From positions 1,741,690 through 1,805,689 of the forward strand of contig CBDDDJ010000005.1 of assembly GCA_965226475.1 (NCBI GenBank): DNA of 64,000 bases. The letters run 5' to 3'. Every line of letters starts with the position of its first letter. Positions within the stretch are counted from its first letter, which is position 1. The position numbers were made by a program, and so were the translations under genes. The notes beneath the pieces are model-generated. The model searched no databases. It had not been told where the DNA came from and saw only the letters and a program-made list of their open reading frames with translations. This DNA is from Alphaproteobacteria bacterium (GTDB lineage Bacteria > Pseudomonadota > Alphaproteobacteria > GCA-2731375). This document shows positions 1 through 64,000 of this stretch, one piece after another.

Positions 1-445
1 CGTCGGAATCGCGCGCGATCCGGGCGGCCGGAGCTACGCCTCGGCCATGATCCGCAACTCGAACGCCGGCTTGTCGCTCCACGCCGACTTCGCGCCCTAC
101 CAGGCGCCGCGGCTGGTCGTCTCCGCTTGCGACGCGCAGCTCGCCTGGAACTTCTACGCCGAGGTGCCCGACGGCCCCGGCGGCCACACCACTATCCACA
201 ACAGCCCCTGGCACTGGGAACGACAGAGCGAGGGCGAGGTCGCGGAGAACTATCCCCTCGATCCGGCCCAGGTCGCGGGCGCCGACCACTTCACCTTCCG
301 CCCCGAGGAGGGCGACATCGTGCTGTTCAACTCCCGCAACCCGCACGAGGTATTCCGCGTCGAGGATCCGGCGGGCAAGGACCGCATCGGTCTCGCCACC
401 TTCATCGCCCGGATGCCGTCGGGCGCGCTCCGTCTCTGGTCCTGA
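1..445 (+). CDS. 2OG-Fe(II) oxygenase superfamily protein, C-terminal portion (5' end lies outside window)
   Basis: ORF 47..445 is open to the window edge. The 'GDIVLFNSRNPHEV' segment resembles the C-terminal jelly-roll strand of Fe(II)/2OG dioxygenases. Confidence 0.4.
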   Translation, partial: VGIARDPGGRSYASAMIRNSNAGLSLHADFAPYQAPRLVVSACDAQLAWNFYAEVPDGPGGHTTIHNSPWHWERQSEGEVAENYPLDPAQVAGADHFTFRPEEGDIVLFNSRNPHEVFRVEDPAGKDRIGLATFIARMPSGALRLWS

Positions 446-1861
446 AGAGGACGTAGGCGGCCAGCAGGTTGAGTGCCGCCATGGTGGCGAAAGCGCCCTC
501 GAAGCCGCCGAAGAGGCTGGTCAGCAGGCTGAAGGTGGAGGGGCCGAGGGCGACGCCGAAATAGAGACAGACGGCCGTACCCGAGGTGGCGAGCGCCACC
601 TGGTCCGGCGCCAGGCGGACGACTTCCGCCAGCGGGATGCCGTTCCAGCCCGAGGCGGTGAAGCCGAGCAGGGCGGCGACCGCCGCCAGGGCCGGGAACG
701 GCCAGGCTGGCGACGCCAGGATCAGAAGCAGCAGAAAGCCGCTGGTGGCGAGACCGATCAGGCCGAGCGCCGCGCCGCCCACCATGACGCGGTCGCTGAC
801 CCAACCCCAAAAGGGCCTGGCGACGACGCCGCTCAACTGCATCGCCGCGTAGACCAGACCGGCGTCGATCAGATCGAGGCCGGCGACCTCGACCAGATAG
901 ACGACGAGAAAGGCGAACAGGCTCATCTGCACCCCGGAATAGACCAGGCAGCAGACGGCGACGACGCGAAGATCCGGGCGCCGGAGTATCAGCAGGACCG
1001 AGGCCCAGAGCATCGCCGGCCGGATCGGCGCGTCCGGCTCGCGGTCGCGGTCGTAGCGGGCGCGGATCGGCTGAACCGCCAGCACCACGAACAGCACGGT
1101 GGCGCTCGCCAGCAATATCGCCGCCCGCCAGCCGGCGGCGACGGCGACGACGGGCAGCACGGCGCCCGCCAGCATGCCGCCCAAGGGCACGCCGCTCTGC
1201 TTCATCGAGAAGACCACGCCCCGCCACTCGGCCGGGGTCTCGCGGGCCAGGATATGGCTCGCCGCCGGCGTCGCCGGGCCTTAACCGCAGCCGATCAGCG
1301 CCCATCGCCACGATCAGCCCCAGCGAGCCGCTCATCGTGAGCGCGGTCGCCAACGCCGCCAGGCAAAGACCGACCTGGCAGACCCAGATGGCGCCGTGGC
1401 GGCGGACGAGCGGCCCGCTCACCATGCTGCCGAAGGTCGCGCCCAGAAAGACCAGCGACGCGTGTATGCCGACCCGGCTCGGATCGACGCCTGGAGCACA
1501 TCTTTCTAATACGGAACCATTTGACCGGGATTATTTTGTGCCGTGGCGGCGCTGCGGTTGCGACGGCGATGTGGGGCATCGGTGAGCGAGCGCAGCGCCG
1601 CCACGGCGCAAAAGGACCCGGCCGAAGGTGCCCCTGGGTACGTTTTGGGTGCGTTGCGACGCTTGTCCGATGCCCCACATCGCGCTGCGCGCCGCGCCTG
1701 CCCAAAACGCACCCAGGGGCTATCAAATGGTCCCGTATTAGAAAGATGTGCTCCCGGTCCGCCGCCATCGCCGGCGCCAGCACCGGCACGGCGAGAAAGG
1801 TCAGCACGGCGGAGAGCTGGATCGACGTGGTGACCGCGAGGGGGCCGATGGCGGAACGCAT
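402..1861 (-). pseudogene. MFS transporter, disrupted by a 263-bp MITE insertion plus an apparent frameshift
   Basis: Three minus-strand ORF pieces (1295..1861 N-terminus, 250..1425 frame, 402..1217 frame) all translate into hydrophobic MFS-like TM segments. The N-terminal 35 codons are separated from the remainder by the palindromic element at 1493..1755, and the frame changes again near 1217..1295. Confidence 0.6.
1493..1755. mobile_element. MITE-like element with about 32-bp terminal inverted repeats (GGAGCACATCTTTCTAATACGGAACCATTTGA), inserted in the MFS gene
   Basis: Left end 1493..1524 and right end 1724..1755 are reverse complements with a single mismatch. The interior holds several nested palindromes (gccgtggcggcgctgcg/cgcagcgccgccacggc; gatgtggggcatcgg/ccgatgccccacatc). 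There is no coding capacity. Confidence 0.7.
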
Positions 1862-1915
1862 GGAACGGGAGAAATCGCTTGCCGGCCCGGTGTCGAGGTT
1901 CGATGAAACCGTGCG

Positions 1916-2790
1916 TCAGTAGGGCCGGTCGCCGCGCACCAGGATTCGGTAGAGCATGCGGTGCTGGCTTTGGTCGTAGTCGAAGCCGGCCTTGTGCATG
2001 GCGGAGCGGTTGTCGATCAGCAGCATGTCGCCCAGGCGGTATTCGTGGGTGTAGGCGAACTCCGGGCGGATCGCCGTCTCCAACAGTTCGGTCAGGAACG
2101 CCTGGGTCTCGTCGGGCGCCATGCCGAGGATGTTCTCGGTCTTGTTCTGGTGGAACCAGATCGCCTTGGTGCCGCGTTCGGGGTGGGTGCGCACGAGCGG
2201 CTGGATCAGCGGCGCGCCCTCGGCCGCCGCCGCCCGCTGGTCGGCGACGATGTCGGGGTTGGCGTCCGTGCTCCTGGCGCGGGCACTGCTGATCAGCGTG
2301 TTGGCGGTACGCATGGGATCGATCCGCCGGCGCGTCTCGTCCGGCAGCGCCTCGTAGGCCGCCCGCATGTTGCAGACCGAGGTGCCGCCGCCCGACTCCG
2401 GCAGCGCCACGGGATAGAGGCTGGTGAACTTGGGCGGGTGTTCCTGGTTGGTGTGGTCGGTGTGCCAGGAGGCGTTGTTCGCCATCTTGGCCGGCCGGCC
2501 CTGGCTGTCCTTGTGGCGGTTGGACAGCACGCTCACCAGCGGCACGCCGTCGGCGAGAAAGCGCCGGTTCTGGTCCTCCATCAGCTCGCCGAAATTCTCC
2601 GCCGCGCGCTGGAATTCCGCGGCGGTGAAGTGCTGGTCGCGTATGACCAGGACGACATGGTCCACGAGGGCACCGTAAAGCGCCTGGCGCGTCGCCTCGT
2701 CGAGCGGCAGGCGGAGGTCCACGCCCGTGGCCTCGGCCCCGATGTGCTCCTTGATCTTGGTGATCGTCGGCGACGGCGTCTCGGCGAGCA
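1916..2790 (-). CDS. TauD/TfdA-family alpha-ketoglutarate-dependent dioxygenase
   Basis: The C-terminal 291 aa of ORF 1916..4333 (starting MLAETPSP) carry TauD-like HxD...H motifs (WHTDHT, MHKAG). The rest of the 805-aa ORF is a read-through artefact of high GC. Confidence 0.75.
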
Positions 2791-2897
2791 TTGATGCTCC
2801 CTCTTCATCGCGGGACGGCGGGCGGACGGCGGGCGGACGCCCGCCGAACGGCACGAATAGTGTAACACGTCCGGACATCGACAATGGAGCGCGGCGC

Positions 2898-3087
2898 ATG
2901 GACCCTCTCTTCGATTTTACCGGCAAGGTGGTACCGATCACGAGCGACAGCCGGGGCCTGGGCCTGGCCATGGCGCGGGCTTTCGCGGAGCGCGGCGCCA
3001 ATCTGATCATCGCCAGCCGCAAGCTGGAGAACCGCGAAAAGGTGGCGGCGGAGCTGGAAGGCCTCGGCATCGAGGCTCGAGTGGCGA
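2898..3087 (+). pseudogene. Short-chain dehydrogenase/reductase (SDR), N-terminal fragment only (about 63 aa), truncated by foreign insertion
   Basis: MDPLFDFTGKVVPITSDSRGLGLAMARAFAERGANLIIASRKLE is a classical SDR Rossmann N-terminus (TGxxxGxG). The reading frame degenerates after about 3087, where the AT-rich foreign DNA and IS begin. Confidence 0.65.
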
Positions 3088-3170
3088 GCTGCGGGCCGCA
3101 CGGCCCGGTTTCGAGGGTACAAACGACATTCTCGTGTACGTCCATCATTTTATCTGTATAGACGATAATC

Positions 3171-4778
3171 CGTAACTGCCCAGGTACGTGGCCGCCTTTC
3201 AGGCGGCGTGGAGACGTGCGATCAGGGTTTCGGGATTTTCCATGAGCGCCTGGATGATGTTCCAGCCCTGTTTTCTGGCGGTCGAGATGAAGCCGCGGAC
3301 GGTGGCAAAGTCTTCGGCGCCTTTCTGGCTGCGGAAGCCGCCGGAGATTTTCTGCTTGACCTTCATCATGCGCCCGTCCTGCTCGGCCTGATTGTTGGTG
3401 AACGGCACGGCGAAATTGGTGAGGAAGCGTAGCGCATCTTCCTTGCGAGCCTGAAGGCGCCGGAGAAGGTTGTGGCCGACGCGGCGCGGCTTGCGTCCCC
3501 GGCGCCTGGCCTTGCCCTCGACCGGTTTGGGCGCGAGAGGAGGTTGGGCCTCGTGAAAGGCGATGCCCTCGGCCGTGATGGCGTCCCAACATCGTCGGAA
3601 GCGGCTGACGAGGCTTGGTTTCAGCGCCACTCCCCGCTCCCGGGCGAGATTTACCGCGTGGCAGGCGCGGCGCAATAGTCTCTGCATCTTGCCCGCCCAG
3701 TCCTCCTTCTCGATCTCGACCAGGGCTTGCAACTCGCGCAGGTGATGGGCGTTGCACAGCGCGTGCCGCACCCCCTCCATCGTGAAGTACGGCTTCCAGT
3801 GGTCGTGGACGACGATGCCGCCGACGCCGCCGAGCAGGCTGCCGCGCCGGGGCGAAACCCGGTAGAAGGTCAACAGCGCCGTGGACGCGACGTGCAACCA
3901 TTGACCCCGCCCGGCGACCCGGAACCCGGTCTCGTCCATGTGCTTGACCGGCGCCGATTTCACCAGCTCGCGGATCGTCCCGACGACGCCTTGCACGGAC
4001 TCGGCGCTGTTTCGGCCCATCCGCGCGATGCTCGCCGCAGACAGCCCGGCCCCGAACAGATCCTTCATCAATGCGGCCAGGCGGTCCTCGGGCAGGAGCT
4101 GGTAGTGCGACAGGTAGACCACCATGGCTCCGATCCGACCGCCGTACTGAACCGGGCCGGTGACGCCGTCGGGAAAGGAAGCCCGAGTTTGCGTGCCGCA
4201 ATGCCCGCAACGGCAGCGATGCGCCCGATGCTCCGTGACCACCAGGGGCCGGGGCTCGGGCAGGTCGAAAACCTGACGGGCGCCGTGGCCGGTGGTCATA
4301 TCCGGCGTCAATCCCGAACCACACCGCCGGCACGTCTCGGGATAATGATCGACGCTGGCGTCGGGATCGGCGACTTGGCGCAGGGTCTCGCCCTCGTGGC
4401 CCTTCTGCCCGCCCGGCTTGCGATCCGATTTTCCGCGAAGGCTCCCGGTGCGTCGCTTCTTCTTCCCCGCCGGCGGTTTGTTCAATCCATCGCTGGACGG
4501 CGGCTTGCCGCTGTTCGTGCTGTTCAGGCCAAGCTGGCGCTCGAGTTCGCCAAGCCGGAGTTCGAGCTCGGCGAGCCGCGACCCTTGGGCCAGCACCACA
4601 TCGATCAGGTCGTCTTTCGACAAAAAGGCGAGAGCATACCTATCCATCGAATCCTTAGAATCGACCCACCATCTCTTGTCAAACGAAATCTAGGCCGTCA
4701 GCGCCTCAAACCCACAAAATCTGCCCCGAGAGACCCAATCCGCAGCCCCAGCGAAATCAGATACCTGGGCAGTTACAT
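3171..4778 (-). mobile_element. IS66-family insertion sequence, ISBst12-like single-ORF type (about 1.6 kb)
   Basis: Terminal inverted repeats GTAACTGCCCAGGTAC (3171..3186) and GTACCTGGGCAGTTAC-like (4762..4777) match at 15 of 16 positions and start with GTAA as in IS66-family ends. They enclose a single 482-aa IS66-type transposase. Confidence 0.75.
3199..4647 (-). CDS. IS66-family transposase (TnpC-like, DDE)
   Basis: A 482-aa ORF with an N-terminal leucine zipper, a CxxC...CxxC zinc-finger region (CRRCGSG...CRCGHCG) and a C-terminal DDE core typical of IS66 TnpC. Confidence 0.85.
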   Translation of the reverse strand: MDRYALAFLSKDDLIDVVLAQGSRLAELELRLGELERQLGLNSTNSGKPPSSDGLNKPPAGKKKRRTGSLRGKSDRKPGGQKGHEGETLRQVADPDASVDHYPETCRRCGSGLTPDMTTGHGARQVFDLPEPRPLVVTEHRAHRCRCGHCGTQTRASFPDGVTGPVQYGGRIGAMVVYLSHYQLLPEDRLAALMKDLFGAGLSAASIARMGRNSAESVQGVVGTIRELVKSAPVKHMDETGFRVAGRGQWLHVASTALLTFYRVSPRRGSLLGGVGGIVVHDHWKPYFTMEGVRHALCNAHHLRELQALVEIEKEDWAGKMQRLLRRACHAVNLARERGVALKPSLVSRFRRCWDAITAEGIAFHEAQPPLAPKPVEGKARRRGRKPRRVGHNLLRRLQARKEDALRFLTNFAVPFTNNQAEQDGRMMKVKQKISGGFRSQKGAEDFATVRGFISTARKQGWNIIQALMENPETLIARLHAA

Positions 4779-4794
4779 ATATACATCATACCAT

Positions 4795-6036
4795 TTACAT
4801 TGTATTAATCATTTCAATGCGACAGCATCGATAGGCCCACCGCGCAAACGACCTTCCGGCAACTTCCTCGCCGGCCATCCAGCGCAGCACAACAGGGTCA
4901 AGTTTTGAATTGTGAATTTCTCCTACCAATGATCCGGCGTTGACTATCCGACGTCCGCCGCTGACGCCATCGAAATCATAATTCAAGACTTGAACCCTTG
5001 CATCGTGGGATGTTGCCGAGAGCCCGGATCGGGCGGCGAGCGTCTCGACGGTGGCGTATTGCCGTGGCATCAATTCCGATTGATGCGCCCCAAGCATAAA
5101 CCAGACCTTTTTACAGAAATTCAGCGCAATGTAGGGAGGCATGTTGTTGTGAGGCTGGCTGCCGCCCGCTTCTCCAATGCTCGCCTTGACGAGACCGTGT
5201 TTGAATCCCGCCGGGGCCTGATCAAATTTCACTTTCCGTACGCCAGCATGAAACCAGTATTCATGCTCTGGTCCATGCGTGTGGCTTGGCATCTCTTCTG
5301 CCGTCAGGATGTGCTTTTCCTCGCCACTTATTTCGCCGAAACGGTGGTTAGTAAGTCCGTGTCGTCGATCCGTGTTGACGCCAATGATAAATCGCCCTTG
5401 TGCTTCTTCGTAAGTCACCCAGCCAGTAGGGCATTCTTGACCTGCAAAAGCAATAACCGTATCTCTGGGCAAAACCGCATCATTGAGAACAGCCTCGATT
5501 TTACTAGTTCCCAGTGCTTCCAGTTCTCGGCGAACGTTTGCTTGGAGTTCATCTATGGAGGAGTTAGTATTAGCAAGAATATCCGCAGCCTTACTTGTCA
5601 GGACTGTTTCTGTAGTCTCATTGACTTTTTTACTAATGAGATCTTCTACCTCTTTTTCACCCATTTTATTTTTTATCGCCATCACCACTTGATCATCAAG
5701 TCTATGTTTCAAATTGTCAACAATGCGATACTCGACAACCTTTTGGTCTATCGTTGCTTGCAGAAGTTCCTTCGATTCATCGATGTTTTTTCCAGTGTAA
5801 AAGACAAACGCGCCGCCAATCGTCGTCAGGACGACTGATACGCCGATCGTTAAGTACCTGAACTGGCGTTGAAGGTGTTCGCGGTAGCTCGCCGCCGCGT
5901 TATTATAACTCTCGGAGAGGTGGCTTATTGCATTCGTCAGCGTTTGATCCTGACTCTGCATCACTCGCCTGACTTCGACCTCAACAGCCGTTCTAGTTTC
6001 GTCGTCCATGTCAATCCCCCAAAGAAATGGCGCCAA
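4795..6036 (-). CDS. Membrane-anchored coiled-coil protein with a C-terminal phage tail-collar domain; low-GC foreign gene
   Basis: A 413-aa ORF with one TM helix (YLTIGVSVVLTTIGGAFVFY), a long coiled-coil and a C-terminal tail-collar domain (FAGQECPTGW...EMPSHTH...HNNMPPYIALNFC). GC is about 45 % against about 67 % background. The last ~35 codons read through MITE copy A and on to a stop in the GC-rich DNA between the MITE and the IS66 element, so the true C-terminus is uncertain. Confidence 0.7.
   Translation of the reverse strand: MAPFLWGIDMDDETRTAVEVEVRRVMQSQDQTLTNAISHLSESYNNAAASYREHLQRQFRYLTIGVSVVLTTIGGAFVFYTGKNIDESKELLQATIDQKVVEYRIVDNLKHRLDDQVVMAIKNKMGEKEVEDLISKKVNETTETVLTSKAADILANTNSSIDELQANVRRELEALGTSKIEAVLNDAVLPRDTVIAFAGQECPTGWVTYEEAQGRFIIGVNTDRRHGLTNHRFGEISGEEKHILTAEEMPSHTHGPEHEYWFHAGVRKVKFDQAPAGFKHGLVKASIGEAGGSQPHNNMPPYIALNFCKKVWFMLGAHQSELMPRQYATVETLAARSGLSATSHDARVQVLNYDFDGVSGGRRIVNAGSLVGEIHNSKLDPVVLRWMAGEEVAGRSFARWAYRCCRIEMINTM
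4887..5005. repeat. 120-bp palindromic MITE-like repeat, copy A
   Basis: About 88 % identical to 6119..6238. It has terminal inverted repeats GGGTCAAGTTTTGAATTGTGAATTTC / GAAATCATAATTCAAGACTTGAACCC. Confidence 0.7.
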
Positions 6037-6118
6037 ATATGCCTTGTATGAATTATAGGCTGACTTTCAGGCGTCATCCAAAACTTTTCTCGCATAATCT
6101 CGCCCGCGCGCACACTTT

Positions 6119-6238
6119 GCACAATAGGGTCAAATCTTGAATTGTGAATTTCTCCTACCAATGACCCGGCGTTGTTTATCCGGCATCCGCCACTGGCGCC
6201 ATCAAATTCACAATTCAGGACTTGACCCCTTACATCGC
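6119..6238. repeat. 120-bp palindromic MITE-like repeat, copy B (direct orientation relative to copy A)
   Basis: Same element as 4887..5005, with terminal inverted repeats AGGGTCAAATCTTGAATTGTGAATTT / AAATTCACAATTCAGGACTTGACCCC. It directly abuts the SDR C-terminal remnant. Confidence 0.7.
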
Positions 6239-6430
6239 GCGCCGGAGGAGATCGTCGCCGCCGCGCTCTATCTCGCGGGCGGCGGGGCCAGCTTGACCAG
6301 CGGCACCACCATCCGCGTCGACGGCGGCACCGACCGAGAAACGGGCACCCCCCTCCCTTGCCGGGCAGGAATGGGTTATATCTGGGGCCGGCGCGCGAAG
6401 GGCGCGCCCCGAAACGATGACGGAGGATGA
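6239..6430 (+). pseudogene. SDR C-terminal fragment, probably the 3' remnant of the gene whose 5' part is at 2898..3087
   Basis: The translation EEIVAAALYLAGGGASLTSGTTIRVDGG is the canonical SDR C-terminal motif. The central ~150 codons of the gene are absent. Confidence 0.55.
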
Positions 6431-6434
6431 CGAG

Positions 6435-6866
6435 ATGAGCGTGGCGATACAGATCGACGACGACCAGGGCGGCATGCGCGCGGGCGGCGTGGCGGTGGCG
6501 AAGGCTTCCCATCCGAAGATGGTGCCGGGCCGGCGCGACTTCATGCAGTATCGCGAACTCGGCGTCACCGAGGCGAGCGAGGGCAAGATCCGCGCCCAGG
6601 TCACCTCGTCCTCGCAAGGCCTGTCGGAGCCGACCGGCTGGCACGTCCACATCTGCGAGGGCCAGTTCGTCTACATGATGAGCGGCTGGGTCGACCTGGA
6701 GTTCGAGGACGGCAAGGTCCGCATCGAGGCCGGTGACTCGATCTACATCCCCGGCGGCACCCCGCACAACGAGACCGCCACCTCGGACAATTTCGACCTG
6801 GTCGAGGTCTCCGTTCCCGCCGACATGGGCACCAAGCCCTGCGATCCGCCGGCCGGCCGTAGCTGA
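6435..6866 (+). CDS. Cupin-domain protein
   Basis: The motif GWHVH..EGQFVYMMSGWVDLEF....IYIPGGTPHN is a cupin-2 two-motif signature. A GGAGGA Shine-Dalgarno sequence lies upstream of the 6435 ATG. Confidence 0.6.
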   Translation: MSVAIQIDDDQGGMRAGGVAVAKASHPKMVPGRRDFMQYRELGVTEASEGKIRAQVTSSSQGLSEPTGWHVHICEGQFVYMMSGWVDLEFEDGKVRIEAGDSIYIPGGTPHNETATSDNFDLVEVSVPADMGTKPCDPPAGRS

Positions 6867-6938
6867 GAAACCGATAGCGTAGCCGGCGCCCGGCCCCAAT
6901 TTCGGGGCCGGGCATCGGCGCGTCGAGGGGCGGGCGCC

Positions 6939-7934
6939 ATGTCCGAACCGCCTGCCGACAAGGCTCCCGAATTCGCATCGGGCCGCTCGCCGAACTTGGT
7001 CGGCATCGTCTGCGTCATGGGCGCGGTCACCGCCTTCACCACCCAGGACATGACGGTGAAGTGGCTGAGCGAATCCTACCCGCTGCACCAGATCACGCTG
7101 TTCCGCGCCGCCATTGCCATGGCGATCATCGTCGGCGTCTTCATGCCGCTCGAAGGCGGCTGGCGCCATCTGCGCACCCGCCGGCCGGGGCTCCACCTGC
7201 TGCGCGGCTTCGCCGTGGTGGTCGCCAACATGTGCTTCTTCACCGGCCTGGTGACCTTGCCGCTCGGCGAGGCGACGGCGATCTTCTTCGTGGCGCCCCT
7301 GTTGATCACCGCGCTCTCCGTCGTCTTCCTCGGCGAGCAGGTGGGCGCGCGGCGCTGGCTCGCGGTGCTGGTCGGCCTCACGGGCGTGGTGGTGATGATG
7401 CGGCCCGGAACCGAGACCTTCCAGTTGGCGGCCCTGCTGCCGCTCGCCGCCGCGCTCGCCTATGCCAGCCTGCAGATCATGACCCGCAAGCTCGGCATGG
7501 CGGAGAAGGCCTCGACCATGTCCTTCTATATCCAGATCGTTTTCATTGCCGTCTCGACCACCATCGGCCTCATCGTCGGCGACGGCCGCTATGTCAGCGG
7601 CGATGCGCACCTGGATTTCCTGCTCCGCGCCTGGTCCTGGCCGGACCTGCCCGGCCTGGGCGTCCTCCTGGTAATCGGAGTCTTGAGCGCGATCGGCAGC
7701 TACCTGGTGAGCCAGGCCTACCGGATCAGCGAGGCGGCGCTGGTGGCACCGTTTGAATACGTCGCGATCCCGATGGCGGTTTTCTGGAGCGCGCTGGTCT
7801 GGGGCGACTGGCCGGACGCCATCGCCTGGTCGGGCATCGCGCTGATCGGCGGCGCCGGCCTCTACGTCTTCTACCGCGAAACCGTGCGCGGCCGCCTCAA
7901 CGCGCTGCGCCGCCCGATGCCGCGGAATCGGTGA
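6939..7934 (+). CDS. DMT-superfamily (EamA-like) transporter
   Basis: A 331-aa protein of about 10 TM segments with the duplicated EamA pattern. Confidence 0.7.
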   Translation: MSEPPADKAPEFASGRSPNLVGIVCVMGAVTAFTTQDMTVKWLSESYPLHQITLFRAAIAMAIIVGVFMPLEGGWRHLRTRRPGLHLLRGFAVVVANMCFFTGLVTLPLGEATAIFFVAPLLITALSVVFLGEQVGARRWLAVLVGLTGVVVMMRPGTETFQLAALLPLAAALAYASLQIMTRKLGMAEKASTMSFYIQIVFIAVSTTIGLIVGDGRYVSGDAHLDFLLRAWSWPDLPGLGVLLVIGVLSAIGSYLVSQAYRISEAALVAPFEYVAIPMAVFWSALVWGDWPDAIAWSGIALIGGAGLYVFYRETVRGRLNALRRPMPRNR

Positions 7935-7984
7935 AGACTGGGGGCCCGGTTGCAAGCAGGGCCGGGCTGACACACGATCGAGCC

Positions 7985-8803
7985 ATGGAGGCCATCTACG
8001 ACCGTATCGGCATCGGCTACGACGCGACCCGGCGGGCGGATCCCGGGATCGTCGCCAGGCTTCGCCATCACCTCGGCGCCGATGACGCCGGGGCCTACCT
8101 CGACGTCGGTTGCGGCACCGGCAACTACACGATCGCGCTGGCGCAAAGCGGCATCCGGATGACGGGCATCGATGCCTCGGCGGTTATGTTGGACGAAGCG
8201 CGGCGCAAGGCCGCCGGCGTGGCGCGCCTCTCCTGGTGCCAGGCCGACGTCGCCAAGCTGCCGTTTGCCGACGGCCAGTTCGCCGGTGCCCTCTGTACCC
8301 TCGCGATCCAGCACTTTCCCGACCTCGGGGCGGCGATGGCGGAGGTGGCGCGGGTGCTGGATCCCGGTACGGGGCGGCTGGTCCTTCTGACCGCGACGCC
8401 CGAGCAGATGGCGCGGTACTGGCTGAATCGCTATTTCCCGGCAATGCTGGCCCGATCCATCCGGCAGATGCCGGCTCTCGGCGATGTGCGGGCGGCGCTC
8501 GGGGCGGCGGGCCTCGCCATCACCGAGACCGAGCCCTTCTTCGTCACGCCGGCGCTCCAGGATCTCTTCCTCTATAGCGGCAAGCAGCGCCCCGAACTCT
8601 ACCTCGACCCTCGCTTTCGCGCCGGCATCTCCAGCTTCGCCAACCTCGCCAAGGCGGACGAAACCGAGCGGGGCCTCGCCGCCCTGGCCGAGGACATCGA
8701 TACCGGCCGCATCGGCGAGATCATCGCCGGCGCCGATCACGATGGCGGCGACTGTCTCTTCGTCGCCGCCTCGCGGCGGAATGATGGGGTGCTTGGAATC
8801 TAA
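7985..8803 (+). CDS. Class I SAM-dependent methyltransferase
   Basis: The LDVGCGTGNYT motif I and a Methyltransf_11-like layout. Confidence 0.7.
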   Translation: MEAIYDRIGIGYDATRRADPGIVARLRHHLGADDAGAYLDVGCGTGNYTIALAQSGIRMTGIDASAVMLDEARRKAAGVARLSWCQADVAKLPFADGQFAGALCTLAIQHFPDLGAAMAEVARVLDPGTGRLVLLTATPEQMARYWLNRYFPAMLARSIRQMPALGDVRAALGAAGLAITETEPFFVTPALQDLFLYSGKQRPELYLDPRFRAGISSFANLAKADETERGLAALAEDIDTGRIGEIIAGADHDGGDCLFVAASRRNDGVLGI

Positions 8804-8854
8804 TCGACGTTCGATTAACATGGGCGCTGGCTGTCCGGTGGTCGGACGGCCGAC

Positions 8855-9003
8855 GTTCTCGGGGCGGGGTGAAAGTCCCCACCGGCGGTGATTGCGCCAA
8901 GGCGCATCAGCCCGCGAGCGCCCGCCAAATTATCGGCGGGGTCAGCAGATTCAGTGTGATTCCGAAGCCGACGGTCATAGTCCGGATGGAAGAGAACGGG
9001 AAA
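8855..9003 (+). promoter_or_regulatory. FMN riboswitch (RFN element) upstream of ribH2
   Basis: The sequence contains the conserved RFN blocks GGGGTGAAAGTCCCCACCGGCGGT ... AGCCCGCGAGCGCC ... GGTCAGCAGATTCAGTGTGATTCCGAAGCCGACGGTCATAGTCCGGATGGAAGAGAAC, positioned 5' of a lumazine synthase gene. Confidence 0.85.
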
Positions 9004-9090
9004 GTCACCGCTGGTCGGCACTTGTCCGGCCGTGGGCAATCCGCTTCCCCGTACGCCCTGATTCAGGTCTCGAGCGAAGAGGATTGACCG

Positions 9091-9567
9091 ATGAATCAGA
9101 GCCACCCTAATACCACCGGCGATGCCATCGCCCTGCTGCAAGCCTGCTGGCACCGCGACATCGTCGACCAGGCGGTGATCGCCTGCCGGGCGGAACTCGT
9201 CCGCCTGGGCGTCGACCAAGCGCGGATCGAGACCCACGAGGTGCCCGGCAGCCTGGAGATCCCGCTGCACGCCAAGCTGCTGGCCAAGAGCGGGCGCCAC
9301 GGCGCCATTGTCGCCTTCGGCTTCGTCGTCGACGGCGGCATCTACCGCCACGTGTTCGTCGCCGAAACCGTGATCGACGCCATGATGCGGGTACAGCTGG
9401 AGACGGAGGTGCCGATCCTATCCTGCGTGCCGACGCCGCAACGCTTCCACGAAAGCGACGAGCACCACGGCTTCTTCCACCAGCATTTTTTGGTCAAGGG
9501 ACGCGAGGCGGCCGAGGCCTGCGTCGCGACGCTCGAGAACATCGCCCGTCTGCGAACAGCGGCCTGA
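9091..9567 (+). CDS. ribH: 6,7-dimethyl-8-ribityllumazine synthase (type II, RibH2-like)
   Basis: A 158-aa protein with the lumazine synthase fold signature (VPGSLEIPL, FGFVVDGGIYRH, ...SCVPTPQ..., KGREAA). It carries a Shine-Dalgarno sequence and lies downstream of the FMN riboswitch. Confidence 0.8.
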   Translation: MNQSHPNTTGDAIALLQACWHRDIVDQAVIACRAELVRLGVDQARIETHEVPGSLEIPLHAKLLAKSGRHGAIVAFGFVVDGGIYRHVFVAETVIDAMMRVQLETEVPILSCVPTPQRFHESDEHHGFFHQHFLVKGREAAEACVATLENIARLRTAA

Positions 9568-9576
9568 TATTGCTTC

Positions 9577-9606
9577 CCCGGCGCCGGGATTATGGGTCCC
9601 GGCGCC
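9577..9606 (+). terminator. Perfect 12-bp GC stem-loop just after the ribH stop; possible terminator with a weak U-tract
   Basis: The sequence is ccggcgccggga ttatgg gtcccggcgccgg. Confidence 0.3.
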
Positions 9607-9825
9607 GGCGGCCACTCACATTAAGAAATCCCGCGCGGGATGTGCTAAACAGCTTGGCAACCGGCGCGGTAGGCTGTTTCAGGGTGAGGCTTTGGTGCGG
9701 GTTGACGAAAGAGCGCACAATCCCCAGGATATCGCGCGCTATCGCTCGCGATCTGCTGTCTTTTAGGACCGTTTGCACGGCGCCGCTCGTTTCTGATCGT
9801 CGGCTCTCAAATCGCTCTAATCGTC

Positions 9826-10593
9826 TTGCTGACGATCCTCACACAGGTCGGCGGCCTGGCCCTTTGGCTTGCTCATGGCGTCGGCGCGGTGATCCGCCGG
9901 CGTCGGAACAGCGGAACAATATTGACCTTCGTTCTGCTGTACACCGGCCTCACCGCCGGCGTCGTACCGCGCGTGGCGCCGTACTTCGGTCGGGTGCCGC
10001 TCGATTGTTTCACCGGACCCAGCACGGCCTATGCGGCCAACTCGCGGCTCTATTGCACACTCAACCGCCACTATGTGCGACCCAAATTGAAACTCCTAAT
10101 GATGGCCCTGTCGGCCCACGTTTCGGCACGCCATCCGGGAAGCGTGCTCACCTATCTCGATGCGGGCTTTCCCTTCCCTCTCGGCCTGCCGCTGTTACCG
10201 CATCTCTCGCACCGCGACGGCCGTTCGCTCGACGTCGCTCTGTTTTACGAGACGACGGGTGGTGCACGACCGGTCCGGGGTGGCGCTTGGTGGTTGGGTT
10301 ATTGGGCCTTTGCTCCCGCCCGACGTCATGAGGCGCCGCCCGCATGCCGGCGCGACGGCTTCCTCCGCTGGCGGATGGAAAGCCTGCAAGGACTTTTCGC
10401 CGATCTCAGCCTGGATCACGCGCGAAACCGGGAAATGCTGTCTTGGCTCCGTGGCGAAGGTCCGCAGCATGGCCTGCGGAAAGTCTTCATCGAGCCCTAT
10501 CTGAAGCACCACTTGGGTGTCGAGGGGAACATTTTACGCCATGCCGGTTGCAATGCCGCCCGGCACGACGACCACATTCACCTTCAAATGTGA
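9826..10593 (+). CDS. MepA-like (peptidase M74/LAS-superfamily) murein endopeptidase-like protein with an N-terminal TM/signal
   Basis: HLSHRDGRSLDVALFY resembles MepA HASHQTGLDVDIFL (His/Asp Zn ligands), and the C-terminal HDDHIHL resembles the MepA HxH motif. Confidence 0.45.
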   Translation: MLTILTQVGGLALWLAHGVGAVIRRRRNSGTILTFVLLYTGLTAGVVPRVAPYFGRVPLDCFTGPSTAYAANSRLYCTLNRHYVRPKLKLLMMALSAHVSARHPGSVLTYLDAGFPFPLGLPLLPHLSHRDGRSLDVALFYETTGGARPVRGGAWWLGYWAFAPARRHEAPPACRRDGFLRWRMESLQGLFADLSLDHARNREMLSWLRGEGPQHGLRKVFIEPYLKHHLGVEGNILRHAGCNAARHDDHIHLQM

Positions 10594-10596
10594 AAC

Positions 10597-11349
10597 TCAA
10601 CGCAGACCCAGCGTGGCGTTGGCGATAATGTAGGCGCCGAGAGCCAAGATGGCGATGAAGAAGACGCGGCGGAACATGGCTTCGGAGAACCGCCGGCGGA
10701 CCTTCTGGCCGACGAGCATGCCGAGAGCGGCCGGGATAAGCGCCGCGCCGGAGACGGCGCCAAGCTCCAGCGACAGAAAATCGTTGCCGCCCAGCGCCAC
10801 GGCCAGCGCCACGGTCGAGGCGGTGAACAGCATCCCCATCGCCTGCACCAGCGCGTCGCGCGGCAGGCCGATCGCCTGCAAAAACATCACCCCCGGCACC
10901 ACGAAGGAACCGGTCATGCCCGTCAGCACGCCGTTGGCGGTGCCGATCAGCGGGCCGGCCCAGACCTCCTGGCGGGGCGAGAGGGTGAGGCGGATGCCGC
11001 CCAGGTTGATCGCCGCATAAGCGATCAGCAGCCCGCCCAAGAGGCCCGAGAGAATGTCGAGGTCGACCGTGGTGAGCGCGCTGGCGCCGAGCCAGACCGT
11101 CACCGTCGCCATCGCCAGAAACGGCCAGATACGGCGCAGGATCGCCGCGCCGTTGCCGCCCACCGCCGCCTGCCACAGGTTGGTGGCGAAAGACGGGATC
11201 AGCAGCAGCGCCATCGCCGTCGTCAGGTCGAACGCCACGGTCAACAGCCCGAGGCTGACCGTTGGCAGGCCGAGGCCGATCACCCCCTTGACCCCGCCCG
11301 CCAAAAGGAAGGTGAGGGCGACGGCAACGATGATATGGGGCTCGAACAC
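10597..11349 (-). CDS. TauE/SafE-family sulfite/anion exporter (DUF81)
   Basis: A 250-aa protein of two 4-TM repeats with Gly-rich helices typical of TauE/SafE. Confidence 0.7.
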   Translation of the reverse strand: MFEPHIIVAVALTFLLAGGVKGVIGLGLPTVSLGLLTVAFDLTTAMALLLIPSFATNLWQAAVGGNGAAILRRIWPFLAMATVTVWLGASALTTVDLDILSGLLGGLLIAYAAINLGGIRLTLSPRQEVWAGPLIGTANGVLTGMTGSFVVPGVMFLQAIGLPRDALVQAMGMLFTASTVALAVALGGNDFLSLELGAVSGAALIPAALGMLVGQKVRRRFSEAMFRRVFFIAILALGAYIIANATLGLR

Positions 11350-11367
11350 GGGCGCGCCGCTTGCGCC

Positions 11368-12432
11368 CTAGACCACCTTCACGTTCCGTGCATCGGAGAG
11401 CGCGTCGAGCATGCCCTGGACCGTGTCCTCGTCCATGTCGCGGGTGATGAAGACGACGCGGCTGCGGCGGTCCTCGCTCGGCCAGGCGTCGAGCTGCACC
11501 GGTGGGTGGAAGAGATGCTGCACGCCGTGGAGGACGATCGGCTTGTCGCTCTCCTCGACGTTCAGAATTCCCTTCACCCGCAGCATGTCCTCGCCCCGGT
11601 AGTTGGCCAGCAGCTCCAGCCAGGTGGCAACGCTGTTCCACGGCAAGGGATCGTCGATCGTCATGCAGAAGGCGCGGATGCGCTCGTCGTGGCGGTTCAC
11701 GTCCCGGTGGTCGTGGTCGTGCTCATGATCATAGCCGTGCTCATCGTCCTCGCGGTAGGCCTCCTCGCGCAGCCAGCGGGCGACGTCGAGGGTCTTGCTC
11801 GCGGGATTGTAGAGCCCGGCCTCGAACAGCATGCCGGGCGCGATGTCGCCGAAACTCACCGGCAACTGTTCGGCGCCGGGATTGAGACCCCGGAGCCGCT
11901 CGCCGAGGCTCGCCACCGCCCCCTCGTCGGCCAGGTCCGACTTGGTCATGAGGATGCGGTCGGCGACGGCGGCCTGCTTCACCGATTCGAAGTGATTGTC
12001 GAGCGTGCCCGCGCCGTTCACGGCATCGACCGTGGTGATCACGCCATCGAGGCGGAAGCGGCTGGAGAGAACGGGATCGGCCATCAACGAGTGCAGAATC
12101 GGCGCCGGGTCCGCGAGGCCGGTGGTTTCGATCACCAGCCGCTCGAAAGGCGGAACCTCGTTCCTCGCCCGCTTGACGTAGAGACCGCGCAGCGTGTCCA
12201 CCAGCTCGCCCCGGATGGTGCAGCACAGGCAGCCGCTCGACATCAACACGATGTCCTCGTCGGCAGATTCCACCAGATCGCTATCCAGCCCGATCTCGCC
12301 GAACTCGTTGATCACCACGGCGGTTTTCGCCATGTCGGGATGCTGCAGCAGGCGGTTCAGCAGCGTGGTCTTGCCGCTGCCGAGAAAACCGGTGATGACC
12401 GAAACCGGCAGCAGCTCGCCTTCGCTATCCAT
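11368..12432 (-). CDS. CobW/COG0523 G3E-family GTPase (putative metal chaperone)
   Basis: It has a Walker A GFLGSGKTT, the GCLCCT metal-binding motif, a His/Asp/Glu-rich linker (EDDEHGYDHEHDHDH) and a CobW C-terminal domain. Confidence 0.8.
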   Translation of the reverse strand: MDSEGELLPVSVITGFLGSGKTTLLNRLLQHPDMAKTAVVINEFGEIGLDSDLVESADEDIVLMSSGCLCCTIRGELVDTLRGLYVKRARNEVPPFERLVIETTGLADPAPILHSLMADPVLSSRFRLDGVITTVDAVNGAGTLDNHFESVKQAAVADRILMTKSDLADEGAVASLGERLRGLNPGAEQLPVSFGDIAPGMLFEAGLYNPASKTLDVARWLREEAYREDDEHGYDHEHDHDHRDVNRHDERIRAFCMTIDDPLPWNSVATWLELLANYRGEDMLRVKGILNVEESDKPIVLHGVQHLFHPPVQLDAWPSEDRRSRVVFITRDMDEDTVQGMLDALSDARNVKVV

Positions 12433-12486
12433 CTTCGTCCACTCCCTTGGCCCAGAGGCCTCCGATATAGCACCTAGTACTGGCCA

Positions 12487-13457
12487 TTAAAAATAAGGCT
12501 CAATTCGTGAATTGTATGCGTCACCTTGTTACGGCGGCGGCGAGGCAGGCTCGGTCATTGGCGCCGGGGGCGAGGCCGACGAGGTGGAACCAGCTCAGGT
12601 AGTTGTCCAGATAGCGGGTGGCGATGCCGCGGCGGGGACGCAGGAAGTCCTTCAACCGGCTGTGGCGGCTGTTCACCGTCTGCACATGCAGATCGCCCCG
12701 AACCCGTTCCCCCATCGAGCGGTTGAGTGCTTCGTGGCTCACCCCGAGCGCGGCGGCGCAAGGTGGATAGCTCGCGCCACCGTCGGAGACCAGCAGGGCG
12801 TCCTTCGCGACCACCGGGTCGAGAGCAGCCGTGAGCGCCGCCGCGTCGACCCTGGGCAGCACCGCGCTCACCGTCGTCCCGCTCCGCCCCGCCGCCGTGC
12901 CTTGCGTCCCAGCCCGCGCGCGCCCTTCCGGCTCTCCAGGACGTAGGTCTCGTCCGCTTCCACGATCCCCTTGAGCACCTCCGAATCGCTCCGCGCCGCC
13001 GCCAGAAACCGGTGACGCCAGCGGAACGCCGTGCTCACCGCCACGTCGCAGCGCGCCGCCGAGGCCTTCACCGTCTCCCCCTCCGCCAGCGACGCCCCGA
13101 ACGACAGCCAGCGTTCCTTGTGGTGCAGGCCCGACAGCGGCGTACCGGTCAGCGCGTTGAAGGTCCTGCCGCAGCCCTTGCACTGGTAGCGCCGCAGACC
13201 CCGCGCCATACCGCGCGAAACCGCCCCTTCGCTCGAGCAGTGCGGACAGCGCCGGGCCTCGTCCACACCAAGCTCGATCGCGGCCTTCGATGCCTCGCCT
13301 TCGCTCCGGCCCGACAGCACCGCGAGCGCCTCGTGCCGCTGCACGCGCGTCAGCCCGCGCGCCGCCGAAAGCCACACCTGGAAACCCTTGCCGTCCATGA
13401 CCCAACCCCCTGACGTTCCGGGCATTCTATCACAAATGCATACGTTTCACAAATTGA
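12487..13457 (-). mobile_element. IS1595-family insertion sequence (about 971 bp) flanked by an 8-bp target-site duplication AAAAATAA
   Basis: Imperfect terminal inverted repeats GGCTCAATTCGTGAATTGTATGCG (left) and GGCTCAATTTGTGAAACGTATGCA (reverse complement of right). Direct repeats AAAAATAA lie at 12479..12486 and 13458..13465. A second identical copy begins at 63891. Confidence 0.8.
12521..13425 (-). CDS. IS1595-family transposase, split over two overlapping frames (12868..13425 N-part, 12521..about 12900 C-part)
   Basis: The N-terminus has the IS1595 zinc ribbon (CPHCSSEG...YQCKGCGRTF), an HTH and the ADETYV motif. The DDE C-terminus continues in another frame, so this is an apparent frameshift. 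Confidence 0.7.
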
Positions 13458-13584
13458 GCCAAAAATAATGGCTCCCCGGGCACCCCGCTCCCCCGGCCCA
13501 GCCACCCGTGGAGTGTACCCTTGGGGTAGTTGGGCCGGGGGAGCGGGGTGGCCGGGACTTACGATAGTAACCACGAGGAGAGGG

Positions 13585-15129
13585 CTAGTCTTCGGGTACG
13601 GCGCCACCTTCCGCGATCCGGCGATCGACGAAAGCCTTCAGCTCTTCCTGGATATCCAGCGCCATCGGCGGCGGCTCGTAGTCGGCCAGAAGCTGTTTGT
13701 AGATCTCGTGCGCCCGCCTGGTGGCGCTCTTGGCGCCGTCCTCCGACCAGGTCTCGAAGTTGCGCCAGTCGGAAAGGAAGGGCGTATAGAAGGCGGTCTC
13801 GTAGCGCTCGAGCGTATGCGCGGTGCCGAAATAGTGCCCGCCGGGACCGACGTCGCGGATCGCATCCAGGCCCAGGCTCGCCGCGTCGACCTGGATCGGC
13901 TCCAGCAGTTCCGCCATCATCTGCAGCATCTCGGCATCGATGATGACCTTCTCGAAGGACGCGGTAAGCCCGCCTTCCAGCCAGCCGAGGCCATGCTTCA
14001 TGACGTTGCAACCGCCCAGGAAACAGGCCCAGATCGACATTTGGCTCTCGTAGACCGCCTGCGCGTCGGGGGCGTTGGAGGCGTTCACGTTCGAGGAGCG
14101 GTAGGGCACCGAATAACGCCGGGCCAACTGACCGCCCGCCAGCACCGCCTTCACGTATTCGGGCGTGCCGAAGGCGGGAGCACCGCTCTTCATGTCGACG
14201 TTGGAGGTGAAGCCGCCGTAGACCACCGGCGCGCCCTTGCGGACCAGCTGGGCGAAGGCCATGCCGGCCAGGGCCTCGGCGTTCTGCTGTGCCAGCGCGC
14301 CGGCCAAGGTCACCGGCGCCATCGCGCCCGCCAGCGTGAAGGGCGTGAAGACCACCGCCTGGTTCCGTTTGGCCAGCTCTATCACGCCCCTGAGCATCGG
14401 CCGGTCGTATTGCAGCGGCGAGTTGGCGTTGACCACGGTCCAGATGCTGGTCTCGGCGTCCAGCCGCGCCTCGTCGATGCCGCGGGCGATCCGCGCCAGC
14501 TCGATCGAATCTCGGATCCGCCGGCCGCCCAAGGCATAGCCGTAGAGCGGCTTGTCCGTCAGCGTGGCCAAGGCGTATTCGGTTTTCAGGTGGCGGATCG
14601 GTGTCGGCACGTCCGTCGGCTCCACCGGATAGCCGGCGGCGAAATCCACGATATTGAGGCTCTGCGCCAAACGGAAGAAATTCTCGCAGTCTTCCAGGCT
14701 GCCCTGGCGACGGCCCCGCTCGATATCGCTGGCATTGGGTGGGCTGGAGACGAGCGAGATCGTCATGTTGCGCCCACCGATCCGGCGGTGGTTGGCGGGA
14801 TTGCGGGCGTGGAAGGTGAACTCGGCCGGCGCCGTTCCCATCGCTTCCATCACCATGGCGCGGTCGAAACGGACCCGGGTTTCGCCCGGTGTCACCGCGG
14901 CCCCGGCGGCGGCGAGGATGTCGCGCGCCTCGTCCAGCAGGAAGTTGATCCCCATCTCCTCCAGGATGGTCAGCGAGGCATCGTGAATGGCCTCGATCTG
15001 GTCCTGGGAGAGGATTTCGATGGCGGGAAGCGTATTGACCAGCTGGCGGCGGGGCGATTGCCGCAAGCCGCCGGCCACCCGGCGCGCTTTCTTTTCGGCA
15101 CGATCGCGCGGCCGTCGTCTGGATGCCAT
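13585..15129 (-). CDS. MttB-superfamily methyltransferase (non-Pyl trimethylamine/glycine-betaine methyltransferase family)
   Basis: A 514-aa protein with the conserved MttB TIM-barrel family pattern throughout (LTILEEMGI..., GYALGGRR..., FLGGCNVMKHGLGWLEGGL). The start is chosen at MASRRRP, and the upstream part of ORF 13585..15273 is not coding-like. Confidence 0.7.
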   Translation of the reverse strand: MASRRRPRDRAEKKARRVAGGLRQSPRRQLVNTLPAIEILSQDQIEAIHDASLTILEEMGINFLLDEARDILAAAGAAVTPGETRVRFDRAMVMEAMGTAPAEFTFHARNPANHRRIGGRNMTISLVSSPPNASDIERGRRQGSLEDCENFFRLAQSLNIVDFAAGYPVEPTDVPTPIRHLKTEYALATLTDKPLYGYALGGRRIRDSIELARIARGIDEARLDAETSIWTVVNANSPLQYDRPMLRGVIELAKRNQAVVFTPFTLAGAMAPVTLAGALAQQNAEALAGMAFAQLVRKGAPVVYGGFTSNVDMKSGAPAFGTPEYVKAVLAGGQLARRYSVPYRSSNVNASNAPDAQAVYESQMSIWACFLGGCNVMKHGLGWLEGGLTASFEKVIIDAEMLQMMAELLEPIQVDAASLGLDAIRDVGPGGHYFGTAHTLERYETAFYTPFLSDWRNFETWSEDGAKSATRRAHEIYKQLLADYEPPPMALDIQEELKAFVDRRIAEGGAVPED

Positions 15130-15457
15130 GTCCGCCCCTCGCCTCCGCGCGACTCCCCCACACGGCGCCAGCCTATCGCCCCCTCGCCGGCTTGGCGACA
15201 GCAATGGCGAAGCGGAAAAATAATTTCCGAAACCGTGATGGAGATCACGGACTCTACCGCCCCTAGCGGCCATAATAAGGATGTCCCGTGAACCGATGGG
15301 TTATGGGATGCCGATCCAGGGACCCGTCGGGGACCCGGATGAACGGCTCAACGACAATGGCAAACCGTCGGAAACGGCGGGACGCAAAGCCACCGGCCGT
15401 CCGCCCCAACACCGCAAAGTAGGGGCACGGTAGCGGGGCTACCGAAAGGAGGCCGTC

Positions 15458-15583
15458 ATGACCTATCGTCTGACAACGCAGACATTAATCTCGCCCGGGC
15501 GCCAAGGCACGCCCGCTCGAATCGCCCGGGGCCGTCACGACCTGGCCCCGGTGCAGGACGATAACGCCATGCGAGGTGATTGA
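15458..15583 (+). CDS. Hypothetical 41-aa ORF with a strong Shine-Dalgarno sequence (AAGGAGG-5nt-ATG)
   Basis: The translation is MTYRLTTQTLISPGRQGTPARIARGRHDLAPVQDDNAMRGD. It is not in the ORF track because it is under 60 aa. Confidence 0.25.
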   Translation: MTYRLTTQTLISPGRQGTPARIARGRHDLAPVQDDNAMRGD

Positions 15584-15584
15584 G

Positions 15585-15752
15585 ATGTCAGGATTTTCAG
15601 CGATTTTCAGCGGAATTTGGAGCATTTGGAGCGGCTCGCTGGGCGAGTTGCCCTATTGGAACCCCTACGGCGCGGTCGCCGTGCCGATCGTCATGTTGCT
15701 ACTGCTGGGGACGCTCGGTTGGCTGACCGTTCGAGGCGAGGACCGGGGTTGA
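15585..15752 (+). CDS. Hypothetical 55-aa small membrane protein, 1-nt downstream of the preceding small ORF
   Basis: The translation MSGFSAIFSGIWSIWSGSLGELPYWNPYGAVAVPIVMLLLLGTLGWLTVRGEDRG has one C-terminal TM helix. The 5' end contains tandem direct repeats (gattttcagc x2, atttggagc x2). Confidence 0.3.
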   Translation: MSGFSAIFSGIWSIWSGSLGELPYWNPYGAVAVPIVMLLLLGTLGWLTVRGEDRG

Positions 15753-15762
15753 ACCGGCTCGG

Positions 15763-16995
15763 TCACGGAAGCGGGGCGCCCTCTTCGATCAGGGCGATCT
15801 GGCGCGGCAGCAGCCGCGAAAGCGCATAGCGCTCGACGATGGTCTCGCGCGCCCGGGCCCTGAGCGCCCGGCCGCGGGCCGAATCGTCGAGCGCCGCCTC
15901 CGCCCTGTCCGCGATCGCCTCGATATCGTGAAAATCGACGAGGAGGCCGTTTACCCCCTCCTCGATCACCTCGCGCACGGGCTCGGTATCGGAGCCCAGC
16001 ACCAGGCAGCCCGCCGCCATGCATTCGAGCATCGATCAGGAGAGCACGAAAGGCACCGTCAGGTAGAGATGGAGAGAGGAGGCGCGGATCACGTCCCGGT
16101 ACTGGCCATAGGGCAGCAAGCCGGTGAAATGCAGCCGATCGAGATCCAGGTCCGGCGTCTCCTCCAGCATTTTCTGCTTGTAGGTTCGCCCATCCTCCAG
16201 CCGCCGACCGTAGGCCACCCGGTCTGCGCCCACCACAACCACGTGCAACCCCGGACGCCGTCGCTGCAGGATGCGGGTGGCGCGGATCATCTCCGGGAAG
16301 CCGCGATAGGGCTCCATGCCGCGCGCCACATAGGTCATGATCTCCCCCCCGCCCGAGAGGTCGAGCCCGGGAAGCGTCAACGGTCCGGGCTCGACGGGAC
16401 TGAAATAATCCGTGTCGATCCCCTCGTGCAGCACCTGGATCGAGTCGCGGAAGATCCCGGGAAACTGCGCACGCTGCCATTCCGTCGGCGATATCCGCAC
16501 ATCGGCGGCGGCCAGATCGAGGAGAATTGGCGCGTTCTTGGTCCGGATTCGCAATCTGTCGTCCTCGGTCTGCGGCGAATCGGCCAGAAACGAGGCATCC
16601 GACCCCCGGCCCCGGTAAAACCACTCGAAAAGCCCGATCAGCCGCGCCTCGGGGAAGGCATCCTTGAAATACTGCCCCGCCCCCCAGCCCGAATGGGCGC
16701 ACACGACATCCGGCACGAAGCCCTCCGCCGCGAGCGTCTTCGCCAGCCGATAGGCCGCCTGGCCATTCAACACCGCGAATTCCAGCGGGCGGATATAGGG
16801 GTGGGTCTCCTTGCGCACCTCGCGATGCGGCTTGAACAGCCGCTTGGCGACACCCGGCAGTTCCGCCTTCGGGTTGGTCGTTGCGAACACCACCTGATGG
16901 CCGCGCCGGGCCAACGCCACCGCCACGTGGCGGTACTGGGCGGGGAAGTTGGTATGGGCAAAAGCACCCGCATAGGGATCATCCCCGGTTTGCAT
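15763..16995 (-). pseudogene. GT4-family glycosyltransferase interrupted by an in-frame TGA (16036..16038)
   Basis: ORFs 16036..16995 and 15763..16032 share one frame: ...YLTVPFVLS-TGA-SMLECMAAGCLVLGSD... The stop falls at a hydrophobic position just before the GT4 E(A/C)MA(A)G motif, where Trp (TGG) is plausible. Confidence 0.65.
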
Positions 16996-17029
16996 CAGCC
17001 AATATGTAGCGCAAAGGTAACGTCATACA

Positions 17030-17898
17030 TGCGAAATTCGACGGGCGGATGGTCGATCTGGGCCAATTCCATGCCGCCGTGGATCAAAGAGGGCCCGCTC
17101 GGGCATCACCCAGAGCCGTTGACGCCGCGTCGCCTCGACCAATTGAAAAGCGCTGTCGCCAACTTCGACCTCTCGAGCCTGGTGCGTCGCCAGCCGGCCT
17201 GCGCCCTCGCCCCCGGCATGCCGCCGCGTCCGGTCTTCGAGGAGGCCTATTTCTCGTTCGACGAGTTGCGCCACCGCCTGCTCCCCAACGTCCACCTGAT
17301 GGCCAACCGCTGGCTCTTTCAACACCTGACCTGCATCCTCGACGAGCGAATGTTGACGCTGCTGCCGGAGATGGAGACCGGGGGCCGCCTGCCGACCAGC
17401 ATCAACATCAACATCTCGACGCTCGCGAGCCGTGCCTTCTCGGAATTCGACCGCCGCCATTCCCGCCGGGCGGCCAGCGGCGAGAGCGGGGCGAAACGCG
17501 CCGGGCGCCCGATCCTGGAACTGCAGCCCTTCGACATAGTCGCGGATAGTTCCTCCTTCCATTTCGCCCGCAACTTCGTGCGCTCGCGAAACTACACGGT
17601 CTGCCTCGACGGCCTCTCCTGCCTCCAGCTGCCGTCCGTGCCGCGCGACCTGCTGGACGTGGACCTCGTGAAGCTGCACTGGCGGGCGGAGGCGGCGGAC
17701 GCCATCGAGCGGAACCACGCCGCCCTCGCCGACTCGATCCGACGTTTCGGCGCCACCCGGGTCGTGCTCGCGCGCTGCGGCGAAGCGGCGGCGATCGACT
17801 TCGGCCAATCGGTGGGCATCACGCGATTCCAGGGCTGGCACATCGACGAGCTGTTGAACGGAAAGTCGACGTCTGGCGCTAATCGTTCAATATCATGA
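17030..17898 (+). CDS. Stand-alone degenerate EAL-like domain protein
   Basis: The C-terminal 289 aa of ORF 15928..17898 align to the EAL fold ([11 protein letters not shown] like NLSarql; [13 protein letters not shown]...[10 protein letters not shown] like aiDDFGtGyssL...vd.lKiD; [10 protein letters not shown] like aQGylfs), but the catalytic DDFG/EAL residues are replaced. Confidence 0.45.
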
Positions 17899-20014
17899 GG
17901 ATGATGCCGATTGCCGCGCCGCGCTCATCGATCAGCGGGTCGCGGCCGATGGCGATTTCGGCGCCATCCGCCAACCCGTCACCGTCCGTATCCGCGAGCG
18001 CGGGATCGGTGCCGGCCAGGAACTCCTCGAGATTGCTGGCATTGTCGCCGTCTGGATCGAGAGCGGCATCGCTGGCAAGCAAGGGATCGAGGCCGTTGTC
18101 CAGCTCCCAGAGGTCGGGGATCCCGTCACCGTCGTCATCGGAATCACAGGCGTCGCCGGCGCCGTCATCGTCCAGGTCGGCCTGGTTCGCATTCGACGTT
18201 TCCAGACAGTTGTCCCGAAAATTCGCGGTGCCGTCCCCGTCACCATCCGCGCCCAGAATATCGGCGGAGGCGATTGCGTCGACCCGTCCGGCGCCATAAA
18301 TCAGGTCGTCGCCCGCGGCGCCGAGGTCGACCGAGGCGTCGACCAGGGCCGAGCGTATCATCGCGGGCGTCGCGTTCGGCGCGACTTCCCGCAGCAAGGC
18401 GGCGATCGCGGCCACGTGCGGTGCCGCGGCGGAAGTACCGAAGAACGTTTGCGGGAAGCCGCCCGCACCGGTCACCGAGACGCCGTCGATCGCGACCAGA
18501 TCCGGCTTGGCCCTCGATTCGAAGCCGGGAAGGCGGATGATCGCCGGCCCCCGGGAACTGTAAGGCTCAATCGTGTCGTGGCCCGGATCGGCCGCGTCGA
18601 TCGCCCCGACGGCCAGAACGTTGGCCATCGTCGGGTGCCCGACCACGCTACCGCTCGGGTCGTTGTATTCCGGATTGTCACCACCGAAGAGCACCAATTC
18701 CAAATAGCGGTCCGTGCCGGAAAATCGCTCCACCAACATGTACGCGGTCACGGTCGCGCCGGTGGAGTTGTAGTAGCAGACGGCTTCGAGTGGATCCTGA
18801 GTGCCGTTCTGTAACCCGGCGCTTATGCAGTTGGGTCAGAGAGCATTGGCGAGCGTGGAATCCAGCAACCCCATGTCTAAATCGTTCGTCGAACCGCCGA
18901 AGGGATCATTCCACTGCAGAATCGCGACGAGGAATTCACCCGGCGGCACGCGAATGTTCATCGAGATGTCGCTTGTTCCCCGCCCGGCGCGAAAGCCGAA
19001 GTCGTGAAACACGCCGCCAGACGCCGGGGTCGACAACGACAGCTGCTCATAGTGGCCGAGCGCCGAATTGCCGGCGGCCGATACGTAGACGACGTCATCG
19101 GCGATCGCCTGCACCGCGGCGGCAACGGCGCCATCCTCGAAATATGGCTCGCCGAAGAAGCCGAGGTCGTCGATGATGACGGTGGCACCAAAATCGATCT
19201 TGAGATCGTCCAGCCGGGCGATGAACTCCAGATCGGTGCCGACGGCGGCGACGGCGATCTTCGCGTCAGGCGCCATGTCGTGAATGATCTCGGCAATCGC
19301 CGTGCCTTCGTTGCACGTCGATCCAAAATCGCAGTTGGCACCATCGAAGCCGCTCGGCTGGCAGGTGCCGTAGCGCGCGAGGTCGGCGGGCAAATCGCCG
19401 CTCGCCTGCCCGGCGGCAATCGTGTTGGCGCCGTCCGACAGGACGCCGACGCGCGCGCCCTTGCCGGTGATCCCATAACCGCGCAGCAGGTTCGCCTTCA
19501 AGATGGCATCGCCCTCGGTCTTGACGCTTCCAGCGCGCTGGCGCGCGTAGCTCGGCGCACTGATACGCCCAATTTCCGCTTCCGCCGCAAGACGTTCCAA
19601 CGCGGCCTCGGGTACCCAGGCCTGGGTTATGCGCAGGCGCTCGTTGGTGAGTTCGATCCGGGCGCCGAAACGCCGGCTCAAGCGATCCAGCGCCAGCGTT
19701 GCCTCGCGCCAATGCAGGTAGACCTGAACGAAGCCGTCCGCGTCGAACCGCACTTGCCGCGCCGGCCCTCCAAATCGCGTTGAACCGCTGGTCGGCCCGA
19801 ATTCTCGCCGCGCCTGGAGCGCCCGACGCAGGTGCTGGTCGATCTTTGGGCTAGCGGTCGCCGCCGGTTGCGACGCGACCGAGCGCGCCGTGCCCCACTG
19901 CGCCAACTGGCCGTCACCGGCCATCGCCAGCGATTCCAAGACAACGAAAGAGATCGCGCCCAAGACCACCGTGGACAGGAAATTCCGTGCCTTATGGGCT
20001 GGTCGATACGGCAT
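17879..20014 (-). pseudogene. Secreted subtilisin-like (S8) serine protease with C-terminal thrombospondin-type-3 Ca-binding repeats; in-frame TGA at 18836..18838
   Basis: It has a signal peptide, Asp (VGVLSDG), His (AAGNSALGHY) and Ser ([11 protein letters not shown]) catalytic motifs, and DxDxDGxxDxxD repeats. ORFs 18836..20014 and 17879..18751 are in the same frame, separated only by TGA (...[19 protein letters not shown]...). Confidence 0.7.
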
Positions 20015-20133
20015 TGCCTTTGAATTCAGTCGCCCGCGTCGAACACCATTATATCATATAAAGCAATGTGTAACTCGAACGCCCTGAAAGGACACCGACA
20101 ATTCACGCGCGACAGCCGGGTTGCACGGCTATC

Positions 20134-20931
20134 ATGCCGCAAGCGCTCAAGGAGGGTTCCATGCATATCACGTTCGATGACCAGACGGTTCTGGTGACTG
20201 GCGCCGTCGGTGGCATCGGCAAGGCGATTGCCGAGGGATTCGCCGCGCGGGGTGGCAAGGTCGTGGCGACGGATATACAGGGCGGCGAACTCGAAAGAGC
20301 CTTCGTCGGCGCGGAATTGATTCGCGCCGTGCCACTCGACATCGCCGACGCCGAGGCGGTCGCCCGTTGCGTTGCCGAGGTGGAAGCGGCGAGCCCACGC
20401 GGTCGGATCGATATCGTCGTGCATTCGGCGGGCGGCGTCCGGGGCCAGGTCGCCAAGCCGATCGAGGAGATCGAGCCCGAGGAATGGCGCGCCATCCAGG
20501 ACGCGAACCTCACCGGTGTCTTCAACCTGGCCCGCGCCGTCGCGCCCGGCATGAAACGGGCGGCCGGCGGGCGTATCGTCGTCATCTCCAGTCGCGCCGG
20601 CCTCGGTGTCAGCCTCACGGGAATTCAGAGCTATGCATCGGCCAAGGCGGGACAGCTCGGCCTGGTGCGCCAGCTGGCGCATGAGCTCGGTCCGTTCGCC
20701 ATCACCGTCAACGCGGTCGCGCCCGGATTCATACGCAGCAATCCGGACTCCGAGAAGCAGTGGCAATCCTACGGTCCCCAGCGCCAGGCACGGATGGTGG
20801 AGGGCATCGCGCTCCGCCGTCTGGGCCGGCCGGAGGATATTGCGCACGCGGTCTTCTTCCTCGCTTCCGTTTACGCCGACTGGATCACCGGCCAGACCCT
20901 ACCCGTCAGCGGCGGCCCCTGGCCCGGGTAG
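20134..20931 (+). CDS. SDR-family oxidoreductase (FabG-like)
   Basis: It has TGAVGGIGKAIA (TGxxxGIG), NAG-like and YxxxK motifs in a 265-aa protein. Confidence 0.75.
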   Translation: MPQALKEGSMHITFDDQTVLVTGAVGGIGKAIAEGFAARGGKVVATDIQGGELERAFVGAELIRAVPLDIADAEAVARCVAEVEAASPRGRIDIVVHSAGGVRGQVAKPIEEIEPEEWRAIQDANLTGVFNLARAVAPGMKRAAGGRIVVISSRAGLGVSLTGIQSYASAKAGQLGLVRQLAHELGPFAITVNAVAPGFIRSNPDSEKQWQSYGPQRQARMVEGIALRRLGRPEDIAHAVFFLASVYADWITGQTLPVSGGPWPG

Positions 20932-20954
20932 TTTCATCGATTCGCCTGGCTACC

Positions 20955-21512
20955 CTATTCGCGGGGCGAATGCTTGGCGAGAATCCGCTGCAGTGTCCGC
21001 CGGTGCATGCTGAGCCGGCGCGCGGTCTCCGAGACATTGCGATCGCAGAGTTCGTAGACCCGCTGGATATGCTCCCACCGCACCCGGTCGGCGGACATGG
21101 GGCGGTCGGGCGGCGCCGGCCGGTCGACGCCGTCGGTGGCGAGGGCCGCGGCGATGTCGTCGGCATCGGCCGGCTTCGCCAGATAGTCGATCGCGCCGAG
21201 CTTCACCGCCGCGACGGCGGTCGCGATATTGCCGTAGCCGGTGAGCACCACCACCCGGCAGTCGGCGCGCGCGGCATGGAGCGCCTCGACCACGTCCAGG
21301 CCACTGCCGTCGCCGAGCCTGAGGTCCACGACCGCATGGCCCGGCGCGTGCGCATTGGCCTGCATGACGCCCTCGGCGACGCTTTCGGCCTGGATGACGG
21401 TGAAACCGCGCCGTTCCATGGCACGCGCGAGCCGGGCGAGCCAAAGACCGTCGTCGTCCACCAGTAGAAGCATTCGATCGGCCGGCCGGCCTTCCGCGCC
21501 ATCCGACATCAC
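20955..21512 (-). CDS. regA: Redox-responsive response regulator RegA/PrrA/ActR
   Basis: A 185-aa protein with near-identity to the RegA family throughout, including the invariant C-terminal Fis-type HTH PMSADRVRWEHIQRVYELCDRNVSETARRLSMHRRTLQRILAKHSP. Confidence 0.85.
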   Translation of the reverse strand: MMSDGAEGRPADRMLLLVDDDGLWLARLARAMERRGFTVIQAESVAEGVMQANAHAPGHAVVDLRLGDGSGLDVVEALHAARADCRVVVLTGYGNIATAVAAVKLGAIDYLAKPADADDIAAALATDGVDRPAPPDRPMSADRVRWEHIQRVYELCDRNVSETARRLSMHRRTLQRILAKHSPRE

Positions 21513-22837
21513 GTCACACCCCCCAATTCGGTCGTCTCCAGTTTCTCCTCGATCCGCTCCCTTGGCCAGCGTATCCGGACGCTGGCGCCCCGCTGGCGGC
21601 CGCGGTTGGCGAATTCCAGGGTTCCTCCCGTGCGCTCCAGCAAGGTCTTCGCGATGAAGACTCCGAGCCCCATGCGGCCCCGATCGCGCCGCGTGCCGAC
21701 ATAGGGCTCGCCCAGCGCGGTCAGGATTTCGGGGGCGAAGCCGGGTCCGTCGTCCAGGATCTCGCAGGCGACCTCGTCCTCGCTCCAGGATGCGGTGACG
21801 CCGACCTCGGTCCGGGCGAAATCGACCGCGTTGTCCAACAGGTTACCCAGACCCTGGAGCAGCTCTGCGCGGCGCGCCACCACCGGTTCCCCGGCGCCGT
21901 CGCGGCTGACCGTCTCCAAGCGAACCTCCACGCCGGCGCGCCCGGCAGGTTCGATCGCGCCGGCGAGCAGCGCGCGGAACGGCAGGCGGGAGAAGGAGAG
22001 ATCCTGCTCGCCGGAGGGATCGCGCGCCAGGCGGGTCAGGATATCGCGGCAGCGCGCGACCTGGCTGTTCAAAAGGCTCATATCCTCGGCCATGGGGTCG
22101 CCCGCCGGCAGATCGTCCGCGAGTTCCCGGCCGATGAGCGCGATGGTCCCGAGCGGCGTGCCGAGTTCGTGGGCGGCGGCGGCGGCCAGCGCACCCAAGG
22201 ACGAAATCTCCTGCTCGCGCGCGAGCACCCGTTGCGTCTCCGCCAGGGCATCGGACATGCGGCGCGATTCCTCCGCCACCCGCCAAGCGTAGAGGGTCAG
22301 GAACAGCATGCCGAGGACCAGCGCCGCCCAGATGCCGAAGACGTAGATCTCCGGCACCGCGAAGCCCGGCGCCGGCCAGGCGAGCGGCTGATGGCGAAAC
22401 ATCAGGAAGCTGGCGCCGAAACAGACCAGGAGCGTCAGCGAAGCGGTGCTGGCGAGGCTGAGGATCGTCGCGGAAATCGTCACGGGCACGATCAGCAACA
22501 GGCTGAAGGGATTGACGAGGCCGCCGGTCAGGTAGAGCAGGACGGAAAGCTGCACGATGTCGTAGCCGAGCAACATGGCCGCCTCCTGCTCGCTGTGCCA
22601 GCCGGCGAGAGAACGGCGGAACTGAATCCAGATATTGAGCACGACGGAGCAGGCCACCGCCGCCATCGCCCAGATCATCGGCAACTCGATACCGAATCCC
22701 TCGCTCACCAGCAGCAGGGTGACGACCTGGCCGACGACGGCGCTCCAACGCGTCGCCAGCAGGGTGCGCACGCGCACGCGCCCCGGGCGCGGCCGGATCT
22801 CGGCGGAACGGGTTTCGATGGCATTTGTCTGGCTCAC
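21509..22837 (-). CDS. regB: Redox sensor histidine kinase RegB/PrrB/ActS
   Basis: It has six N-terminal TM helices, an H-box AAAAHELGTPLGTIAL and an HATPase domain. It overlaps regA by 4 bp. Confidence 0.8.
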   Translation of the reverse strand: MSQTNAIETRSAEIRPRPGRVRVRTLLATRWSAVVGQVVTLLLVSEGFGIELPMIWAMAAVACSVVLNIWIQFRRSLAGWHSEQEAAMLLGYDIVQLSVLLYLTGGLVNPFSLLLIVPVTISATILSLASTASLTLLVCFGASFLMFRHQPLAWPAPGFAVPEIYVFGIWAALVLGMLFLTLYAWRVAEESRRMSDALAETQRVLAREQEISSLGALAAAAAHELGTPLGTIALIGRELADDLPAGDPMAEDMSLLNSQVARCRDILTRLARDPSGEQDLSFSRLPFRALLAGAIEPAGRAGVEVRLETVSRDGAGEPVVARRAELLQGLGNLLDNAVDFARTEVGVTASWSEDEVACEILDDGPGFAPEILTALGEPYVGTRRDRGRMGLGVFIAKTLLERTGGTLEFANRGRQRGASVRIRWPRERIEEKLETTELGGVT

Positions 22838-22918
22838 GGTCGCGCATGATAAGTCAAAAACGGCGGGCGGGACGAGGCCTCTCGGCTCGCCGCGCCGGTG
22901 ACGCTATAGTGGCCGGCG

Positions 22919-23698
22919 ATGAACGACGGCGGCGCAATCGATATACGAACCACCGGCGCATGGCCGGCTTTCGAGATCGTCAATCCCGCGGGCGGACGGC
23001 GGGCGTTGATCATCTGCGACCACGCCAGCGCGGCCGTTCCACCGGTGCTCGAAAATCTCGGCCTGGCGCCGGAGGAGTTGGCGCGTCACATCGCCTGGGA
23101 TATCGGCGCGGCCGACGTCGCCCGGCGGCTCTCCGTCCTGCTCGACCTGCCGGCGGTGCTGGCGGGCACGTCTCGCCTCGTGATCGACTGCAACCGGCTG
23201 GCGGACGATCCCTCGGCGATGCCGGAGGTGAGCGACGGCACCGTCGTGCCGGGCAACCGAAACCTGGACGACCGGGAACGCGAGCGGCGGCGCAAACTCT
23301 ATTCGATCCCCTACCACGACGAGATCGCGCGACGCCTGATCGACGCCGGCGGCGCGACGCTGCTGATCAGCGTGCACAGCTTCACGCCGGTCATGAACGG
23401 CATCGAGAGGCCTTGGCACGTCGGTATCCTGCATGATGGCGACACGCGCACGGCCACCCGTCTGCTCGGCGAGCTCGGCCGGGTCCCGAGCCTCGTCGTC
23501 GGCGACAACCAGCCCTATTCCGGCGGCGACCCCGAAGGCTACGGGATCAAGGTTTTCGGCAACCAACACGGCTATTCCGTGGCGATGTTCGAGATCCGCC
23601 AGGATCTGATCCAGACGACTCACGGCGCCGAGGCGTGGGCCAATATTCTGCACGCCGCGCTGGAATCGGTCCTGGCCGCGCGGACGGAGAACGGATAG
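22919..23698 (+). CDS. N-formylglutamate amidohydrolase (FGase) family protein
   Basis: A 259-aa protein with FGase family motifs (ICDHAS, SVHSFTP, GDNQPYSG). Confidence 0.65.
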   Translation: MNDGGAIDIRTTGAWPAFEIVNPAGGRRALIICDHASAAVPPVLENLGLAPEELARHIAWDIGAADVARRLSVLLDLPAVLAGTSRLVIDCNRLADDPSAMPEVSDGTVVPGNRNLDDRERERRRKLYSIPYHDEIARRLIDAGGATLLISVHSFTPVMNGIERPWHVGILHDGDTRTATRLLGELGRVPSLVVGDNQPYSGGDPEGYGIKVFGNQHGYSVAMFEIRQDLIQTTHGAEAWANILHAALESVLAARTENG

Positions 23699-23702
23699 CA
23701 CG

Positions 23703-24869
23703 ATGCCCCACGACGAGCCCAGCTTCACCCTCGGGATCGAGGAAGAGTATCTGCTGGTCGACCAGAGAAGCCGCGACCTGGCGACGGATCCGCCGCCCGG
23801 GCTGATACGGGAGTGCGAGGACCGGCTGAGCGGTCGGGTGACGACGGAGTTCCTCCGCTCCCAGATCGAGGTCGGCACCCGGGTCTGCGCCTCGATCGCC
23901 GAGGCCCGGGCCGATCTGGTGGAGTTGCGCGCCACGGTGGCGGAGGTCGCCGGCGAGCATGGGCTGGCGCCGATCGCCGCCTCGACCCATCCCTTCGCCA
24001 ACTGGCTGGATCAGAGCCGCACCGACAAGGAACGTTACCAAATGCTGGCCCGCGACATGCAGGCGGTCGCGGGTCGCCTGCTGATTTGCGGCATGCACGT
24101 CCATGTCGCGATCGAGGACCCGGACCTGCGAATCGACCTGATGAACCAGGTGAAATACTTCCTGCCGCATCTTCTGGCGCTGTCCACCTCCTCGCCCTTT
24201 TGGCACGGCGTCGATACCGGCCTGAAATCCTATCGGTTGACGGTGTTCGACGCGATGCCGCGCACGGGCGTGCCGGAACGTTTTGATTCCTGGGGCGAAT
24301 ACGAACGCCTTGTCGGGCGCCTGGTCGGCGCCGGGCTGATCGAGGACGCCACCAAGATCTGGTGGGACGTCCGTCCGAGCGCGCGCTTTCCGACACTCGA
24401 GATGCGGATGACGGACGTCTGCACCCGACTGGACGACGCGCTGGCGATCGCCGCCCTTTACCGGTGCATCCTCTCGATGCTTTACCGGCTTCGCCGCGTC
24501 AACCAGCGCTGGCGGATCTATCCCGCCATTTGCGTCGAGGAGAATCGTTGGCGGGCACAGCGCTACGGCACCACCCACACGCTGGTCGATTTTGGCCTGG
24601 GCCGGCAGGTGCCTTACGCCGAACTGCTGGACGAAGTGGTCGCGCTGGTGGCCCCCGACGCGGAGAAGTTCGGCTGCCAGGCGGAAATCGCCCACGCGCG
24701 CGAGATCGTGCGCCGCGGCACCAGCGCGGAAAAACAGCTCGGTATCTACAACGACGCGGTCGCCCAGGGGGCGGAGCCGATGGAAGCGTTCCGCCATGTC
24801 GTCGACTGGCTGATCGCCGAAACGGTGTTCGGAACCAGGGCGGTCGGCGACGGCGTAACCGCAGCTTGA
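23703..24869 (+). CDS. YbdK-type carboxylate-amine ligase (GCS2, glutamate-cysteine-ligase-2 family)
   Basis: It has the GIEEEYLLVD N-terminus, the GMHVHV motif and a length of 388 aa, all typical of YbdK/GCS2. Confidence 0.8.
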   Translation: MPHDEPSFTLGIEEEYLLVDQRSRDLATDPPPGLIRECEDRLSGRVTTEFLRSQIEVGTRVCASIAEARADLVELRATVAEVAGEHGLAPIAASTHPFANWLDQSRTDKERYQMLARDMQAVAGRLLICGMHVHVAIEDPDLRIDLMNQVKYFLPHLLALSTSSPFWHGVDTGLKSYRLTVFDAMPRTGVPERFDSWGEYERLVGRLVGAGLIEDATKIWWDVRPSARFPTLEMRMTDVCTRLDDALAIAALYRCILSMLYRLRRVNQRWRIYPAICVEENRWRAQRYGTTHTLVDFGLGRQVPYAELLDEVVALVAPDAEKFGCQAEIAHAREIVRRGTSAEKQLGIYNDAVAQGAEPMEAFRHVVDWLIAETVFGTRAVGDGVTAA

Positions 24870-25245
24870 AATAGATACCCATTTGGGGGATACACTGGCA
24901 AGCGTCCGGGCCTAACCTACCGACTGGCCTGGCCCGAATGCGGCGCTTTTCGAGAGGGAAAGCGAGGAATCCACGGCTGTGGCGAGGCCCCGTGGCAGGT
25001 GTTGTGTCGATAGGCGCGGCCCAGCTCTCGGATCCGTCGTCCGGTCCGGCAACGGTTTCTCACGTCGACCGAAACCGGGCCGGACGACACTCATTCCCAG
25101 GGGCGCGAGATCCCGGGATAGCGGTACTCGAGGCTCAAGAAGGCTCGAGGCGATTCAGGCATGGAATCGGGGTGTGACGACTGACACTGATAAATCGGGT
25201 GTGCCACGTCATATTCTGGTGCTGTCGCGAACGGGGTGGGCGTCA

Positions 25246-28200
25246 TGACCAATACCGAATTCAAACCGAACATCCTCGTGGCCACGGCGGCGGCGAGTAT
25301 GCTTTTCTCGGCGCTTTCGCCCGCGTATGCGGCGATGCCACTCCCCGACGCGAGCCTGGACGGGATCGAGAGCGCGGGCGAGATCGCGCCGGTCGACCTC
25401 CGCGACCGCGACGGGAACGGCCTCGCCGACGGGCTGCAGGAGCAACTGGCCGGCCTGCGCGTCAACGAGCTGGTCGATGTCGTCGTCACACTAGACCATC
25501 CTTCGTCCGCCGCGCGGATCGAGCAACTGATTGGGGCGTTCGACCTCGGCCACGAATTCACCTTGATCAACGCCTTTTCCGGTACGGTGACGGTGGGCCA
25601 AGCCCGCGCGCTCGCCCGGATCCCCTTTGTCTCCCGGGTCGAACCGGTCTACCAGGTAAGCGCCGCGGCCGAAGGAACGCGCGGCGATGCCGGGGTCGAC
25701 GGCATCTATGCGACGCCGGGCGTCAGCAGCACCGGCACCGGCGCCGGAATCGGCATCTGTACCGTCGACAGCGGTATCATGACGACACACGAAATGTTCG
25801 ATGCGCCGGGTAAGATCGCCGGCACCTGCGATGCCATCGGCGCGGAGAGTCGAGCGAACACCTGCGCCGTTGGCGGCACGATCGAGGACGACGTCGGTCA
25901 CGGCACCTCCGTGGCGGCCATCGCCGCGGGCGACGGCACCGGCAGCCCGTACGCCGTGGCGCTCCGCGGCATGGCGACCGGCGCCAAACTTTATATCGCC
26001 AAGGCCCTCAAGTCGGACGTTATTTTTCGGATTCGCGGTCGGCAGCGACGTCGATGTGCAATTGGCGGTCGAATGGTGCGCCGGCCAGGCGGGTGCCCGT
26101 ACCATCAACCTCAGCATCCAGGGTGACCAGGCACAAAGCGACGGCCTTGACGCGATGAGCCTGATCGTCGACGCGGCGGTGGGAGCCGGCAAGGTCGTGA
26201 TCGCCGGCGCCGGCAACAATGACGCGCCACATACGATCCAGCCGCCGGCGGCCGCCCATTTGGCAATCGTCGTCGGCGCCTACGGCGAATGGTCCGGCGC
26301 GCCCGACTTCATCGCCGCGGCCGACCTACTGGACCAGCAGCGGGGCGACGGACTGACGGTCGAGGGCGATACCGCCCGCGCCGCCCTCTCCGACGGGCCC
26401 TTCCCGGCGCTCTTTTCCACACGTGGAACCGCCGACGTGAACCGCACCAAGCCCGACATCATGGCGCCCGGTCACACCATCGCGACGGCGGCGGCGGATC
26501 CGGGTTTCGTCGTCAACTGTGGTAATCAATGCTACGACGTCGTCTCCGGCACCTCCTTCTCGACACCCGTCATCAGCGGCATCGTCGCCCTGATGCTGGA
26601 GGCAGATCCGAGCCTCACGCCCGACGAGGTTCGCGCAATCCTTTTCGATACCGCGCGCGACCGGGGTTATATGGGCCTCGACGGGAACGGCCAGGAAACG
26701 GTCCCCTTGAAGGGCACGGACTGGGGCTTCGGCATCGTCGATGCGCACTCGGCCGTGGCGATCGCGCGCGAAGGCACGGGCGACACGACGCTGAACAGCG
26801 TGCTCGCGGCGCCGATGCCGGCTAAACATTCGAAAGGCCGGGAATGGGTCACCGAAGACCTCAACGGTGATCGGTTCGAGGAAGTTCTGATCGATTTCAC
26901 GGTGACCTCGGCCGACGCGGTGAGCGGCGTGCCGCTGGCGATCTCCGTCTCCTCGCCGCTCAGCGGCTTCCTGACGACGATTCCGAATTGCCCGCCGATC
27001 CTCTGTGGGTATCGCTACGTCCCCGATATCGACATCTTTCTCTGTCGGCGGGCCAACGGCAATAACTATACCCAGATCGCCTCGAGCATTTGCCCGGCGG
27101 CGGCGTACAATGGCGACTGCGGACCAAACGGCGTGCACGAGAGCATCCGGATCGCCAATCCCGCCGCCGACGATTACCGCCTCGGCATTGTTTTCCTGAA
27201 CGACGAAATCGACAGCAGCGCCAGCAATGCCCTGGTGAAGTACGACATCACCTGGGGCGCCCCACGGCGCCCGTGGCCAATCTGGCGCCGATCCCGGAGC
27301 CGATCGCCGACTTCACCTCAAACCTGACATCGGTGTCGTTAGACGCCAGCGCCTCCAGCGACCCCGACGGATCCATCGCCTTTTATGCGTGGTATTCGGC
27401 CTCCGACACCGAGGCTGGAACCTCGCCGCAAGCGACCTTGGAACTGCCGAACGGCCAGACGACGGTCGTCACCCTCACCGTTACTGACAATCTCGGCAAA
27501 AGCGCCAGCCACGATATCGCGGTCACGGTAGCCACCGGCGGGCCCGTCAATCAGGCACCGACCGCCGGCCCGCAAAACGTCTCGACGGACGAGGACACGG
27601 CCTTGCCGATCACGCTCACTGGCAGCGATCCAGAGGGCGATCCATTGACCTTTACCCTGGTTGCCCAGCCTGCGAACGGCAGCCTTTCGGGCACCTTGCC
27701 CGATGTCGTCTATACGCTGGACCAAGACTTCAACGGCGCCGACAGCTTCACCTTCAAGGTGAACGATGGACAGCTCGACAGCGATCCCGCCACCGTCGAG
27801 ATCGACGTCGTGGCGGTCGACGATCCGCCGACGGCGGACCCGCAAAGCGTGGCGACCAGCGTGAATACGGCGCTGGCGATCAGGCTTACCGGCGGCGATC
27901 CGGACGGGACCTCGCCCACCTTGGCGGTGGCGACGGGCCCCGCCAACGGCTCGCTTTCCGGCACCGCGCCGAACCTGACCTATACGCCGAACCTGGATTT
28001 CGACGGCGTCGACAGTTTCACCTTCACCGCCAACGACGGCACCACCACGAGCGCGCCCGCCACCGTCGACATCACTGTCACCCCGCTGAATCAGGCTCCG
28101 GTGGCCGATGCAGGCCCGAACCAGGAAGTCCAGTCCAGCGGCAGGGGCCCGTCCGCGGGGGCGACGATCACCCTCGATGGCGCCGCCTCGAGCGACGACG

Positions 28201-28979
28201 GCACCATCACGCAATACGCTTGGTCCTGGAGAGGCGGCGGGGTCACGACGACCGATCCGAGCGTAAACGTTTTCCTCGGCAAGGGCGTCTATGACATCGC
28301 CCTGACCGTGACCGACGACGGCGCGCCCGGGCTGACGAACGCTGATACGGTATGTATCGACGTCTACAACAAGAAACCGTCCGGCACCTGCGCCTCGAGC
28401 GGCGGCAACGGCGCGCCGACCGCGGTCATCGATGGTGGCAGCCAGACGGTCGCCGATAGTGACGGGGTCGCCGGCGAATCCGTAACCCTGAACGGCGGCA
28501 ACTCGACCGACGATGGCACCATCACATCCCATCAATGGTCCTCGAGCGGTGGCTCGGCGAGCGGCCCGAGCCTGACGACGACCCTGCCGGACGGCGCTAC
28601 CGCCGTTACGTTGACGGTGACCGACGATCAAGGTCTGACGGACCAGACCACCGCCACGATCACGGTGCAGGCACCCGGCAGCGGTGGTGCCTTGGCGGTG
28701 GGGAGCATTACCTTCTCGGTTAGGGGCAGGGGACTCACGGGCACCGTGACCGTGGATCCACCGGTCTCCGGCGTTACCGTCAACGCCAGCTTCTGCGGGC
28801 CGGTAGGCTGCACGTTCGATCACGTCGATGAGGTGACCAATAACAACGGTCAAGCCAGCTACAAGATCGTCGGCTTCTCGGCGGGCTTTACCTACACGCT
28901 CACGGTGCACAGCCTGACGCAGAACGGGACTGTATGTGATACGGGTGCCTGTTCGTCCTCGGCAAACTACGTACCGTAG
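25246..28979 (+). pseudogene. Large secreted S8 subtilase with C-terminal cadherin-like and PKD repeats (about 1240 aa), carrying two apparent frameshifts
   Basis: The coding sequence spans three ORFs (25236..26126, 25801..27327, 27090..28979). It has a signal peptide, an I9-like propeptide, and Asp (CTVDSGI), His (VGHGTSVAA) and Ser (GTSFSTPVISG) motifs. The frame shifts at a T5 run (26043..26047) and at GGGGCGCCCC (27254..27263). Downstream come 95-aa cadherin-like/VCBS repeats (NQAPTA...DSFTF..NDG) and PKD-like modules. Confidence 0.7.
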
Positions 28980-29000
28980 ACTCTTTCAGGTTGATCCCGG

Positions 29001-30680
29001 CTACCCACTCCGCCGGGCCTCGGCCATCTCGCGGATCTGGGTCAGCGTCGCCCGCGTGGTGATCGCTTCCGCCTCGGTCCTGAGTTCCAGCACCGCGAGC
29101 GTGTCGGCCGCCAGCGCGCGCGCCAGCGCCGGGGCGAAGTCCTCGTTCCGCTCCACCACCTCGCCGAAGGCGCGGGCATAGACGGCGAAATCAGGATTTG
29201 TCAGGTCGGTGCCGGGATTGCGGCCGGGATACTCGCGCTCCTGATGCATGCGGATGGTGCCGTACATGTTGTTGTTGACCACGAGCAGCAGCGCCTTGAT
29301 GCCATGGTGCATCGCGGTCGCGATCTCGGCCGCGCTCATCAGAAAGCCGCCGTCGCCGACGAAGCCGACGACCTGGCGCCCAGGCACCGCCGCCGCCGCC
29401 CCGATGGTCGCGGCGAAGCCGTAGCCCATGGCGCCGCTGGTCGGGCCGACCTGGCTCGGGTACTCGGAGAAACGGAGATAGCGATGCGCCCAGCCGGCGA
29501 AGTTGCCGGCATCGTTGGCGATCACCGTGTCGGCGGGCAATTTCTCGCGCAGCACCTCGATCACATGCGCCATGTCCAAATCGCCGAGCGAAGGCTCGAT
29601 CACCTGCCAGGCGAGGTAGTCCTGGCGGGCCGCTTCCGTGGCGGCGGCCCAGGGGGGCGGGGCGGCGGGCCGGAGCGCCGACGCGGCCGACGCGAAGGCC
29701 GGCATCGAGGCATTGATCGCCAGTTCCGGGCGGAAGACGCGGCCGAGTTCCTCGGCGCCGGCGTGGACGTGGACGATTTGCTGGGCGGGCGCCGGGATCT
29801 CGATCAGGCTGTAGCCCTGCGAGGTGATCTCTCCCATCCGGGGGCCGACCAACACCAGGAGGTCGGAGTCCTTGATCCGGCTGATGAGCGCCGGGTTGGA
29901 GCCTATCCCGACCTCGCCCGCATAGTTCGGATGGTTGTTGTCGAAGCGGTCCTGGTTGCGGAAGGAGGTGCCGACGGGCAGCTGGAATCCTTCGGCGAAG
30001 CGGGTGATGTCGGCCACCTCCCGAGGCGTCCATGTGCCGCCGCCGAGGATCATGAAGGGCCGCGCGGCCTCCCCCAGCATTTGCTTCAGCCGCGCCATGT
30101 CGTCCGGCCCGGGATGCGGCTCGATTTTACGGTAGGGTTTGGCATCGCCGACACCCGAGGTGTCCGTCAGCATGTCCTCCGGCAGCGACAGCACCGCCGG
30201 GCCCGGCCGGCCGGCGGTGGCGCGGTGGAAGGCCTGGCTCACCAGTTCCGGGATCCGGTCGGCGTCGTCGATCTCCGCCGACCATTTCGAGACCTCGGAA
30301 AAGAAGCGGCGGAAGTCCATCTCCTGAAAGGCCTCGCGCTCGCGCATGTCGCGCCCGACCTGGCCGACGAAGAGCACCAGCGGGGTCGAATCCTGAAAGG
30401 CGGTGTGGAGGCCGATGCTGGCATGACAGGCGCCGGGCCCGCGGGTGACGAAACAGACGCCGGGCTTGCCGGTCATCTTGCCGTAGGCCTCCGCCATGTT
30501 GGCGGCGCCCGCCTCGTGCCGGCAGGTGATCAAGCGAATAGTCGCCTCGTGGTCGGCAAAGGCGTCGAGCGCCGCCAGATAGCTCTCGCCCGGCACGCAG
30601 AAGACCGTGTCGACGTCGTGGACCTCCAGCTGGTCGACCAGAATCCGCCCGCCCGAACGCTGGTTACTCGTACTCGTCAT
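29001..30680 (-). CDS. Thiamine-pyrophosphate-dependent enzyme (acetolactate-synthase-like/benzoylformate-decarboxylase-like)
   Basis: It has N-terminal TPP-Pyr, central and C-terminal TPP-binding domains (GDGGFLMSAAEIATA...NN). The start is MTSTSNQ, and the upstream part of ORF 29001..31022 is not coding-like. Confidence 0.75.
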   Translation of the reverse strand: MTSTSNQRSGGRILVDQLEVHDVDTVFCVPGESYLAALDAFADHEATIRLITCRHEAGAANMAEAYGKMTGKPGVCFVTRGPGACHASIGLHTAFQDSTPLVLFVGQVGRDMREREAFQEMDFRRFFSEVSKWSAEIDDADRIPELVSQAFHRATAGRPGPAVLSLPEDMLTDTSGVGDAKPYRKIEPHPGPDDMARLKQMLGEAARPFMILGGGTWTPREVADITRFAEGFQLPVGTSFRNQDRFDNNHPNYAGEVGIGSNPALISRIKDSDLLVLVGPRMGEITSQGYSLIEIPAPAQQIVHVHAGAEELGRVFRPELAINASMPAFASAASALRPAAPPPWAAATEAARQDYLAWQVIEPSLGDLDMAHVIEVLREKLPADTVIANDAGNFAGWAHRYLRFSEYPSQVGPTSGAMGYGFAATIGAAAAVPGRQVVGFVGDGGFLMSAAEIATAMHHGIKALLLVVNNNMYGTIRMHQEREYPGRNPGTDLTNPDFAVYARAFGEVVERNEDFAPALARALAADTLAVLELRTEAEAITTRATLTQIREMAEARRSG

Positions 30681-31342
30681 GCCGCCCCTCCGCCAAGCGT
30701 GATCTCGATCTCCTGGTGCATGGTATAGCGTTGCATCTTCGGCTTGTCCCGGTCGGCGGCGTCGACATAGGTGATCGAGCTTCGCCCCAGATAGTCGGCC
30801 GGTAGGATCGAAACGCGCAGAAATGCGGTCTCCTCCGTCTCCGAGGCCCGCGCGACGACGGGCGTCGGCCCATCCTCGAACCAAGCCTGGCCCGGCGGGA
30901 CGGTCTGGTCGTGATCGCCCGCCTCGACCCGAAGCCCGCCCCGCATCAGCCAGCGGATGCCGGGGCCGGCATGGACATGCTTGTAAGCGATGCCACCCAG
31001 GGGAAAATCGACCTGGTCGCAACGCATGAGCCAGTTGGCCGACGGGTCGAGATCGAATTCGGCGGACAGCAGCGGCCGGCTGTCGGCACCCTCGGCGTCC
31101 AGTTCACCCGCCCCGGCGTCCGCCGCCAGCAGTTCGAACCGCAGCAGGTGCACGCCACCGGGCCCGGACGTCAGCACCGGCGCACCCGCCACATGGCGTA
31201 CCGGCCCTGGCCAGCAGGCGAACGGGCCCGCCTCCAGGGTTCCCTCGATGACATGGAGCATCCGGTGGCCGGCCGCAAGCGGTCCCACAACCGCGCGGGG
31301 CGCCAGCCGGTCCTCGAACAGGCGCAGAATATGAGTGGTCAT
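30677..31342 (-). CDS. Cupin-like protein co-transcribed with the TPP enzyme
   Basis: A 221-aa protein with predicted beta-rich cupin-like segments (HRMLHVIEGTLE; YKHVHAGPGIRWLMRGGLRVEAGD). It overlaps the downstream gene by 4 bp. Confidence 0.45.
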   Translation of the reverse strand: MTTHILRLFEDRLAPRAVVGPLAAGHRMLHVIEGTLEAGPFACWPGPVRHVAGAPVLTSGPGGVHLLRFELLAADAGAGELDAEGADSRPLLSAEFDLDPSANWLMRCDQVDFPLGGIAYKHVHAGPGIRWLMRGGLRVEAGDHDQTVPPGQAWFEDGPTPVVARASETEETAFLRVSILPADYLGRSSITYVDAADRDKPKMQRYTMHQEIEITLGGGAA

Positions 31343-31481
31343 GGGCGGCCCCCTCCCCCTCGCGTGTCGGCCTGGAGTGCCACCGACGAGGGTTGCGTCA
31401 TTTTCGGGAACCGCAACAATTTCGCAAGCCACGCAAGAGGCCGGGCCGCTATTCTGGGACAGATCTTGGAGGGAGGACGAG

Positions 31482-32462
31482 ATGCGGATTGGAATGTTCA
31501 CGGGCGCGCAATGGAGCGCCTCGGAGACTCCGGGCGAGGTGCTGGCCAATCTGCGCGGCCAGGTGCGCTGCGCGCGCGATAACGGCTTCTCCTCGCTGCT
31601 GATCGGCCAGCACGTGTTGAGCGGCCCGCTCGGCATGTTCCAGACGGTGCCGCTGCTGGGCGCGCTAGCCCAGGACGCGGCCGGCATGCGGATCGGCCCC
31701 GGTGTGCTGCTGCTCTCGATGGTGAACCCGGTGCTGGCGGCGGAAGAGGCGGCGACGCTCGACTGGCTCTCCGACGGCAACTACGTGCTGGCCGCCGGCC
31801 TCGGCTACCGGGCGGAGGAGTTCCAGGCCATGGGCGTCGAGATGCGGAACCGCGTCGGCCGCTTCACCGAGGGGCTGGAGATCGTCAAGCGGCTGTGGAC
31901 CGAGGAGCGGGTCAGCCACGAAGGGCGCTACTTCAGCCTCGATGGCGTCCCCGGCGTGCAACCAAAACAGGACCCGAGGCCGCCCATCTGGCTCGGCGGC
32001 GACGTGGAGCCGGCGGTGCGCCGCGCCGCCCGGCTGGGCGATGCCTGGCTCGCCGCCCCCACTGCCTCCTTCGACGAACTCGTCCACCTCTTCGCCGTCT
32101 ACCGCGAGGCGCGCGCCGAGGCCGGCCTGCGCCCGGACGTCGAATGCCCGGTGATCCGCGAATGCTTCCTCGGCCGCGACGCGGCCCACGCGCGCGAGGC
32201 CTCCCGCGCCTCGCTGCTGCACAAATACGCCGCCTATGCCTCCTGGGGCCAGGGACAAGCGGCCGAGGCCGATTTCGGAGCCGCCTTCGACGACTTCACC
32301 CAGCGCCGTTTTCTCATCGGCGATGAAGCGGAAGTCCGCGACCAGCTGCAAGAGTGCGCCGAGATCACCGGCAGCGACCATTTCATCCTGCGCATGCATT
32401 GGCCGGGCCTGGAACAATCCGAGGCGCTGGCGAACATCGAACGGATCGGAAAGTTGATTTGA
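31482..32462 (+). CDS. LLM-class (luciferase-like) flavin-dependent oxidoreductase
   Basis: A 326-aa protein with TIM-barrel LLM motifs (GFSSLLIGQH, LGLGYRAEEF, IWLGG). A GGAGGGAGGA Shine-Dalgarno sequence lies upstream. Confidence 0.7.
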   Translation: MRIGMFTGAQWSASETPGEVLANLRGQVRCARDNGFSSLLIGQHVLSGPLGMFQTVPLLGALAQDAAGMRIGPGVLLLSMVNPVLAAEEAATLDWLSDGNYVLAAGLGYRAEEFQAMGVEMRNRVGRFTEGLEIVKRLWTEERVSHEGRYFSLDGVPGVQPKQDPRPPIWLGGDVEPAVRRAARLGDAWLAAPTASFDELVHLFAVYREARAEAGLRPDVECPVIRECFLGRDAAHAREASRASLLHKYAAYASWGQGQAAEADFGAAFDDFTQRRFLIGDEAEVRDQLQECAEITGSDHFILRMHWPGLEQSEALANIERIGKLI

Positions 32463-32698
32463 GCGGTTGAAAATCAATCGATGACGAGAACCGCCCCAAA
32501 ACCGTCATTGCGAGCGAGCGAAGCGAGCATGGCAATCCAGGCGATCTCGATGCTATCCGAGGACGTCGACAGCCTGCAAACAACGCTGGATCGCCACGGG
32601 GCTTCGCCCCTCGCGATGACGAAGTTGTGTCCGGCGTCAGGGCACGGCGGCGGCGATCGAATGATTTTTAGGCTCTGAGACCACCGGCACACGCACCC

Positions 32699-34588
32699 AT
32701 GCGAGACCTCACTTCACTCCGTTGCGCCCTCGTCGCCACTTTGGCGGCGACGGTGATCGTGATGTCGCCGCTCGCGCGCGCCTCGACGGTAGACGCCGCC
32801 CCGCCCGGTGAACTGATCCGGATCCTGGAGGCCAACGTCGGCCTCTCGGGCGACATCACGAAACGACTGGCGGCCACGCGCCAGCTGGGAATTCTCGGCC
32901 GCAAGGATCCGCGGGCAATCGTCCCGCTGGTCATGGGCAGGCTCGAAAGGCCGAGACGCCAGGATGCGCCCGCCGCCACCCTGCGCGCGGCCCTGATCGG
33001 CCTGCTGGGCGAGATCGGCCCGGGGGCGGAGGCGAGCGTGCCGCTGCTGGCCAAGATAGTGAACGATCCCGGAGAACGCTTCGACGCCGTCACGCTGCAG
33101 GCCGGCCTGGCGCTCCGTCGCATCGGCACGCCGGAGGCGCTCGCCGCCGTCAGGGCGCACGACGCGAGTGTCCAGCAACGTGCCGCCCGAAGCGCGAGTG
33201 CGAACGACGCGGCGCGTTCGGCGGCCGGGGCCGCCTACTTGATCCGCCAGCAACTCCGGCGCCCGGAACCATCGGAGGAGATGATCGCGATCTCGGCCGA
33301 GGGCCTGGGCGCCCTCGGCGCGCGGGCGGCGGGCGAGGTGGCGACCCTGCTCCGCGCCCATCGCGATCCCCGCCTCGGCAAGCCGACGGTTGCAAGGATC
33401 GCCCGGGCGATCCGCGAGGCCGGCGTCGACGATATCGAGGCCGCCCAGCGTCGCGCCGGGGCGGCCGGCCACAACGCCGGGATCCTGGACGAGGTCATCG
33501 CCGAGACGCGCCACGCGGACCCGTTCGTCCGTGGCCTGGCCATGAGCGAGCTCGGCCGCCTGCGCGTCAGCCCGCCGGCGATCGACGCGTTGATCGCCGC
33601 TCTCGGGGAGGGTCGCAATCCGGGCGACGCGGCCCGGGTACTGGGCGATTTCGGTGCCGCCGCGGCCCGCGCGGTGCCCGACATCCGGCCGTATTTCGAC
33701 GACGAGACGGCGGGGGCGAACGCCATCCAGGCCGTCGGCAAGATCGGCGTCCGGGACGCGGCGACGATCGGCGCGTTGCGGCGCATCCTGGCCGATCCGG
33801 CCCACCGTCACCGGGGGCGGGCGGCGAGCGCCATCGGCCAGCTGAGGGCGGTGGAGGCCTTGCCCGAGTTGCGGGCCGCCCTCGCCCCGGGGCGCAAGTA
33901 CGACCGCATCCTGGCGGCGAATGCGCTCGCCCGCCTCGGCGCGGAAGCGGCGCCGGCGGTCGGCAACCTGACGGCAATGCTGGAGGATGGCGACCTGGAC
34001 ATCAGGCGCGCCGCGGTCCAGGCGCTGGCCGGGATCGGGGAGGCCGCCGCGCCGGCCGTTCCCGCCATGACCGCGATGCTCGACAGCGGCGATACCCGCC
34101 TGAAATCGACGGCGCGCCAGGCCTTGGACCAGATCGGTGGCACGGATGCCGACGCCGCGCTGGCCCGCGACGCCGACCGTTTCGCCGAGGCCGACCTCGC
34201 CGAAATTCGCCTGCTGGCGACGACCCGAGGGATCGATGGCATGTCGGACCGCCTGTTCGAACTGCCGGAGGCCCGCGCCCTCTCGCTCGCCCGGCGGCTG
34301 CTCTCCGAGCCAGGCCCGGACGCGGCCTTAATCGGTGCCATGTACCTCGCCTATCGCGGTGAGATCGAACCGGCGATCCCGATTCTGGCGGATGCCTTGG
34401 TTCGCCGAAAGGATGGCGAGCGATGGCTGACCGGCCTCGCCTACTCCACGCAGCATGGCGGCGACGAGACCCAGATTCAGCCGCTGATCGAGGGCCTGCG
34501 TCGGTATTTCGCCGAAAACCGCGACCGCTACACGGCCGAGGAACGGGCGCGCTTCGAAGCCGTCTTCGAGCGGGGCATGCGAAAGTAG
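32699..34588 (+). CDS. Secreted HEAT-repeat (PBS-lyase-like) protein
   Basis: It has a signal peptide followed by many repeats of about 30 aa following the HEAT_2/PBS_lyase pattern (R.RAA.ALG.IG...A.P.L..L). Confidence 0.65.
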   Translation: MRDLTSLRCALVATLAATVIVMSPLARASTVDAAPPGELIRILEANVGLSGDITKRLAATRQLGILGRKDPRAIVPLVMGRLERPRRQDAPAATLRAALIGLLGEIGPGAEASVPLLAKIVNDPGERFDAVTLQAGLALRRIGTPEALAAVRAHDASVQQRAARSASANDAARSAAGAAYLIRQQLRRPEPSEEMIAISAEGLGALGARAAGEVATLLRAHRDPRLGKPTVARIARAIREAGVDDIEAAQRRAGAAGHNAGILDEVIAETRHADPFVRGLAMSELGRLRVSPPAIDALIAALGEGRNPGDAARVLGDFGAAAARAVPDIRPYFDDETAGANAIQAVGKIGVRDAATIGALRRILADPAHRHRGRAASAIGQLRAVEALPELRAALAPGRKYDRILAANALARLGAEAAPAVGNLTAMLEDGDLDIRRAAVQALAGIGEAAAPAVPAMTAMLDSGDTRLKSTARQALDQIGGTDADAALARDADRFAEADLAEIRLLATTRGIDGMSDRLFELPEARALSLARRLLSEPGPDAALIGAMYLAYRGEIEPAIPILADALVRRKDGERWLTGLAYSTQHGGDETQIQPLIEGLRRYFAENRDRYTAEERARFEAVFERGMRK

Positions 34589-34598
34589 CGCCCGCGCC

Positions 34599-35393
34599 TC
34601 AACGCCCTTGGAATGCCGGCTTGCGCTTTTCCATGAAGGCGGTGCGGCCTTCGATGTAGTCGGAACTCGCAAAGCAGGTATCGACGGCGTCCTGCACCGA
34701 GGCCAGGTCGCGCTCGCCCTCGGGCTTGACGTATTCCGTGACCGCCTTCTTCACCGCGCGGATGGTGAGCGGCGCGTTGGCGGCGATGGTGGAGGCATAG
34801 TCCTCGATATAGCTATCCAGCACGTTCGCCGGCACCAGGCGGTTGATCAGGCCCATGGAAAGCGCTTCCTCGCCCGAGAACTGGCGCGCGGTATAGAAGA
34901 TCTCCTTGGCCACGGCCGGGCCGACGATGTCCGAGAGACGGCTGATGCCGTCGAAGGCGTAGCCAAGGCCGAGCTTGGCGGCGGGGATGGCGAAGCGGCT
35001 GCCTTCGGCGGCGATGCGGAGATCGCAGTTGAGCGCCACCGCCAGACCACCGCCGACGCAGTAGCCCCGGATCATGGCGATGGTCGGCTTTTCGATGTCG
35101 GCGAGCGCGGCGCGCGCCGTCTCGCCGGCGGCGTCGTATTCGGCGATCGCCTCCTGGCTGCCGCGTTTCTCGGCAAATTCCGAGATGTCGGCGCCCGAGA
35201 CGAAGGCCTTGCCGCCGGCCCCCGTCACCACCACGACACGGACCTCGTCGTCGGCGGCATAGTCGCCGAGGATTTCCGGCATCGCCTTCCACATGTCGTA
35301 GGAGACGGCGTTCAGCTTGGCCGGGCTGTTGAAGATCATCCAGCCGATCCCGTTCTTCTTCTCGGCGATCATCCTCTCGGTACAGCTGGGCAT
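34599..35393 (-). CDS. Enoyl-CoA hydratase/isomerase (crotonase) family protein
   Basis: It has the motifs VVVTGAGGKAFVSGADI and GYCVGGGLAVALNCDLRIAAE, with the oxyanion-hole signature. Confidence 0.8.
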   Translation of the reverse strand: MPSCTERMIAEKKNGIGWMIFNSPAKLNAVSYDMWKAMPEILGDYAADDEVRVVVVTGAGGKAFVSGADISEFAEKRGSQEAIAEYDAAGETARAALADIEKPTIAMIRGYCVGGGLAVALNCDLRIAAEGSRFAIPAAKLGLGYAFDGISRLSDIVGPAVAKEIFYTARQFSGEEALSMGLINRLVPANVLDSYIEDYASTIAANAPLTIRAVKKAVTEYVKPEGERDLASVQDAVDTCFASSDYIEGRTAFMEKRKPAFQGR

Positions 35394-35889
35394 GGTGCTT
35401 GGTCCTCCTACTCGGGCCCCGGGCGAGGCCAGATCGTTCATCGTTGTCGCGCATGGGGTCGCCAATTTCGGGCTCCAGGTCAAGGGCCTTGGCCCGCCCT
35501 TCGGCCACTCGCGGTCGTCGGGCGCGACAAATCGCCAAACGGCAGTCTCCCATGATTGTAACAGACTTGCGGATCTTCCGAATTCCGAGCCCGACGAACC
35601 AGTCGAGGAGGCCGGTCTTCGCGCCGCGGAGTGAGATGGCGGAACGAAGAGGCCCTACGACACCGTCAGAACGGCGTAGATCACCTGCAACTCCGAACCG
35701 AAATCCGGATTGTTCGGCAGATAGGGATTGGGCTCGGTCACGGCGAAATCGGCAAACACGCCGGCATCCACCAGCGACCGCAGGCTTTCACCGAAGGCGC
35801 GTTCGCCGAACAGGTCGTCCCTCTGGGTAACCAGAACGGTCCCGCCCGGGCGAACCAGGCGCGCGAACTCGCGCAAGACCGCCGCGGGG

Positions 35890-37333
35890 ATGTCCCGGGC
35901 TCTGTTGAAAAGCTGAAGTAGGCGTCGTCCGCCTGGAGCGGCTAGGCTCTGGGTGCTGATTCCATCAAGGAGAACGACGCCATGACCAAGACTACACGCA
36001 ACGACCGTTCCTCGGAACCATCCTGTCGGCTCTTGCCATCGATGCCGGAGGCCTTCGACGATCCGCGCATGAGCGTCGATCGCTTCTGCCTTTTGGCGGG
36101 CCTCGAGTCTTTGAACGAGATGATGTCGGCGGACGCGGAAGCCTTGTGCGGTTCGCGCCACGCCCGCTCGGGCGAGCGCAAGGGCCATCGATGGGGCACG
36201 ACCCGGAGCGAGATCGCCTACCACGGCGGCAAAGTGAAGGTCGAGCGCCCTCGGGTGGGGGACTTCGCGGGTCGGGAGATGAGCCTGCCGAGTTGGGAGC
36301 TGCTGTCGGAACCCGAACTCTTGCAAGCCTGGGCGATGAATCTGATGGTGATCAACGTCTCGACCCGCAAGTATGCCCGCGCGGTGCGCCTGCCGGACGA
36401 TGCGGGCGGCGATCTGCCGGCGGCATCGGGTGACGCAACCTCGAAGTCGGCGGTCTCGCGCCGTTTCGTGGCGTTGACGCGAAGCAAGCTGAAGGCCTGG
36501 CTGGCGAGCCCGCTCGACGATCTCGATCTCGTGGTGCTCCAGATCGACGGGCTCCATGTCGGCGATCACCTGATGGTGGCGGCGATCGGCATCGACACCG
36601 GCGGCGCGAAGCACGTGCTGGGCCTGGCCGAGGGCGCGACGGAGAACGCGGCCACGGTGCAAGCCATGCTCGACAACCTGATCGAGCGCGGTCTCGATCC
36701 CGAACGGCCTCGGCTCTACATCGTCGACGGCGCCAAGGCGCTCTCGAAGGCGATCCGGCGGACCTTCGGGCGGGCGGCGGCCCTCCAGCGCTGCCAGGTG
36801 CACAAGGGGCGCAACATCACGGACCGGCTGGACGAGAGCCTCCATGCCGGCGTCAGGAAGGTCTTGCGGCAGGCCTGGCAGCAGGACGACGCGGCCAAGG
36901 CCGAACGGCTCTTGCGCAACCTCGCCCGCCGTCTGGAGCATGACGCACCCGGCGTCTCGGGCTCGATCCTGGAGGGCCTGGACGAGATCCTGACCGTGAT
37001 CCGGCTCGGCCTCCCGCCGCAACTTCGACGCTCGCTGGCTTGCACCAACGCCATCGAGAACGCGATCGGCACCGTCCGGACGGTGCAGCGGAACGTCAAG
37101 CGCTGGCGCAACGCCGAGATGGCGCTGCGTTGGACCGCCGCCGGCCTCTTGGAGGCGCAAAAGACCTTCCGCCGCCTCAAGGCCCACCGCCAGCTCCCCA
37201 TCCTCGACGCCGCCCTGCGGGAGGCGGTGAGAAAGGCCGGAGCAAAGTCCGTCATTGAAGACATCGAGGTGGCCGCGTAGCCTCTCGATCAGACGATGCC
37301 TATCTCGCACTTTTCAACATTGGGCGGGACATC
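35890..37333 (+). mobile_element. IS256-family insertion sequence (about 1.44 kb)
   Basis: The ends are inverted repeats beginning GATGTCCCGGGCTCTGTTGAAAAG (left) and GATGTCCCGCCCAATGTTGAAAAG (reverse complement of right). It encodes a 432-aa IS256/mutator-type transposase. Confidence 0.75.
35982..37280 (+). CDS. IS256-family (MULE/mutator-like) transposase
   Basis: A 432-aa protein with the IS256 DDE motif region (VLQIDGLHV..., IVDGAKAL, CQVHKGRNI). Confidence 0.85.
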   Translation: MTKTTRNDRSSEPSCRLLPSMPEAFDDPRMSVDRFCLLAGLESLNEMMSADAEALCGSRHARSGERKGHRWGTTRSEIAYHGGKVKVERPRVGDFAGREMSLPSWELLSEPELLQAWAMNLMVINVSTRKYARAVRLPDDAGGDLPAASGDATSKSAVSRRFVALTRSKLKAWLASPLDDLDLVVLQIDGLHVGDHLMVAAIGIDTGGAKHVLGLAEGATENAATVQAMLDNLIERGLDPERPRLYIVDGAKALSKAIRRTFGRAAALQRCQVHKGRNITDRLDESLHAGVRKVLRQAWQQDDAAKAERLLRNLARRLEHDAPGVSGSILEGLDEILTVIRLGLPPQLRRSLACTNAIENAIGTVRTVQRNVKRWRNAEMALRWTAAGLLEAQKTFRRLKAHRQLPILDAALREAVRKAGAKSVIEDIEVAA

Positions 37334-37788
37334 GCCGACCGCCTCGCTCTCGGGGACATGGGTCAATAACCCCCACACAGATCAGGGCATCGTAGCCGCC
37401 GTCGGCGATGTCCAGCGGCAACCTCTGCAAGTCGACCCGTCGCAGGGTGCGATAGACGTCCCGCCCTCGGCCCTGCTCCAACGAGGCGGATGACAGATCG
37501 ATGCCGTCGATGGCCCCGGTGAAACCCACATGTCGCAGCGCGCGCCCGGCCAAGCCCGTGCCGCAACCCGCATCGAGAATGGTTGCCGTCGGAGATATGG
37601 ATTTCCACAACAGTTCGGCGGCCCGCGCCGGGGCGCGATAGTCCCAATCGGCCAGGTCGTCGTCGTAGGTGGGCGCCCAGTCGTTGTAACTCTTCTCGAC
37701 GTCCGCGCTCAACGTGCTGCCCTGTTTCAACCAGCCATGATCGACGGTGTCACTCATGCCATTCCCTCGGTGGTCGCCCGAGGGCGAC

Positions 37789-39027
37789 CTACTCCGCCGC
37801 CGCGCGTGTCGGCGCCTCGCCCAGTTGAATGGCGCCCTGGTTTGAAAGCGTCTCGATTTCCGCCTCGCCGTAGCCGTATTCCCGCAATACTTCGGCCGTG
37901 TGCTGGCCGAAGACGGGGCTCGCCGTAGCAACCTTGCCGGGCGTTGCCTGGAACTTGATCGGATGGCCGATGGTCTTCACGGGGCCGGCGACGGGGTGGT
38001 CGACCTCAACCACCATCTGGCGGGCAAGGGTGTGGGGGTCCTCGTGCATCTGCTTGACGTCTTGGATCGGCCCGGCGGGGATGCCGTTCTCCGCCAGCAG
38101 GTCCAGCCATGCGGCCGAGGACTTGGTCCGGAACACGGTCTCCAGGAGGGGGATCAACTCGCCGACGTTGTCGCGCCGGTCGCCGTTCTCCTGGAAGCGC
38201 GGGTCGCTCCCCAGTTGCTGGAGATCCAGCAGGTCGAGGAGGGCGGTCCAGAGTTTGACGTTGGCGGCGCCGATGACGATGTGACCGTCGGCGGTCTGGA
38301 CCGCCTGGTAGGGCGCGCTCAACGGGTGGCCGGTTCCGAGCGCGCCCGGCGCCACGCCCGTCGCCATGCAGATCGCCGACTGCCAGTAGGTATGGGTGAT
38401 GCCGGCCTCCAGCAGCGAGGTCTCGACCGCCTGGCCCCGGCCGGTCTTCAGCCGGTGGCTGTAGGCGGCGACCACGCCCATCGCCAACAGTAGACCGGCG
38501 GTGATGTCGCACATCGGCGGGCCGGCCTTCACCGGTGGGCGGCCGCCGCCCTCGCCGGTACAGCTCATGATCCCGCTCATCGCCTGGGCGATCAGGTCGA
38601 AGCCGCCCCGGTCCGCATAGGGCCCGGTCTTGCCGAAACCCGAGATCGAGCCGTAGATCAGCCCCGGATTGGCCTCCTTGAGGTCCTCGTAGGCGAGGCC
38701 CAGCTTGGCCATGGTGTCGGCGCGGTAGTTCTCGATCGCCACGTCCGCCGTCTCCAGCATGCGGCGCAGCACGTCGCGCCCGCCCTCGCTCTTCAAATCG
38801 AGGACGATGCCGCGCTTGTTGCGGTTCATCATCATGAAGGCCGCGCTCTCGCCGTGAATCGCGGGCGGCGACATGCGCCGCGTGTCGTCGCCGACGCCGA
38901 TCTTCTCGACCTTGACGACGTCCGCGCCCATGTCCGCGAGAAAAAGGCCGCAGGTCGGCCCCGCCATTTGATGGGTCAGGTCGATCACCTTGACGCCCTG
39001 CAACGGGCCGAAGGATTCACCGGTCAT
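37789..39027 (-). CDS. CoA-transferase family III (CaiB/BaiF) protein
   Basis: A 412-aa protein with the VIDLTHQMAGPTCGLFLADMGADVVKVE N-terminus and the catalytic Asp region. Confidence 0.8.
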   Translation of the reverse strand: MTGESFGPLQGVKVIDLTHQMAGPTCGLFLADMGADVVKVEKIGVGDDTRRMSPPAIHGESAAFMMMNRNKRGIVLDLKSEGGRDVLRRMLETADVAIENYRADTMAKLGLAYEDLKEANPGLIYGSISGFGKTGPYADRGGFDLIAQAMSGIMSCTGEGGGRPPVKAGPPMCDITAGLLLAMGVVAAYSHRLKTGRGQAVETSLLEAGITHTYWQSAICMATGVAPGALGTGHPLSAPYQAVQTADGHIVIGAANVKLWTALLDLLDLQQLGSDPRFQENGDRRDNVGELIPLLETVFRTKSSAAWLDLLAENGIPAGPIQDVKQMHEDPHTLARQMVVEVDHPVAGPVKTIGHPIKFQATPGKVATASPVFGQHTAEVLREYGYGEAEIETLSNQGAIQLGEAPTRAAAE

Positions 39028-39141
39028 GTCGCGTCCTCTCGTGCCTATGTCGTTCGCGGGATCTTATGCCGCGCCGCCGCAGAACGGCAAACGGCCCGGC
39101 CGCTCCCCCGGCCGGGCCGCGTGATTGCGCCTTGTCTGCAC

Positions 39142-41427
39142 TCAGTCGTCGTCGCCGCCGGCCGCCAGGGCGTCGATCGCCGCCGAGACGCGGGGCGGCG
39201 ACATCGGCAGGGACTGCATGCGCACGCCCACCGCGCTGTGAATCGCGTTGGCAATCGCCGCCATCGGCGGGCAGATGTTGACCTCGCCGACGCCCTTGAC
39301 GCCGTAAGGGTGCAGCTCGTTCGGCACCTCCACCAGCACCGCCTCGATCATCGGCAGGTCGGAAGCGACCGGGATCCGGTAATCCAGGAAGTTCGGGTTA
39401 TCGAGCTTGCCTTGGTCGTTGTAGATGTACTCCTCGTTCAAGGCCCAGCCGATGCCCTGAACCACGCCGCCCTGGATCTGGCCCTCGACGTAGGCGGGAT
39501 GGATCGCCCGGCCGACGTCCTGCGCCGCGGTGAAGCGCAGGATGGTCACGTGGCCGGTCTCGGGATCGACCTCGACGTCGCACATCTGGGTCGCGTAGCC
39601 GGAGCCGACGCCCGTGGCGTTAACCGAGGCGGCGGCACCCAGCGGCCCGCCGGTGGTCGCCCGCGTCGCGGCGATATGGCCGAACGGCATGGGGTCGAAA
39701 TCGCCGACGTTGGTACTGGCCGGCTTGGCGTGGCCGTCCTCCCAGATCACGCCCTCGACATCGACGTCCCAGAGCTTGGCCGCCCGCTCGCGCAGCTGGC
39801 GGATGATGTCCTCGCTGGCCCGTACCACCGCGAGGCCAGTCGCCAGCGTCACGCGGCTGCCACCGGTCACGTGGGTGTAGCCGACGGAAGCCGTATCGGC
39901 GACGATGGAGCGAACTTGGTCATAATCGATGCCCAGCGTCTCCGCCGCCATCATCGCCATCGAGGCCCGGCTGCCGCCGATGTCTGGGCTGCCCGTCGCC
40001 ACGGTCACGGTGCCGTCCTCGTTGACGTGCAAGGTGGCGCTCGATTCGCCGCCGGCGTTGAACCAGTAGCCCGACGCGATGCCCCGGCCCTGGTTGGGGC
40101 CGAGCGGCGCCTGGTAGTGCTCGTGCTCCAAGAGCGCCTCGAGCGTCTCGACGTAGCCGATCTTCGGCGTGGTCGGGCCGAAGGGCATCTTCGTGCCCTC
40201 CTTGGCCGCGTTCTTGAGGCGCAGCTGCAGCGGGCACATGCCGATCTTCTTGGCCAGGATATCGAGCACGCACTCGATGCCGAAGGAGGCGATGGGCGAA
40301 CCGGGCGCCCGGTAGGCGGCCGCCTTCGGCCGGTTGGTCACCACGTCCTGGCCGGTCGAGCGCACGTTCTCCAGATCGTAGGGCGAGAAGCCGCACATCG
40401 CGGCGCCCATGAACGGCGAGCCGGGAAAGGCGCCCGCCTGCAAGGCGAAGTTGCCGTCGGCCGCGGTGATTCGGCCGTCCTTGGTGACGCCGATCTTCAC
40501 CCGCATATGCGCGCCCGAGGTCGGGCCGGACGCCATGAAGCACTCCGCCCGGTTCATCACCGCGCGGACCGGCAGGCCCGATTTGTGCGCCAGGGTGAGC
40601 GCCAGCGGCTCCAGGTAGGCCACGGTCTTGCCGCCGAAGCCGCCGCCGATCTCGGCCGGGATGGCGCGGATGTCGCCGATCCGCGCGCCGGTGACCTTGG
40701 CCGTCAGCGCCCGGATCACGAAGTGGCCCTGGCTCGAGGTGTAGATGTCCGTCTGGCTGGGCCCCGTGGGCACCGCGACGCAGGCGTGCGGCTCGATGTA
40801 GCCCTGGTGCACGGCGGCGGTGGAGAACTCCATCTCGACCACCTCGTCGGCCTGGGCGAAACCGGCCTCGATGTCGCCGTGGCCGAACTCGGCGTGCTTG
40901 GCGACGTTGGAGGGCGTGGTGGGCGCGGGCTCGATCCCGCGCGTGGTCATGTCGTCCCACAGCAGCGGGGCGTCGGGCTTTATCGCGTCCTGCACGTCGA
41001 TGACGTGCGGCAGCACCTCGTACTCGACCTCGATCAGCTCGATCGCCTCATCCGCGATCCGCTCCGAGGTGGCGGCGACGGCGGCGATGGCGTGGCCTTC
41101 ATAGAGCGCCTTCTCGCGCGCCATGATGTTGCGGGTGATGTGGTGGAAGTTTACCTGCACCCGGTCCGGGCCGACGTATTCGAACTTCTGGTCGGGCAGG
41201 TCGTCGGCGGTCATCACCGCCTTCACGCCCGGATGCGCGGCTGCCTTCGTGGTGTCGAGCGAGAGGATGCGCGCATGCGCGTGGGGGCTGCGCAGGACCT
41301 TGAGCGTCAGCATGCCGGGGAAGATGTAGTCGGCGCCGTACTTGGCCCTGCCGTTCACTTTTTCCACGCCATCGGGGCGCACGGGCCGCGTGCCGATCCA
41401 TTTGAAATCGCGCTTCACCTCGTTCAT
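39142..41427 (-). CDS. Xanthine-dehydrogenase-family molybdopterin-binding large subunit (CoxL/aldehyde-oxidoreductase-like)
   Basis: A 761-aa protein with the Ald_Xan_dh_C domain followed by the MoCo-binding domain. The start is MNEVKRDFKW, and the rest of the 1190-aa ORF is not coding-like. Confidence 0.75.
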   Translation of the reverse strand: MNEVKRDFKWIGTRPVRPDGVEKVNGRAKYGADYIFPGMLTLKVLRSPHAHARILSLDTTKAAAHPGVKAVMTADDLPDQKFEYVGPDRVQVNFHHITRNIMAREKALYEGHAIAAVAATSERIADEAIELIEVEYEVLPHVIDVQDAIKPDAPLLWDDMTTRGIEPAPTTPSNVAKHAEFGHGDIEAGFAQADEVVEMEFSTAAVHQGYIEPHACVAVPTGPSQTDIYTSSQGHFVIRALTAKVTGARIGDIRAIPAEIGGGFGGKTVAYLEPLALTLAHKSGLPVRAVMNRAECFMASGPTSGAHMRVKIGVTKDGRITAADGNFALQAGAFPGSPFMGAAMCGFSPYDLENVRSTGQDVVTNRPKAAAYRAPGSPIASFGIECVLDILAKKIGMCPLQLRLKNAAKEGTKMPFGPTTPKIGYVETLEALLEHEHYQAPLGPNQGRGIASGYWFNAGGESSATLHVNEDGTVTVATGSPDIGGSRASMAMMAAETLGIDYDQVRSIVADTASVGYTHVTGGSRVTLATGLAVVRASEDIIRQLRERAAKLWDVDVEGVIWEDGHAKPASTNVGDFDPMPFGHIAATRATTGGPLGAAASVNATGVGSGYATQMCDVEVDPETGHVTILRFTAAQDVGRAIHPAYVEGQIQGGVVQGIGWALNEEYIYNDQGKLDNPNFLDYRIPVASDLPMIEAVLVEVPNELHPYGVKGVGEVNICPPMAAIANAIHSAVGVRMQSLPMSPPRVSAAIDALAAGGDDD

Positions 41428-41577
41428 CGTATCTTCCCTCTTCCACTCCACGGGCCGCGCTCCTGGCGGGTCGGGCGGATTTTGTCCCATGCGGGCCATC
41501 CCCGCAAGGCGGAGGCCCAAGCTTTCCCAATTCTTTGACTCGACAGAGGCCCGCCAAAGGCGTGAAATCAATCGAAT

Positions 41578-42996
41578 TTGGACCCCATGATCGAGCCACG
41601 GAGCGGCCCCATGAGCGACCTCGGCAATTCCCCCGCCAGCCGCGATATCGCGAACGTGCTGCACCCCTACACCAACCTGGACGCGCATCCCGACACCGGC
41701 CCGCACATCATCGAATCCGGCAAGGGAATCTTCGTCTACGACGACACGGGCAAGGAATATATCGAGGGGCTGGCCGGCCTCTGGTGCACCTCTCTCGGCT
41801 TCCAGGAACGGGAGCTGATCAAGGCCGCCACCCGGCAGATGGAGCAATTGCCCTTCTACCAGGCCTTCGGCGGCAAATCGACGGGCCCGCTGATCGACCT
41901 GGCGGAGAAGGTGCTGGAGGTGGCGCCGCCCTCGCTCACGAAGGTGTTCTTCGCCAATTCGGGCTCGGAAGCGAACGATTCCATGGTGAAGATGGTCTGG
42001 TACTACAACAACGCCAAGGGCCGGGCGTCGAAGAAGAAGATCATCGCGAGGCTCAGGGGCTATCACGGCGTCACCGTGGCCTCGGGCAGCCTGACGGGCC
42101 TGCCCTACGCCCAGAACGCCTTCGACCTGCCCTTGGAGCGCATGAAGCACGCCGCCTGCCCGCACTACTATCACGGCGCCAACGAGGGCGAGAGCGAGGC
42201 GGATTACGCCACCCGCCTGGCGGAAGAACTGGACGGCATGATCCTGGCCGAGGGACCGGAGACGGTCGCCGCCTTCATCGCCGAGCCGGTAATGGGCGCC
42301 GGCGGCGTCATCATCCCGCCAGAGACCTACTTCCCCAAGATCCAGGCCGTTTTGAAGAAACACGAGGTGCTGATGGTCGCCGACGAAGTGATCTGCGGCT
42401 TCGGGCGGACGGGCAACTGGTGGGGCTCGGAGACCTACGACATCAAGCCCGATATCCTGACCTGCGCCAAGGCCTTGTCGTCGGCCTACCTGCCGATATC
42501 GGCGGTGCTGATCTCGGAAGAGGTCTTCGAGGCGCTTCGCGCGCAAAGCGCCGCCCTCGGCATCTTCGGCCACGGCTTCACCTATTCGGGCCACTCCGTG
42601 TGCGCCGCCGTGGCGCTCCGCACCCTGGAGCTGATGGAGGAACGCGAGATCATCGCCCATGTCCGCCGCGTGGCGCCGCGCTTCCAGCAGCGAATCCAGG
42701 ATTTCGCCGATCATCCCCTGGTCGGCGAGGCACGCGGCGTCGGCCTCATCGGCGGCATCGAGCTCAGTCCCGACAAGGCGACTCGCGCCCGCTTCGACCC
42801 GGCGCTGAAAATGGCCCCGCAGCTCCAGGCGCTCTGCCAGGAGGAAGGCCTGATCCTGCGCGCGCTCCCCGACGACGCCATCGGCTTCTGCCCGCCCCTC
42901 ATCATCTCCGAGGACCAGATCGACGACATGTTCGACAGATTCGGGCGGGCGCTGGATCGCCTGACCGAGAGGGCGGCGCGGCAGGCCGCGGAGTGA
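41578..42996 (+). CDS. Class-III (omega) aminotransferase
   Basis: It has the PLP-lysine motif CAKALSSAY and the DEVICGFGRTG motif. Confidence 0.8.
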   Translation: MDPMIEPRSGPMSDLGNSPASRDIANVLHPYTNLDAHPDTGPHIIESGKGIFVYDDTGKEYIEGLAGLWCTSLGFQERELIKAATRQMEQLPFYQAFGGKSTGPLIDLAEKVLEVAPPSLTKVFFANSGSEANDSMVKMVWYYNNAKGRASKKKIIARLRGYHGVTVASGSLTGLPYAQNAFDLPLERMKHAACPHYYHGANEGESEADYATRLAEELDGMILAEGPETVAAFIAEPVMGAGGVIIPPETYFPKIQAVLKKHEVLMVADEVICGFGRTGNWWGSETYDIKPDILTCAKALSSAYLPISAVLISEEVFEALRAQSAALGIFGHGFTYSGHSVCAAVALRTLELMEEREIIAHVRRVAPRFQQRIQDFADHPLVGEARGVGLIGGIELSPDKATRARFDPALKMAPQLQALCQEEGLILRALPDDAIGFCPPLIISEDQIDDMFDRFGRALDRLTERAARQAAE

Positions 42997-43062
42997 AGGT
43001 CACCGCGCATCGTCCGTCTCGAAGGATCCGAGCACTGCCGGGATTCTCGACGATATGGATGA

Positions 43063-43338
43063 TCATCCGCGAGACCGTGGGCCTTCGCTCTTCGGATCGA
43101 TGACTCCCGCGCGCTCGCGAGCGATCTTCAAGAGGTCCTCCTTCGAAAGATCGGTAATGCCGCTTTCCAGGCCCTCCGTGACGAGACGCTGCATGTTTGC
43201 GATCTTCGCCGCCCGGTCCTGCTCGCGGCGGATCAGGTCGCGGATATAGTCGCTGGTATTGCCGTAGCGTCCGGACCGCGCCTGCGCCTCGACCCAGGCT
43301 TTCATCGGTTCCGGCAAGGACACGTTCATCGTCGCCAT
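43063..43338 (-). CDS. parD: ParD-family type II antitoxin (ribbon-helix-helix), apparently orphan
   Basis: The N-terminus MATMNVSLPEPMKAWVEAQARSGRYGNTSDYIRDLIRR matches the ParD/RHH consensus. No parE-like ORF lies downstream. Confidence 0.6.
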   Translation of the reverse strand: MATMNVSLPEPMKAWVEAQARSGRYGNTSDYIRDLIRREQDRAAKIANMQRLVTEGLESGITDLSKEDLLKIARERAGVIDPKSEGPRSRG

Positions 43339-43416
43339 CGCTACCTCCAAACAGTGCGTTGATCGTGCCAAATATTGGCAAACTTCGACACATTCAACAT
43401 CGGATCAATCAGCCGC

Positions 43417-44454
43417 CTATCCCGCCACCTCATGCGCCTCGACGAACGCACCCAGGAAGGTCGCGAGGTTGGTGCCGAGTTCGGGGCAGAGGTAGCCGCC
43501 TTCCTGGATCAGCACGGTGGGGAGACCGACGGCGGCGGTGCGTCGGGCGATTTCGGCGAAGCCTTCGGTGGTGATTTTCAGGATGCCGAGGGGGTCGTTT
43601 TCCTGGGCGTCGAGGCCGAGGGACAGAAGCAGAGCCGATGGCGCGAAGTCGCGGATTTCGGCGAGACCCCGGTCGAGCACGTCGAGAAAGCCGCCATCGC
43701 CCGTGCCGGCGGCGAGCGGTAGGTTGAGGTTGGCGCCCCGGCCCGCGCCGGCACCCCGCTCGTCGGCATAGCCGGCGAAATAGGGGTAGAAGGCACTGGG
43801 ATCGCCATGCAGGGAACAGAAGAAAACGTCGCCGCGATCATAGAATATCCCCTGGGTGCCGTTGCCGTGGTGGACGTCGACGTCGAGGATGGCGACCTTG
43901 CCGCGCGCCGCCGCCACCCGCTCGGCGGCGATGGCGACGTTGTTGAGGTAGCAGAAGCCGCCCGCGGCGTCGGCGAAGGCGTGATGGCCCGGCGGGCGGC
44001 AGAGGGCGTAGGCGCGCGGCGCGCCTTCCAGCACCAGGTTCGCCGCCGTCAGCGCCGCCTCGGCGCTCGCGCGGGCGGAGGTCCAGGTCTCGGCCATAAT
44101 GGGAGCGGCCAGGTCGTTCACGTGATAGCCGACGCGGCCGACGATGCCTTCGGGCCGGGCCGCCATCCGCCCGCTCGGGTGCGCGTTCGGCACCATGATC
44201 TCGCCCGCGTCGGGGAGCGCGCGCCAGAGGTTGAAGCCGTTCTCGAGGAAATCCAGATATCGGGCGTCATGCACCGCCTCGAGCGAGGCCGTATCATATG
44301 ACCGGCTCGCCTCCGGGCCATGGCCAGACTCGGCCAGCGCCGCGAGGAAGCGGCGCACCCGCTCCGGCGTTTCCGGGTGCGGCGCCGGCCGGCCCCGGAG
44401 CATGAACTCGGACGGCGCGTGCTTCAGTTGCGTCTCGTTGAAGATCACCTGCAT
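43417..44454 (-). CDS. Histone-deacetylase-like (HDAC/AcuC/acetylpolyamine amidohydrolase family) protein
   Basis: It has the RPPGHHA and DVDVHHGNGT motifs characteristic of Zn-dependent HDAC-class hydrolases. Confidence 0.75.
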   Translation of the reverse strand: MQVIFNETQLKHAPSEFMLRGRPAPHPETPERVRRFLAALAESGHGPEASRSYDTASLEAVHDARYLDFLENGFNLWRALPDAGEIMVPNAHPSGRMAARPEGIVGRVGYHVNDLAAPIMAETWTSARASAEAALTAANLVLEGAPRAYALCRPPGHHAFADAAGGFCYLNNVAIAAERVAAARGKVAILDVDVHHGNGTQGIFYDRGDVFFCSLHGDPSAFYPYFAGYADERGAGAGRGANLNLPLAAGTGDGGFLDVLDRGLAEIRDFAPSALLLSLGLDAQENDPLGILKITTEGFAEIARRTAAVGLPTVLIQEGGYLCPELGTNLATFLGAFVEAHEVAG

Positions 44455-44493
44455 GGTAGGGGTGTATAGCGGCTGGCGGGCAAGGATGAAATC

Positions 44494-45336
44494 ATGACGG
44501 ACGGCACCCAGGGGCGGATCGCCGCCCTCTACACCCATCCGATCAAGGGCTGCCGCGCGGTGGCGCTGCAACGCGCGCGCCTGCGCCCCACGGGCCTACG
44601 GCACGACCGGGAGTGGATGGTGGTCGACGCGAACGGTGATTTGATCACCCAGCGCGAGGCACCGCGCCTCGCCACCGTTCGAGTCGAGGTCGGCGAAGGC
44701 GGCCTGACGCTCTCCGCCGACGGGCTCGATCCGGTTGCCGTGCCATATGGGCCGGGCGATGCGATCCCGGTCCGGGTCTGGCGCAGCCGGGTTCGTGCGC
44801 AAACCACGACGCCGGAGGCCGACGCCTTCTTCAGCCGCGTCACCGGCGCGCCGTCACGGCTGGCCCGCTTCGACCCGACGGAGCGGCGCGAGTGCGATTC
44901 CGACATCGCGCCCGGCGATCACACCTATTTCGCCGACGGCTATCCGGTGCTGGTCACCAACGCGGCCTCGCTCGACCGATTGAACGGCGTCATCGCCGAG
45001 GCGGGCCACGCGCCGGTGCCGATGGCGCGTTTCCGCCCCAACATCGTCGTCGACGGCATCGCGGCCGACCTCGAGGACCGGGCCGGCCGGCTTCGGATCG
45101 GCGACGAGGTCGGCCTCGACCTGGTGAAGCCCTGCGATCGCTGCGAGGTGACGACCATCGACCAGGAGACCGGCGAGCGCCGGCCCAGTGAGCCGCTGGC
45201 GAGCCTCGCCAAGATCCGCATGGCGCCCGGCGGCGGCAAGGTTCTGTTCGGCCAGAACGGAGTCCCGCGCCTTGTGGGCGACGCGGCGGAGATCGCCGTC
45301 GGCGATGCCGTGGCGTTCCTCGACCTCCGGAATTGA
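44494..45336 (+). CDS. MOSC-domain protein (YcbX-like)
   Basis: It has an N-terminal MOSC_N beta-barrel and a MOSC domain with the conserved Cys (VKPCDRC). Confidence 0.7.
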   Translation: MTDGTQGRIAALYTHPIKGCRAVALQRARLRPTGLRHDREWMVVDANGDLITQREAPRLATVRVEVGEGGLTLSADGLDPVAVPYGPGDAIPVRVWRSRVRAQTTTPEADAFFSRVTGAPSRLARFDPTERRECDSDIAPGDHTYFADGYPVLVTNAASLDRLNGVIAEAGHAPVPMARFRPNIVVDGIAADLEDRAGRLRIGDEVGLDLVKPCDRCEVTTIDQETGERRPSEPLASLAKIRMAPGGGKVLFGQNGVPRLVGDAAEIAVGDAVAFLDLRN

Positions 45337-45735
45337 AAGCGCCACCCCCGGCGCGCCGGCGCCCGTCGTCCCGCCTCCGTTCAATCGGGACGGGAATGGT
45401 CTATCGCCATCGTTGCCGATGTTCCAATTCCCCACCGACAAGCCCTTGAAACACCCGGCCTGGGCCGCCCGCCGCTTCCGCGTCACGAGCAAGACGCCGG
45501 ACATTCGAGGCCGGGCCGACGGCGACTCTTCCAGGCGGGCATCTGTTCCGGCGCCTTCCCCGCCGGCGCCGCGCGGTGGAAGAAGGTCGCGGAACCGAGC
45601 GACGCCAGGTCCGATGCCGTCATCGACGTCGCGACGAGGGGGATGAAGCGGCCGGTACCGTCCGACCAAAGTCCCGAGCTGGCGAGCGCTGAAAGCTGGG
45701 CATCCATCCTGCAAGTCGTGGTGTAGACCCTCTCA

Positions 45736-46625
45736 TTGATCCCGAAGCGTCCCGGCGAGCGGATCAAGACGGATCGGCGGGATGCGCTGAGCCTGGCGAG
45801 TTTGCCGCGAGCGGGTCAACTCACGGCGGTCTGGGTGCCGGATGCGACGCACGAGGCGGTTCGCGCGCTGGTTCGTCTGCGCAGGCTGGCGGCGGTAGAC
45901 GTGAAGCGAGCCAAGCAGCAGATCCTGAGCTTCCGTCTGATGCAAGAGCGGGTTTGGCGGGCGGAGAGCCATTGGACGAAGGCCCACCGGGGTTGGCTGC
46001 TGGATCAGAGGTTCGATCATGACGCCCTGGTCCTCACCTTCACGGAACTCCTCGCCCGGCTCGAACGGGCGGAGACGATGCTGGCACGCGTCCGCTCGGA
46101 CCTGAGGGCGAGCATTCCGGCCTGGGCCTTGTATCCGCTCGTGGAAGCGCTTCAGGCGCTACGTGGCTTCGATTGGGTGAGGAGGGACCGTCGCGCCAGT
46201 GGCGCGGCGTAAGCCCGACGCAAGGCCTCCATGGTGGTGGCGGAGATCGGCGACTTCCGGCGCTTCCCGACGCCGAGCCATCTGATGGCCTACGTCGGCT
46301 TGGTGCGGTCGGAATATTCCAGCGGCAATCGGCGCCGACAGGGCGAGATCACCAAGGCGGGCAATGGTCTGGTCCGCCGGGTCTTGATCGAGGCGGCGTG
46401 GACCTATCGTTACCCGGCGCGTCAGTCTTATCCGATCCGCAGGCGCTCGAACATCTGCCGGGGCCGATCCGTGAGAAGGCCTGGCAGGCACAAATCCGGC
46501 TCTGCCGCCGCATGCGCGATCCGCGCAAACGCGGCAAGCACCACAACACCGTGCTGACGGCAGTGGCCCGCGAACTCGCGGGGCACGTCTGGGCGATCGC
46601 TCGCATGGTCGAGCCGGTTCCGGTG
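45736..46625 (+). pseudogene. IS110-family transposase remnant (N-terminus missing, frameshifted)
   Basis: ORFs 45736..46212, 46231..46557 and 46173..46628 together spell the middle and C-terminal IS110 transposase regions (VVAEIGDFRRFPTPSHLMAYVGLVRSEYSSG...RQGEITKAGN...VLTAVARELAGHVWAI). Confidence 0.65.
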
Positions 46626-47046
46626 TAGACACGCAATCGCCGCCCATCGGCGGCGAACCTGACACGCCCGCTCGGCCGGGCAGCGGTGGCGGCGGCCACT
46701 TGGGGAACCCGCGTTCCTTGGCCATGGGCAGGATCGATCCGACGCCCGTTTTTAGAGTGAGGACAGCCCCATCGAACAGAGGGACATGCGGTAACCAACC
46801 CGCGCATAAGAGCTTGATGGACCGTCGATCAAAGCCGTCCCGCCGCTGCCTACATAAGCGGGCGCTACAGAGCATCCGGAAAGAAGCCGGATGACAGGAC
46901 GAGTTCGCGCTTGACACCTTGGGGGGACGATAAGAGCCAAGACACGACATTCCGGTTGGCTAATGCATTGGCAGCTATTGCGACCGTTCAGCACTCCCTC
47001 TAGTCTCGGTTTCGAGAGTGGTTCCGAGCTGCGTTCCTCAGCCTGA

Positions 47047-47976
47047 GTGTCTGGCCCGAAAAGAGTTGAGTGATTTCAGTCAGTTGTGATTCACTGTTTG
47101 TATTTAGCAACCAGGGAGACACAACATGTGGACCAAATTCACTCGCCCGAAGTATGAACGCGACCTGCTGCGCTACGCAAGCGACCTGACGGATGGAGAA
47201 TGGAAGGTGCTGGAGCCGTTGCTGCCTCGCGCCAAAGCGCTGGGACGGCCTCGGACGACGGCATTGCGCGAGGTGGTGAACGCGATCCTCTACCTACTGC
47301 GTAGCGGCTGTCCATGGCGCATGCTGCCCCGGGACTTCCCGCCACGCTCGACGGTGCAGCGCTACTTTTATCTCTGGCGGGACGACGGCACCTGGTCCGA
47401 GGTCAACCGGCAACTGCTGGTCGCGGCGCGCGAGGCCGAGGGCCGCGCGGCCGGCCCGTCGGCCGGTATCATCGACAGTCAGAGCGTAAAAACCACGGAA
47501 AGCGGCGGTATCCGGGGCTTCGACGCCGGAAAGAAAGTCAAGGGCCGCAAGCGTCACATCCTCACCGACACCGGCGGCCTGCTGGTCGCGGTCGTGGTCC
47601 ACGGCGCCGAGATCCAGGACCGCGACGGCGCGCCGGCGGTGTTCGCCGCCATCCCCCGCCACTTTCCCCGCCTGCGCCACGTCTTCGCCGACGGCGCCTA
47701 TGCCGGGCCCAAGCTCGAGGGCGCACTGAAGCGGATCGGCCGCTGGTCGCTGGAGATCGTCAACCGTCCCGCGGGCGTGAAGGGCTTCCAACTCCTGCCC
47801 CGCCGATGGGTCGTCGAGCGCACGCTCGCCTGGCTCAATCGAAACCGGCGGCTGGCCAAGGACTTCGAGACGGCCATCGAGACCGCCGAGGCCTGGATCT
47901 TCCTCGCCAGCATCCAACTCCTCACGCGCCGTCTCGCAAGAGCCTGAAAACACTCGATTCATTTCGAGTCGGACTC
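47047..47976 (+). mobile_element. IS5-family (IS1031-group-like, about 930 bp) insertion sequence, copy 1 of a head-to-tail tandem
   Basis: It has terminal inverted repeats of about 26 bp (GTGTCTGGCCCGAAAAGAGTTGAGTG / CACTCGATTCATTTCGAGTCGGACTC) and a single 273-aa DDE transposase. It is flanked by TGA and TAA trinucleotides. Confidence 0.7.
47126..47947 (+). CDS. IS5-family DDE transposase (copy 1)
   Basis: A 273-aa protein with DDE_Tnp_1 motifs (IDSQSVKT, HILTDTGGL, FADGAYAG). Confidence 0.85.
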   Translation: MWTKFTRPKYERDLLRYASDLTDGEWKVLEPLLPRAKALGRPRTTALREVVNAILYLLRSGCPWRMLPRDFPPRSTVQRYFYLWRDDGTWSEVNRQLLVAAREAEGRAAGPSAGIIDSQSVKTTESGGIRGFDAGKKVKGRKRHILTDTGGLLVAVVVHGAEIQDRDGAPAVFAAIPRHFPRLRHVFADGAYAGPKLEGALKRIGRWSLEIVNRPAGVKGFQLLPRRWVVERTLAWLNRNRRLAKDFETAIETAEAWIFLASIQLLTRRLARA

Positions 47977-47979
47977 TAA

Positions 47980-48909
47980 GTGTCTGGCCCGAAAAGAGTT
48001 GAGTGATTTCAGTCAGTTGTGATTCACTGTTTGTATTTAGCAACCAGGGAGACACAACATGTGGACCAAAATCACTCGCCCGAAGTATGAACGCGACCTG
48101 CTGCGCTACGCAAGCGACCTGACGGATGGAGAATGGAAGGTGCTGGAGCCGTTGCTGCCTCGCGCCAAAGCGCTGGGACGGCCTCGGACGACGGCATTGC
48201 GCGAGGTGGTGAACGCGATCCTCTACCTACTGCGTAGCGGCTGTCCATGGCGCATGCTGCCCCGGGACTTCCCGCCACGCTCGACGGTGCAGCGCTACTT
48301 TTATCTCTGGCGGGACGACGGCACCTGGTCCGAGGTCAACCGGCAACTGCTGGTCGCGGCGCGCGAGGCCGAGGGCCGCGCGGCCGGCCCGTCGGCCGGT
48401 ATCATCGACAGTCAGAGCGTAAAAACCACGGAAAGCGGCGGTATCCGGGGCTTCGACGCCGGAAAGAAAGTCAAGGGCCGCAAGCGTCACATCCTCACCG
48501 ACACCGGCGGCCTGCTGGTCGCGGTCGTGGTCCACGGCGCCGAGATCCAGGACCGCGACGGCGCGCCGGCGGTGTTCGCCGCCATCCCCCGCCACTTTCC
48601 CCGCCTGCGCCACGTCTTCGCCGACGGCGCCTATGCCGGGCCCAAGCTCGAGGGCGCACTGAAGCGGATCGGCCGCTGGTCGCTGGAGATCGTCAACCGT
48701 CCCGCGGGCGTGAAGGGCTTCCAACTCCTGCCCCGCCGATGGGTCGTCGAGCGCACGCTCGCCTGGCTCAATCGAAACCGGCGGCTGGCCAAGGACTTCG
48801 AGACGGCCATCGAGACCGCCGAGGCCTGGATCTTCCTCGCCAGCATCCAACTCCTCACGCGCCGTCTCGCAAGAGCCTGAAAACACTCGATTCATTTCGA
48901 GTCGGACTC
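47980..48909 (+). mobile_element. IS5-family (IS1031-group-like) insertion sequence, copy 2 (differs from copy 1 by about one nucleotide in the CDS)
   Basis: It is identical in organisation, with a period of 933 bp (930-bp IS plus a 3-bp TAA junction). The downstream flank is TTA. Confidence 0.7.
48059..48880 (+). CDS. IS5-family DDE transposase (copy 2)
   Basis: A 273-aa protein differing from copy 1 at one residue (F5I). Confidence 0.85.
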   Translation: MWTKITRPKYERDLLRYASDLTDGEWKVLEPLLPRAKALGRPRTTALREVVNAILYLLRSGCPWRMLPRDFPPRSTVQRYFYLWRDDGTWSEVNRQLLVAAREAEGRAAGPSAGIIDSQSVKTTESGGIRGFDAGKKVKGRKRHILTDTGGLLVAVVVHGAEIQDRDGAPAVFAAIPRHFPRLRHVFADGAYAGPKLEGALKRIGRWSLEIVNRPAGVKGFQLLPRRWVVERTLAWLNRNRRLAKDFETAIETAEAWIFLASIQLLTRRLARA

Positions 48910-49061
48910 TTAGACTGAAGCGTGAGAGCCGATACCGCGCCAGGATTGCGCCCCTTCGCGTTAGGGCGTAGCAATGTCGATCGGAGATTTATCCACGTTG
49001 GTGCCCTCGCCGAGTACGATCATGGCATTTGCGTGGTCGGACAACGAGGGAGGGAGAAGCG

Positions 49062-50024
49062 ATGCGGCGCACGCTGGTTATCGGCGCGGTCGGGCAGATC
49101 GGCACCGATCTGACGCCCGTACTGCGGGAGAAGCTTGGCGCCGACACTGTCGTCGCCGCCGGACGGAAGACGCCGCCTTCGCCGGAACTCGAAGCGGCCG
49201 GGCCCTTCACCTTCCTCGACGCCACCGACCGCGACGCCCTGCGCGCCGTAGTCGAGGAATACGATATTGGCACGATCTGTCATCTGGCGGCGTTGATGTC
49301 AGGCGATGGGGAGCAAAACCCGAACCTCGCCTGGCGGGTCAACATGGAGAGCCTGAAGCACATCCTCGATCTGGCGGTGGAGTTCGCGTTTGAGCAGGTC
49401 TTCTGGCCCTCCTCCATCGCCGTCTTCGGGCCGACGACGCCCCGCGAAATGACGCCGCAGCGCACCGTGCTGGAGCCGACGACGATCTACGGCGTCAGCA
49501 AGCTCGCGGGCGAGCACCTCTGTCACTATTACCACCTGAAATACGGCCTCGACGTGCGTAGCCTGCGCTATCCGGGCTTGATCACCTACAAGACCTATTC
49601 GGGTGGCGGCACCACCGATTACGCGGTGGAGATCTTCATCGAGGCGATCCGGGCCGCCCGCTACACCTGTTTCGTCACGCCCGAAACACGCCTGCCGATG
49701 ATGTACATGGACGACGCGGTCCGCGCCACCGTCGAGTTGATGGACGCGGACGCAACGCGGATCTCGGTCCGCACCAGCTACAACATCACGGCCTTGAGTT
49801 TCACCGCCGCCGAGCTGGCGGCCGAAGTCGCGGCACGGGTCGAAGGCTTCGCTTGCGATTTCGCGCCCGACTTCCGCCAGGCCATCGCCGATTCCTGGCC
49901 CGACAGCATCGACGATTCCGCCGCCCGCGACGACTGGGGCTGGCGCCCGGACGTCGATTTGGCCACCCTCGCCGATACCATGCTGGACGGCTTGCGCGCC
50001 CGCGCGGCAAACCTGGGAGAGTGA
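49062..50024 (+). CDS. tdh: NAD-dependent L-threonine 3-dehydrogenase of the SDR/UDP-glucose-4-epimerase-like type
   Basis: It has LVIGAVGQIG (GxxGxxG), YGVSKLAGE (YxxxK) and the RYPGLITYKTYSGGGTTDYAVE block characteristic of the epimerase-fold threonine dehydrogenases. Confidence 0.6.
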   Translation: MRRTLVIGAVGQIGTDLTPVLREKLGADTVVAAGRKTPPSPELEAAGPFTFLDATDRDALRAVVEEYDIGTICHLAALMSGDGEQNPNLAWRVNMESLKHILDLAVEFAFEQVFWPSSIAVFGPTTPREMTPQRTVLEPTTIYGVSKLAGEHLCHYYHLKYGLDVRSLRYPGLITYKTYSGGGTTDYAVEIFIEAIRAARYTCFVTPETRLPMMYMDDAVRATVELMDADATRISVRTSYNITALSFTAAELAAEVAARVEGFACDFAPDFRQAIADSWPDSIDDSAARDDWGWRPDVDLATLADTMLDGLRARAANLGE

Positions 50025-50028
50025 CGCC

Positions 50029-50317
50029 ATGCGATTTCCGACGATTCTTCTCGCCGTCGCCTCCCTCATGCTGGCGGCCAGTTTCGCGCCCCCGGCTTCG
50101 GCCGCCGACCGACAGACCGCGCCCAGCGCGGAGCGCATCGAAATGCTGCTGCGCGATTGGCTGGCCGACGAGAAGGGCGCCGGGGCGATGCTGAGCGCCT
50201 ACGCGGACGCGGAGCTACTGGACTTCCGGCTTGTCGGACTGGAGCCCTTGGCGTCCGGCCGCTGGTTCGCCGATACGGAATTGTCGTTCGATTTCGGCCC
50301 GCCGCCGAGCGGTGTCA
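50029..50317 (+). pseudogene. Small secreted protein gene, 3' end truncated by the IS21 insertion
   Basis: It has a signal peptide MRFPTILLAVASLMLAASFAPPASA and then about 70 aa. The frame runs into the IS21 terminal repeat at about 50318, and everything downstream in ORF 50029..51345 is antisense to istB. Confidence 0.4.
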
Positions 50318-50502
50318 ATGGCGGAGCAAAAAGGGACCACCGTGGCGGTGTAAGAAGGGACCACTTGGCGGCTGCGGGCTTGTCCCCTAGTCCATGGGAG
50401 GGCCCCGGGTGCGACGCGGCGTGCCCTCAACAGGCCGACGCGGCGGCGCGCGCGGGAGGGACCTGTGGGCCCACGGGGTCAAGCGTGGGTTGGGTGGTCG
50501 GT

Positions 50503-51267
50503 TCAGTTCGCCGTCGGGGTTTGACGCCTGCGGCTCTGGTTGAGCCTGTAGCTCTCGCCATTCATCTCGAGGATGTTGACGTGGTGGGTGAGGCGGTCGA
50601 GGAGAGCGCCGGTGAGGCGCTCGGAGCCGAACACCTCGGTCCATTCGTCGAAGGGCAGATTGGTGGTGACCAGGGTCGAGCCCCGCTCGTAGCGTTGGCT
50701 GAACACCTCGAACAACAGCTCGGCGCCGGTCTTCGACAGCGGCACGAAGCCGAGTTCGTCGACGATCAGAAGCTTGTAGGTGGCGAGCTTCTTCTGGAAC
50801 CTCAGCAGCTGCTTGTCATCGCGGGCCTCGATGAGCTCGTGGACCAGTGCGGCGGCGGTGATGAAGCCGACCGAGAGGCCCTTCTGGCAGGCCGCCAAGC
50901 CGAGACCGAGGGCGATGTGGGTCTTGCCGGTGCCGCTGTTGCCGAGCGCGATGAGGTTCTCGCGGCGCTCGATGTACTCGCAGCGGGCCAGCTCCAGGAC
51001 CAGCGCCTTGTTGAGCGAGGGGATGACCTTGAAGTCGAAGCTGTCGAGGCTCTTGACCACGGGGAAGCGCGCCGCCTTGATGCGCCGCTCGACCATGCGG
51101 CGCTCGCGGTCGATCAGCTCGAGCTCGGCGAGTCTCAACAGGTAGCGGACGTGATCGACGCCTTCCGAGGCGCACTGCCGGGCGATCTTGTCGTACTCGC
51201 GCAGGAAGGTCGGCAGCTTCAGCGTCTTGAGGTGGTGGGCGAGCAGCACTTGCGGTGTGTCGGTCAT
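50503..51267 (-). CDS. istB: IS21 helper ATPase IstB
   Basis: It has a Walker A GNSGTGKTH, a Walker B LLIVDELG and DnaC-like AAA+ features. Confidence 0.85.
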   Translation of the reverse strand: MTDTPQVLLAHHLKTLKLPTFLREYDKIARQCASEGVDHVRYLLRLAELELIDRERRMVERRIKAARFPVVKSLDSFDFKVIPSLNKALVLELARCEYIERRENLIALGNSGTGKTHIALGLGLAACQKGLSVGFITAAALVHELIEARDDKQLLRFQKKLATYKLLIVDELGFVPLSKTGAELLFEVFSQRYERGSTLVTTNLPFDEWTEVFGSERLTGALLDRLTHHVNILEMNGESYRLNQSRRRQTPTAN

Positions 51268-52763
51268 GCGCCGAGCCCCGACAGCAGGCTCATGTACGAC
51301 TTGGCGGACGTCATCGCGACCCGGGCGCGCGGCAGATACGGATAGACGTCGAGGTTGAGCCTGGGCGGCCGCCGCTCGATGCGGCACAGTACCAGGTGCT
51401 TCACCGCATCAAAGCCGATTGCGCCGAGCCGCAGGGCGTCGCCGACCGCACCCTCGACCTCCTCGAGCCGGAAGGTCTCCAGTAGACGGAGCACCTGGAC
51501 GTACTCGCGCTTGCCTGCCTTGCCCATACGAGCTTCGAGGAGCCGCCGCAGAGTGATGAAGGCCTCGGGCAGGTCCCAGCCCGCCAATGGCGCGGCCTGG
51601 TCGAGGGCGCCGATCTTCTGCTCGATCAAGGGCAGGTAATGCAGCGGGTCGAAGATCAGGTCCTCGCTGTCGTAGGACCGGCGGTGCCGGGCGATCACCT
51701 CGGCCCCGCAGCTGATCACCACCTCATCGACGTAGCCCCGGATGAGCACCTCACGGTGGCCGTAGGCCACGGGCACGGAATAGTCGTTGCTGCGGTAACG
51801 CACCAGCGACAGCGAACTCGCCCGTCCAGGGCGCTTATCGCAGGCATCATAGGGAGCAGGCGGCAATGGCAAGAGAACTTGACGATCCCGCTCGAGACGC
51901 TCGCCGATGGTCTCCTTGTGGCCCCGCAGCCGCGCCGCCTGGCGCCGGCGGCACTGTTCGGCGAGAGCATCGTTGAGGGCCGCGAAGCTCTCGGCACGCG
52001 GGACGGGGACCAGGAAGTTCCGCCGGATGAAGCCGACCAGTCCCTCGACCTTGCCCTTGTCGTTGCCCTTGCCCGGCCGGCCGAACCTGTCCTCGAACAG
52101 ATAGTGGGACTGAAGCTCCGTGAAGACGCGCGTTCGCTGCCGCTTCCCATCGCCCAGGATCCGGGCAACCGCCAGCTTGGTGTTGTCGTACAGGATGGAT
52201 CGGGGGACGCCGCCGAAGAAGGCAAACGCCGCGTTGTGGCCATCGCAGAATGCTTCGGTCGTCTCCGCCGGATAGGCCGCAACAAAGCAACCATCACTGT
52301 GGGGAAGGTCGAAGGCAAGGAAGTGGATCTTCCGTAACGCGCCGCCGATCACCGCCATCGCTTCGCCGAAGTCCGCCTGGGCGTGACCGGGGGAATGGGA
52401 GAGTGGCACGAACACCTCACGCGACCGAAGCCCCTGCTCACGAACGTAGTCCTTCACGATGGTGTAGCCGCCCGTGAAACCGTACTCGTCCCGGAGGCGG
52501 TCGAAGATGCGCTTCGCAGTGTGCCGTTGCTTGTGGTGGCTGGTCCGATCGTCTTCCAGAATCCGATCGATGATCCCCGTGAACGGACCCAGCTTCGGCC
52601 GCCGTGGCGGCTTGCCGCGGCGATACCCCGGCGGCACCGAGAACGACAGCATCTTGCGTACCGTCTTGCGGTCCAGCCCGAACACCCGCGAGGCCTCGCG
52701 GGTGCTCATTCCCTCGACACGACACGCCCGCCGAACCCGTGCGTACAACTCCACCCGATACAT
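51264..52763 (-). CDS. istA: IS21 transposase IstA
   Basis: It has an N-terminal HTH and an integrase-type DDE core (500 aa from MYRVELYARV). Confidence 0.85.
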   Translation of the reverse strand: MYRVELYARVRRACRVEGMSTREASRVFGLDRKTVRKMLSFSVPPGYRRGKPPRRPKLGPFTGIIDRILEDDRTSHHKQRHTAKRIFDRLRDEYGFTGGYTIVKDYVREQGLRSREVFVPLSHSPGHAQADFGEAMAVIGGALRKIHFLAFDLPHSDGCFVAAYPAETTEAFCDGHNAAFAFFGGVPRSILYDNTKLAVARILGDGKRQRTRVFTELQSHYLFEDRFGRPGKGNDKGKVEGLVGFIRRNFLVPVPRAESFAALNDALAEQCRRRQAARLRGHKETIGERLERDRQVLLPLPPAPYDACDKRPGRASSLSLVRYRSNDYSVPVAYGHREVLIRGYVDEVVISCGAEVIARHRRSYDSEDLIFDPLHYLPLIEQKIGALDQAAPLAGWDLPEAFITLRRLLEARMGKAGKREYVQVLRLLETFRLEEVEGAVGDALRLGAIGFDAVKHLVLCRIERRPPRLNLDVYPYLPRARVAMTSAKSYMSLLSGLGA

Positions 52764-53040
52764 CCCCCCCGCCTTCCAGTCAGAGCAACCCTGACAGAAG
52801 GCTATACGCGGTCCCATTTTGGTCCGCCGCAGCCGGATCGACCGGCCGCTTCAGTGGGGGATTATTGCGCCGCCGTTCTCAGAGCGGCGTCATCGGATAC
52901 CAGCGCCGCCGCCAGGGGCGCTATCAATTGATGCTCGACAGGCGAGAACGCGGGCTCGGGCTGATCCGCTTCACCCCTCGCGGCAGCGTGCTGTATTTGC
53001 CCCGGGATAGTTGATCCGAATTCCGGGCCAAGGGCCCGGC

Positions 53041-54196
53041 TCAATAGGATTTCGGCAACCCGAGAACGCGCTCAGCCAGGTAGCAGAGAATCAGCTGCGG
53101 GCTGATCGGCGCTAGGCGGTGGATCAGCACCTCGCGGAAATAGCGCTCGACGTGGAATTCCTTGGCGTAGCCCATGCCGCCATGGGTCAGGATCGCGGTC
53201 GAGCAGGCCTTGAAGGCGGCCTCGCCCGCGAGATACTTGGCCGCGTTGGCCTCCGCGCCGCAAGGCCTCCCCGAGTCGTAGAGCGCGGCGGCCTTGAAGG
53301 CCATCAGGTCGGCCGCCTCCAGCTCGGCCCAGCATTCGGCCAAGGGATGCTGGATCGCCTGGTTCATGCCGATCGGCCGGTCGAAGACGATCCGCTCCCG
53401 CGCGTAATCCGTGGCCCGTTTCAGCGCCACCCGGCCCAGGCCCACCATGCCGGCGGCGATCAGAATGCGCTCGGGGTTGAGGCCGTCCAGCAGATAGCGG
53501 AAGCCCTTGCCCTCCTCGCCGATGCGGTGCTGGAGCGGGATCGGCAGGCCGTCGATGAAGAGCTGGTTCGAATCGACGCACTTCCGCCCCATCTTCTCGA
53601 TCTCTCGGATCTCGACATAGTCGCGGTCGAGGTCGGTGTAGAAGAGGGTCAGGCCGTCCATCGGCCGTTCGGTCTCGTCTTCCGGGATCGTGCGCACGAT
53701 GATGAGCATCTTGTTGGCGACCTGGGCGGCGGAGGTCCAGATCTTGTGGCCGTTGACGATATAACGGTCGCCGTCTAGAACCGCGCGCGACTTCAGCCGC
53801 GTGGTGTCGAGGCCGGTGTTCGGTTCCGTGACGGAGAAACAGGCGCGGTCCTCGCGGGCAATGATCGGCGGCAGCCAGCCGCGTTTCTGTTCCTCGCTGC
53901 CATAAACGACGACGGGATTGAGGCCGAAGCTACCGAGCGCCACCGACGAGACGCCGCCGTTGGCCGCCCCCAATTCCGAGATTGCCTGCATCATGATCGC
54001 CGCCTCGGTGATACCGAGCCCGCTGCCGCCGTATTCCTCCGGCAGGCGATACCCATCCAGCCCCCATCGGCGATCGCTTGGCAAAAGTCCTCCGGGAAGC
54101 GCCCGTCCGTGTCACGCGCCAGCCAATATTCGTCGCCGAAGCGGGCGCAGAGGTCGAGCACGTCCTCGCGGATCTGCTTCTGTTCGATGCTCCAGG
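53041..54196 (-). pseudogene. Acyl-CoA dehydrogenase with an apparent frameshift at a C5 run (54061..54065)
   Basis: The N-terminal 45 aa (MEFSWSIEQKQIREDVLDLCARFGDEYWLARDTDGRFPEDFCQAIADGGWMG) are in one frame, and the remainder (YRLPEEYGGSGLG... through the ACAD middle and C-terminal domains) is in another. Confidence 0.65.
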
Positions 54197-54376
54197 AGAA
54201 CTCCATGCCGGCCTCGTTGAGCTTCCGATTCTTGGGCCAAGTGTAGGCTTGGTATCGCCGTCGACCAAACGCGCCCAACTCGCCGCTCGGCCGCCTGTCG
54301 GTTCCAGCTTCGCGGAGTTCGACCTCTTCGCCGACCGCCCGCGACTTCGCGCCCGGCAGGCCGCCAAGGACATGAC

Positions 54377-55232
54377 TCAGGTGGTAGGGGTGGCCGGGGC
54401 GACCATGGCCCGAAGCATGACGCGGCGCTCGTCGGCGACGAAATCGCCAGCGTTGCGATGCATGGTGGCGTGCTCGTCCCATAGCACCAGGTCGCCAGGC
54501 CGCCAGCGGTGGTAATAGACGTTCGCGTCCTCGGTCGCGTATCCCAGCAACTCGGTCAAAAGCGTCCTGCCCTCGTCGTGACGAAGGCCGACGAAGCCGG
54601 CGGTGTGGATCATGCAGAATTCCAACAACATCCGGCCGGTTTTCGGGTGACGCATCAACAGCGGCTTGCGTTCCGGCCGGTAGACGGCCCAGTGCTCCGG
54701 CGTCATGGCATCGAAATAGTCGCGGCCCTCGGGCCCGAGACCAAAGTGGTTGACCGTCTCCAATCCCTCGATCCGCCCACGCACGTCCGGCGGCAGGGTG
54801 TCGGCCGCACGGTACATGTCCGCGAACATCGTGCCGCCGCCCGTCGCCGGCACCTCGAGCGCGTGCAGCATGGCGCATATCGGCGGGCTGGCGGCGAAAC
54901 TGCCGTCGTAGTGCCAGGCCGAGGCCCGCCGGACGCCGAAGCGGTCGACGCCGCCATCCGCTTCGACATTGGTGAGGTAGGAGATCTCGGGTGCATCGGG
55001 GTGGCGGTACTTCTCGATCACGCCCGGAACGATATCGCCAAAGCGCCGGGCGAAATGGGCGAGGCTCGCCGCATCCAAGCCCTGCTCCCGGAAGACAAGA
55101 ACGGGATGGCGCGCGAATGCGGCCTCGATCGCCTCGAAGCACTCGGGTGCCAGCGCGGACCCGAGGTCGATCCCCCGTATCTCGCACGCCATCGGATGGT
55201 CGAGAGGCAGCCTTTCGAATTCCACTTTCGCC
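54377..55232 (-). CDS. TauD/TfdA-family alpha-ketoglutarate-dependent dioxygenase
   Basis: A 285-aa protein with the WHYDGSF (HxD) and HATMHRN motifs. Confidence 0.75.
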
Positions 55233-55685
55233 ATAACCGCCTCCCTCATACGAATGCATCCGGTGATGGCCACGGGCGGCGAGCATTTTGGACGATCTTC
55301 CGGATGCATGCCCCGTTCCGAACCGCCGCTCCGCCGCGTCACGGAAACGACGACGCCCGGTGAACGGCCGGTCCGGATCGAGCCCGTGACGCCAAGCCAC
55401 CGCCGAAACACCCGAGGCTCGTCACAGATCAATTGAATCGCATTGTCACGGCGTGATGGCAAGGCGCGCGCGGCGCGACGGCTAAATTGGATACCAGGGC
55501 GAGCCTGGACCCCTGTTCACGTTGCGCGGACCGCGCCAATTCAGAGCCATGCATCGAGGCTGGTATCTTGAGAGAAATTTGCAAATTCCGTAGCCGAACC
55601 ACCCCAGGGCGCCATCGGCGGATAGTTCGGATCAAACCCGATCCGCGCCATCCCCACGTCGTCCGCCGCAACCTCGGCGGGGGAA

Positions 55686-57368
55686 ATTTACTCGGATGGG
55701 AATTCGACCCTGACGGTCGTTCCGACGCCGAGATCGCTCTCGACGTGAATTTTCCCGCCGTGGAGCGCCACCAACGCGGCCGCCACCGGCAACCCCAAAC
55801 CGGTACCGGTTTCCGATGCCGTCTGTGAATTGGTGACTTGATAAAAGGGCTCCATTAATATGTGGTAGATATTCTTTTGAAATCCCCATGCCTGTATCGG
55901 AGACCGTCAGGCAAATCGTCCCTGAGGTGTCGCGGGTTGTTTCGACGGTCACCGTCCCGTTATCGGATGAAAACTTGATGGCATTGGAGAGCAATTGGAG
56001 GACCACTTGTTTCAATGCTCGCTCGTCGGCATGGATGGTATGAATAGCTCTATCGTGTTTTAAATTGACAGACACATTTTTCTTGGCCGCCTGAGGCGTG
56101 ATAATTCTACCCGCCGATTCGATTACGTCGCGTAACGAAACTTCGCCGAGGCGAAGCTCGAGTTTCCCGGCCTCTATCTTTGATAATTCAAGGATGTCAC
56201 CGATGATGTCGAGGAGGAAACGGGCGCTGTCGTGGATATCGGTAGCGTATTCGACGTAACGCCTGTTGTCGATCAGTCCAAATACTTCGTCCCGCGTCAA
56301 TTCGGAGAATCCGATGATTGCATTCAACGGTGTCCTGAGTGCGTGGCTCATGTTTGCCAAAAACTCGGTCTTGGCGCGGTCGGCGGACTGGGCCTCCCGC
56401 ATCGCATGCCACAATTTCATTTGACCAATGCGCAAGCGATAGAGAACGTTCCAGCCCAAAAGCCCGATACATAGAATGATGGCGAGCAGGCGCGGCAGGA
56501 TGACGGAATGCACGTGGCGGCTGGGAAGTTCGAGGTGCCACGTCAAGGTGGCGAGACGACGGCCGTTCACCCCGATCAGTGGCGATTCCAGTTCCCCGGA
56601 ATTTACATCGCCGGAAACAAGACCGAGACCCTTGAGCCCGAAGTCGTTCGCGATGGACTTCAAGAGTTCTTCGTCGATTGGCCGCATGAAGACGGCGAGG
56701 TAGGCGTTCTTCGGCGTAACGGCGGCCTTATTCGACAACTCCTCGGTATGGGGATGGATTATTCGAACCGCCGCAATATACGGTATCCCGCCCATTTCGA
56801 CCAGGCCGCCGACCGCCGGGAATTCACCCTTGATCATGTCACGCGCCTGTCGGACCAATTTATCGAAACCGCCCACGACATGGCTGTCGAAGTTCAAATC
56901 ATCCAGGCCCTCGTGAATCGTCGAATCGTGCATATCCCGGACCGTCCTGTCATCCGGCCCGATTACGAAGGAGGCGGTGATCCCGAACGTATCGCGGAGG
57001 TAGGCGCCGTTACCGTGATTTTCATCGTACCAGGCTGGATTGAATGTTTCGGCCAGGTTCTTGTAGGCATCATCCCAATAGGTATAGTCCGTCATCGTCT
57101 TTTTCAAATTTCTCAGCTGCGCGCCGAGCGCGGCGCCGGCGAGATCACGCGAGTGGTCGAGTGCGATTTCGTCCTGGCGCTTCGCCGACCAGAACAACAA
57201 GACCAGGGTCATCGTCAAGCTGAGCAGAAGCAAGGTGGCCAACGTCAATATCGTAGTCGACGGGCGATAAAGAGACGCGCCCTGCGCGAATTGTCGTAGA
57301 TGGTGTTTCAGCGTTCCGAGACTCGTCGATCCCGGCGCTATTTCTTGTGGTCCCATACCCACCCACAT
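55686..57368 (-). CDS. Sensor histidine kinase with a periplasmic CHASE-like sensor domain; apparent single-base indel near the 3' end (about 55856..55862); lower GC than its surroundings
   Basis: It has two TM helices flanking a periplasmic domain of about 230 aa, a HisKA H-box (NMSHALRTPLNAI) and an HATPase domain. The G1/G2 boxes continue in another frame (MEPFYQV...GTGLGLPVAAALVALHGGKIHVESDLGVGTTVRVEFP). Confidence 0.65.
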
Positions 57369-57540
57369 GCATTCATGTCGAATATTCGAAAAAGCCCGGA
57401 AACGTTAACGACCAATGCCCTTGCCCATCTGGAGAGCCAAACGCGTGGAACGACCGTCGCCCGGGGCCCGAGCCAACCGACCGCCGCCCGCATCGTCGAG
57501 CGCATGGGCAAGACCATCGCGGCGCACCGAGGCATGCGGG

Positions 57541-58911
57541 TTAGGCCAGTCCATGGGCCAGCTCCATCTCGCTCAACGCGCCGTCGACGATGGCGACGAT
57601 CCGCCCGACCTCGTCGGCCGTGATGCAAAGCGGCGGGCAGAGGTTGATAATCGTGCCAGCGCGGGTCGGCAGGCCCAGGTCGCGGAGGCTGGTGGCCAGC
57701 GTCTTCAGTTCCGGGCCGTCGTCGGCGAACTTGGCCTTGCTCTCCCGGTCCTTCACGACCTCGACGCCGGCGATGAGGCCTAGGCCGCGCACGTCGCCGA
57801 TGGTGGGGTGCTTGGTGCGCAAGCCCTCCAGCCCCTCCAGCAGCAGCGCGCCCATCGTGGCGGCGTTCTCCACCAGCCCCTCGCGCTCGATGATGTCGAG
57901 GTTGGCGAGCGCGGCGGCGGCCGCCACCGGATGGCCACCGAAGGTCAGGAGGTGGGAGAGGCTGTTTTCGTCGGCGAAGGCCTCCACCACATGGGGACGG
58001 CACATGACGCCGCCCATCGGCACATAGCCGCTGGTCAGCCCCTTGGCCATGGTCAGCATGTCGCCGACCACGCCGAAGTGCTCGCTGGCGAACATGCGCC
58101 CAGTGCGGCCGAAGCCGTTGATGACCTCGTCGGTGATCAGCAACACGCCATGGCTGTCGCAGATCTCGCGAAGGCGCGTCCAATAGCCCTCCGGCGGCAC
58201 GACGATCCCGTTCGACGCACTGATCGGCTCGGCGATGACGGCGGCGACGGTCTCCGGGTTCTCGTAGGCGATCATCTGGCCGATCTGGTCGGCGCAAAGT
58301 AGGTCGCAGGCGGGAAAACTCGCCCGGAAGTCGCAGCGATAGCAATAGGGGGGCGAGGCGTGCAGCACGCCCGGCATAAAGGGGCCGTGGTAGGGCTCGC
58401 TCGCCGGCCGGGTGCCGCTGATGCTCATCGCCGCATAGGTGCCGCCATGGTAGGAGCCGCGCCGGCCGATGACCTTCTGCCGCTTAGGCTTGCCCCGGTG
58501 GTAATGGTACTGGCGGGCGATCTTGATCGCGCTCTCCACCGCCTCGGAGCCGCCGGAGCAGAAGAAGACGGTGTTCTGGTCGCCGGGCGTGATTTGGGCC
58601 AGCAGTTCCGCCAGCTGGATCGCCGGAATCGTGGTCGCGGCGGTGGAGCTGGCGTAGGCGAGCGTCGCGGCCTGGCGGGCGATCGCCTCGCCGATCTCCG
58701 CCCGTCCGTGGCCGACGTTCACCAGCCAGAGCCCTGCGAGGCCGTCGATATAGCGCTTGCCATCGATGTCGGTGACCCAGATGCCGTCGCCCTCGACGAG
58801 GACCTTCTTGGCCTGATCGCTAGCGAGCGCGCCATGGGGCGAGGAATGCATGAAAAGATGTTCGGCGCCCGACGTCTTGAGCGCATCCTGGTTCGAGGCG
58901 GTGTCGTTCAT
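57541..58911 (-). CDS. Class-III (omega) aminotransferase
   Basis: It has the DEVINGFGRTG motif and the PLP-Lys MAKGLTSGY. Confidence 0.8.
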   Translation of the reverse strand: MNDTASNQDALKTSGAEHLFMHSSPHGALASDQAKKVLVEGDGIWVTDIDGKRYIDGLAGLWLVNVGHGRAEIGEAIARQAATLAYASSTAATTIPAIQLAELLAQITPGDQNTVFFCSGGSEAVESAIKIARQYHYHRGKPKRQKVIGRRGSYHGGTYAAMSISGTRPASEPYHGPFMPGVLHASPPYCYRCDFRASFPACDLLCADQIGQMIAYENPETVAAVIAEPISASNGIVVPPEGYWTRLREICDSHGVLLITDEVINGFGRTGRMFASEHFGVVGDMLTMAKGLTSGYVPMGGVMCRPHVVEAFADENSLSHLLTFGGHPVAAAAALANLDIIEREGLVENAATMGALLLEGLEGLRTKHPTIGDVRGLGLIAGVEVVKDRESKAKFADDGPELKTLATSLRDLGLPTRAGTIINLCPPLCITADEVGRIVAIVDGALSEMELAHGLA

Positions 58912-59044
58912 GGCCGAAAGCTCCGAAGCTGTTCCTCACGGAGCCTAATCCAATTCCCGGCGCGCCGCATCGCGCGGATTGATTCTCGGTCTCCGCTGGT
59001 CGAGTGTTACCTCCACGCAGCGGCAAAGCCGAAGGAGAACCCTC

Positions 59045-60256
59045 ATGTCCGGACCGTTGGAAGGTATTCGCGTCCTCGAACTCATCCGGGTCGGACCCGG
59101 CGCCTATTGCTCCATGATGCTGGGCGACATGGGGGCGGAGGTCCTGAAGATCGAGACCCCGCCGAGCGGCCAGCTCGCCGGCTCCGGCACCTCGCCCGGT
59201 CCCGAGCAGGCCAAGCGGCTCGCCACCAGCTACACCAACCGCAACAAGAAGAGCCTGACCTTGAACCTCAAGAGCGAGGAGGGGCAGGCGGTGCTGCACC
59301 GGCTGGTGAAGGACTACGACGTGTTGGTGGAGGGGTTTCGGCCGGGCGTCATGGCCCGCCTCGGCGGCGACTATGAGACCCTGTCGGCGATCAACCCGCG
59401 CCTCGTCTACTGTTCGCTCTCCGGCTTCGGCCAGGACGGGCCCTACAAGAGTTTCCCGGCACACGACCTGAATTATCTCTCGCTCGCCGGCGTCTTGAAT
59501 CTGCTGGGGGAGCCGGGCCGCAGGCCGGCGATCCCCCTGAACCTGGTGGCCGATTTCGCCGGCGCCTCGATGCACGGCGCGCTCGGCATTATGTTCGCCC
59601 TCTTCGCCCGCGAGCGGACCGGCAAGGGCCAGCATGTTGATGTCTCCTACCTCGATACCACGATCGCCCTGATGGCGGCGACGCCGAACGTGCAGGGCTA
59701 TCTCGCCGAGGGCGTGGTGCCCGAGCGCGGCAAGGGCGTCTTCGCCGGCAATCACGTCTATTACGGCTCCTACGAAACCAAGAACGGCAAGCTCGTCACT
59801 ATCGCCTGCACCGAGCCCCATCTCTGGGGCAACTTCTGCGACGCCGTCGGCAAGCCGCACCTGAAGGCTTGCGCGCAGAAGGGCGGCGAGTTCGCCGAGT
59901 TCGCCGGCCAGGCGCACGCGGAAGCGCGGGCCGAGCTGGAGCCGATGTTCCTCACCAAGACCCGCGAGGAGTGGTTCGAGATCTTGACCAAGGCCGACGT
60001 CTGCGTCGGCAAGGTCTACGACGTGCCCGAGGTGTTCGACGATCCCCACGTCAAGCATCGTGGCATGTCGCTGGAGCTGGAGCACCCCGTCGCCGGCAAG
60101 GTGACGCAGGCGGGCGTGCCGATCAAACTCTCGGCGACGCCGGGCGGCGTGCGCGGCTTCGCGCCCTCGATCGGCGCGGACACGGAGAATGTGCTGGCCG
60201 CGGTCGGCTACGGCGCCGAGGAGATCCAGGCGCTCCGACAAAGCAAGGTCGTCTAG
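59045..60256 (+). CDS. CoA-transferase family III (CaiB/BaiF) protein
   Basis: It has the GIRVLELIRVGPGAYCSMMLGDMGAEVLKIE N-terminus and a length of 403 aa. Confidence 0.8.
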   Translation: MSGPLEGIRVLELIRVGPGAYCSMMLGDMGAEVLKIETPPSGQLAGSGTSPGPEQAKRLATSYTNRNKKSLTLNLKSEEGQAVLHRLVKDYDVLVEGFRPGVMARLGGDYETLSAINPRLVYCSLSGFGQDGPYKSFPAHDLNYLSLAGVLNLLGEPGRRPAIPLNLVADFAGASMHGALGIMFALFARERTGKGQHVDVSYLDTTIALMAATPNVQGYLAEGVVPERGKGVFAGNHVYYGSYETKNGKLVTIACTEPHLWGNFCDAVGKPHLKACAQKGGEFAEFAGQAHAEARAELEPMFLTKTREEWFEILTKADVCVGKVYDVPEVFDDPHVKHRGMSLELEHPVAGKVTQAGVPIKLSATPGGVRGFAPSIGADTENVLAAVGYGAEEIQALRQSKVV

Positions 60257-60269
60257 CGGCGGCGGGCGC

Positions 60270-61202
60270 ATGGTGGAAGCGGCCGCCCCGGACTATTCCA
60301 ATCTCGTCGTCTATCGGAACGGCGAATTCGTGCCATGGGACGAGGCCCGCGTGCACGTCTTCGAGCCGGTGGTAAAATACGGCGCCGGCGCCTTCGAGGG
60401 CGCGCGCGGCTATTGGAACGCCGACGAGGAGCGGCTCTACCTTTTCCGCCTGGCCGAGCACATGGCGCGGTTCGAGCTGACGCAAAGGATCATGGGTTTC
60501 GAGACCATCGTATCCGGCGCGGAGATGGCCGAGGCGACGATCGAACTGATGCGCCGGAACGGTTTCCGCGAGGCCGTGCACGTGCGCCAGATGGCCTATG
60601 TCGCGGGCTGGGGCGGCTCGGGCGCCACGGGGCCGATTGAGACGAGCATCGTCGCGATCCCGCGCGGTTCCTCGCCCCTGGTCGAAAGCGGCTGCCGGGC
60701 CGCCGTCTCCTCCTGGCGGCGGATCTCCGATGCCGCGTTGCCGCCGCGCGCCAAGTCGACCGCCAACTACGGCAACGCGCGGCTCGCCAGCGTCCAGGCC
60801 AAGCGCGACGGCTACGATGCCGCGCTTCAGCTGACCGAGCGCGGCAAGGTGTCGGAGGGCGAGGGCATGTGCGTCTTTCTTGTCCGCGATGGTGTCGCCG
60901 TCACCCCCTCGGTCACCAGCGACATCCTCAAAGGCATCACCCGCGACGCGGTGATCCACATCCTGCGCGAGGACCTGGATGTCGAGGTGGTCGAACGCGA
61001 GGTCGACCGCACGGAATTCCATGCCGCCAGCGAAGCCTTCTTTTGCGGCACCGCCTGGGAGGTGACGCCCGTGAAAGCGCTCGACGGCAGCGCCATCGGC
61101 GCCGGCCTGCCGGGCGCGCTGACCCGCCGCCTGCAAGCGCGGTACTTCGACATCGTCCACGGCGCGACGCCCGACACCCGCAGCTGGCTCACCGCCGTCT
61201 GA
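60270..61202 (+). CDS. Class-IV aminotransferase (branched-chain amino acid/D-amino-acid aminotransferase fold)
   Basis: A 310-aa protein with the fold-type IV pattern (EGARGYW, the catalytic Lys region AKSTANYGNARLA, and the C-terminal E..FF.GTA motif). Confidence 0.7.
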   Translation: MVEAAAPDYSNLVVYRNGEFVPWDEARVHVFEPVVKYGAGAFEGARGYWNADEERLYLFRLAEHMARFELTQRIMGFETIVSGAEMAEATIELMRRNGFREAVHVRQMAYVAGWGGSGATGPIETSIVAIPRGSSPLVESGCRAAVSSWRRISDAALPPRAKSTANYGNARLASVQAKRDGYDAALQLTERGKVSEGEGMCVFLVRDGVAVTPSVTSDILKGITRDAVIHILREDLDVEVVEREVDRTEFHAASEAFFCGTAWEVTPVKALDGSAIGAGLPGALTRRLQARYFDIVHGATPDTRSWLTAV

Positions 61203-61205
61203 CGA

Positions 61206-62098
61206 TCAGCTGCGAATTCCGACGGGCTGTTCCGGCGGCGTGAAGGAGAGGTAGTCGCCGAAATGCAGGACGCGGCCGCGCACGCCGGCGATCTCGCTCG
61301 GGTGCAGCGTGACGCTCGGGCCGTCGAGGCGGACGTGATCCGCGCGCCCCGCGACCCATTCGTCGGCCGGCAGCAGGGTGCTGGCCAGGCGGTTGAGGCC
61401 GCGGTTGAAATAGTGGTGCGGCAGGCAGATCTTGGCGCGGCAGCGCTCCAGGATCTCGTCCGCCTGATCGTAGGTCAGGATGTGGCGGGAGCCGTCGATT
61501 GGCAGCAAGGCAACGTCGATCTCGCCGATCGCCCGCCAGACGCTCTCGGGCGGGTCGGGCCGGTTGTCGCCCCAGTGCATGATCCGCAAGCCGCCCGCCT
61601 CGATGATCAGGATGTTGTTGTCGAAGCTGCGGGGGTTGTCGGGCGGGCGCACGGTGAAGCCGCGCGATTCCAGATAGTTGCCGACATCGAACAGGCAGCC
61701 GGAGAAGTCCCAGACATGCTTGTCGGCGATCCCCCGGATGGCGACGTCGGCGAAGCGGAACTCGCCGGCGATCCGGTCCAGCAGCATGCTGGCCGACAGC
61801 AGATGCAGCGCGTCGTGGTCGAAATGCGCGTGCGTCGAAAGGCCAATGTCGACCTCCATCGTCGGCAGCCGGTGCAGGTACCATTGGCCCTCCGCGCCGC
61901 CGGGCAGGTTGCGCCAGGGATCGATGAAGAGCGTCAGGCCGGCCAGCGTGGTGACGCGGAAGGCGGAGCCGCCGAAGAAGTCGAAGATGACCTTGCCCGG
62001 CGCGAGCACGATCGAGCCGCGATCCTGCAACGCCATCACATGATTGTGGTTCTCGCCCTGCTTCCAGGCCCAGGGGCCGGTGTCCTGCTCGGCCATGG
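61206..62098 (-). CDS. MBL-fold metallo-hydrolase
   Basis: It has the HAHFDHD motif (HxHxDH) and downstream His/Asp ligands. Confidence 0.65.
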
Positions 62099-62109
62099 CG
62101 CGTCCCGCC

Positions 62110-63117
62110 TCAGGCGCCACCCGCCAATTCGGCGATCTTCTCGTAGAGGGCGAGCGGAATTGTCGTGCCTCCCTTCTCGACCCTCGATCGGGCGGCGATC
62201 CGCCGATCGCCCGGCAGGCGGGCCTCGTGGTCCTCGACGATGCGGGCGAAGAAGCGTTCCACCCGCCAGGCGAAGCCGTCGCCGCCGAGGCGCATCGGAT
62301 CGATGGCGATGACGCATTCGCCGCAGCTGCTGGGGCCGCCGAAATCGTCCTGCTCCGCGACCTCGTAGCCGAAGTTGCCACCCGTCAGCCCGGCCGCCAG
62401 GATTTCCACCATCATGGCTATCGAGGCGCCCTTGTAGCCGCCGAAGGCCAGCTGCACGCCACCGTTCAGGATGGCGTCGGGGTCGCTGGTCGGCTTGCCG
62501 TCGGCGTCGAGGCCGGCGGTCTCCGGCACCAGATGGCCGTCGCGCGCGGCGATCATGATCTCGCCCCGGGCCAGCGCCGCCGAGGCCTGGTCCCAGCACA
62601 TCGGCGGGCCGTCGGCGCGCGGACAGGCGAAGGCCATCGGATTGGTGCCGTAAAGCGGCGTGCGTCCGCCCCACGGCGGGATGTAGCTCTTGGAGTTGAC
62701 GAAGCCCATGGCGATCAGGTCGGCTTCCGCCAGGGGCTCGATATCCGGCCAGACGGCGGCAAAATGATAAGAACCGCGGATGCCGAGCACGGCGATGCCC
62801 TGGGCCTTGGTCTTCTCGATCAGCAGCGATCGGCCCGCGCGCATCGCCGGCGGAGCGAAGCCGCCCGCCGCGTCGACCGCGACCATGCCCGGCGCCACGT
62901 CTTCCACGATCGGGACGGCATTGCCGTCGGCGCGGCCGTTCACCAGGCTCGAGACATAGCCCGGAATGCGGAAGAGGCCGTGGCTGGCACAGGCGTTGAG
63001 TTCGGCCGAGGTCACCACGCCGGCGACGGCGGCGGCGTTCTCGTCCGAGGCGCCGTTGGCGGTGAGCGCCCGGGTCGCGAGGTCGCGGACCTCTTCTATA
63101 CTGAGTGTCTTGGTCAT
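62110..63117 (-). CDS. Ldh_2-family (malate/L-lactate/L-sulfolactate dehydrogenase type 2, Pip2C-reductase-like) oxidoreductase
   Basis: A 335-aa protein with Ldh_2 family-specific blocks (HGLFRIP, GSYHFAA, PWGG..P..GTNP). Confidence 0.7.
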   Translation of the reverse strand: MTKTLSIEEVRDLATRALTANGASDENAAAVAGVVTSAELNACASHGLFRIPGYVSSLVNGRADGNAVPIVEDVAPGMVAVDAAGGFAPPAMRAGRSLLIEKTKAQGIAVLGIRGSYHFAAVWPDIEPLAEADLIAMGFVNSKSYIPPWGGRTPLYGTNPMAFACPRADGPPMCWDQASAALARGEIMIAARDGHLVPETAGLDADGKPTSDPDAILNGGVQLAFGGYKGASIAMMVEILAAGLTGGNFGYEVAEQDDFGGPSSCGECVIAIDPMRLGGDGFAWRVERFFARIVEDHEARLPGDRRIAARSRVEKGGTTIPLALYEKIAELAGGA

Positions 63118-63608
63118 GCGTCGTCTCCCTTCGCTCTCTCGGCCGCCCGCCGGGTCGCGAGGGCCAGGACGTGGCGGTTGCCCCGGCTCCAGGTGACGGT
63201 GAGCCTGTATTCGGCGATACGCCAGCCCCGCTCCGTGGGCGCCAGTTCGTTAGTGTAGTAGCCGCCGACGGTATAGCTGTCGTCGCCCCGGTCGTTTATC
63301 AGGAAATGCTCCGCCCGGATGTAGGCGGTGCAGGTCGCCAGGTCGCCCCGGACGTCGTGCACGAGGTTGGCCATCATGTGCTGGGTCGCATCGCAACCGT
63401 CGATGGTCGAGGCGACGAGGGCGATCCAGTCGACCGCCGAGCCGCGAAACACCTCGCGCACGCCGAAGGAACGGAAGTCGGCGACCAAATTCTCGGTGAA
63501 GCAGTCGGCGAGCAGCGCCCAGTCGCGCAAGTCGATGGCGGTGGCATAGCGGTGCACCACGTCGCTGATTTCCGCCCGATCCAGCAACAGGCTAAGGTCA
63601 TCGCTCAT
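63114..63608 (-). CDS. SnoaL-like/NTF2-fold protein
   Basis: A 164-aa protein with an alpha+beta cone pattern. It overlaps the upstream gene by 4 bp. Confidence 0.5.
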   Translation of the reverse strand: MSDDLSLLLDRAEISDVVHRYATAIDLRDWALLADCFTENLVADFRSFGVREVFRGSAVDWIALVASTIDGCDATQHMMANLVHDVRGDLATCTAYIRAEHFLINDRGDDSYTVGGYYTNELAPTERGWRIAEYRLTVTWSRGNRHVLALATRRAAERAKGDDA

Positions 63609-63890
63609 AGCCGCCTCGGCGCCTGTGGATCTTTCGCCGAACTATGCCGGCGACGATGACTTTGGGGGAGTCGGAAGACTCCATTACGGTTGGTCTGGAC
63701 ATGGTGTATCGCCTTTTGGGGATCGTGGCATGCCCAATCGAGAGAGTGGGCTTTTTTCTCGAATTGCCGGAACAGACGGCGCCGGAGCGCGTGGCCGGCG
63801 ATCATCGTCGACGGCGGCGCGATGTATCCCATCCAGGCGCTCTGGCCGGCGCCTCGGTCGGTCGAGGCCGGAATAGAGGGTAAAATAGAA

Positions 63891-64000
63891 GGCTCAATTC
63901 GTGAATTGTATGCGTCACCTTGTTACGGCGGCGGCGAGGCAGGCTCGGTCATTGGCGCCGGGGGCGAGGCCGACGAGGTGGAACCAGCTCAGGTAGTTGT
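63891..64000 (-). mobile_element. Second copy of the IS1595-family element (left 110 bp; continues beyond window)
   Basis: 63891..64000 is identical to 12487..12596. The flank here is AAATAGAA rather than AAAAATAA, so this is an independent insertion. Confidence 0.75.

Follow-up and report, generated by a model that had tools for sequence, protein, structure and literature searches.

In an uncultured alphaproteobacterium, a foreign fragment has very probably displaced the core of a short-chain dehydrogenase (SDR) gene, either without the help of a transposase or as the trimmed remainder of a larger element, and the locus has since decayed and become a sink for insertion sequences (IS). We analysed a window of 64,000 nucleotides (64 kb), in which the two ends of the SDR gene stand about 3.1 kb apart on the same strand. 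As an instance of genome decay the locus is clear but ordinary, and it leaves current understanding unchanged. Its value lies in a well-resolved history of gene death, in which the core is displaced, the remnants decay and the insert collects three unrelated IS, and it can serve as a model case when pseudogenes and IS hot spots are annotated in metagenome-assembled genomes. The elements listed in an earlier reading of this DNA, made from the sequence alone (the sequence-only reading), are all present at or close to where that reading had placed them. The features, with coordinates in the window, are as follows.

2898..3092, plus strand: SDR N-terminal remnant, codons 1-65, matching Pfam adh_short positions 1-55 (E 1.3e-8)
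3093..3171: leftmost island segment, single-copy sequence of 51% GC that opens with a GGGCCG-CA-CGGCCC hairpin
3172..4776, minus strand: 1605-bp IS66-family IS (ISBst12 group) that has one transposase ORF at 3199-4647(-)
4777..4886: island segment of 48% GC that separates the IS from repeat copy A
4887..5005: repeat copy A, a 119-bp hairpin, 95 bp downstream of the natural stop of the cargo gene
5101..6009, minus strand: cargo gene, whose 302-aa product is a membrane-anchored coiled-coil protein that ends in a tail-fibre (gp10_C/collar-like) domain
6119..6237: repeat copy B, a 119-bp hairpin upstream of the cargo gene, 109 bp from its start
6237..6337, plus strand: SDR C-terminal remnant, from position 2 of codon 218 to codon 250, plus the former stop codon 251

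Remnants of the SDR gene

Judged from their alignment to relatives, the two SDR fragments are the two ends of one gene whose middle was lost, and they now form a two-piece pseudogene. An intact 250-aa SDR is found in L007, in the layout MFS-TauD-intact 250-aa SDR-(GFA-like gene)-cupin-EamA, and in L184-L187, a sister lineage closer than L007, in the layout TauD-intact 250-aa SDR-104 nt-cupin. Both fragments match this single gene in the same order and orientation (L007, L187). The split of one gene with a deleted middle, which the sequence-only reading had proposed, is thus borne out, and the intact, uninterrupted SDR between TauD and cupin is the empty site that it expected in relatives. As in a classical SDR (adh_short), the fragments align to both ends of the 250-aa enzyme that is intact in the relatives; unlike one, the window gene lacks codons 66-217 and carries mutations in both the stop codon and the glycine cofactor motif.

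The N-terminal remnant shares 66% identity with L007 SDR residues 1-65 and, by manual count, 74% with the L187/P0064 SDR. Its right limit, placed at 3092, is uncertain to about 3107, and the remnant is now called as an 87-aa ORF that ends at 3161. Where L007 and P0062-P0066 have TGGSRGLG, a match to the cofactor motif TGxxxGxG, the window has TSDSRGLG, and residue L13 is changed to P. The C-terminal remnant (from 6237/6239) matches Pfam adh_short_C2 positions 206-235 (E 8e-4) and is 81% identical to L007 residues 220-250, and its nucleotide alignment to L187 begins at 6237. Codon 251 (6335-6337) is TGA in L187 and CGA in the window, and with this stop lost the SDR frame extends to 6430. Missing between the two remnants are about 450 bp, codons ~66-217, which hold the catalytic Ser/Tyr/Lys centre (Ser...YxxxK; ...SSTAS...YGAAK in the relatives). 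We searched for the SDR middle in the 64-kb window and in the same-species loci L001-L006 and L087-L090 and did not find it.

A low-GC island in place of the SDR middle

The DNA that displaces the SDR middle is an island of ~1.62 kb (IS excluded) with a GC content of 48.8%, compared with 66-68% in the host. The GC3 of the cargo gene is 49%, against 92-94% in the neighbouring host genes TauD and cupin; the gene is therefore atypical, as had been thought, and the GC of 45% first given for it is slightly low against the measured 48%. The island is missing at the orthologous locus in both relatives (L007, L184-L187), and in no relative was the cargo gene found at the SDR locus. The atypical GC and GC3, together with the absence from both relatives, support the view that the insert is foreign DNA. 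Between strains, the island diverges by 1.1% (10/909 nt), compared with 0.44% for the flanking host DNA.

The right junction of the island is exact. Position 6237 is both the last base common to the two repeats and the first base homologous to the L187 SDR, so that repeat copy B and the SDR remnant overlap by 1 nt, and the base-to-base contact noted in the sequence-only reading is real. On the left side, 272 bp of unique foreign DNA separates repeat copy A from the SDR remnant. The outermost part of it, 3093..3171, is not homologous to the intact L007 or L187 SDR, and in IS-free strains it runs into a further 79 bp and then into the sequence that starts at window position 4777. A search of the 272 bp for a remnant of a third repeat arm gave none, and no target-site duplication was visible at the island unit or at either repeat copy. 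The notion of a MITE-bounded cargo unit is not supported by these observations: only the right end of the island is a repeat end, and the duplication is missing.

Strain alleles and IS insertions

The same 87-aa SDR remnant is present on 12 contigs whose alleles differ in IS content only. The locus offers a strain marker for this uncultured organism. Strains L178, L180 and L182 (~99.4% identical to the window) have the same island and SDR deletion with no IS. An IS1595-family element lies in the island at about 4797-4804 in L174 and L006, with the 8-bp duplication TTAATTAT, and an IS5-family element lies within the cargo gene in L175 and L177, with the duplication CTTC; both are clean insertions. 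Strain comparison shows that three different IS types hit the island in different, near-identical strains, and that the island became an IS sink. All sampled strains are already in the final state, with no intermediate among them.

The element in the window strain was rightly recognised from the start as an ISBst12-like member of the IS66 family. Its transposase ORF (482 aa) matches Pfam DDE_Tnp_IS66 (E 1.5e-39), zf-IS66 and DUF6444, as well as NCBIfam transpos_IS66 (E 6.5e-85), and the element ends in perfect 15-bp terminal inverted repeats, GTAACTGCCCAGGTA, at 3172-3186 and 4762-4776. In keeping with the ISBst12 group, the transposase is a single ORF without tnpA or tnpB, and the terminal repeats start with GTAA. 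The element shares with ISBst12 and ISDge4 its single-ORF DDE_Tnp_IS66/zf-IS66 organisation and its length of about 1.6 kb; its ends start GTAACTGC..., compared with GTAACTGCTCAGCA in ISDge4 of Deinococcus geothermalis, which makes an 8-bp duplication (PMC12898284). Three further full-length copies (L088, L089, L090) share these ends and show 0-1 mismatches, and 8-bp duplications flank those in L088 and L090; none is found at L089 or at the window copy. Intact insertions of this type therefore resemble ISDge4 in their 8-bp target duplications, whereas the window copy has a 79-bp deletion and no duplication. The 79 bp in question are retained in L178, L180, L174 and L175 (in L182 this is implied by length) and are missing in the window, and their deletion explains why the window copy has no target duplication.

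None of these five strains (L178, L180, L182, L174, L175) has the IS66-family element at the locus. Because the window copy lacks the 8-bp duplication and displaced 79 bp of the IS-free allele, it must have arrived after the island and is a strain-specific secondary insertion. The suggestion that the IS was part or carrier of the unit is not supported, since IS-free, IS1595-bearing and IS5-bearing strains share the island and the SDR deletion. In the plasmid collection there is no close relative of the element (best match, 64% identity over 44% of the element). The element is new and apparently active. The locus thereby adds an ISBst12-group element, and also a candidate low-copy hairpin element with arms that cross phyla.

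The hairpin repeats

The two direct palindromic repeats, seen at first as about 120 bp long, each measure 119 bp and are 87% identical. They bracket the cargo gene, and no matches of this kind are expected by chance. Each folds to a stem of ~25-30 bp (z-scores of -3.7 and -6.5 against shuffles), with more arm mismatches in copy A than in copy B. The arms, of 25-27 bp, recur perfectly in one unrelated sediment contig, L093 (~45% GC), around a different interior; over 25 nt the left arm of copy B does not differ from the L093 arm, and the arms of copy A also match L093.

By size (119 bp, below ~300 bp), non-coding content and terminal inverted repeats, the hairpins have the form of MITEs. In bacterial MITEs/TIMEs, TIME-COMPs, Acinetobacter MITE-flanked integrons and MITEAba12, the repeats are likewise short, non-coding and inverted-armed, and MITE-bounded composites are documented as gene movers, both as TIME-COMPs (PMC4133298, PMC13367494) and as MITE-flanked integrons (PMC3934969). 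In the window, as in such composites, two direct repeat copies bracket a passenger gene, and the arms are kept in an unrelated host. Unlike known MITEs and composites, the repeats have no target-site duplication, no parent transposon was found for them, and two copies were found in the searched host DNA; also unlike MITE-bounded composites, the left end of the window unit does not meet target DNA. Tn3-type 38-bp repeats carry an inner TAAG, which these arms lack.

Both host copies lie in the island of the 64-kb window, and none lies in ~30 kb of IS-flank loci (L087-L090), a count that covers the window and ~30 kb of same-species DNA from a host genome of roughly 9 Mb. An exact repeat 22-mer was absent from one genome per GTDB species, from JGI metagenomes and from IMG/VR, and the search for further copies in genome, metagenome, viral, plasmid and phage collections returned the L093 arm match only. 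The arm pattern was not found adjoining any transposase in metagenome, viral and plasmid searches, and the arm ends of copies A and B and of the L093 hairpin show no direct repeats of 2-9 bp. The 8 nt outside both arms are common to copies A and B, which is not as expected from independent insertions. The MITE label thus appears to fit by architecture only. It is quite improbable, in our estimate, that the hairpins represent an undescribed mobile family that leaves no target duplication, a pair of which carried a single gene as a cassette. If this were true, the ~27-bp arms GAGGGTCAAATCTTGAATTGTGAATTT would be kept in two unrelated hosts, an alphaproteobacterium and a low-GC sediment bacterium, around an interior that is free to vary, the gene carried here would be that of the membrane-anchored tail-fibre-tip protein, and the exact hairpin-SDR junction would be the footprint of the mechanism.

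The cargo gene

The natural cargo ORF is 5104-6009 (302 aa). The gene had been noted as an ORF at 4795..6036, and it is indeed there; that frame, though, is artificially long, because the stop codon at 5101-5103 is changed from TGA to TGG in the window strain and the frame reads through repeat copy A to 4795. Sister strains have the 302-aa form (P0001). Gene calls in three long-read assemblies give an antisense ORF at the position of the true cargo gene.

The C-terminal part of the protein matches Pfam Gp10_C (PF21939) with an E of 1.2e-6 and 29.9 bits, above the curated cutoff of 27; residues 203-302 are also hit by PHROG tail and tail-fibre families, down to E 3e-11, and PDB profiles of a tail fibre (9nxk_A, 2.3e-6) and of T4 gp10 (2fkk_A, 6e-3) also match. 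The HxH and PHNNMPPY motifs are present, with invariant H243, H245, H287, N289, M290 and P292. The C-terminal ~100 residues thus resemble the C-terminal domain of T4 gp10 (PF21939) and the PF07484 MdpB-like 'microcystin-dependent protein', including PHNNMPPYxAL. Unlike in phage tail-fibre proteins, the N-terminal two-thirds, made up of a transmembrane segment and long helices, have no connection to a tail, and unlike phage tail genes the cargo gene is solitary, without phage genes around it. The structure model of the protein is poor (mean pLDDT 59).

The best non-allelic homologues are 31-37% identical, and the full architecture occurs in only a handful of database proteins (P0002, P0003, P0005, P0020). 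One homologue lies in a mobile or defence-type island alongside Abi_alpha, SNase and SRAP genes. Every close copy of the protein, whether identical to that of the window or of the 98%-identical form P0001, maps to this single locus, and a search with the cargo unit DNA in plasmid and phage collections gave no match. With the stop lost in the window strain and the gene split by an IS or frameshifted in others, the cargo gene is, to judge by these alleles, eroding. Between strains there are 6 non-synonymous substitutions (the stop-loss included) and 4 synonymous ones, too few for relaxed selection on the gene to be statistically supported.

Origin of the locus

According to the history that we propose, low-GC DNA integrated into the SDR gene between TauD and the cupin gene in an ancestor of the species-level population, and at least 1.6 kb of this foreign DNA would remain. 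SDR codons ~66-217 would have been lost at integration or by a later adjacent deletion, leaving a two-piece pseudogene in which the stop codon and the glycine cofactor motif were lost afterwards. The repeats most likely entered with the fragment from a low-GC donor. The integration itself was presumably an illegitimate, non-transposase replacement, or else a larger element was trimmed, and the AT-rich, apparently unconstrained island then became an IS sink, as strain comparison shows. Repeat-bounded composite transposition is disfavoured because the island does not end in a repeat on its left side and no duplication of the target is present. That the right boundary falls exactly at the end of copy B would follow from the involvement of a repeat end in the joining, whether by transposase insertion or by adjacent deletion, and is not predicted by a purely illegitimate event. 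The repeat end is, however, known from two copies only, and truncation at the junction could be what defines it.

It is possible, though unlikely, that a larger element, such as a genomic island or a prophage fragment, entered at ~codon 65 and that the present island is its stump. In a later adjacent deletion from the outer end of copy B, an arm-recognising transposase would have removed the remainder of this element and SDR codons 66-217 by intramolecular one-ended transposition. Such a course would account at once for the one-sided repeat boundary, the missing duplication and the missing SDR middle, and both the phage-tail-like cargo domain and the homologue next to Abi_alpha, SNase and SRAP genes are consistent with it. 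Against it, no integrase, att site or other phage gene remnant is present in the window, nothing indicates that the arms are substrates of any transposase in the host, and the sampled strains include no intermediate.

Rather improbable is the idea that the two MITE copies form a composite transposon with the tail-collar gene, mobilised by a transposase in trans, possibly after capture by the IS66-family element or hitch-hiking with it, and that this deleted the SDR middle. Direct hairpins with 25-30-bp inverted arms do bracket a single foreign gene, the arms are kept in an unrelated genome (L093), the outer right end adjoins the SDR exactly, and gene transport of this kind is documented (PMC4133298, PMC13367494, PMC3934969). 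However, the outer end of copy A lies 272 bp from the SDR remnant with no arm remnant between, the target-site duplication is missing at the unit and at both copies while ~450 bp of target are deleted, and the 8 nt outside each arm are common to both copies. The repeat-gene-repeat unit was found in no other context, the searched collections yielded no further repeat copy and no parent IS, and the IS66-family element is demonstrably later and strain-specific.

An integron origin, with the repeats as attC sites and the island as a fragment of a cassette array without its integrase, is very improbable. The imperfect palindromes of ~120 bp in direct orientation around a single ORF, with arms conserved and the centre variable in comparison with L093, are reminiscent of such sites. 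The attC consensus has R'' RYYYAAC and R' GTTRRRY, with the AAC/GTT triplets as its most conserved feature; on inspection against this consensus, the AAC/GTT pair is missing from the arms of all three copies. There is also no integrase nearby, and homologues of the cargo gene are not flanked by such sites.

That the SDR-like fragments belong to two different genes joined by an IS-mediated rearrangement, as the IS without a target duplication could by itself signal, is almost certainly wrong and is refuted by the one intact SDR between TauD and cupin in both relatives, to which the fragments are collinear, and by IS-free alleles that keep both fragments in the same arrangement; the 79-bp deletion accounts for the missing duplication, and the left junction of L006, which had looked different, is an IS1595-family insertion.

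The SDR gene and its missing middle

The locus, in which foreign low-GC DNA (the island) stands in place of the middle of an SDR gene and carries a gene for a tail-collar-domain protein (the cargo gene), has the following features.

Features of the locus, in window coordinates
1916-2791, minus strand: TauD-family dioxygenase gene
2898-3092, plus strand: SDR start (N-terminal remnant; Pfam adh_short positions 1-55, E 1.3e-8)
3093-3171: 79 bp of unrelated DNA between the SDR start and the insertion sequence
3172-4776: insertion sequence, 1605 bp, with a 482-aa transposase ORF on the minus strand and perfect 15-bp terminal repeats GTAACTGCCCAGGTA
4777-4886: 110 bp of low-GC DNA to the right of the insertion sequence
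4887-5005: hairpin repeat copy A, 119 bp
Between copies A and B, minus strand, ATG at 6009: cargo gene
6119-6237: hairpin repeat copy B, 119 bp, oriented as copy A and 87% identical to it
Directly after copy B: SDR C-terminus (Pfam adh_short_C2 positions 206-235, E 8e-4)
6435-6866: cupin gene, after the SDR C-terminus; an EamA transporter gene is next

All the observations listed in the sequence-only reading were recovered, namely the SDR pieces (by Pfam), the repeats, their stems and the drop in GC. The GC content falls from 66-70% to 41-56% across 4650-6150, and the cargo gene has 48% GC and a GC3 of 49%, whereas the GC3 of the TauD and cupin genes is 92-94%, which bears out the view that the insert is foreign.

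One genome per species was scanned with the TauD protein, and tblastn with the window proteins was then run on the 80 loci returned. One of these, L007 from an uncultured alphaproteobacterium (TauD identity 80%), was syntenic, with the order MFS-TauD-intact 250-aa SDR-(GFA-like gene)-cupin-EamA. When a chimeric SDR served as query in a protein search, a closer sister lineage emerged (SDRs P0062-P0066), in whose loci, L184-L187, TauD is followed by an intact 250-aa SDR, 104 nt and the cupin gene, with the SDR-cupin spacing as in the window. The window retains SDR codons 1-65 (66% identity to L007, 74% to P0064) and the part that starts at codon 218 position 2 (81% identity); neither the window nor the same-species loci L001-L006 and L087-L090 contained anything resembling residues 66-217. 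The single intact SDR at the syntenic loci refutes the alternative that the two SDR-like fragments are remnants of two genes, and confirms the earlier proposal that one gene was split and its middle lost. The remnants in the window are decaying: they have TSDSRGLG in place of the glycine motif TGGSRGLG and P in place of L13, and at the stop-codon position (6335-6337), where L187 has TGA, the window reads CGA.

In L184-L187 (5498-5854 and 8000-12750) TauD is truncated to 118 aa and IS1595-family and DDE_3 transposase genes fill the cupin-EamA gap, so the sister lineage decays differently at the same locus. L007 has an extra 147-aa Cys-rich gene (8704-9147) in the SDR-cupin interval, absent from the window species and the sister lineage, which looks GFA-like by its CxC motifs.

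Insertion sequences and strain alleles

The insertion sequence of the window is an IS66-family element of the ISBst12 group. Its ORF has the Pfam domains DDE_Tnp_IS66, zf-IS66 and DUF6444 and matches NCBIfam transpos_IS66 (E 6.5e-85), and its ends, which start GTAACTGC, resemble those of ISDge4, an element with GTAACTGCTCAGCA ends and an 8-bp duplication (PMC12898284). The ends were defined by three full-length copies elsewhere (L088, L089 and L090; 0-1 mismatches), two of which have 8-bp duplications, CTAGCAAC and AGTTAATC; L087 has only the left end. The window copy is without an 8-bp duplication, being flanked by GATAATCC and ATATATAC. With a best plasmid match of 64% identity, the element is new in sequence.

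Look-up of the 87-aa SDR-remnant product gave 12 same-species contigs from several metagenomes, about 99.4% identical to the window, and these were surveyed for alleles.

Alleles of the island in the window species
IS-free (L178, L180; L182 by length): island unbroken, with 79 bp, TTTAAAGCC...TTTTTTTA, at the IS position of the window
ISBst12-group IS (window, L176; ends match L001, L002, L183): IS in place of the 79 bp
IS1595-family (L174, L006): inserted about 25 bp further right, duplication TTAATTAT
IS5-family (L175, L177): within the cargo gene at 5643-5646, duplication CTTC

Because the island and the SDR deletion were common to all alleles, the IS66-family element did not bring in the island and did not split the SDR gene. 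The idea that the IS had captured or carried the cargo unit is not supported: the IS-free alleles have the same island and SDR deletion. The element landed in the island later, removing 79 bp, and is strain-specific. The AT-rich acquired island acts as an IS sink of a known kind. Strain L177 carries a further IS (7996-9783; DDE_Tnp_1 and DDE_Tnp_1_assoc/DruA domains) between TauD and the SDR remnant, so that the whole neighbourhood, and not the island alone, is IS-prone.

An odd junction in L006 was considered as a rearrangement or a circular junction; both were rejected, as it is the end of the IS1595-family element. A complete 964-bp copy of this element lies in the window at 12497-13460, with its transposase at 12521-13405 (minus strand), 23-bp terminal repeats that start GGCTCAATT and an 8-bp duplication, AAAAATAA. 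It is absent from L178, L175 and L177, where the empty site is clean. Another partial IS1595-family copy apparently starts at the right edge of the window (about 63881-64000). Just outside the complete copy, between two minus-strand genes, there is a GC-rich palindrome (13475-13556) whose 33-nt arms are 91% complementary and separated by 16 nt.

The hairpin repeats

The match between the two repeats is beyond chance (0 in 100 shuffles), and copies A and B each fold into a long stem (z-scores -3.7 and -6.5). The 8 nt outside both arms are also common to the two copies, which look more like a duplicated 119-bp unit than two independent insertions. The repeat architecture (119 bp, non-coding, 25-30-bp inverted arms) is MITE-like, and to this extent the MITE label of the earlier reading stands, but several defining features are missing. 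No target duplication was found at copy A, copy B or the related element of contig L093 described below, no parent IS turned up in metagenome, viral and plasmid searches, and there was no further copy in the window beyond A and B or at the same-species loci L087-L090.

An exact 22-mer from the conserved part of the repeat had no match in the genome, viral and metagenome collections. The arm-only pattern, GGGTCAANTNTTGAATTGTGAATTT, had no match in viral contigs and was found in one metagenome contig, L093, from sediment. This contig has about 45% GC and AceK-like and sulfite-oxidase-like genes; its element, about 187 bp long, has perfect 27-bp arms, GAGGGTCAAATCTTGAATTGTGAATTT, and an AT-rich interior unrelated to the repeat. 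The match shows the arms to be a conserved unit present in very different hosts, which favours a mobile-element origin and a low-GC donor. BLAST of plasmids and phages with the repeat, the L093 element and the whole island gave chance-level matches only, a protein search with the repeat-encoded peptide for copies within called ORFs found none, and Rfam at a permissive threshold gave only a chance miRNA match, on copy A. On inspection of the sequence the repeats were rejected as attC sites, as the arms are without AAC/GTT boxes, and the arms were likewise rejected as dif/Xer or Tn3-type sites.

The cargo gene

With the IS left out, the island measures about 1.62 kb; from left to right it has 272 bp of unique sequence, copy A, a 95-bp spacer, the cargo gene, a 109-bp spacer and copy B. 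The natural 302-aa product ends ...PHNNMPPYIALNFCKKV; this form is present in L178, L005, L006 and L174 (P0001). A change from TGA to TGG at position 5101 has removed the stop codon in the window strain; the frame therefore runs on for 102 codons, through copy A, which accounts for the 413-aa ORF reported earlier. In L175 and L177 the IS5-family element interrupts the gene, which in L177 is also frameshifted.

The protein has a hydrophobic segment, YLTIGVSVVLTTIGGAFVFYTG, and long helices are predicted (AlphaFold model of a confidence too low for fold comparison, mean pLDDT 59). The C-terminal domain of ~100 residues scores 29.9 bits with Pfam Gp10_C (cutoff 27) and also matches PHROG tail and tail-fibre families and the solved chains of a tail fibre (9nxk_A, 2.3e-6) and T4 gp10 (2fkk_A, 6e-3). 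An invariant HxH and a PHNNMPPY motif are present; in the trimeric tip of the T4 short tail fibre, an HxH motif coordinates a metal ion, which for the cargo protein is only a lead. Full-length relatives are few (P0002, P0003 and P0005), with identity of only 31-37%, and many viral contigs encode the C-terminal domain alone. One full-length homologue sits among Abi_alpha, SNase and SRAP genes. No hairpin repeats flank the homologues, and PADLOC defence-system profiles gave weak, non-specific matches only.

In three long-read assemblies the recorded gene calls miss the real 302/404-aa tail-collar gene and give instead a 229-aa antisense ORF (L174 11762-12451, L176 12252-12941, L178 10729-11418; about 5150-5838 of the window, plus strand). 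This ORF is an annotation artefact, likely because the codon usage of the island is atypical in a high-GC genome. A weak sigma-70-like match (TTCACA-16-TATTGT, 9/12) lies inside copy B, directed toward the cargo gene (6121-6148, minus strand). Such sites are no more numerous in the region than in shuffled sequence, and copy B as a candidate carrier of the cargo-gene promoter is only a lead.

Integration of the island

The right junction is exact: homology to the intact SDR starts at base 6237, which is also the last base that copies A and B share. The left boundary of the island is not a repeat end, and no alignment of a third arm to the 272 bp at this end scored as high as the shuffle mean. 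No target duplication surrounds the island; about 450 bp of the target is missing instead. We favour a one-off illegitimate replacement, or an integration followed by a deletion, and all sampled strains already share the final state. An adjacent deletion driven by the outer end of copy B would account for the exact right junction, and we regard it as possible though rather unlikely. The mobile MITE-bounded composite of the sequence-only reading, inserted cleanly as a composite transposon, is not supported and unlikely because of the left end without a repeat end or arm remnant, the lack of a duplication and the loss of target.

Composites bounded by MITEs and known to move genes include the TIME-COMPs (PMC4133298, PMC13367494) and MITE-flanked integrons (PMC3934969); the present locus does not pass the structural tests for such composites. 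Every component is of a known kind: a classical SDR pseudogene, an ISBst12-group IS66 element, a MITE-like repeat and a tail-collar-domain protein.

Riboswitches elsewhere in the window

Upstream of a DMRL synthase (ribH-like) gene at 9091-9567, the window has an FMN riboswitch at 8851-9001 (Rfam RF00050, 106.7 bits). The aptamer of a c-di-GMP-I-GGC riboswitch was found at 15350-15447 (Rfam RF03167; 65.8 bits, gathering score 59).

Follow-up and report, generated by a model that had tools for sequence, protein, structure and literature searches.

The window, by which we mean the whole 64,000-nucleotide stretch of DNA analysed here, carries an intact open reading frame (ORF) at 4795..6036 (-), as given in the ORF list of the window, lying between two remnants of a short-chain dehydrogenase (SDR) gene. 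The features of the locus are given below by coordinates, strand and description.

2898..3161, (+): 5' remnant of a short-chain dehydrogenase gene, model positions 1-55
3172..4776, (-): IS66-family insertion sequence with perfect 15-bp inverted repeats (GTAACTGCCCAGGTA); transposase at 3199-4647
4795..5100, (-): 102-aa read-through extension and new stop, spanning MITE copy 1
4887..5005, no strand: MITE-like element copy 1, TIR arms 4895-4919 and 4973-4996
5101..5103, (-): lost stop codon (codon 303), TGG in the window and TGA in sister assemblies
5104..6009, (-): core coding sequence (CDS) of a predicted exported fibre-tip protein ('FCKK' subfamily of Gp10_C), 302 aa; based on the ORF, the ATG and ribosome-binding site, identity to P0001, and PF21939
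5104..5475, (-): head domain, aa 179-302 (124 aa), predicted tail-fibre-tip fold; based on alignment A1, model, Foldseek and PHROGs
5476..5793, (-): predicted helical stalk, aa 73-178, roughly 105 aa; lowest GC in the gene (0.41; GC3 0.34); heptad signal not significant
5794..5856, (-): predicted single transmembrane (TM) helix, aa 52-72, YLTIGVSVVLTTIGGAFVFYT; hydropathy scan
5857..6009, (-): putative N-terminal cytoplasmic segment, aa 1-51, predicted helical; ends REHLQRQFR; conserved in P0002, P0003 and P0005
6015..6020, (-): Shine-Dalgarno-like GGGGGA, 5 nt upstream of ATG 6009, read from the sequence
6119..6237, no strand: MITE-like element copy 2, TIR arms 6127-6151 and 6204-6228; outer end abuts the SDR remnant
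6230..6343, (+): 3' remnant of the same short-chain dehydrogenase gene, model positions 205-235 of 236

The gene stands apart from its surroundings in base composition, with a GC content of 0.41-0.55 against ~0.68 in the flanks, and one copy of a MITE-like element lies on either side of it; the foreign composition and MITE flanking claimed by an earlier reading, made without database searches (the sequence-only reading), are both borne out. The two copies are in direct orientation, 119 bp long and 87% identical, and are the only ones in the 64-kb window. The unit is short (~105-119 bp) and non-coding, with 25-bp TIRs that are 83-92% complementary; the chance expectation for the TIR is 0. The same TIR flanks segments of 150-1000 bp with unrelated interiors in 13 unrelated metagenome contigs, and no transposase partner was identified for it. 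Since the surroundings of both copies belong to the 119-bp repeat, no clean target-site duplication can be read, and a search of the element as a structured RNA returned only sub-threshold miRNA-model noise. Of the sister assemblies, L094 lacks the IS66-family element and L092 carries an IS1595-family element at its site. A plasmid origin was rejected, the insertion sequence and the island having no match in PLSDB. The locus represents a small island of low GC that was acquired horizontally and replaces the middle of the dehydrogenase gene in an alphaproteobacterial chromosome; the MITEs and insertion sequences arrived later. A CobW-like protein showed at most 55% identity to alphaproteobacterial replicons, and the host is probably an uncultured alphaproteobacterium whose replicon measures ~9 Mb.

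The gene is real. Its true start is almost certainly the ATG at 6009, used by the database proteins P0001 and P0071, and not the upstream edge of the ORF at 6036. The core CDS is 98% identical to P0001 (302 aa) and ends NMPPYIALNFCKKV, with the family-typical C-terminus ...NFCKKV, which is followed by TGA at codon 303 in four sister assemblies (L001, L002, L092, and L094). The extra 102 aa are present only because codon 303 is TGG in the window lineage, and this tail is a strain-lineage stop-loss by recent point mutation and no design feature. Thus, the intact frame at 4795-6036 and its passage through a MITE copy, both claimed earlier, are confirmed, with the start corrected to ATG 6009 and the tail past ...FCKKV reduced to a stop-loss limited to the window lineage. 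The 404-aa product is also found in Logan assemblies (P0071), and natural C-terminal extensions beyond the head occur in relatives, for instance P0009, so the extension is not necessarily destructive. All 302 codons are open, without frameshift, in the three alleles (eight assemblies), among which pN/pS is ~0.3, a value resting on only 8-9 substitutions. Cluster members of just 100 and 120 aa occur in other assemblies and may be contig-end fragments.

A hydropathy scan identified aa 52-72 as the sole hydrophobic segment (Kyte-Doolittle maximum 1.86), in agreement with the single-pass anchor proposed earlier. This helix is flanked by R/H-rich sequence on its N side and by acidic residues on its C side, a positive-inside pattern that points to an N-in/C-out orientation, and the gene product is accordingly predicted to be a type-II membrane protein. 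The stalk that follows is poor in Pro/Gly, rich in charge, and predicted helical by AlphaFold (H76-115 and H118-177; pLDDT 46-70); the full-length monomer model, with a pLDDT of 60.6, is too poor for a fold search. The sequence-only reading had described this region as a heptad-rich coiled coil, of which the helical stalk holds up and the heptads do not: in a crude home-made test, the heptad (3.5-residue) hydrophobic periodicity of the window stalk was not significant (z=0.3 vs shuffles; register test p ~0.5), whereas the same test gave strong periodicity (z=4.8-6.7) in the homologues P0029, P0011, P0024, and P0019.

The C-terminal 124 aa, which include ...MPSHTHG...PHNNMPPYIALNFCKK, are best described, from alignment and modelling, as a reduced form of a phage tail-fibre tip, of the kind found in T4 gp10/gp12, and carry HxH and PHNNMPPY motifs. 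Pfam PF21939 (Gp10_C) matches aa 197-297 with 30.0 bits against a cut-off of 27 (E=1.2e-6), and the same precomputed domain is assigned to P0001; tail and tail-fibre families of PHROGs match the protein, at best with 7e-12, and no family matched in NCBIfam. In sequenced phages, the head matches tail fibres and antireceptors at their C-termini, and a Foldseek search with its model (pLDDT 80.6) gave the tail fibre of Pa223 (9nxk, E=1.6e-4), with further matches to the C24 receptor-binding tip (6ov6), T4 gp10, T4 baseplate chains, and 2fkk. Proteins named 'microcystin-dependent protein' by JGI (P0035, P0039, and P0050) are also significant homologues of the head. The tail-collar (MdpB-like) domain proposed earlier was to be sought as PF07484 (Collar), which gave no match to the window protein in a Pfam profile search even at E<=1; with PF21939 above its cut-off and homologues carrying the MdpB name, the superfamily call nevertheless stands.

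In alignment A1, residues C193, W197, H243, H245, H287, N289, M290, P292, and C299 of the head are invariant (H243, H245, H287, N289, M290, and P292 counted over 32 sequences), and the HxH histidines, H243 and H245, are invariant in 140 sequences. The loop between HxH and PHNN (aa 246-281) varies among family members. From these motifs, and from homology to solved fibres, we infer a homotrimer with a C193/C299 disulfide and a metal-binding head.

Judged by its residues, the protein belongs to a large, unnamed, and uncharacterised subfamily of exported bacterial proteins ending PHNNMPPYIALxFCKK. We defined this 'FCKK' subfamily by a C-terminus of NMPPYIALxxC plus 1-9 residues, with a paired Cys in a CPxGW motif, and by an N-terminal signal peptide or signal-anchor; the window protein has C193 and C299 and the TM helix at aa 52-72. 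A total of 1,137 representatives of 50%-identity clusters match at E<=1e-30, and ~80 loci were found among 185,579 species genomes, mostly in marine Alphaproteobacteria. A signal peptide or N-terminal anchor is present in 111 of the 128 sampled members (~85%), so that the architecture of anchor, helical stalk, and fibre-tip head put forward earlier is real and family-typical. The hydrophobic segment is only signal-peptide-like in 29 of these 111 members, and the stalk ranges from 16 to 182 aa. Both cysteines are present in 113 sequences, both are absent in 24, and two have a single one; a hydrophobic N-terminus occurs in 95 of the 113 sequences with the pair vs two of the 24 without it.

The C-terminal signature was also searched for in viruses. 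NMPPYIALxxCK had 0 exact matches in IMG/VR (2.9 million viral contigs), and the control motif NMPPYIAL had 11, every one with a Cys-less tail; two contigs of this collection (L192 and L199) encode N-terminally anchored collar proteins, likewise with Cys-less tails. No sequenced phage protein covers at least 80% of the window protein, in line with the earlier remark that it is unlike classical tail fibres. We consider the identity and architecture proposed here highly probable.

In the window, the gene is surrounded by metabolic genes and IS elements, with no capsid, tail, or baseplate genes nearby, nor was a tail module found in ~75 other loci, which answers the concern, raised with the first reading, that the gene might be part of an intact prophage. 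Scans with Pfam and PHROGs identified tail-like proteins as only two of 127 immediate neighbours in other loci, one of which, a central tail fiber J of about 1,341 aa, is probably the ORF in L067, beside a Cys-less variant. A prophage tail module was rejected on the basis of the window neighbours, the scans of the 127 immediate neighbours, and the IMG/VR scans. The most frequent immediate neighbours are integrases (tyrosine recombinases), acs, and transposases. A tyrosine recombinase gene lies directly downstream of the family gene in eight loci. Its start overlaps the stop of the family gene in six (L061, L034, L046, L045, L032, and L009), it overlaps the stop of a divergent second family copy in L079, and a 7-bp gap separates the two genes in L039; in these recombinase-linked loci, the recombinase appears to be translationally coupled to the family gene. 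The window has no recombinase. As in the window, the family gene has a foreign GC content in L039 and L079. The acs gene (acetyl-CoA synthetase) lies just upstream, in a fixed position, in 11 Rhodobacterales loci, suggesting vertical inheritance in this order.

In all-against-all clustering of neighbours, the recombinase, acs, and transposases were the only candidates for a conserved operon partner; these clusters and the scans likewise contained no conserved secretion or outer-membrane partner beside the family gene. A shufflon or invertible tip, a candidate prompted by the adjacent tyrosine recombinase and the second copy in L079, was rejected, as no suitable inverted repeats were found in five recombinase-linked loci. 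Defence genes beside some copies, i.e., a CBASS cyclase with SAVED (L046), an McrB-like ATPase (L061), and Abi_alpha (L005), are sporadic; PADLOC families number 40 near vs 17 far from family genes, in 130 ORFs each, a comparison too small and too crude to be read as enrichment. A known defence system was also rejected, PADLOC models giving only weak coiled-region noise on the window protein (best E=4e-4).

Among known systems, the C-terminal domain of T4 gp10 (PF21939) shares the HxH and PHNN(M/L)(P/Q)PY motifs with the window protein, and the tip of the T4 gp12 short tail fibre is, we presume, similarly close. However, the T4 proteins are virion parts assembled in the cytoplasm, with N-terminal baseplate-attachment domains, whereas the window protein combines a predicted membrane anchor with a helical stalk, carries two further invariant cysteines, and is not encoded beside phage genes. 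By sequence and structure, the head is matched best by the fibre of Pseudomonas phage Pa223 (9nxk), the Bizionia prophage C24 protein (6ov6), and the Lactobacillus phage LL-Ku/LL-H antireceptor. In these, only the last 100-130 aa correspond, with TM-scores of 0.41-0.46, as expected when a monomer model is set against intertwined trimers, and unlike the window gene, all are encoded in tail modules. The C24 protein has been described as a receptor-binding tip (PMC11821841). Bacterial proteins of the COG4675/MdpB/Collar type are likewise uncharacterised and often found outside prophages, but share only the C-terminal half; the window protein lacks their ...ALPDLRGR... segment, and MdpB-type tails end ...NYIIK or ..IAL, without the cysteine found here. 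Phage i-spanins (Rz) also have an N-terminal TM helix followed by a periplasmic helical or coiled stalk, but lack the fibre-tip head and the 50-aa cytoplasmic tail of the window protein. An i-spanin was rejected as a candidate, with no o-spanin, holin, or endolysin within 8 kb and no spanin PHROG match. The mosaic adhesive trimers (MATs) of Bdellovibrio resemble the window protein in being fibre-like proteins used by a cell and not a virion; encoded and exported by the cell, these phage-fibre-like trimers have exchangeable tips and are displayed on the surface. Each MAT is 600-1,100 aa long and consists of a signal peptide that is cleaved off, a beta-rich N-domain of ~130 aa that is conserved, and a beta-helical shaft bearing the tip (PMC10769870). 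The window protein differs from them in its signal-anchor, alpha-helical stalk, and gp10_C tip.

Our best reading is that the gene encodes a horizontally moving, periplasm-facing, and probably trimeric binding protein, which would act in envelope-level exclusion or tethering. In general terms, a homotrimer would be anchored in the inner membrane, and its stalk would present a disulfide-stabilised, metal-centred head in the periplasm, where the hypervariable loop between HxH and PHNN would bind an envelope ligand, either a glycan or a protein. The gene would move as cargo on non-phage mobile elements and would most likely earn its keep by modifying or occupying a component of the envelope, thereby excluding phages or other invaders at the level of the envelope. 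We lean towards this explanation as a whole, that of an anchored fibre-tip protein in envelope-level exclusion, by a modest degree; the exclusion function, taken by itself, is put forward tentatively, as a possibility. That viral contigs lack the signature speaks against the classical route to superinfection exclusion, by way of a prophage 'moron'.

A structural role would read the same architecture differently. The protein may be an envelope tether or ruler, whose trimeric stalk spans the periplasm and whose head sits on peptidoglycan or an outer-membrane component, as housekeeping and not defence. The fixed site just downstream of acs in the 11 Rhodobacterales loci suits this idea, and since these copies look vertically inherited, a housekeeping role fits them better; the stalks of the acs-linked P0029 and of P0011, at ~176-187 aa and with heptad z=5.6-6.7, would be ~25 nm long by helix-rise arithmetic, roughly the size of the periplasm. 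Elsewhere in the family, however, stalks as short as 16 aa, as against the longest of 182 aa, and the 29 of 111 members with only a signal-peptide-like N-terminus imply that no fixed geometry is required. Further against a tether, the family is limited to ~80 of 185,579 species genomes, its genes are often adjoined by recombinases or transposases, and the window copy is compositionally foreign and sits inside a broken gene. We regard this role as rather unlikely.

The same broken site raises the question of decay, i.e., of a passenger gene without current function in the source genome. The lost stop has added 102 junk residues through the MITE; the island has collected a MITE pair and an IS66-family element, in whose place a sister strain carries an IS1595-family element; cluster members as short as 100 and 120 aa, possibly contig-end fragments, occur elsewhere; and public calls in three assemblies pass over the gene for an antisense ORF. 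Against this, the 302 codons remain open in three alleles from eight assemblies with pN/pS ~0.3, every invariant family residue is intact, and relatives such as P0009 carry natural C-terminal extensions. We thus give decay a minor share of the probability.

Display outside the cell, as an adhesin, receptor mimic, or contact-dependent factor, was named as possible by the sequence-only reading and would agree with the homology of the head to receptor-binding tips and with the phage-fibre-like MAT trimers on the surface of Bdellovibrio (PMC10769870). By established topology rules, however, an N-terminal signal-anchor in a diderm should retain the protein in the inner membrane, with a periplasmic C-terminus; no conserved secretion or outer-membrane partner lies beside the gene; and the signal peptide, beta-rich N-domain, and beta-helical shaft of MATs are all absent, so we find a surface role improbable. 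Least probable is a virion component, either the tail fibre of a gene-transfer agent or cryptic prophage or a spike on a membrane-containing phage: tail fibres are where this head fold is otherwise typically found, and L192 and L199 encode anchored collar proteins, though with Cys-less tails, but the signature is missing from all 2.9 million viral contigs, capsid, tail, or baseplate genes are found neither near the window gene nor near FCKK-type copies elsewhere, and export signals and a Cys pair are at odds with the cytoplasmic assembly of tailed virions.

Returning to an anchored fibre tip that acts in envelope-level exclusion, we know of phage receptor-binding domains recycled in tailocins, contractile injection systems, and Bdellovibrio fibres, where, to our knowledge, they always point outward. 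In contrast, the tip is here fused to an inner-membrane anchor or signal peptide in >1,000 sequence clusters, mainly from marine Alphaproteobacteria. Should the heads capture, on the periplasmic side, either an incoming particle or a component of the envelope, they would add a new type of module for interactions at the level of the envelope. Such a module would be tractable, consisting of small single genes with a conserved scaffold and a hypervariable loop. A bolder and more doubtful proposal is that 'FCKK' proteins make up a distinct, undescribed class of phage-derived, disulfide-locked, metal-centred, trimeric periplasmic tips with an inner-membrane anchor, spread on non-phage elements, in some lineages as a module of two genes with their own tyrosine recombinase, and serving as an envelope-level barrier or sensor against phages or other invaders; this would be a receptor-binding protein turned inward for the cell's own use.

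The lessons of the window itself are modest. Its long C-terminal tail is a recent stop-loss, and standard gene callers miss the gene: in the public gene calls of three assemblies, an antisense ORF is annotated in its place.

The minus-strand ORF that the sequence-only reading had placed at 4795..6036 is present, and its product is an exported protein with a single N-terminal helix as anchor and a fibre-tip domain. The first in-frame ATG, at 6009, lies behind GGGGGA at a 5-nt spacing and is also the start in the database entries of the closest relative (P0001) and of the 404-aa product (P0071). Counting from this ATG, the claimed single transmembrane segment corresponds to one strongly hydrophobic stretch, aa 52-72, whose flanks (REHLQRQFR on the N side, GKNIDESKE on the C side) indicate an N-in/C-out signal-anchor. 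The stalk (aa 73-178) has 32% charged residues, two prolines, and three glycines, and forms two long helices in the AlphaFold model, at low confidence. The foreign base composition proposed earlier is also borne out, with a GC of 0.41-0.55 over 4600-6200 against ~0.68 on both sides, and a GC3 of 0.34 in the stalk-coding part.

The head (aa 179-302, ending PHNNMPPYIALNFCKKV) belongs to the tail-collar superfamily, as had been suggested, but the exact Pfam family is the sister model PF21939 (Gp10_C), matched at 30 bits with a cut-off of 27, which places the sequence in that family. PF07484 (Collar) gave no match in the Pfam scan even at E<=1, and membership in Collar/MdpB is rejected by profile. 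Five tail or tail-fibre families of PHROGs were matched, at 1e-12 to 1e-5, and an NCBIfam scan of the protein returned no match. Among 50,697 phage records, similarity is confined to the last 100-170 residues, whose counterparts are the C-termini of annotated tail fibres, short tail fibres, minor tail proteins, or antireceptors; none of these records reached 80% coverage of the window protein. The Pa223 tail fibre was the sole match in a profile search of PDB sequences. A model of the whole monomer is of poor quality (pLDDT 60.6), and the head alone, modeled from a 140-row alignment, reached a pLDDT of 80.6, with aa 250-279 as the sole weak segment. The structural neighbours of this head, by Foldseek, are the Pa223 fibre (E=1.6e-4), Bizionia C24, T4 baseplate chains, and the C-terminal domain of T4 gp10. 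Low TM-scores are to be expected here, and were obtained, since one chain is set against trimers whose subunits intertwine. The literature describes Bizionia C24 as a prophage receptor-binding tip (PMC11821841). The window protein works like a receptor-binding tip, whereas tail and baseplate proteins are defined by a tail/baseplate module that the gene lacks. Membership tests rejected a spanin, an MAT fibre, and a shufflon adhesin, and a known defence protein was rejected for want of PADLOC membership.

A word-indexed search found 60 relatives, about half with the full architecture, in whose alignment C193, W197, G210, G229, H243, H245, H287, N289, M290, P292, L296, and C299 are invariant. The family profile, run against 1.84 billion cluster representatives, retrieved 1,137 proteins at E<=1e-30; at E<=1e-3 the number rose to 40,126, with classical fibres making up the tail of the list. 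The C-terminus NMPPYIAL-xx-C-x(1-9), typical of the 'FCKK' subfamily of exported fibre-tip proteins, ends 128 of 185 sampled sequences (median length 258 aa); 111 of the 128 have an N-terminal hydrophobic segment (82 anchor-like, 29 signal-peptide-like), and their stalks range from 16 to 182 residues. In the 140-row alignment, both cysteines are present in 113 proteins, both absent in 24, and only one is found in 2. The hydrophobic N-terminus accompanies the pair in 95 of 113 cases, against 2 of the 24 Cys-less phage-type relatives, and we infer from this co-occurrence that the pair may form a disulfide, owing to folding of the head outside the cytoplasm. Between HxH and PHNN, both length and sequence differ widely among members; this stretch coincides with the low-confidence part of the head model and behaves as one would expect of a putative ligand-binding loop on a conserved scaffold.

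Of the heptad coil claimed for the stalk, the helical character stands, at the low confidence of AlphaFold, but neither the window protein nor its nearest relatives show the hydrophobic 3.5-residue periodicity (z<=1), which is very strong in four other homologues, P0029, P0011, P0024, and P0019 (z=4.8-6.7). The coiled-coil signal is thus uneven across the family. Three very long homologues, P0089 (4,832 aa), P0149 (2,368 aa), and P0115 (1,509 aa), have 4-12 separate head-profile matches each and, judged by these matches, are tandem multi-head architectures. Full-text searches by Pfam and COG name and by architecture, in a library without subscription journals, turned up no description of membrane-anchored members.

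The window allele has lost its stop codon. P0001 is 302 aa long, 98% identical to the window protein, and stops after ...NFCKKV; the two contigs that encode it share the flanking genes of the window and align without gaps at 99.2% identity. At position 5101 on the minus strand, the window has G where relatives have A, changing TGA to TGG. Eight assemblies of the locus contain three alleles, with TGA kept in four (L001, L002, L092, L094) and TGG found in the window and three others (L093, L095, L096). The 404-aa product is also on record in Logan assemblies; the change is therefore a true polymorphism, and assembly error is ruled out. Every homologue of the same architecture terminates only a few residues from FCKK, so the short, 302-aa form is the ancestral state; the long form stems from a point mutation. 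The 3' extension through a MITE copy, claimed earlier, exists, but it arises from this loss of the stop. The alleles differ by four synonymous and 4-5 non-synonymous changes, and the pN/pS of ~0.3 is compatible with constraint, on too few sites for proof. The interest of the gene rests on its family more than on this scarred copy.

The gene sits, as proposed, between two direct MITE-like copies of 119 bp, 87% identical and both bounded by 25-bp terminal inverted repeats (TIRs), within a low-GC island. The features of the island, and examples of the TIR 25-mer elsewhere, are:

2898-3161: left end of a short-chain dehydrogenase gene (model positions 1-55 of 236)
3172-4776: IS66-family element with perfect 15-bp inverted repeats, adjoining the gene
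4887-5005: MITE-like copy
6119-6237: MITE-like copy 2
6230-6343: right end of the dehydrogenase gene (model positions 205-235 of 236)
L106:1249-2282, L098:1180-1331, and L105:3389-3575 (metagenome contigs): TIR 25-mer

Since the two ends of one dehydrogenase gene flank the low-GC segment, the island replaced its middle, ~150 codons, a disruption common to all sister assemblies examined. In place of the IS66-family element, one sister assembly has 79 bp of other AT-rich, unique sequence (L094:5757-5835), and a sister strain has an IS1595-family element (L092:4866-5804); this AT-rich spot is a hot spot of insertion, and a small deletion accompanies it. The terminal repeat (GGGTCAAnTnnTGAATTGTGAATTT) recurs in 13 unrelated metagenome contigs of lower GC (L097-L109; 29-53%). 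In several of them, inverted pairs of it enclose segments of 150-1000 bp whose interiors are unrelated, which fits a TIR-element family. Neither a transposase partner nor a clean target duplication was found. Other genes within 8 kb serve ordinary metabolism and transport. A sigma-70-like TTCACA-16-TATTGT lies at 6121-6148 on the minus strand, ~112 nt upstream of the ATG and within the gene-proximal arm of copy 2; the overall scan for such promoters gave 2 sites against 1.6 expected, not above chance. On the plus strand, an antisense ORF at 4990-5838, of 282 aa when read from TTG, has no match in a Pfam scan; public gene calls in three assemblies report it with 229 aa and miss the true minus-strand gene.

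The family is mobile and solitary. A scan for NMPPYIAL in one genome per species (185,579 species) confirmed 82 relatives; 80 loci were retained, mostly from marine Alphaproteobacteria (Ruegeria, Roseibium/Stappiaceae, Tateyamaria, Shimia, and other Rhodobacterales; Rhodospirillales; Hyphomicrobiales), with Shewanella/Parashewanella and a few other phyla beyond. Neighbour clustering across family loci found no universal partner. In 11 Rhodobacterales loci, the immediate upstream neighbour, in the same orientation, is the acetyl-CoA synthetase gene (acs), and eight loci from different alphaproteobacterial families have a ~320-aa tyrosine recombinase directly downstream:

L061:3231-4828, tip gene and recombinase
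L034:7905-9439, tip gene and recombinase
L046:7734-9364, tip gene and recombinase
L045:762-2392, tip gene and recombinase
L039:7896-9347, tip gene and recombinase
L032:109-1700, tip gene and recombinase
L009:8001-9952, tip gene and recombinase
L079:6011-7629, tip gene and recombinase, the latter following a second, divergently oriented family copy

In most of these, the stop of the tip gene and the start of the recombinase overlap. The recombinases are 55-69% identical between loci and host-like in GC3 (0.76-0.86), the tip genes lower (0.38-0.68). Among 127 immediate neighbours, the commonest Pfam matches are Phage_integrase (11), acs domains (7), and transposases (IS1595, rve, Tn5, IS66); PHROGs adds only one 'tail protein' and one 'central tail fiber J', the latter probably the ~1,341-aa ORF of L067, beside a Cys-less ...NFFIKV variant. 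A number of copies have defence genes as neighbours. Directly upstream of one pair (L046:4659-7665) are a DncV-like CBASS cyclase, a 246-aa ORF, and a SAVED-domain effector; an McrB-like ATPase (AAA_5/MrcB_N) lies downstream of another (L061). A further family copy (L005) is accompanied by Abi_alpha, a nuclease, and an integrase. A crude comparison counted 40 PADLOC families in 130 ORFs within 2.5 kb against 17 in 130 ORFs >4.5 kb away, which is not an established enrichment.

In the 2.9 million viral contigs of IMG/VR, the degenerate pattern NMPPYIALxxCK has no match, the positive control NMPPYIAL occurs in 11 contigs, all with Cys-less tails, and the FCKK end is absent from the best 79 HNNMPPY loci. 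By these searches, the FCKK subfamily is not viral; it is cellular or located on non-phage mobile elements. Two IMG/VR contigs, L192 (about 3493-3515) and L199 (about 1669-1691), encode a 224-aa protein whose N-terminus is very hydrophobic (MDYIILILFIIIILVII...) and whose collar tail is Cys-less (...NMPPYIALAYIIKI); viral contigs thus also have collar proteins with an N-terminal anchor, outside the FCKK subfamily.

By homology to solved fibre tips, the stalk would bring three chains together and the head would form a trimer about a metal ion bound by the histidines of HxH. Such an N-anchored trimer in a diderm would place the head in the periplasm, where the variable loop may bind something. 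The tentative first choice is exclusion or modification at the envelope by a gene carried as mobile-element cargo, because recombinases and transposons are associated with the gene, its composition is foreign, its distribution patchy, and its loop hypervariable. A structural tether, favoured by the acs-linked copies with long heptad stalks, comes second and is rather unlikely, and to the same degree so is a decaying passenger in the window genome. A surface adhesin ranks below these and is quite improbable; a virion part comes last, as very improbable indeed. The observation behind the sequence-only reading was largely correct and is now sharper, and its interpretation, which had allowed an adhesin, a phage-receptor mimic, or a contact-dependent factor, is partly supported.

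The Thalassobaculaceae MAG OY729512.2 has three near-identical short family ORFs (144-146 aa) at three chromosomal sites (L055, L064, L066). They have no hydrophobic N-terminus, their regions also contain IS1595/ISXO2-like transposase ORFs, and the short ORF may ride on a repeated element.

Follow-up and report, generated by a model that had tools for sequence, protein, structure and literature searches.

On balance, we interpret two short palindromic repeats in the 64-kb window (the whole stretch of DNA analysed here) as non-autonomous, REPIN/MITE-like members of the TIRYT/TIRtron family. Together with the lower-GC cargo gene that they enclose, they probably form a recurrent composite unit that was acquired horizontally into a short-chain dehydrogenase (SDR) gene.

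A preliminary description had reported two palindromic copies in the same orientation, about 1.2 kb apart. A repeat finder and local alignment, which agreed on the bounds, confirmed them as direct repeats at positions 4887–5005 (copy 1) and 6119–6237 (copy 2), both on the plus strand and offset by 1,232 bp. The reported similarity of about 88% over 120 bp held as such, with a slightly lower exact value (103 of 119 positions, 86.6%; the 120th base is not the same). The 16 differing positions are evenly scattered along the 119 bp. Both copies are short, non-coding, imperfect palindromes in which inverted arms surround a short core, as described before, with an arm length of 25 nt in place of the reported 26–29 bp. 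In copy 1, which lies 3' of the cargo gene, the arms (4895–4919 and 4973–4997) enclose a core of 53–54 nt, and the right arm is weaker and carries a 1-nt insertion. The arms of copy 2, 5' of the cargo gene, span 6127–6151 and 6204–6228, measure 25 nt each and are 92% complementary. The ends of the doublets read GGGTCAAG...CTTGACCC.

Matches to the arm pattern with at most 3 mismatches occurred three times in the window, versus 0.00 expected (100 shuffles), and folding as single-stranded DNA gave z = -3.3 for copy 1 and z = -4.4 for copy 2. A third 119-bp copy was not found elsewhere in the 64 kb. One candidate at 4799–4825, weakly resembling an inverted inner arm plus core, was marginal: its score was reached by 3 of 300 shuffles under one scheme and, without significance, by 74 of 500 under a gap-friendly one. 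Beyond the 119 bp, the flanks of the two copies (80 nt on the left, 124 nt on the right) were no more similar than shuffled sequence. Direct reading of the flanks (CCAGCGCA/TGGGATGT for copy 1, CACACTTT/CGCGCCGG for copy 2) revealed no target-site duplication at either copy, nor was there a direct repeat around the 104-bp arm-to-arm core.

The arm is widespread. We found it in at least 119 genome stretches and 17 metagenome stretches, which represent several phyla. Across 111 distinct arms, whose hosts include Desulfobacterales, Gammaproteobacteria and Alphaproteobacteria besides other groups, the block gGGGTCAARTCTTGAATTGTGAATT has sharp bounds and is 85–100% conserved per position, and conservation drops to 30–50% just outside it. 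The window arms deviate from the consensus at 1–3 of 24 positions. In a census of the repeat, 31 doublets were counted besides 68 arms that stood alone, and two loci (L142 and L135) contained direct arrays. The single arm carries no GTAG tag, its self-complementary stretches are 4 bp at most, and it contains a DnaA-box-like 9-mer (TTATTCACA / TAATTCACA). The flanks of other family members revealed no common target, one clean junction (copy 2/SDR) being available. Among the PLSDB plasmids no real match to the tight doublet was detected; three matches in IMG/VR, each 5–6 positions off the 24-nt arm consensus, look like chance and were discarded. A literature search for the arm sequence found no papers. 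When a metagenome scan was performed with the arm-core junction of the window subfamily (GAATTGTGAATTTCTCCTACC), it returned 0 matches. Since, in addition, the window holds two copies only, activity in the host is unproven.

The genes that the arm flanks in other genomes point to the class of its partner enzyme. All eight complete TIRYT genes examined (L001, L017, L097, L108, L078, L143, L151 and L152, the last two picked by protein alone) are flanked by the 25-nt arm: one copy of it sits ~60 nt ahead of the start codon, and a second, inverted one overlaps the stop codon. Such a gene is ~1 kb long and encodes an IS200-like Y1 (HUH) transposase with a DnaA-like helix-turn-helix (HTH) tail: the proteins matched Y1_Tnp (4.9e-12 and 4.2e-14), REP_Tyr_transpos (72.8 bits) and DnaA-C/HTH_23 in their tails, and their HUH motif and YxxxNP tyrosine are invariant. 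Every gene found with a plus arm on one side and a minus arm on the other, at a spacing like that of an IS, encoded a Y1/HUH protein and never a DDE one. One 25-nt arm is near constant across phyla; the transposases diverge to 36–38% identity. Many matches are on contigs of ~1.04 kb, and the transposase-bearing unit appears to be multicopy. We also detected truncated TIRYT derivatives and 125–195-bp doublets that retain TIRtron-end sequence, and these forms trace a path from the full element to the miniature.

The TIRYT/TIRtron class is that of Di Nocera et al. 2013 (PMC3733652) and corresponds to subclass 2.1 in Quentin et al. 2018 (PMC6006769). Published terminal inverted repeats (TIRs) of the class share GGGGWSAS and are found singly, as dimers and in clusters (PMC3733652, PMC6006769). 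The window arms read (G)GGGTCAA and match this motif at 7 of 8 positions, with A at the last position where the motif has S. Judged by sequence, the doublets belong to the TIRYT/TIRtron family of TIR repeats. The preliminary description had called the element novel and its partner transposase unknown; both points were revised. The kind of arm is already known, as the terminal inverted repeat of TIRYT-type genes elsewhere, and the class of the partner enzyme is therefore identified as Y1/HUH, not DDE. The earlier observation that the doublet termini match no IS ends in the window was correct. Within the 64 kb, tblastn with two divergent TIRYT queries detected no TIRYT gene. To our knowledge, no biochemistry exists on any TIRYT.

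The cargo gene (5101–6009, minus strand, 302 codons) lies between copies 1 and 2 and has a lower GC content than its surroundings. Its protein comprises an N-terminal transmembrane segment, a long helical region and a C-terminal Gp10_C/tail-fibre-like domain, with matches to Pfam Gp10_C (30 bits, cut-off 27) and, at values as low as 3e-11, to PHROG families of tail and tail-fibre proteins. The enclosed gene had been named tail-collar, for which tail-collar-like is a fair wording. A phage context around the gene is absent. The AlphaFold model (mean pLDDT 53.8) was too poor for a fold search, and two homologues (P0002 and P0003, 32–34% identity) lack flanking arms. Sister contigs have a TGA stop codon at the place of 5101–5103; the window reads TGG there, so that its ORF extends across copy 1 to 4795. 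Between copy 1 and this stop codon position lies a GC-rich spacer of 95 nt (5006–5100). We dropped the idea that 5007–5100 is a second decayed SDR C-terminus, flank similarity being no better than for shuffled sequence.

Doublets and cargo interrupt the SDR gene, which is intact (250 aa) in relatives, where no arms occur within 20 kb and the whole doublet-cargo block is missing. The 5' fragment (2898–3108, plus strand) covers about residues 1–70 and the 3' fragment (6238–6334, plus strand) residues 219–250. On the right side, SDR homology picks up exactly where copy 2 ends. On the left side, the SDR fragment is followed by 63 nt of AT-rich non-SDR DNA (3109–3171), an IS66-family insertion sequence (3172–4776, minus strand; transposase ORF 3199–4647; perfect 15-nt inverted repeats GTAACTGCCCAGGTA) and another 110 nt of non-SDR DNA (4777–4886) up to copy 1. 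The foreign DNA therefore goes 173 nt beyond copy 1, so that the two doublets do not form clean limits on both sides of the block. The left junction is blurred by this extra DNA, the IS66-family insertion and a deletion. No 8-bp target duplication is visible at the IS66-family element, which entered the foreign block later and whose ends are unlike the doublet arms. The neighbours examined near the block were TauD, the IS66-family transposase, a cupin and EamA. The earlier impression of non-autonomous mobile DNA surrounding a foreign gene was upheld.

The architecture recurs. Including the window, five loci contained two doublets, and in all five these were spaced 1.1–1.6 kb around one ORF. 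Where the orientation could be determined it was direct (4 of 4), and the interior GC content lay 5–18 points under that of the exterior (5/5); the sample is small and was selected for containing arms. One of the bracketed cargos is a Drt5 defence gene (1.5e-157). PADLOC, run with four of the five cargos, found no convincing defence match. Paired doublets around one foreign gene in unrelated bacteria suggest a gene-carrying mobile unit. Pairs of doublets around a passenger gene are absent from PMC3733652 and PMC6006769, both of which use the term TIRYT. Mobilisation of the intervening gene, as proposed in the preliminary description, may take place: it gains from the shared architecture of the four other loci, but in the window the left foreign boundary does not coincide with copy 1.

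A TIRYT encoded elsewhere (a RAYT-like Y1 HUH enzyme with a DnaA-domain-IV-like HTH tail) would recognise the arms and would nick and rejoin DNA through its HUH/Tyr site, leading to insertion without target-site duplication; the lack of such a duplication at both copies agrees with the expectation for a Y1 enzyme. The outer arms of the cargo unit mirror the plus...minus geometry and the ~1–1.6 kb size of a transposase-bearing TIRtron. Equally, the two direct hairpins are similar to IS200/IS605 ends. The unit would have been acquired horizontally and have landed in the SDR gene, and the IS66-family insertion and a deletion would have scrambled the left side afterwards. We infer that doublets may be mobilised in trans by a TIRYT, that the bracket may move as one unit and that the DnaA-box-like 9-mer in the arm may have a role. 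Among the points that speak against the favoured explanation are the lack of a TIRYT gene in the window, the presence of two copies only, the foreign DNA to the left of copy 1, the 7-of-8 match to the motif and the small sample of two-doublet loci. Moreover, cargo units bear full doublets at each end, TIRtrons single arms. A plain swap of transposase for cargo does not account for full doublets at both ends.

A bolder version is possible, though we rather doubt it: the arm would constitute a cross-phylum capture and transfer system for single genes, in which TIRYTs shuttle doublet-flanked passengers and their DnaA-domain-IV-like HTH reads the 9-mer. The passengers would include anti-phage genes such as Drt5 and perhaps the membrane-anchored tail-fibre-like protein described here. 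If true, this would be an analogue of the integron cassette built on HUH chemistry.

Other explanations were weighed against the TIRYT-based one. It is unlikely that the doublet is an att/attC-like recombination site, at which a circular molecule of gene plus doublet joins a resident doublet by a homologous, site-specific or HUH route. Such a cassette-like mode would fit the loci with two doublets, each of which has them in direct orientation on either side of a single ORF, and the palindromes could fold in single-stranded DNA like integron attC sites; in the two-doublet locus L009 the copies are ~95% identical, with differences clustered near one end. However, no integrase was seen next to any doublet-gene-doublet unit, the empty SDR gene of the relatives is without a resident doublet, and the even spread of the differences between the window copies is not a crossover pattern. 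An integron attC site in the strict sense was rejected, as R'' (RYYYAAC) and R' (GTTRRRY) core sites are missing at the palindrome ends, that is, at the element boundaries.

We give little weight to the idea that the doublets do not move but are palindromes with a structural or regulatory function (hairpins at transcript ends, insulators or sites where proteins bind) that were carried in with the acquired gene and lie on both sides of it by chance. Copy 2 indeed folds strongly as RNA on the cargo strand (-59.7 kcal/mol, z = -6.3), copy 1 is located just 3' of the gene, and the 9-mer in the arm and the direct arm arrays, which resemble binding-site clusters, also count in favour. But copy 1 folds weakly as RNA (z = -1.8). 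Neither hairpin is followed by a terminator-type U-tract, and the doublets match no Rfam family at gathering score, with sub-threshold miRNA-like hairpin matches only. Moreover, immobile palindromes account neither for the presence of the same 25-nt sequence beside transposase genes of several phyla nor for the foreign composition of the units.

Very improbable is a classical MITE, that is, a deletion derivative of a DDE-type IS with the same terminal inverted repeats and a transposase yet to be seen. The size of ~120 bp, the non-coding nature and the 25-nt terminal inverted repeats are as expected, and in DDE systems a pair of MITEs with a gene between them can behave like a composite transposon, as in the Tn3-derived TIMEs. 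Against it stand the lack of a target-site duplication at copy 1 or 2, for which the label MITE of the preliminary description is inappropriate in its classical definition, the lack of any IS in the window that shares the doublet ends, and the consistent Y1/HUH type of the arm-bounded genes. Finally, the possibility that a 119-bp segment was simply duplicated locally in tandem, without mobile DNA, named beforehand as the refuting outcome, would suit two direct copies 1.2 kb apart in 64 kb but is effectively refuted by the unrelated flanks and the dispersal of the arm over more than 100 loci in other phyla, besides the 13% divergence of copies with nevertheless sharp bounds and the absence of the entire block from relatives.

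Under the favoured TIRYT/TIRtron reading, what looked like an orphan MITE of a high-GC, probably alphaproteobacterial genome is now tied to a little-studied class, to which two papers of the literature searched refer. The cargo in the recurrent doublet-gene-doublet design is foreign in composition and in one case a known defence gene. Should the units prove mobile, HUH tyrosine transposases would be a further means of exchanging single genes, next to integrons and composite transposons. The 9-mer in the arm provides a testable idea of what the DnaA-like domain of TIRYTs recognises. Even if the units are immobile, the repeat is assigned to a known family and the appearance of the disrupted dehydrogenase gene is explained.

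Compared to known systems, the similarity to TIRtrons is manifold (PMC3733652, PMC6006769): RAYT-like Y1/HUH genes with an HTH or DnaA_C tail, long inverted repeats starting with GGGG, a downstream repeat that overlaps the 3' end of the gene, and repeats scattered as singles, dimers and clusters. In addition, such genes in other genomes carry the arms that are found in the window. Unlike the published cases, the present arm reads GGGGTCAA (7/8 of GGGGWSAS), a single 25-nt arm is kept across phyla with proteins at 36–38% identity, and the 64-kb window contains no TIRYT gene. With the REPIN/RAYT system (Bertels & Rainey 2011, PMC3116915; Nunvar 2010, PMC2817692) the doublets share the arrangement of two inverted short repeats as a hairpin-capable non-coding unit, the presumed mobilisation in trans by a Y1 transposase and the flanking of the transposase's own gene by the same repeat. 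However, the single arm is not a GC-rich palindrome with a GTAG tag, and RAYTs are typically single-copy, whereas the arm-bearing transposase unit appears multicopy.

Integron cassettes with attC sites likewise consist of one promoter-poor ORF bounded by imperfect palindromes of ~60–150 bp that can fold as single strands, and their diverse cargo includes defence genes, but the units described here have neither R''/R' core sites nor multi-cassette arrays, IntI is missing among the neighbours examined, and the associated enzyme is of the Y1 HUH type. MITE-flanked composites of DDE transposons, such as Tn3-derived TIMEs and the MITE-bracketed integrons of Acinetobacter, also place two miniature elements around a passenger that is movable via the outermost inverted repeats; they differ in using a DDE enzyme in place of an HUH tyrosine, and in the target-site duplications that are missing here. 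From IS200/IS605 elements (with IS608 as the paradigm, and the derived PATEs) the unit differs in that a passenger replaces the transposase (the sole ORF is the tail-fibre-like cargo, with no tnpA), in that no conserved target tetranucleotide was identified, and in that TIRtron ends are single inverted arms and not subterminal hairpins. Nevertheless, these elements employ a Y1 HUH enzyme, insert without target duplication and carry hairpin palindromes in direct orientation at both ends, and the doublet-gene-doublet block looks exactly so.

The 119-bp copies in the window are arm doublets, that is, two inverted 25-nt arms around a short core. A repeat finder returned a single long direct repeat in the region (4887-5005 and 6119-6237, spacing 1232 bp), and local alignment of the copies ended at the same bases, with 103/119 identical positions and the 16 differences evenly spread. 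Both copies are imperfect palindromes. In copy 2, the 25-nt arms (6127-6151 and 6204-6228) are 92% complementary, and copy 1 combines a good left arm (4895-4919) with a weaker right one that carries a 1-nt insertion. The arm pattern occurred 3 times in the window (versus 0.00 expected from shuffles), and as single-stranded DNA the two copies folded better than shuffles (z = -3.3 and -4.4). Two direct palindromic copies bracketing a gene, as reported in the preliminary description, were thus confirmed. No further copy of the 119-bp repeat was found in the 64-kb window. Beyond the 119 bp, similarity between the two sites was not significant, which excluded a local duplication of a larger segment.

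Scanning one genome per species with a degenerate arm pattern recovered at least 119 stretches, and a 24-mer arm scan of metagenomes added 17 more. Among the matches listed, 111 distinct arms gave a sharply bounded consensus block, gGGGTCAA(A/G)TCTTGAATTGTGAATT, with 85-100% conservation at each position except the R position and only 30-50% directly outside. Hosts among the matches listed were Desulfobacterales, other Deltaproteobacteria, several Gammaproteobacteria, one alphaproteobacterial MAG and one acidobacterial MAG; the family was practically missing from IMG/VR and PLSDB plasmids.

Where a plus and a minus arm lay ~1 kb apart, there was always one gene between them, encoding a 287-323-aa protein. 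These proteins match Pfam Y1_Tnp (IS200-like) and the NCBIfam REP-associated tyrosine transposase model (72.8 bits, under the cut-off of 80), share an invariant HUH motif and YxxxNP tyrosine, and end in a DnaA-domain-IV-like or HTH_23 tail. TIR-associated tyrosine transposases (TIRYTs) have been described in 'TIRtrons', whose TIRs share GGGGWSAS and occur also as singles, dimers and clusters (PMC3733652), and most of them belong to subclass 2.1 of TnpA(REP)-like proteins, with Bac_DnaA_C or HTH tails (PMC6006769). The TIRYTs found here are consistent with subclass 2.1 by domain architecture only, and the window arms, (G)GGGTCAA, match 7/8 positions of GGGGWSAS. The upstream arm lies ~60 nt before the TIRYT start, beside a TTGACA/TATAAT-like promoter. 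Downstream, the other arm runs across the stop codon and codes for a conserved C-terminal NSQFK(I/T), which together with the stop was seen at five loci (L001, L017, L078, L097 and L108), even at 38% protein identity. Arms flanked 8/8 complete TIRYT genes, including two picked by protein similarity alone, and flanking was kept between proteins only 36-38% identical. The protein family is very large, with at least 7997 matches at E<=1e-10 among the best 8000 candidates scored, many of them on ~1.04-kb contigs, the signature of a multicopy element. No TIRYT gene was found in the 64-kb window. Nevertheless, the arms flanking complete TIRYT genes in other genomes give the partner transposase, unknown in the preliminary description, an enzyme class, TIRYT (Y1/HUH). 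The window repeats join the TIRYT/TIRtron repeat family as a new member and are not an orphan MITE.

A census of all fetched loci counted 31 doublets, their spacers ranging from 6 to 147 nt, as well as 68 single arms. Truncated TIRtrons (L133, L140) and doublets of 125-195 bp that retain TIRtron-end sequence (for example at L024) connect the full element to miniature ones. Two GC-rich metagenome contigs carry arrays of 4-8 same-strand arms of the variant GGGGTCAGGTCTTGAATTGTGAATT, spaced 29-116 nt apart (L142 12100-12490 and L135 1-180), an arrangement reminiscent of clustered binding sites or a BIME-like array, not of hairpin doublets.

At the inner end of the arm, 9 nt (positions 17-25, compared across 111 arms; 4911-4919, 6143-6151 and 6204-6212 in the window) read, on the other strand, TAATTCACA in 39 arms, AAATTCACA in 26 and TTATTCACA in 10, the last largely TIRtron ends. 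TTATTCACA matches the DnaA-box consensus TT[AT]TNCACA, quoted in PMC6006769, in full; judged by sequence against TTATNCACA, all three 9-mers are DnaA-box-like. In PMC6006769, only the outer GGGGWSAS motif was compared with the DnaA box, and no resemblance was seen. The DnaA-like HTH of the TIRYT or host DnaA might bind the 9-mer, and such binding, if true, would help account for the constant arm despite diverging enzymes.

The copies lie in an interrupted short-chain dehydrogenase (SDR) gene. In relatives (EamA protein 76-84% identical), the order is TauD, an intact 250-aa SDR, cupin and EamA, with no arms within 20 kb. In the window, SDR residues 1 to about 70 are encoded at 2898-3108 and residues 219-250 at 6238-6334; residues about 71-218 (~150 codons) are missing. 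The last 32 codons directly adjoin copy 2. Homology to the intact SDR restarts exactly where copy 2 ends, so the right end of this copy is a true junction. The gap opens on the left with 63 AT-rich nt and continues with an IS66-family element (3172-4776), whose 15-nt inverted repeats are perfect and which shows no visible target duplication; then follow 110 nt of non-SDR DNA, copy 1, a 95-nt spacer, the cargo gene and copy 2. On its left side, the foreign DNA reaches past the end of copy 1. A different IS ends against the foreign block in the sister metagenome contig L121, 29 nt from the IS66-family end in the window (positions compared: window 4805/4806 versus L121 4832/4833). The AT-rich DNA to the left of copy 1 seems to serve as a landing pad for ISs. 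The IS at the L121 junction is the one at window ~12488-13460, whose ORF has a Zn-ribbon-like CxxC...CxxC motif; a 120-bp repeat of 98% identity (12488-12606 and 63881-64000) probably represents the terminus of another copy of this IS, cut by the window edge. The window also holds a perfect-register tandem duplication (47043-47977 and 47976-48910; 935 bp, 99.8% identical, a 273-aa ORF in each copy), an FMN riboswitch (8851-9001, 106.7 bits) that precedes the DMRL synthase gene ribH, and a c-di-GMP-I-GGC riboswitch (15350-15447, 65.8 bits).

The sole gene between the copies (6009 to 5104, minus strand) encodes a protein whose N-terminal part is long and helical and which has a TM segment; Pfam Gp10_C (30 bits, cut-off 27) and PHROG tail and tail-fibre families match its C-terminal domain, and no phage context surrounds the gene. 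GC content is 0.49 between the copies versus 0.67 in neighbouring genes. In the sister contigs L120 and L121 (99.4% identical), the cargo protein has 302 aa and ends FCKKV-TGA. This stop (window 5101-5103, minus) is TGG in the window, so the ORF runs through copy 1 to 4795, and the read-through product from the ATG at 6009 has 404 aa, with a tail encoded by the repeat. A 32%-identical homologue, P0003 (L128 1-4705), lies beside Abi_alpha, SNase, SRAP and AAA-ATPase genes, surroundings that resemble a defence island and lack arms. Copy 2 contains a promoter-like match pointing to the cargo gene (6121-6148, minus strand: TTCACA, 16-nt spacer, TATTGT), and the outer arm end CTTGACCC also has a -35-like TTGACC; promoter-like matches in the region were no more numerous than in shuffles.

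At every two-doublet locus (5/5), the doublets lay 1.1-1.6 kb apart with exactly one ORF between them. Besides the window (high-GC genome, probably alphaproteobacterial; 302-aa tail-fibre-like protein), these were an alphaproteobacterial MAG (L009; 220-aa ORF of unknown function, copies ~95% identical over about 135 bp), a metagenome contig (L132; 289-aa ORF of unknown function, doublets about 155 bp), a gammaproteobacterial MAG (L136 = L072; 360-aa ORF, the protein without a match in Pfam, PADLOC or PHROG) and a deltaproteobacterial MAG (L021; 484-aa ORF, defence reverse transcriptase Drt5, 1.5e-157). Pairs were direct in 4/4 loci where the spacer permits an orientation call, and GC was lower inside the bracket than outside in 5/5. 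By a rough estimate, a random second doublet within +/-4 kb hits the 0.5-kb distance band at a probability of ~0.125, so 5/5 by chance is unlikely, in a small sample selected for containing arms. At L021, two doublets tightly flank the anti-phage Drt5 gene identified with PADLOC (1260-2930). We know of no description of the doublet-gene-doublet arrangement elsewhere, and it merits a proper census. Around foreign single genes, it does not appear in the papers using the TIRYT term (PMC3733652, PMC6006769).

In the simplest reading, the window unit would be a passenger-carrying composite, gained by horizontal transfer and inserted into the SDR gene, and we infer that a TIRYT could mobilise it in trans in this host. 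The exact right junction at copy 2 supports such an insertion, but the left end is obscured by 173 nt of extra DNA, by the IS66-family insertion and by the loss of 150 codons, all of which speak against one clean event. Cassette-like recombination, in which a circular gene plus doublet integrates at a resident doublet, has a lower probability, and the same holds for immobile structural palindromes. A DDE MITE is also less probable: both window copies lack a target-site duplication, which fits Y1/HUH enzymes and not a classical DDE MITE. The term 'MITE' of the preliminary description holds in so far as the element is non-autonomous and palindromic; it fails on the missing target-site duplication and on the partner enzyme class, which is known. 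Plain tandem duplication of the repeat is effectively excluded. As for the passenger-carrying composite, the outer arms of the window pair (4895-4919 and 6204-6228) are 92% complementary and repeat the plus...minus geometry and size of a TIRtron with its transposase; alternatively, as two direct hairpins, the window pair has the geometry of IS200/IS605 ends.

Follow-up and report, generated by a model that had tools for sequence, protein, structure and literature searches.

Tandem copies of an IS1031-group insertion sequence separated by a TAA triplet, and the non-identical triplets that flank such elements

Tandem (IS)2 dimers and circle junctions are known from the IS3, IS21, IS30, and IS256 families of insertion sequences, for example from IS911, IS2, and IS30. 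Members of the IS1031 group of the IS5 family are ∼850–1050 bp long, as in ISfinder, and for cut-and-paste movement with flank-derived overhangs piggyBac offers a further comparison. An exclusive 3-bp direct repeat has been described for the IS1031 group, some of whose members use a frameshift, and a published de novo insertion of an element of this group is bordered by identical TGA repeats (PMC12016507). The PIF/Harbinger superfamily has been tied to IS5 in other papers, and its MITE mPing has been modelled as being cut with 3-nt 5' overhangs from the TSD; of 46 new mPing insertions that came from a donor with TCA flanks, 45 were at TTA/TAA sites, with no carry-over reported (PMC4561436). 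Tandem pairs are not described in the literature searched on dimers and circles of IS1031/IS5 and on ISRm4.

The stretch of DNA analysed here (the window) comprises 64,000 nt of the forward strand of contig CBDDDJ010000005.1 in assembly GCA_965226475.1 (positions 1,741,690–1,805,689) and contains two copies of one insertion sequence (the IS), arranged head to tail with 3 nt between them (Table 1). The locus has the layout cTGA-IS-TAA-IS-TTAg and in full reads ...cagcc TGA GTGTCTGG...GGACTC TAA GTGTCTGG...GGACTC TTA gactg, with the junction GGACTC TAA GTGTCT at 47971–47985. The copies, each 930 bp long, repeat with a period of 933 and differ by a sole mismatch (T at 47138, A at 48071), which results in an F5I difference between the 273-aa ORFs, and the identity of the unit runs 2 nt further to the left (CT, 47043–44 and 47975–76) because a C precedes each triplet. 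The terminal inverted repeats can be aligned without gaps, and each 26-nt IS end was found exactly twice in the window, with none expected from shuffled sequences. A search of Rfam gave no match in 45300–49100. A sequence-only reading of this DNA had placed at 47044–48912 a head-to-tail dimer of an IS1031-like IS5-family element with a TNA-type spacer, laid out as TGA-IS-TAA-IS-TTA and made of two 930-bp copies more than 99% identical with one amino acid difference; the coordinates and layout were exact, and the remaining points were confirmed, the family assignment by Pfam, NCBIfam, the 930-bp length, the one ORF, and the TNA target.

Table 1. Positions of the abutted IS copies and adjoining features, numbered from the first base of the window.
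Feature	Position	Strand	Remark
Left flank C and triplet TGA (half of the C-TNA-G target)	47043..47046	+	Identical in all strains with the locus
IS copy 1, 930 bp, IS1031 group of the IS5 family	47047..47976	+	
Left inverted repeat, copy 1 (GTGTCTGGCCCGAAAAGAGTTGAGTGATTTCAG)	47047..47079	+	25/33 match to right end
Transposase ORF, copy 1, 273 aa, Phe at residue 5	47126..47947	+	Exact protein not on record elsewhere
Right inverted repeat, copy 1, ends ...GAGTCGGACTC	47944..47976	+	
Junction triplet TAA; with the IS tips, C-TAA-G, itself a target site	47977..47979	+	
IS copy 2, 930 bp; matches a copy at locus L001 with 100% identity	47980..48909	+	
Left inverted repeat, copy 2	47980..48012	+	
Transposase ORF, copy 2, 273 aa, Ile at residue 5	48059..48880	+	Exact protein on 34 contigs, public assemblies
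Right inverted repeat, copy 2	48877..48909	+	
Right flank triplet TTA and G; centre base 48911 is T, A, or C by strain	48910..48913	+	
Left context: IS110-family transposase split into two ORFs	45736..46557	+	∼490 nt noncoding up to the dimer
Right context: NAD-dependent epimerase/dehydratase gene	49062..50024	+	Start 152 nt past the dimer

The transposase of the IS contains the Pfam domains DDE_Tnp_1 (E 3e-29) and, at the N-terminus, DUF4096 (E 2e-29), and it scores 249 bits with the NCBIfam model transpos_IS5_3 (cutoff 110). A single uninterrupted 273-aa ORF per 930-bp copy accords with the small one-ORF plan of the IS1031 group, and the tips GTGTCTGG... and GAGTCCGA..., which relatives share, accord with its GAG/GTG terminal repeats. 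Transposase identity is 68.8% to ISAli1, 67.3% to ISEc61, and ∼62% to ISRm4-1, and at the amino acid level 58% to a copy from Komagataeibacter xylinus NBRC 15237 and 57% to Acetobacter copies, whose contigs carry no IS name annotation; the Acetobacter copies also have an almost identical left end. These features place the element in the IS1031 group of the IS5 family. It resembles the described members (IS1031 of K. xylinus, ISAli1, ISEc61, and ISRm4-1) in the size and plan of its DUF4096 and DDE transposase, in imperfect terminal repeats starting with G(T/A)G, in the TNA target, and in the 3-bp flanking triplet, but its own triplets are often non-identical and in this it differs from the group as described, with an exclusive 3-bp direct repeat (PMC12016507). 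In one-genome-per-species data, identity to the nearest relative reaches only 78%, and the IS is therefore an unnamed member of the group. No copy was found in the viral contigs searched.

TNA had been proposed as the sequence which this IS group targets, and the flanks agree, since T-N-A is present in 25/26 left flanks of the IS and in 76/76 half-sites of relatives. The base just outside TNA (position −4) is C in 77–84% of half-sites, and, to judge from these flanks, the target of the group is C-TNA-G. Only 42 CTNAG sites occur in the 64 kb, and all three dimer junctions are among them. A unit with TTAGAC at its right end was also considered and was rejected, as with such a unit matching TGA repeats would be present in the window only and not in L002 or L096; a target preference of the form ..TC TNA GA.. 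is more likely than a TTAGAC-carrying unit.

Abutted pairs with a TNA spacer are ordinary for the IS1031 group. The same IS is dimerised at two more loci, where the successive triplets are TAA, TAA, and TTA (L002) or TAA, TTA, and TTA (L117), and a dimer of a 51%-identical relative has TTA three times (L078). In finished pSymA sequences from cultured strains of Sinorhizobium meliloti, ISRm4-1 is joined through TTA to another ISRm4-1 and through TAA to ISRm4-3. Locus L001 is an array of three elements, which belong to two different ISs and do not all face the same way, with four TAA between and around them, L029 is a tail-to-tail pair, and L052 adjoins a deleted copy. Every pair of the same IS is arranged head to tail, which is compatible with the rival mechanisms too, although two identical copies in inverted orientation would form a long palindrome that may simply fail to survive or to assemble. 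Both single and tandem copies occur, and ∼4/26 distinct loci of the IS are abutted, compared with the ∼1–5% that, by our own estimate, is expected with random choice of CTNAG (or YCTNAGR) sites. The arrangement had been thought to be seldom noted for the IS5 family, which is true of the literature searched but not of public genomes, where the structure is common.

The window locus is polymorphic in copy number. One IS copy is present at the same site in the sister strains L108/L119 and L125/L126, also with the left triplet TGA; the single-copy allele reads cTGA-IS-TTAg, and flank SNPs at 46446 and 49362 set the dimer strains apart from the single-copy strains. The two dimer strains have since diverged by SNPs and by relocation of an IS21, with the dimer kept in both, and it is therefore not visibly hyper-reactive. 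Between the window and L102 there are 5 differences in 7.2 kb, of which 3 are in the dimer or the right-flank triplet and 2 are in noncoding sequence 3' of the IS110 remnant. No empty site for the window locus was found among the plasmids, epimerase relatives, and IS110-linked strains searched, and the original contiguity of the left and right flanks therefore cannot be shown: the joined flanks matched plasmids only in a 110–140-nt noncoding segment, the nearest epimerase orthologues (82–84% identical) have other upstream genes and no alignable upstream DNA, and all strains found via the IS110 fragment carry the IS except L127, in which the site is replaced by an IS256-family element and a rearrangement.

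The triplets on the two sides of a single IS copy are identical at five loci (L003, L091, L113, L115, and L116) and differ in their centre base at five others (L096, L112, L114, L118, and the window locus), and in relatives they are identical in 30 and discordant in 8. Non-TNA targets (ATA and TAT) are flanked by perfect repeats. Removal of the IS and one triplet restores a complete PAS domain at L118 (flanks TGA and TCA) and a complete GST_N domain at L112 (flanks TTA and TGA), and these two are therefore clean insertions with different centre bases, both from long-read metagenome assemblies, one with ∼4.7x coverage, in which consensus or read-assignment errors at IS borders are possible. The uninterrupted orthologue of the L118 PAS kinase is on record only in its downstream part (98% identity), and a homologue with 48% identity carries D at the critical position, which speaks for G in the centre of the target triplet. 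At the window locus, the right centre base varies among 99.7–99.9% identical strains and the left one is always G. The argument from discordance is confined to L112, L118, and the window locus with its multiple assemblies; L096 and several relatives are possibly chimeric short-read contigs. These cases suggest that the TNA triplets flanking IS1031-group elements may frequently not be true duplications, even in clean insertions.

Several other sources of discordance or of clean cases were considered and rejected. Polishing toward the majority base cannot make the rare C and G in L118 and L125/L126. ISAli1 in finished replicons was dismissed as a clean discordant case because the DUF4145 domain stops at the ISAli1 junction, as was ISEc61, which sits at an island border and for which there is no empty IncC site. 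Complementary centre bases (TGA with TCA, TAA with TTA) account for about half of the discordant pairs, as base frequencies predict, and carry no signal.

For the pair itself, an origin in the assembly, either by expansion of a single copy or by folding of reads from a circle or another locus into the chromosome, has a negligible probability. IS repeats are classic sites of mis-assembly, and the window and L102 differ mainly within repeated elements, but the same dimer, with its own copy-specific SNPs, is present in an independent assembly (ENA ERZ28763718 ctg125884, a 9-Mb contig, 99.93% identical over 7.2 kb), and two short-read contigs show the same right junction (IRR followed by TTAGACTGAAG), which together answer the concern about an artefact attached to the initial reading. 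In addition, the window has one copy-specific SNP and L102 a different one, and other assemblies contain dimers of the IS at two further loci, as finished genomes of cultured S. meliloti contain IS1031-group pairs. The window dimer is not an assembly artefact. In the (IS)2 dimers of the IS3, IS21, IS30, and IS256 families, too, a right end abuts a left end and the spacer has the length of the target repeat, and the sequence-only reading had taken the pair for a reactive junction as in IS3, IS21, and IS30 elements, with a strong fused promoter. A transposase-made dimer of the IS3/IS21/IS30 type, in which one end is joined 3 nt outside the other end of the sister copy to give an active junction from which further transposition and rearrangement are driven, would be in keeping with the head-to-tail orientation of every same-IS pair found, with the spacers of L002, L117, and L078, which equal one of their own flanks, and with the replicative capacity of IS1248 of the neighbouring IS427 group, which forms cointegrates (PMC3281130). 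However, IS3/IS30-type dimerisation, whether of the element or of a sister copy, should leave a spacer equal to one flank, and TAA matches neither the TGA nor the TTA of the single-copy allele. A promoter consensus scan of 46900–49100 returned 0 sites, and the best hexamer pair across the junction scored 7/12, the median of random stretches of the window, so the fused promoter was not borne out and no combination of a −35 in the right end with a −10 in the left end was better than background. The pair thus differs from (IS)2 dimers in its lack of a junction promoter, in a spacer that does not come from the local flank, and in its apparent stability in the two diverged strains, and the IS1031 group also abuts different ISs and in inverted orientation, heterologous and tail-to-tail arrangements which the dimerisation reaction cannot make and which need another mechanism. 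With these points against it, the reactive junction is not supported and an (IS)2 origin of the pair is quite improbable; the abutment likely arises from target choice rather than from an end-joining reaction.

Homologous recombination of a free IS circle (IRR-TAA-IRL, derived from a TAA-flanked copy elsewhere) into the resident copy, or gene conversion from another dimer, either of which would put the second copy in place without the transposase, has a somewhat low probability. Such an event yields exactly TGA-IS-TAA-IS-TTA from TGA-IS-TTA, it fits L002 and L117 equally, the TAA junction is common to the window and L002, and the reverse reaction, collapse, explains the polymorphism between single copy and dimer. 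Against this, no circle has been documented for the IS1031 group in the literature searched, the discordant triplets in clean single insertions are left unexplained, and heterologous or tail-to-tail abutments (L001, L029, and L121) cannot be made by this route, so a separate insertion-based route exists anyway.

The explanation that we favour, by a small measure, is that the transposase inserted a second copy exactly beside the resident copy and that the triplets differ because one of them is derived from the donor. Insertion would occur at 5'-C-TNA-G-3', and since the IS tips G... and ...C rebuild this site at both IS-flank junctions, new copies would land exactly beside old ones: when this IS or one related to it later inserted at the end of a copy already in place, one TNA would remain between the two. 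In one sub-lineage, the resident single copy cTGA-IS-TTAg would have gained its second copy in this manner, and homologous recombination between the copies could collapse the pair to one. Faithful duplication predicts TGA or TTA as the spacer and not TAA, and this explanation therefore depends on an inferred donor-derived triplet. One flanking triplet of the new insertion would come from the donor site, probably as a 3-nt 5' overhang base-paired to the T and A of the cleaved target, so that a TAA-flanked donor copy inserted beside the resident copy would give TGA-IS-TAA-IS-TTA. The sequences establish the paired structure and its reality, the polymorphism in copy number, the target consensus, the repeated abutment in all orientations and between different ISs, and the discordant centre bases of clean insertions; how the events followed one another, the chemistry of the overhang, and a donor source for TAA are inferred. 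L102 reads TGA-TAA-TAA, which under donor derivation of one triplet needs an extra step or an assembly error. The identical TGA repeats of the published de novo insertion and the exclusive direct repeat described for the group (PMC12016507) also count against a donor-derived triplet, as does the lack of reported carry-over in mPing (PMC4561436).

The flanks suggest that one triplet may travel with the element, as with a PIF/Harbinger-like 3-nt overhang, which would explain TGA/TAA/TTA. The wider proposal, that the IS1031 group moves in a PIF/Harbinger- or piggyBac-like manner, with a 3-nt TNA 5' overhang annealed to the staggered TNA target and ligated instead of replaced, such that one triplet is donor-derived and the other target-derived, is put forward tentatively and is open to considerable doubt. 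The element would leave its donor site, or be cut from a circle junction, with this overhang; the supposed direct repeat would then be chimeric, its centre base preserving a record of where the element had been before, and tandem pairs would be a natural by-product, with a junction that does not differ chemically from that of a circle. Such movement would require precise excision and a cut in the non-transferred strand 3 nt outside the element, to which the discordant centre bases of clean insertions and the three alleles of the right centre base at the window locus point. Repeated rounds of insertion beside a resident copy and of collapse by recombination could rewrite the flank base, which at this locus is T, A, or C. 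The IS1031 group is like PIF/Harbinger and mPing in its 3-bp T(A/T)A or TNA target, and with the staggered-cut geometry of mPing (PMC4561436) base pairing between a donor triplet and a cleaved TNA target would become possible; the group differs in that carry-over of the donor centre base is not reported for mPing, and the link here is drawn from flank sequences alone.

The dimer itself is of modest interest. Abutted IS pairs need not be reactive intermediates of the IS3/IS21/IS30 type, a target rebuilt at the element's own ends being sufficient, which calls for caution when IS arrays are annotated and when junctions of this kind are taken to indicate activity. The triplets at the IS borders hint at a feature of IS1031-group movement not described so far. 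If confirmed, discordant triplets would be the first mechanistic handle on cutting and joining in this group and would tie it functionally to the eukaryotic PIF/Harbinger elements, and non-identical flanks in the group would not be automatic evidence of IS-mediated rearrangement.

Two 930-bp copies of an insertion sequence (IS) lie head to tail in the window with a period of 933, in the layout cagcC-TGA-IS-TAA-IS-TTA-Gactg (triplets left of copy 1, between the copies, and right of copy 2). The sequence-only reading had described this arrangement correctly to the base, along with the single amino-acid difference in the 273-aa transposase, which results from the only mismatch between the copies (47138 T vs. 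48071 A) and places Phe (copy 1) or Ile (copy 2) at residue 5. The ends are imperfect inverted repeats (25/33 positions matching), and the 64-kb window contains each 26-nt end exactly two times, where none is expected by chance. The transposase ORF contains the Pfam domains DUF4096 and DDE_Tnp_1 and scores 249 bits with NCBIfam transpos_IS5_3 (cutoff 110); because its size, single ORF, G(T/A)G tips, and TNA target fit the IS1031 group of the IS5 family (PMC12016507), the element belongs there, as first proposed. The closest named relative is ISAli1 (68.8% amino-acid identity), followed by ISEc61 (67.3%) and ISRm4-1 (about 62%); identity to a Komagataeibacter xylinus copy is 58%. A search of one genome per species gave a top match with 78% identity, and this IS is therefore a new, unnamed member of the group; its host is an uncultured alphaproteobacterium with a 9.06-Mb contig.

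Locations of the tandem copies, neighboring elements, and compared loci
Feature	Sequence	Position	Orientation	Details
IS copy 1	window	47047-47976	same as copy 2	930 bp
IS copy 2	window	47980-48909	same as copy 1	930 bp
IS21-family element	window	50300-52882	minus	istA 51264-52817, istB 50503-51387
IS110-family transposase, split	window	45736-46557		two ORFs, 158 and 108 aa
Noncoding segment downstream of the broken IS110-family transposase	window	46701-46841		about 110-140 nt
IS256-like copy	window	about 35883-37336		84% identical to the L127 element
IS256-family element (Transposase_mut)	L127 (one strain)	about 4782-6250		30 nt upstream of the IS5 insertion point
Single copies at non-TNA sites	L113, L116	2422-3351 in each		
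Array of three IS1031-group elements, two kinds	L001	5922-8782	mixed	this IS (+); different 969-bp IS (-); 956-bp variant of this IS (-)

The dimer is real. ENA ERZ28763718 ctg125884 matches window 43063-50317 at 99.93% and carries the same dimer, and short-read assemblies of other samples include two contigs that match the window at 100% and read from within the right end into TTAGACTGAAG. An assembly artefact, against which the sequence-only reading had cautioned, is very improbable, since the two copies in ctg125884 differ from each other at another position than the window copies, and an expansion artefact would not give a copy-specific SNP private to each independent assembly. Sister strains carry one copy at exactly the same site, as cTGA-IS-TTAg (L108, L119) or cTGA-IS-TCAg (L125, L126), and flank SNPs at 46446 and 49362 set the dimer strains (the window and the independently assembled L102) apart from the single-copy strains; a single gain or a single loss therefore underlies the polymorphism at this locus. 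An empty site was not found in plasmids, DNA upstream of epimerase orthologues, or other strains, so that the cleanness of this insertion cannot be demonstrated. Two bases before the left triplet (window 47042), the window, L102, L108, and L119 have C and L125 and L126 have T; in the latter two, the 8 nt to the left of the IS and the 8 nt to its right make up a perfect inverted repeat (CAGTCTGA ... TCAGACTG). About 85 nt of left flank that all other strains have (equivalent of window 46922-47006) are missing from L119.

The IS21-family element is absent from its window position in L108; in the near-identical L102 it is reversed and sits about 2.4 kb beyond, following the equivalent of 55330. 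The split IS110-family transposase lacks the first ~85 profile positions and has the same broken form in all strains found. The noncoding segment downstream of it is 75-79% conserved in many alphaproteobacterial plasmids, adjoins an IS110 transposase in Rhizobium sullae (L105), stands alone amid unrelated genes in Novosphingobium (L106), and gave no Rfam match; it may be a guide-RNA region or target sequence of IS110/IS1111 type. In L127, the DNA past the IS256-family element is unrelated (radical SAM gene).

The target of this IS is 5'-C TNA G-3': 25 of its 26 left flanks, and each of the 76 half-sites in relatives, read T-N-A, with C directly outside the triplet in 77-84% and mostly T or C one base further out; the right border fits this extended preference too, and the TAA spacer is, as had been noted, a TNA triplet at the group's target. 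Because the element starts with G and ends in ...CTC, every insertion remakes C-TNA-G at both borders, and the dimer's three borders are among the window's 42 CTNAG sites. About 4 of 26 distinct loci are abutted, where random choice of such sites would give 1-5% by a rough estimate; target regeneration explains most of the excess, and a further local preference may add to it.

Both single and tandem copies occur elsewhere. The same IS forms head-to-tail pairs in L002 (TAA-TAA-TTA) and L117 (TAA-TTA-TTA), and L078 has such a pair of a relative with 51% identity (TTA three times). In cultured Sinorhizobium meliloti, finished pSymA replicons have ISRm4-1-TTA-ISRm4-1 (ml56, AK21) or two different ISs abutted, ISRm4-1-TAA-ISRm4-3 (ml59). 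The L001 array has four identical TAA triplets between and around its elements, which fits a single original C-TAA-G site that received three insertions. L029 holds a tail-to-tail pair, and the copy in L052 abuts an internally deleted one. Abutment is a habit of the whole IS1031 group; neither dimerization of one element nor recombination of a circle into a resident copy can make pairs of different ISs or inverted pairs, which require the transposase to insert at a resident tip. At 801-3484 of L120 and L122 (S. meliloti pSymA), a third IS1031-group element, with TTA before its start, lies about 20 nt past the ISRm4-1 pair, so that three stand in a row adjoining an IS66 element.

The TAA at the junction is unexpected, since faithful duplication at a rebuilt site predicts TGA or TTA. 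Single copies of this IS often have left and right triplets that differ, in the centre base only: TTA/TGA in L112, TAA/TGA in L114, TGA/TCA in L118, TAA/TTA in L096, and TGA/TTA at the window locus. The remaining single copies have matching triplets (TCA, TTA, TAA, and the non-TNA ATA and TAT); the perfectly identical flanks at the non-TNA sites (L113, L116) contrast with the TNA-site copies, about half of which are discordant. Relatives have 30 identical and 8 discordant triplet pairs. Discordant flanks are usually ascribed to recombination between IS copies. For two discordant loci, both in metagenomes assembled from long reads (coverage about 4.7x for one), this source is excluded: removing the IS and one triplet yields a PAS domain that aligns over its full length across the junction (L118) and makes a GST N-terminal domain complete again (L112). 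These are clean simple insertions, and one centre base per locus is therefore not target-derived; in L118, a homologue's acidic residue at the critical codon favors G (left triplet) as the original. ISAli1 and ISEc61 in finished replicons were dropped as further discordant cases because their insertions are not clean. At the window locus, every strain has G as the left centre base, whereas the right-hand base varies between sequences that share 99.7-99.9% identity: T in the window, L103, L104, L108, and L119, A in L102, and C in L125 and L126. Such three-way variation at a single base points to repeated rewriting, not ordinary mutation. A published de novo insertion of an IS1031-group member, however, gave identical TGA repeats (PMC12016507). 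The right flank is TTAGAC at four unrelated loci (window 48910-48915, L002 6852-6857, L096, and L117), each with a left triplet unlike the right one; a preference for ..TC TNA GA.. accounts for this in part, but not for the repeated T nor the C after GA.

From these patterns, we infer a mechanism in which the IS would be released carrying its own flanking TNA as a 3-nt 5' overhang, either because the non-transferred strand is cut 3 nt beyond the tip or because a circle junction is cut at both 3' ends. The overhang would pair through T and A with a staggered TNA target, permitting ligation, and the centre mismatch would be resolved by replication or repair, leaving the donor base on one flank and the target base on the other. 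The same geometry has been proposed for the PIF/Harbinger element mPing, for which, however, donor-base carry-over is unreported (PMC4561436). A TAA-flanked donor entering either rebuilt site of a resident cTGA-IS-TTAg would yield exactly TGA-TAA-TTA, and the L002, L117, and L078 triplets would fit too; perfect repeats would be expected at non-TNA targets, where such pairing is impossible. Repeated rounds of abutting insertion and recombinational collapse would alter the flank base, matching the strain differences. L102 (TGA-TAA-TAA) would require either an extra step or an error in sequence.

TGA-TAA-TTA would also result if an IRR-TAA-IRL circle had integrated by homologous recombination, or if gene conversion had copied another dimer, yet this route leaves the mixed arrays and the clean discordant single copies unexplained, and we consider it rather unlikely. 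A transposase-made (IS)2 junction, the reactive intermediate invoked by the sequence-only reading, is a poorer candidate still and quite improbable. The spacer TAA equals neither flank (TGA, TTA) of the single-copy allele, although end-joining of one element or sister copies predicts that it should, and the dimer persisted while its two strains (window, L102) diverged by SNPs and a relocated IS21. The strong fused promoter postulated across the junction did not materialize: a consensus scan found no sigma-70-like sites in 46900-49100, and the best straddling hexamer pair (TCGATT-15-TCTAAG, 7/12) only equals the median of random 55-nt stretches of the window. In the sequence, we do not see the hallmarks of an (IS)2 junction of the IS3/IS21/IS30 type, and the dimer is not demonstrated to be a reactive intermediate.

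The dimer most likely follows from the target specificity of a new IS1031-group member and is recurrent and mechanistically ordinary-looking; what was not expected is that the flanking triplet has an unfaithful centre base.
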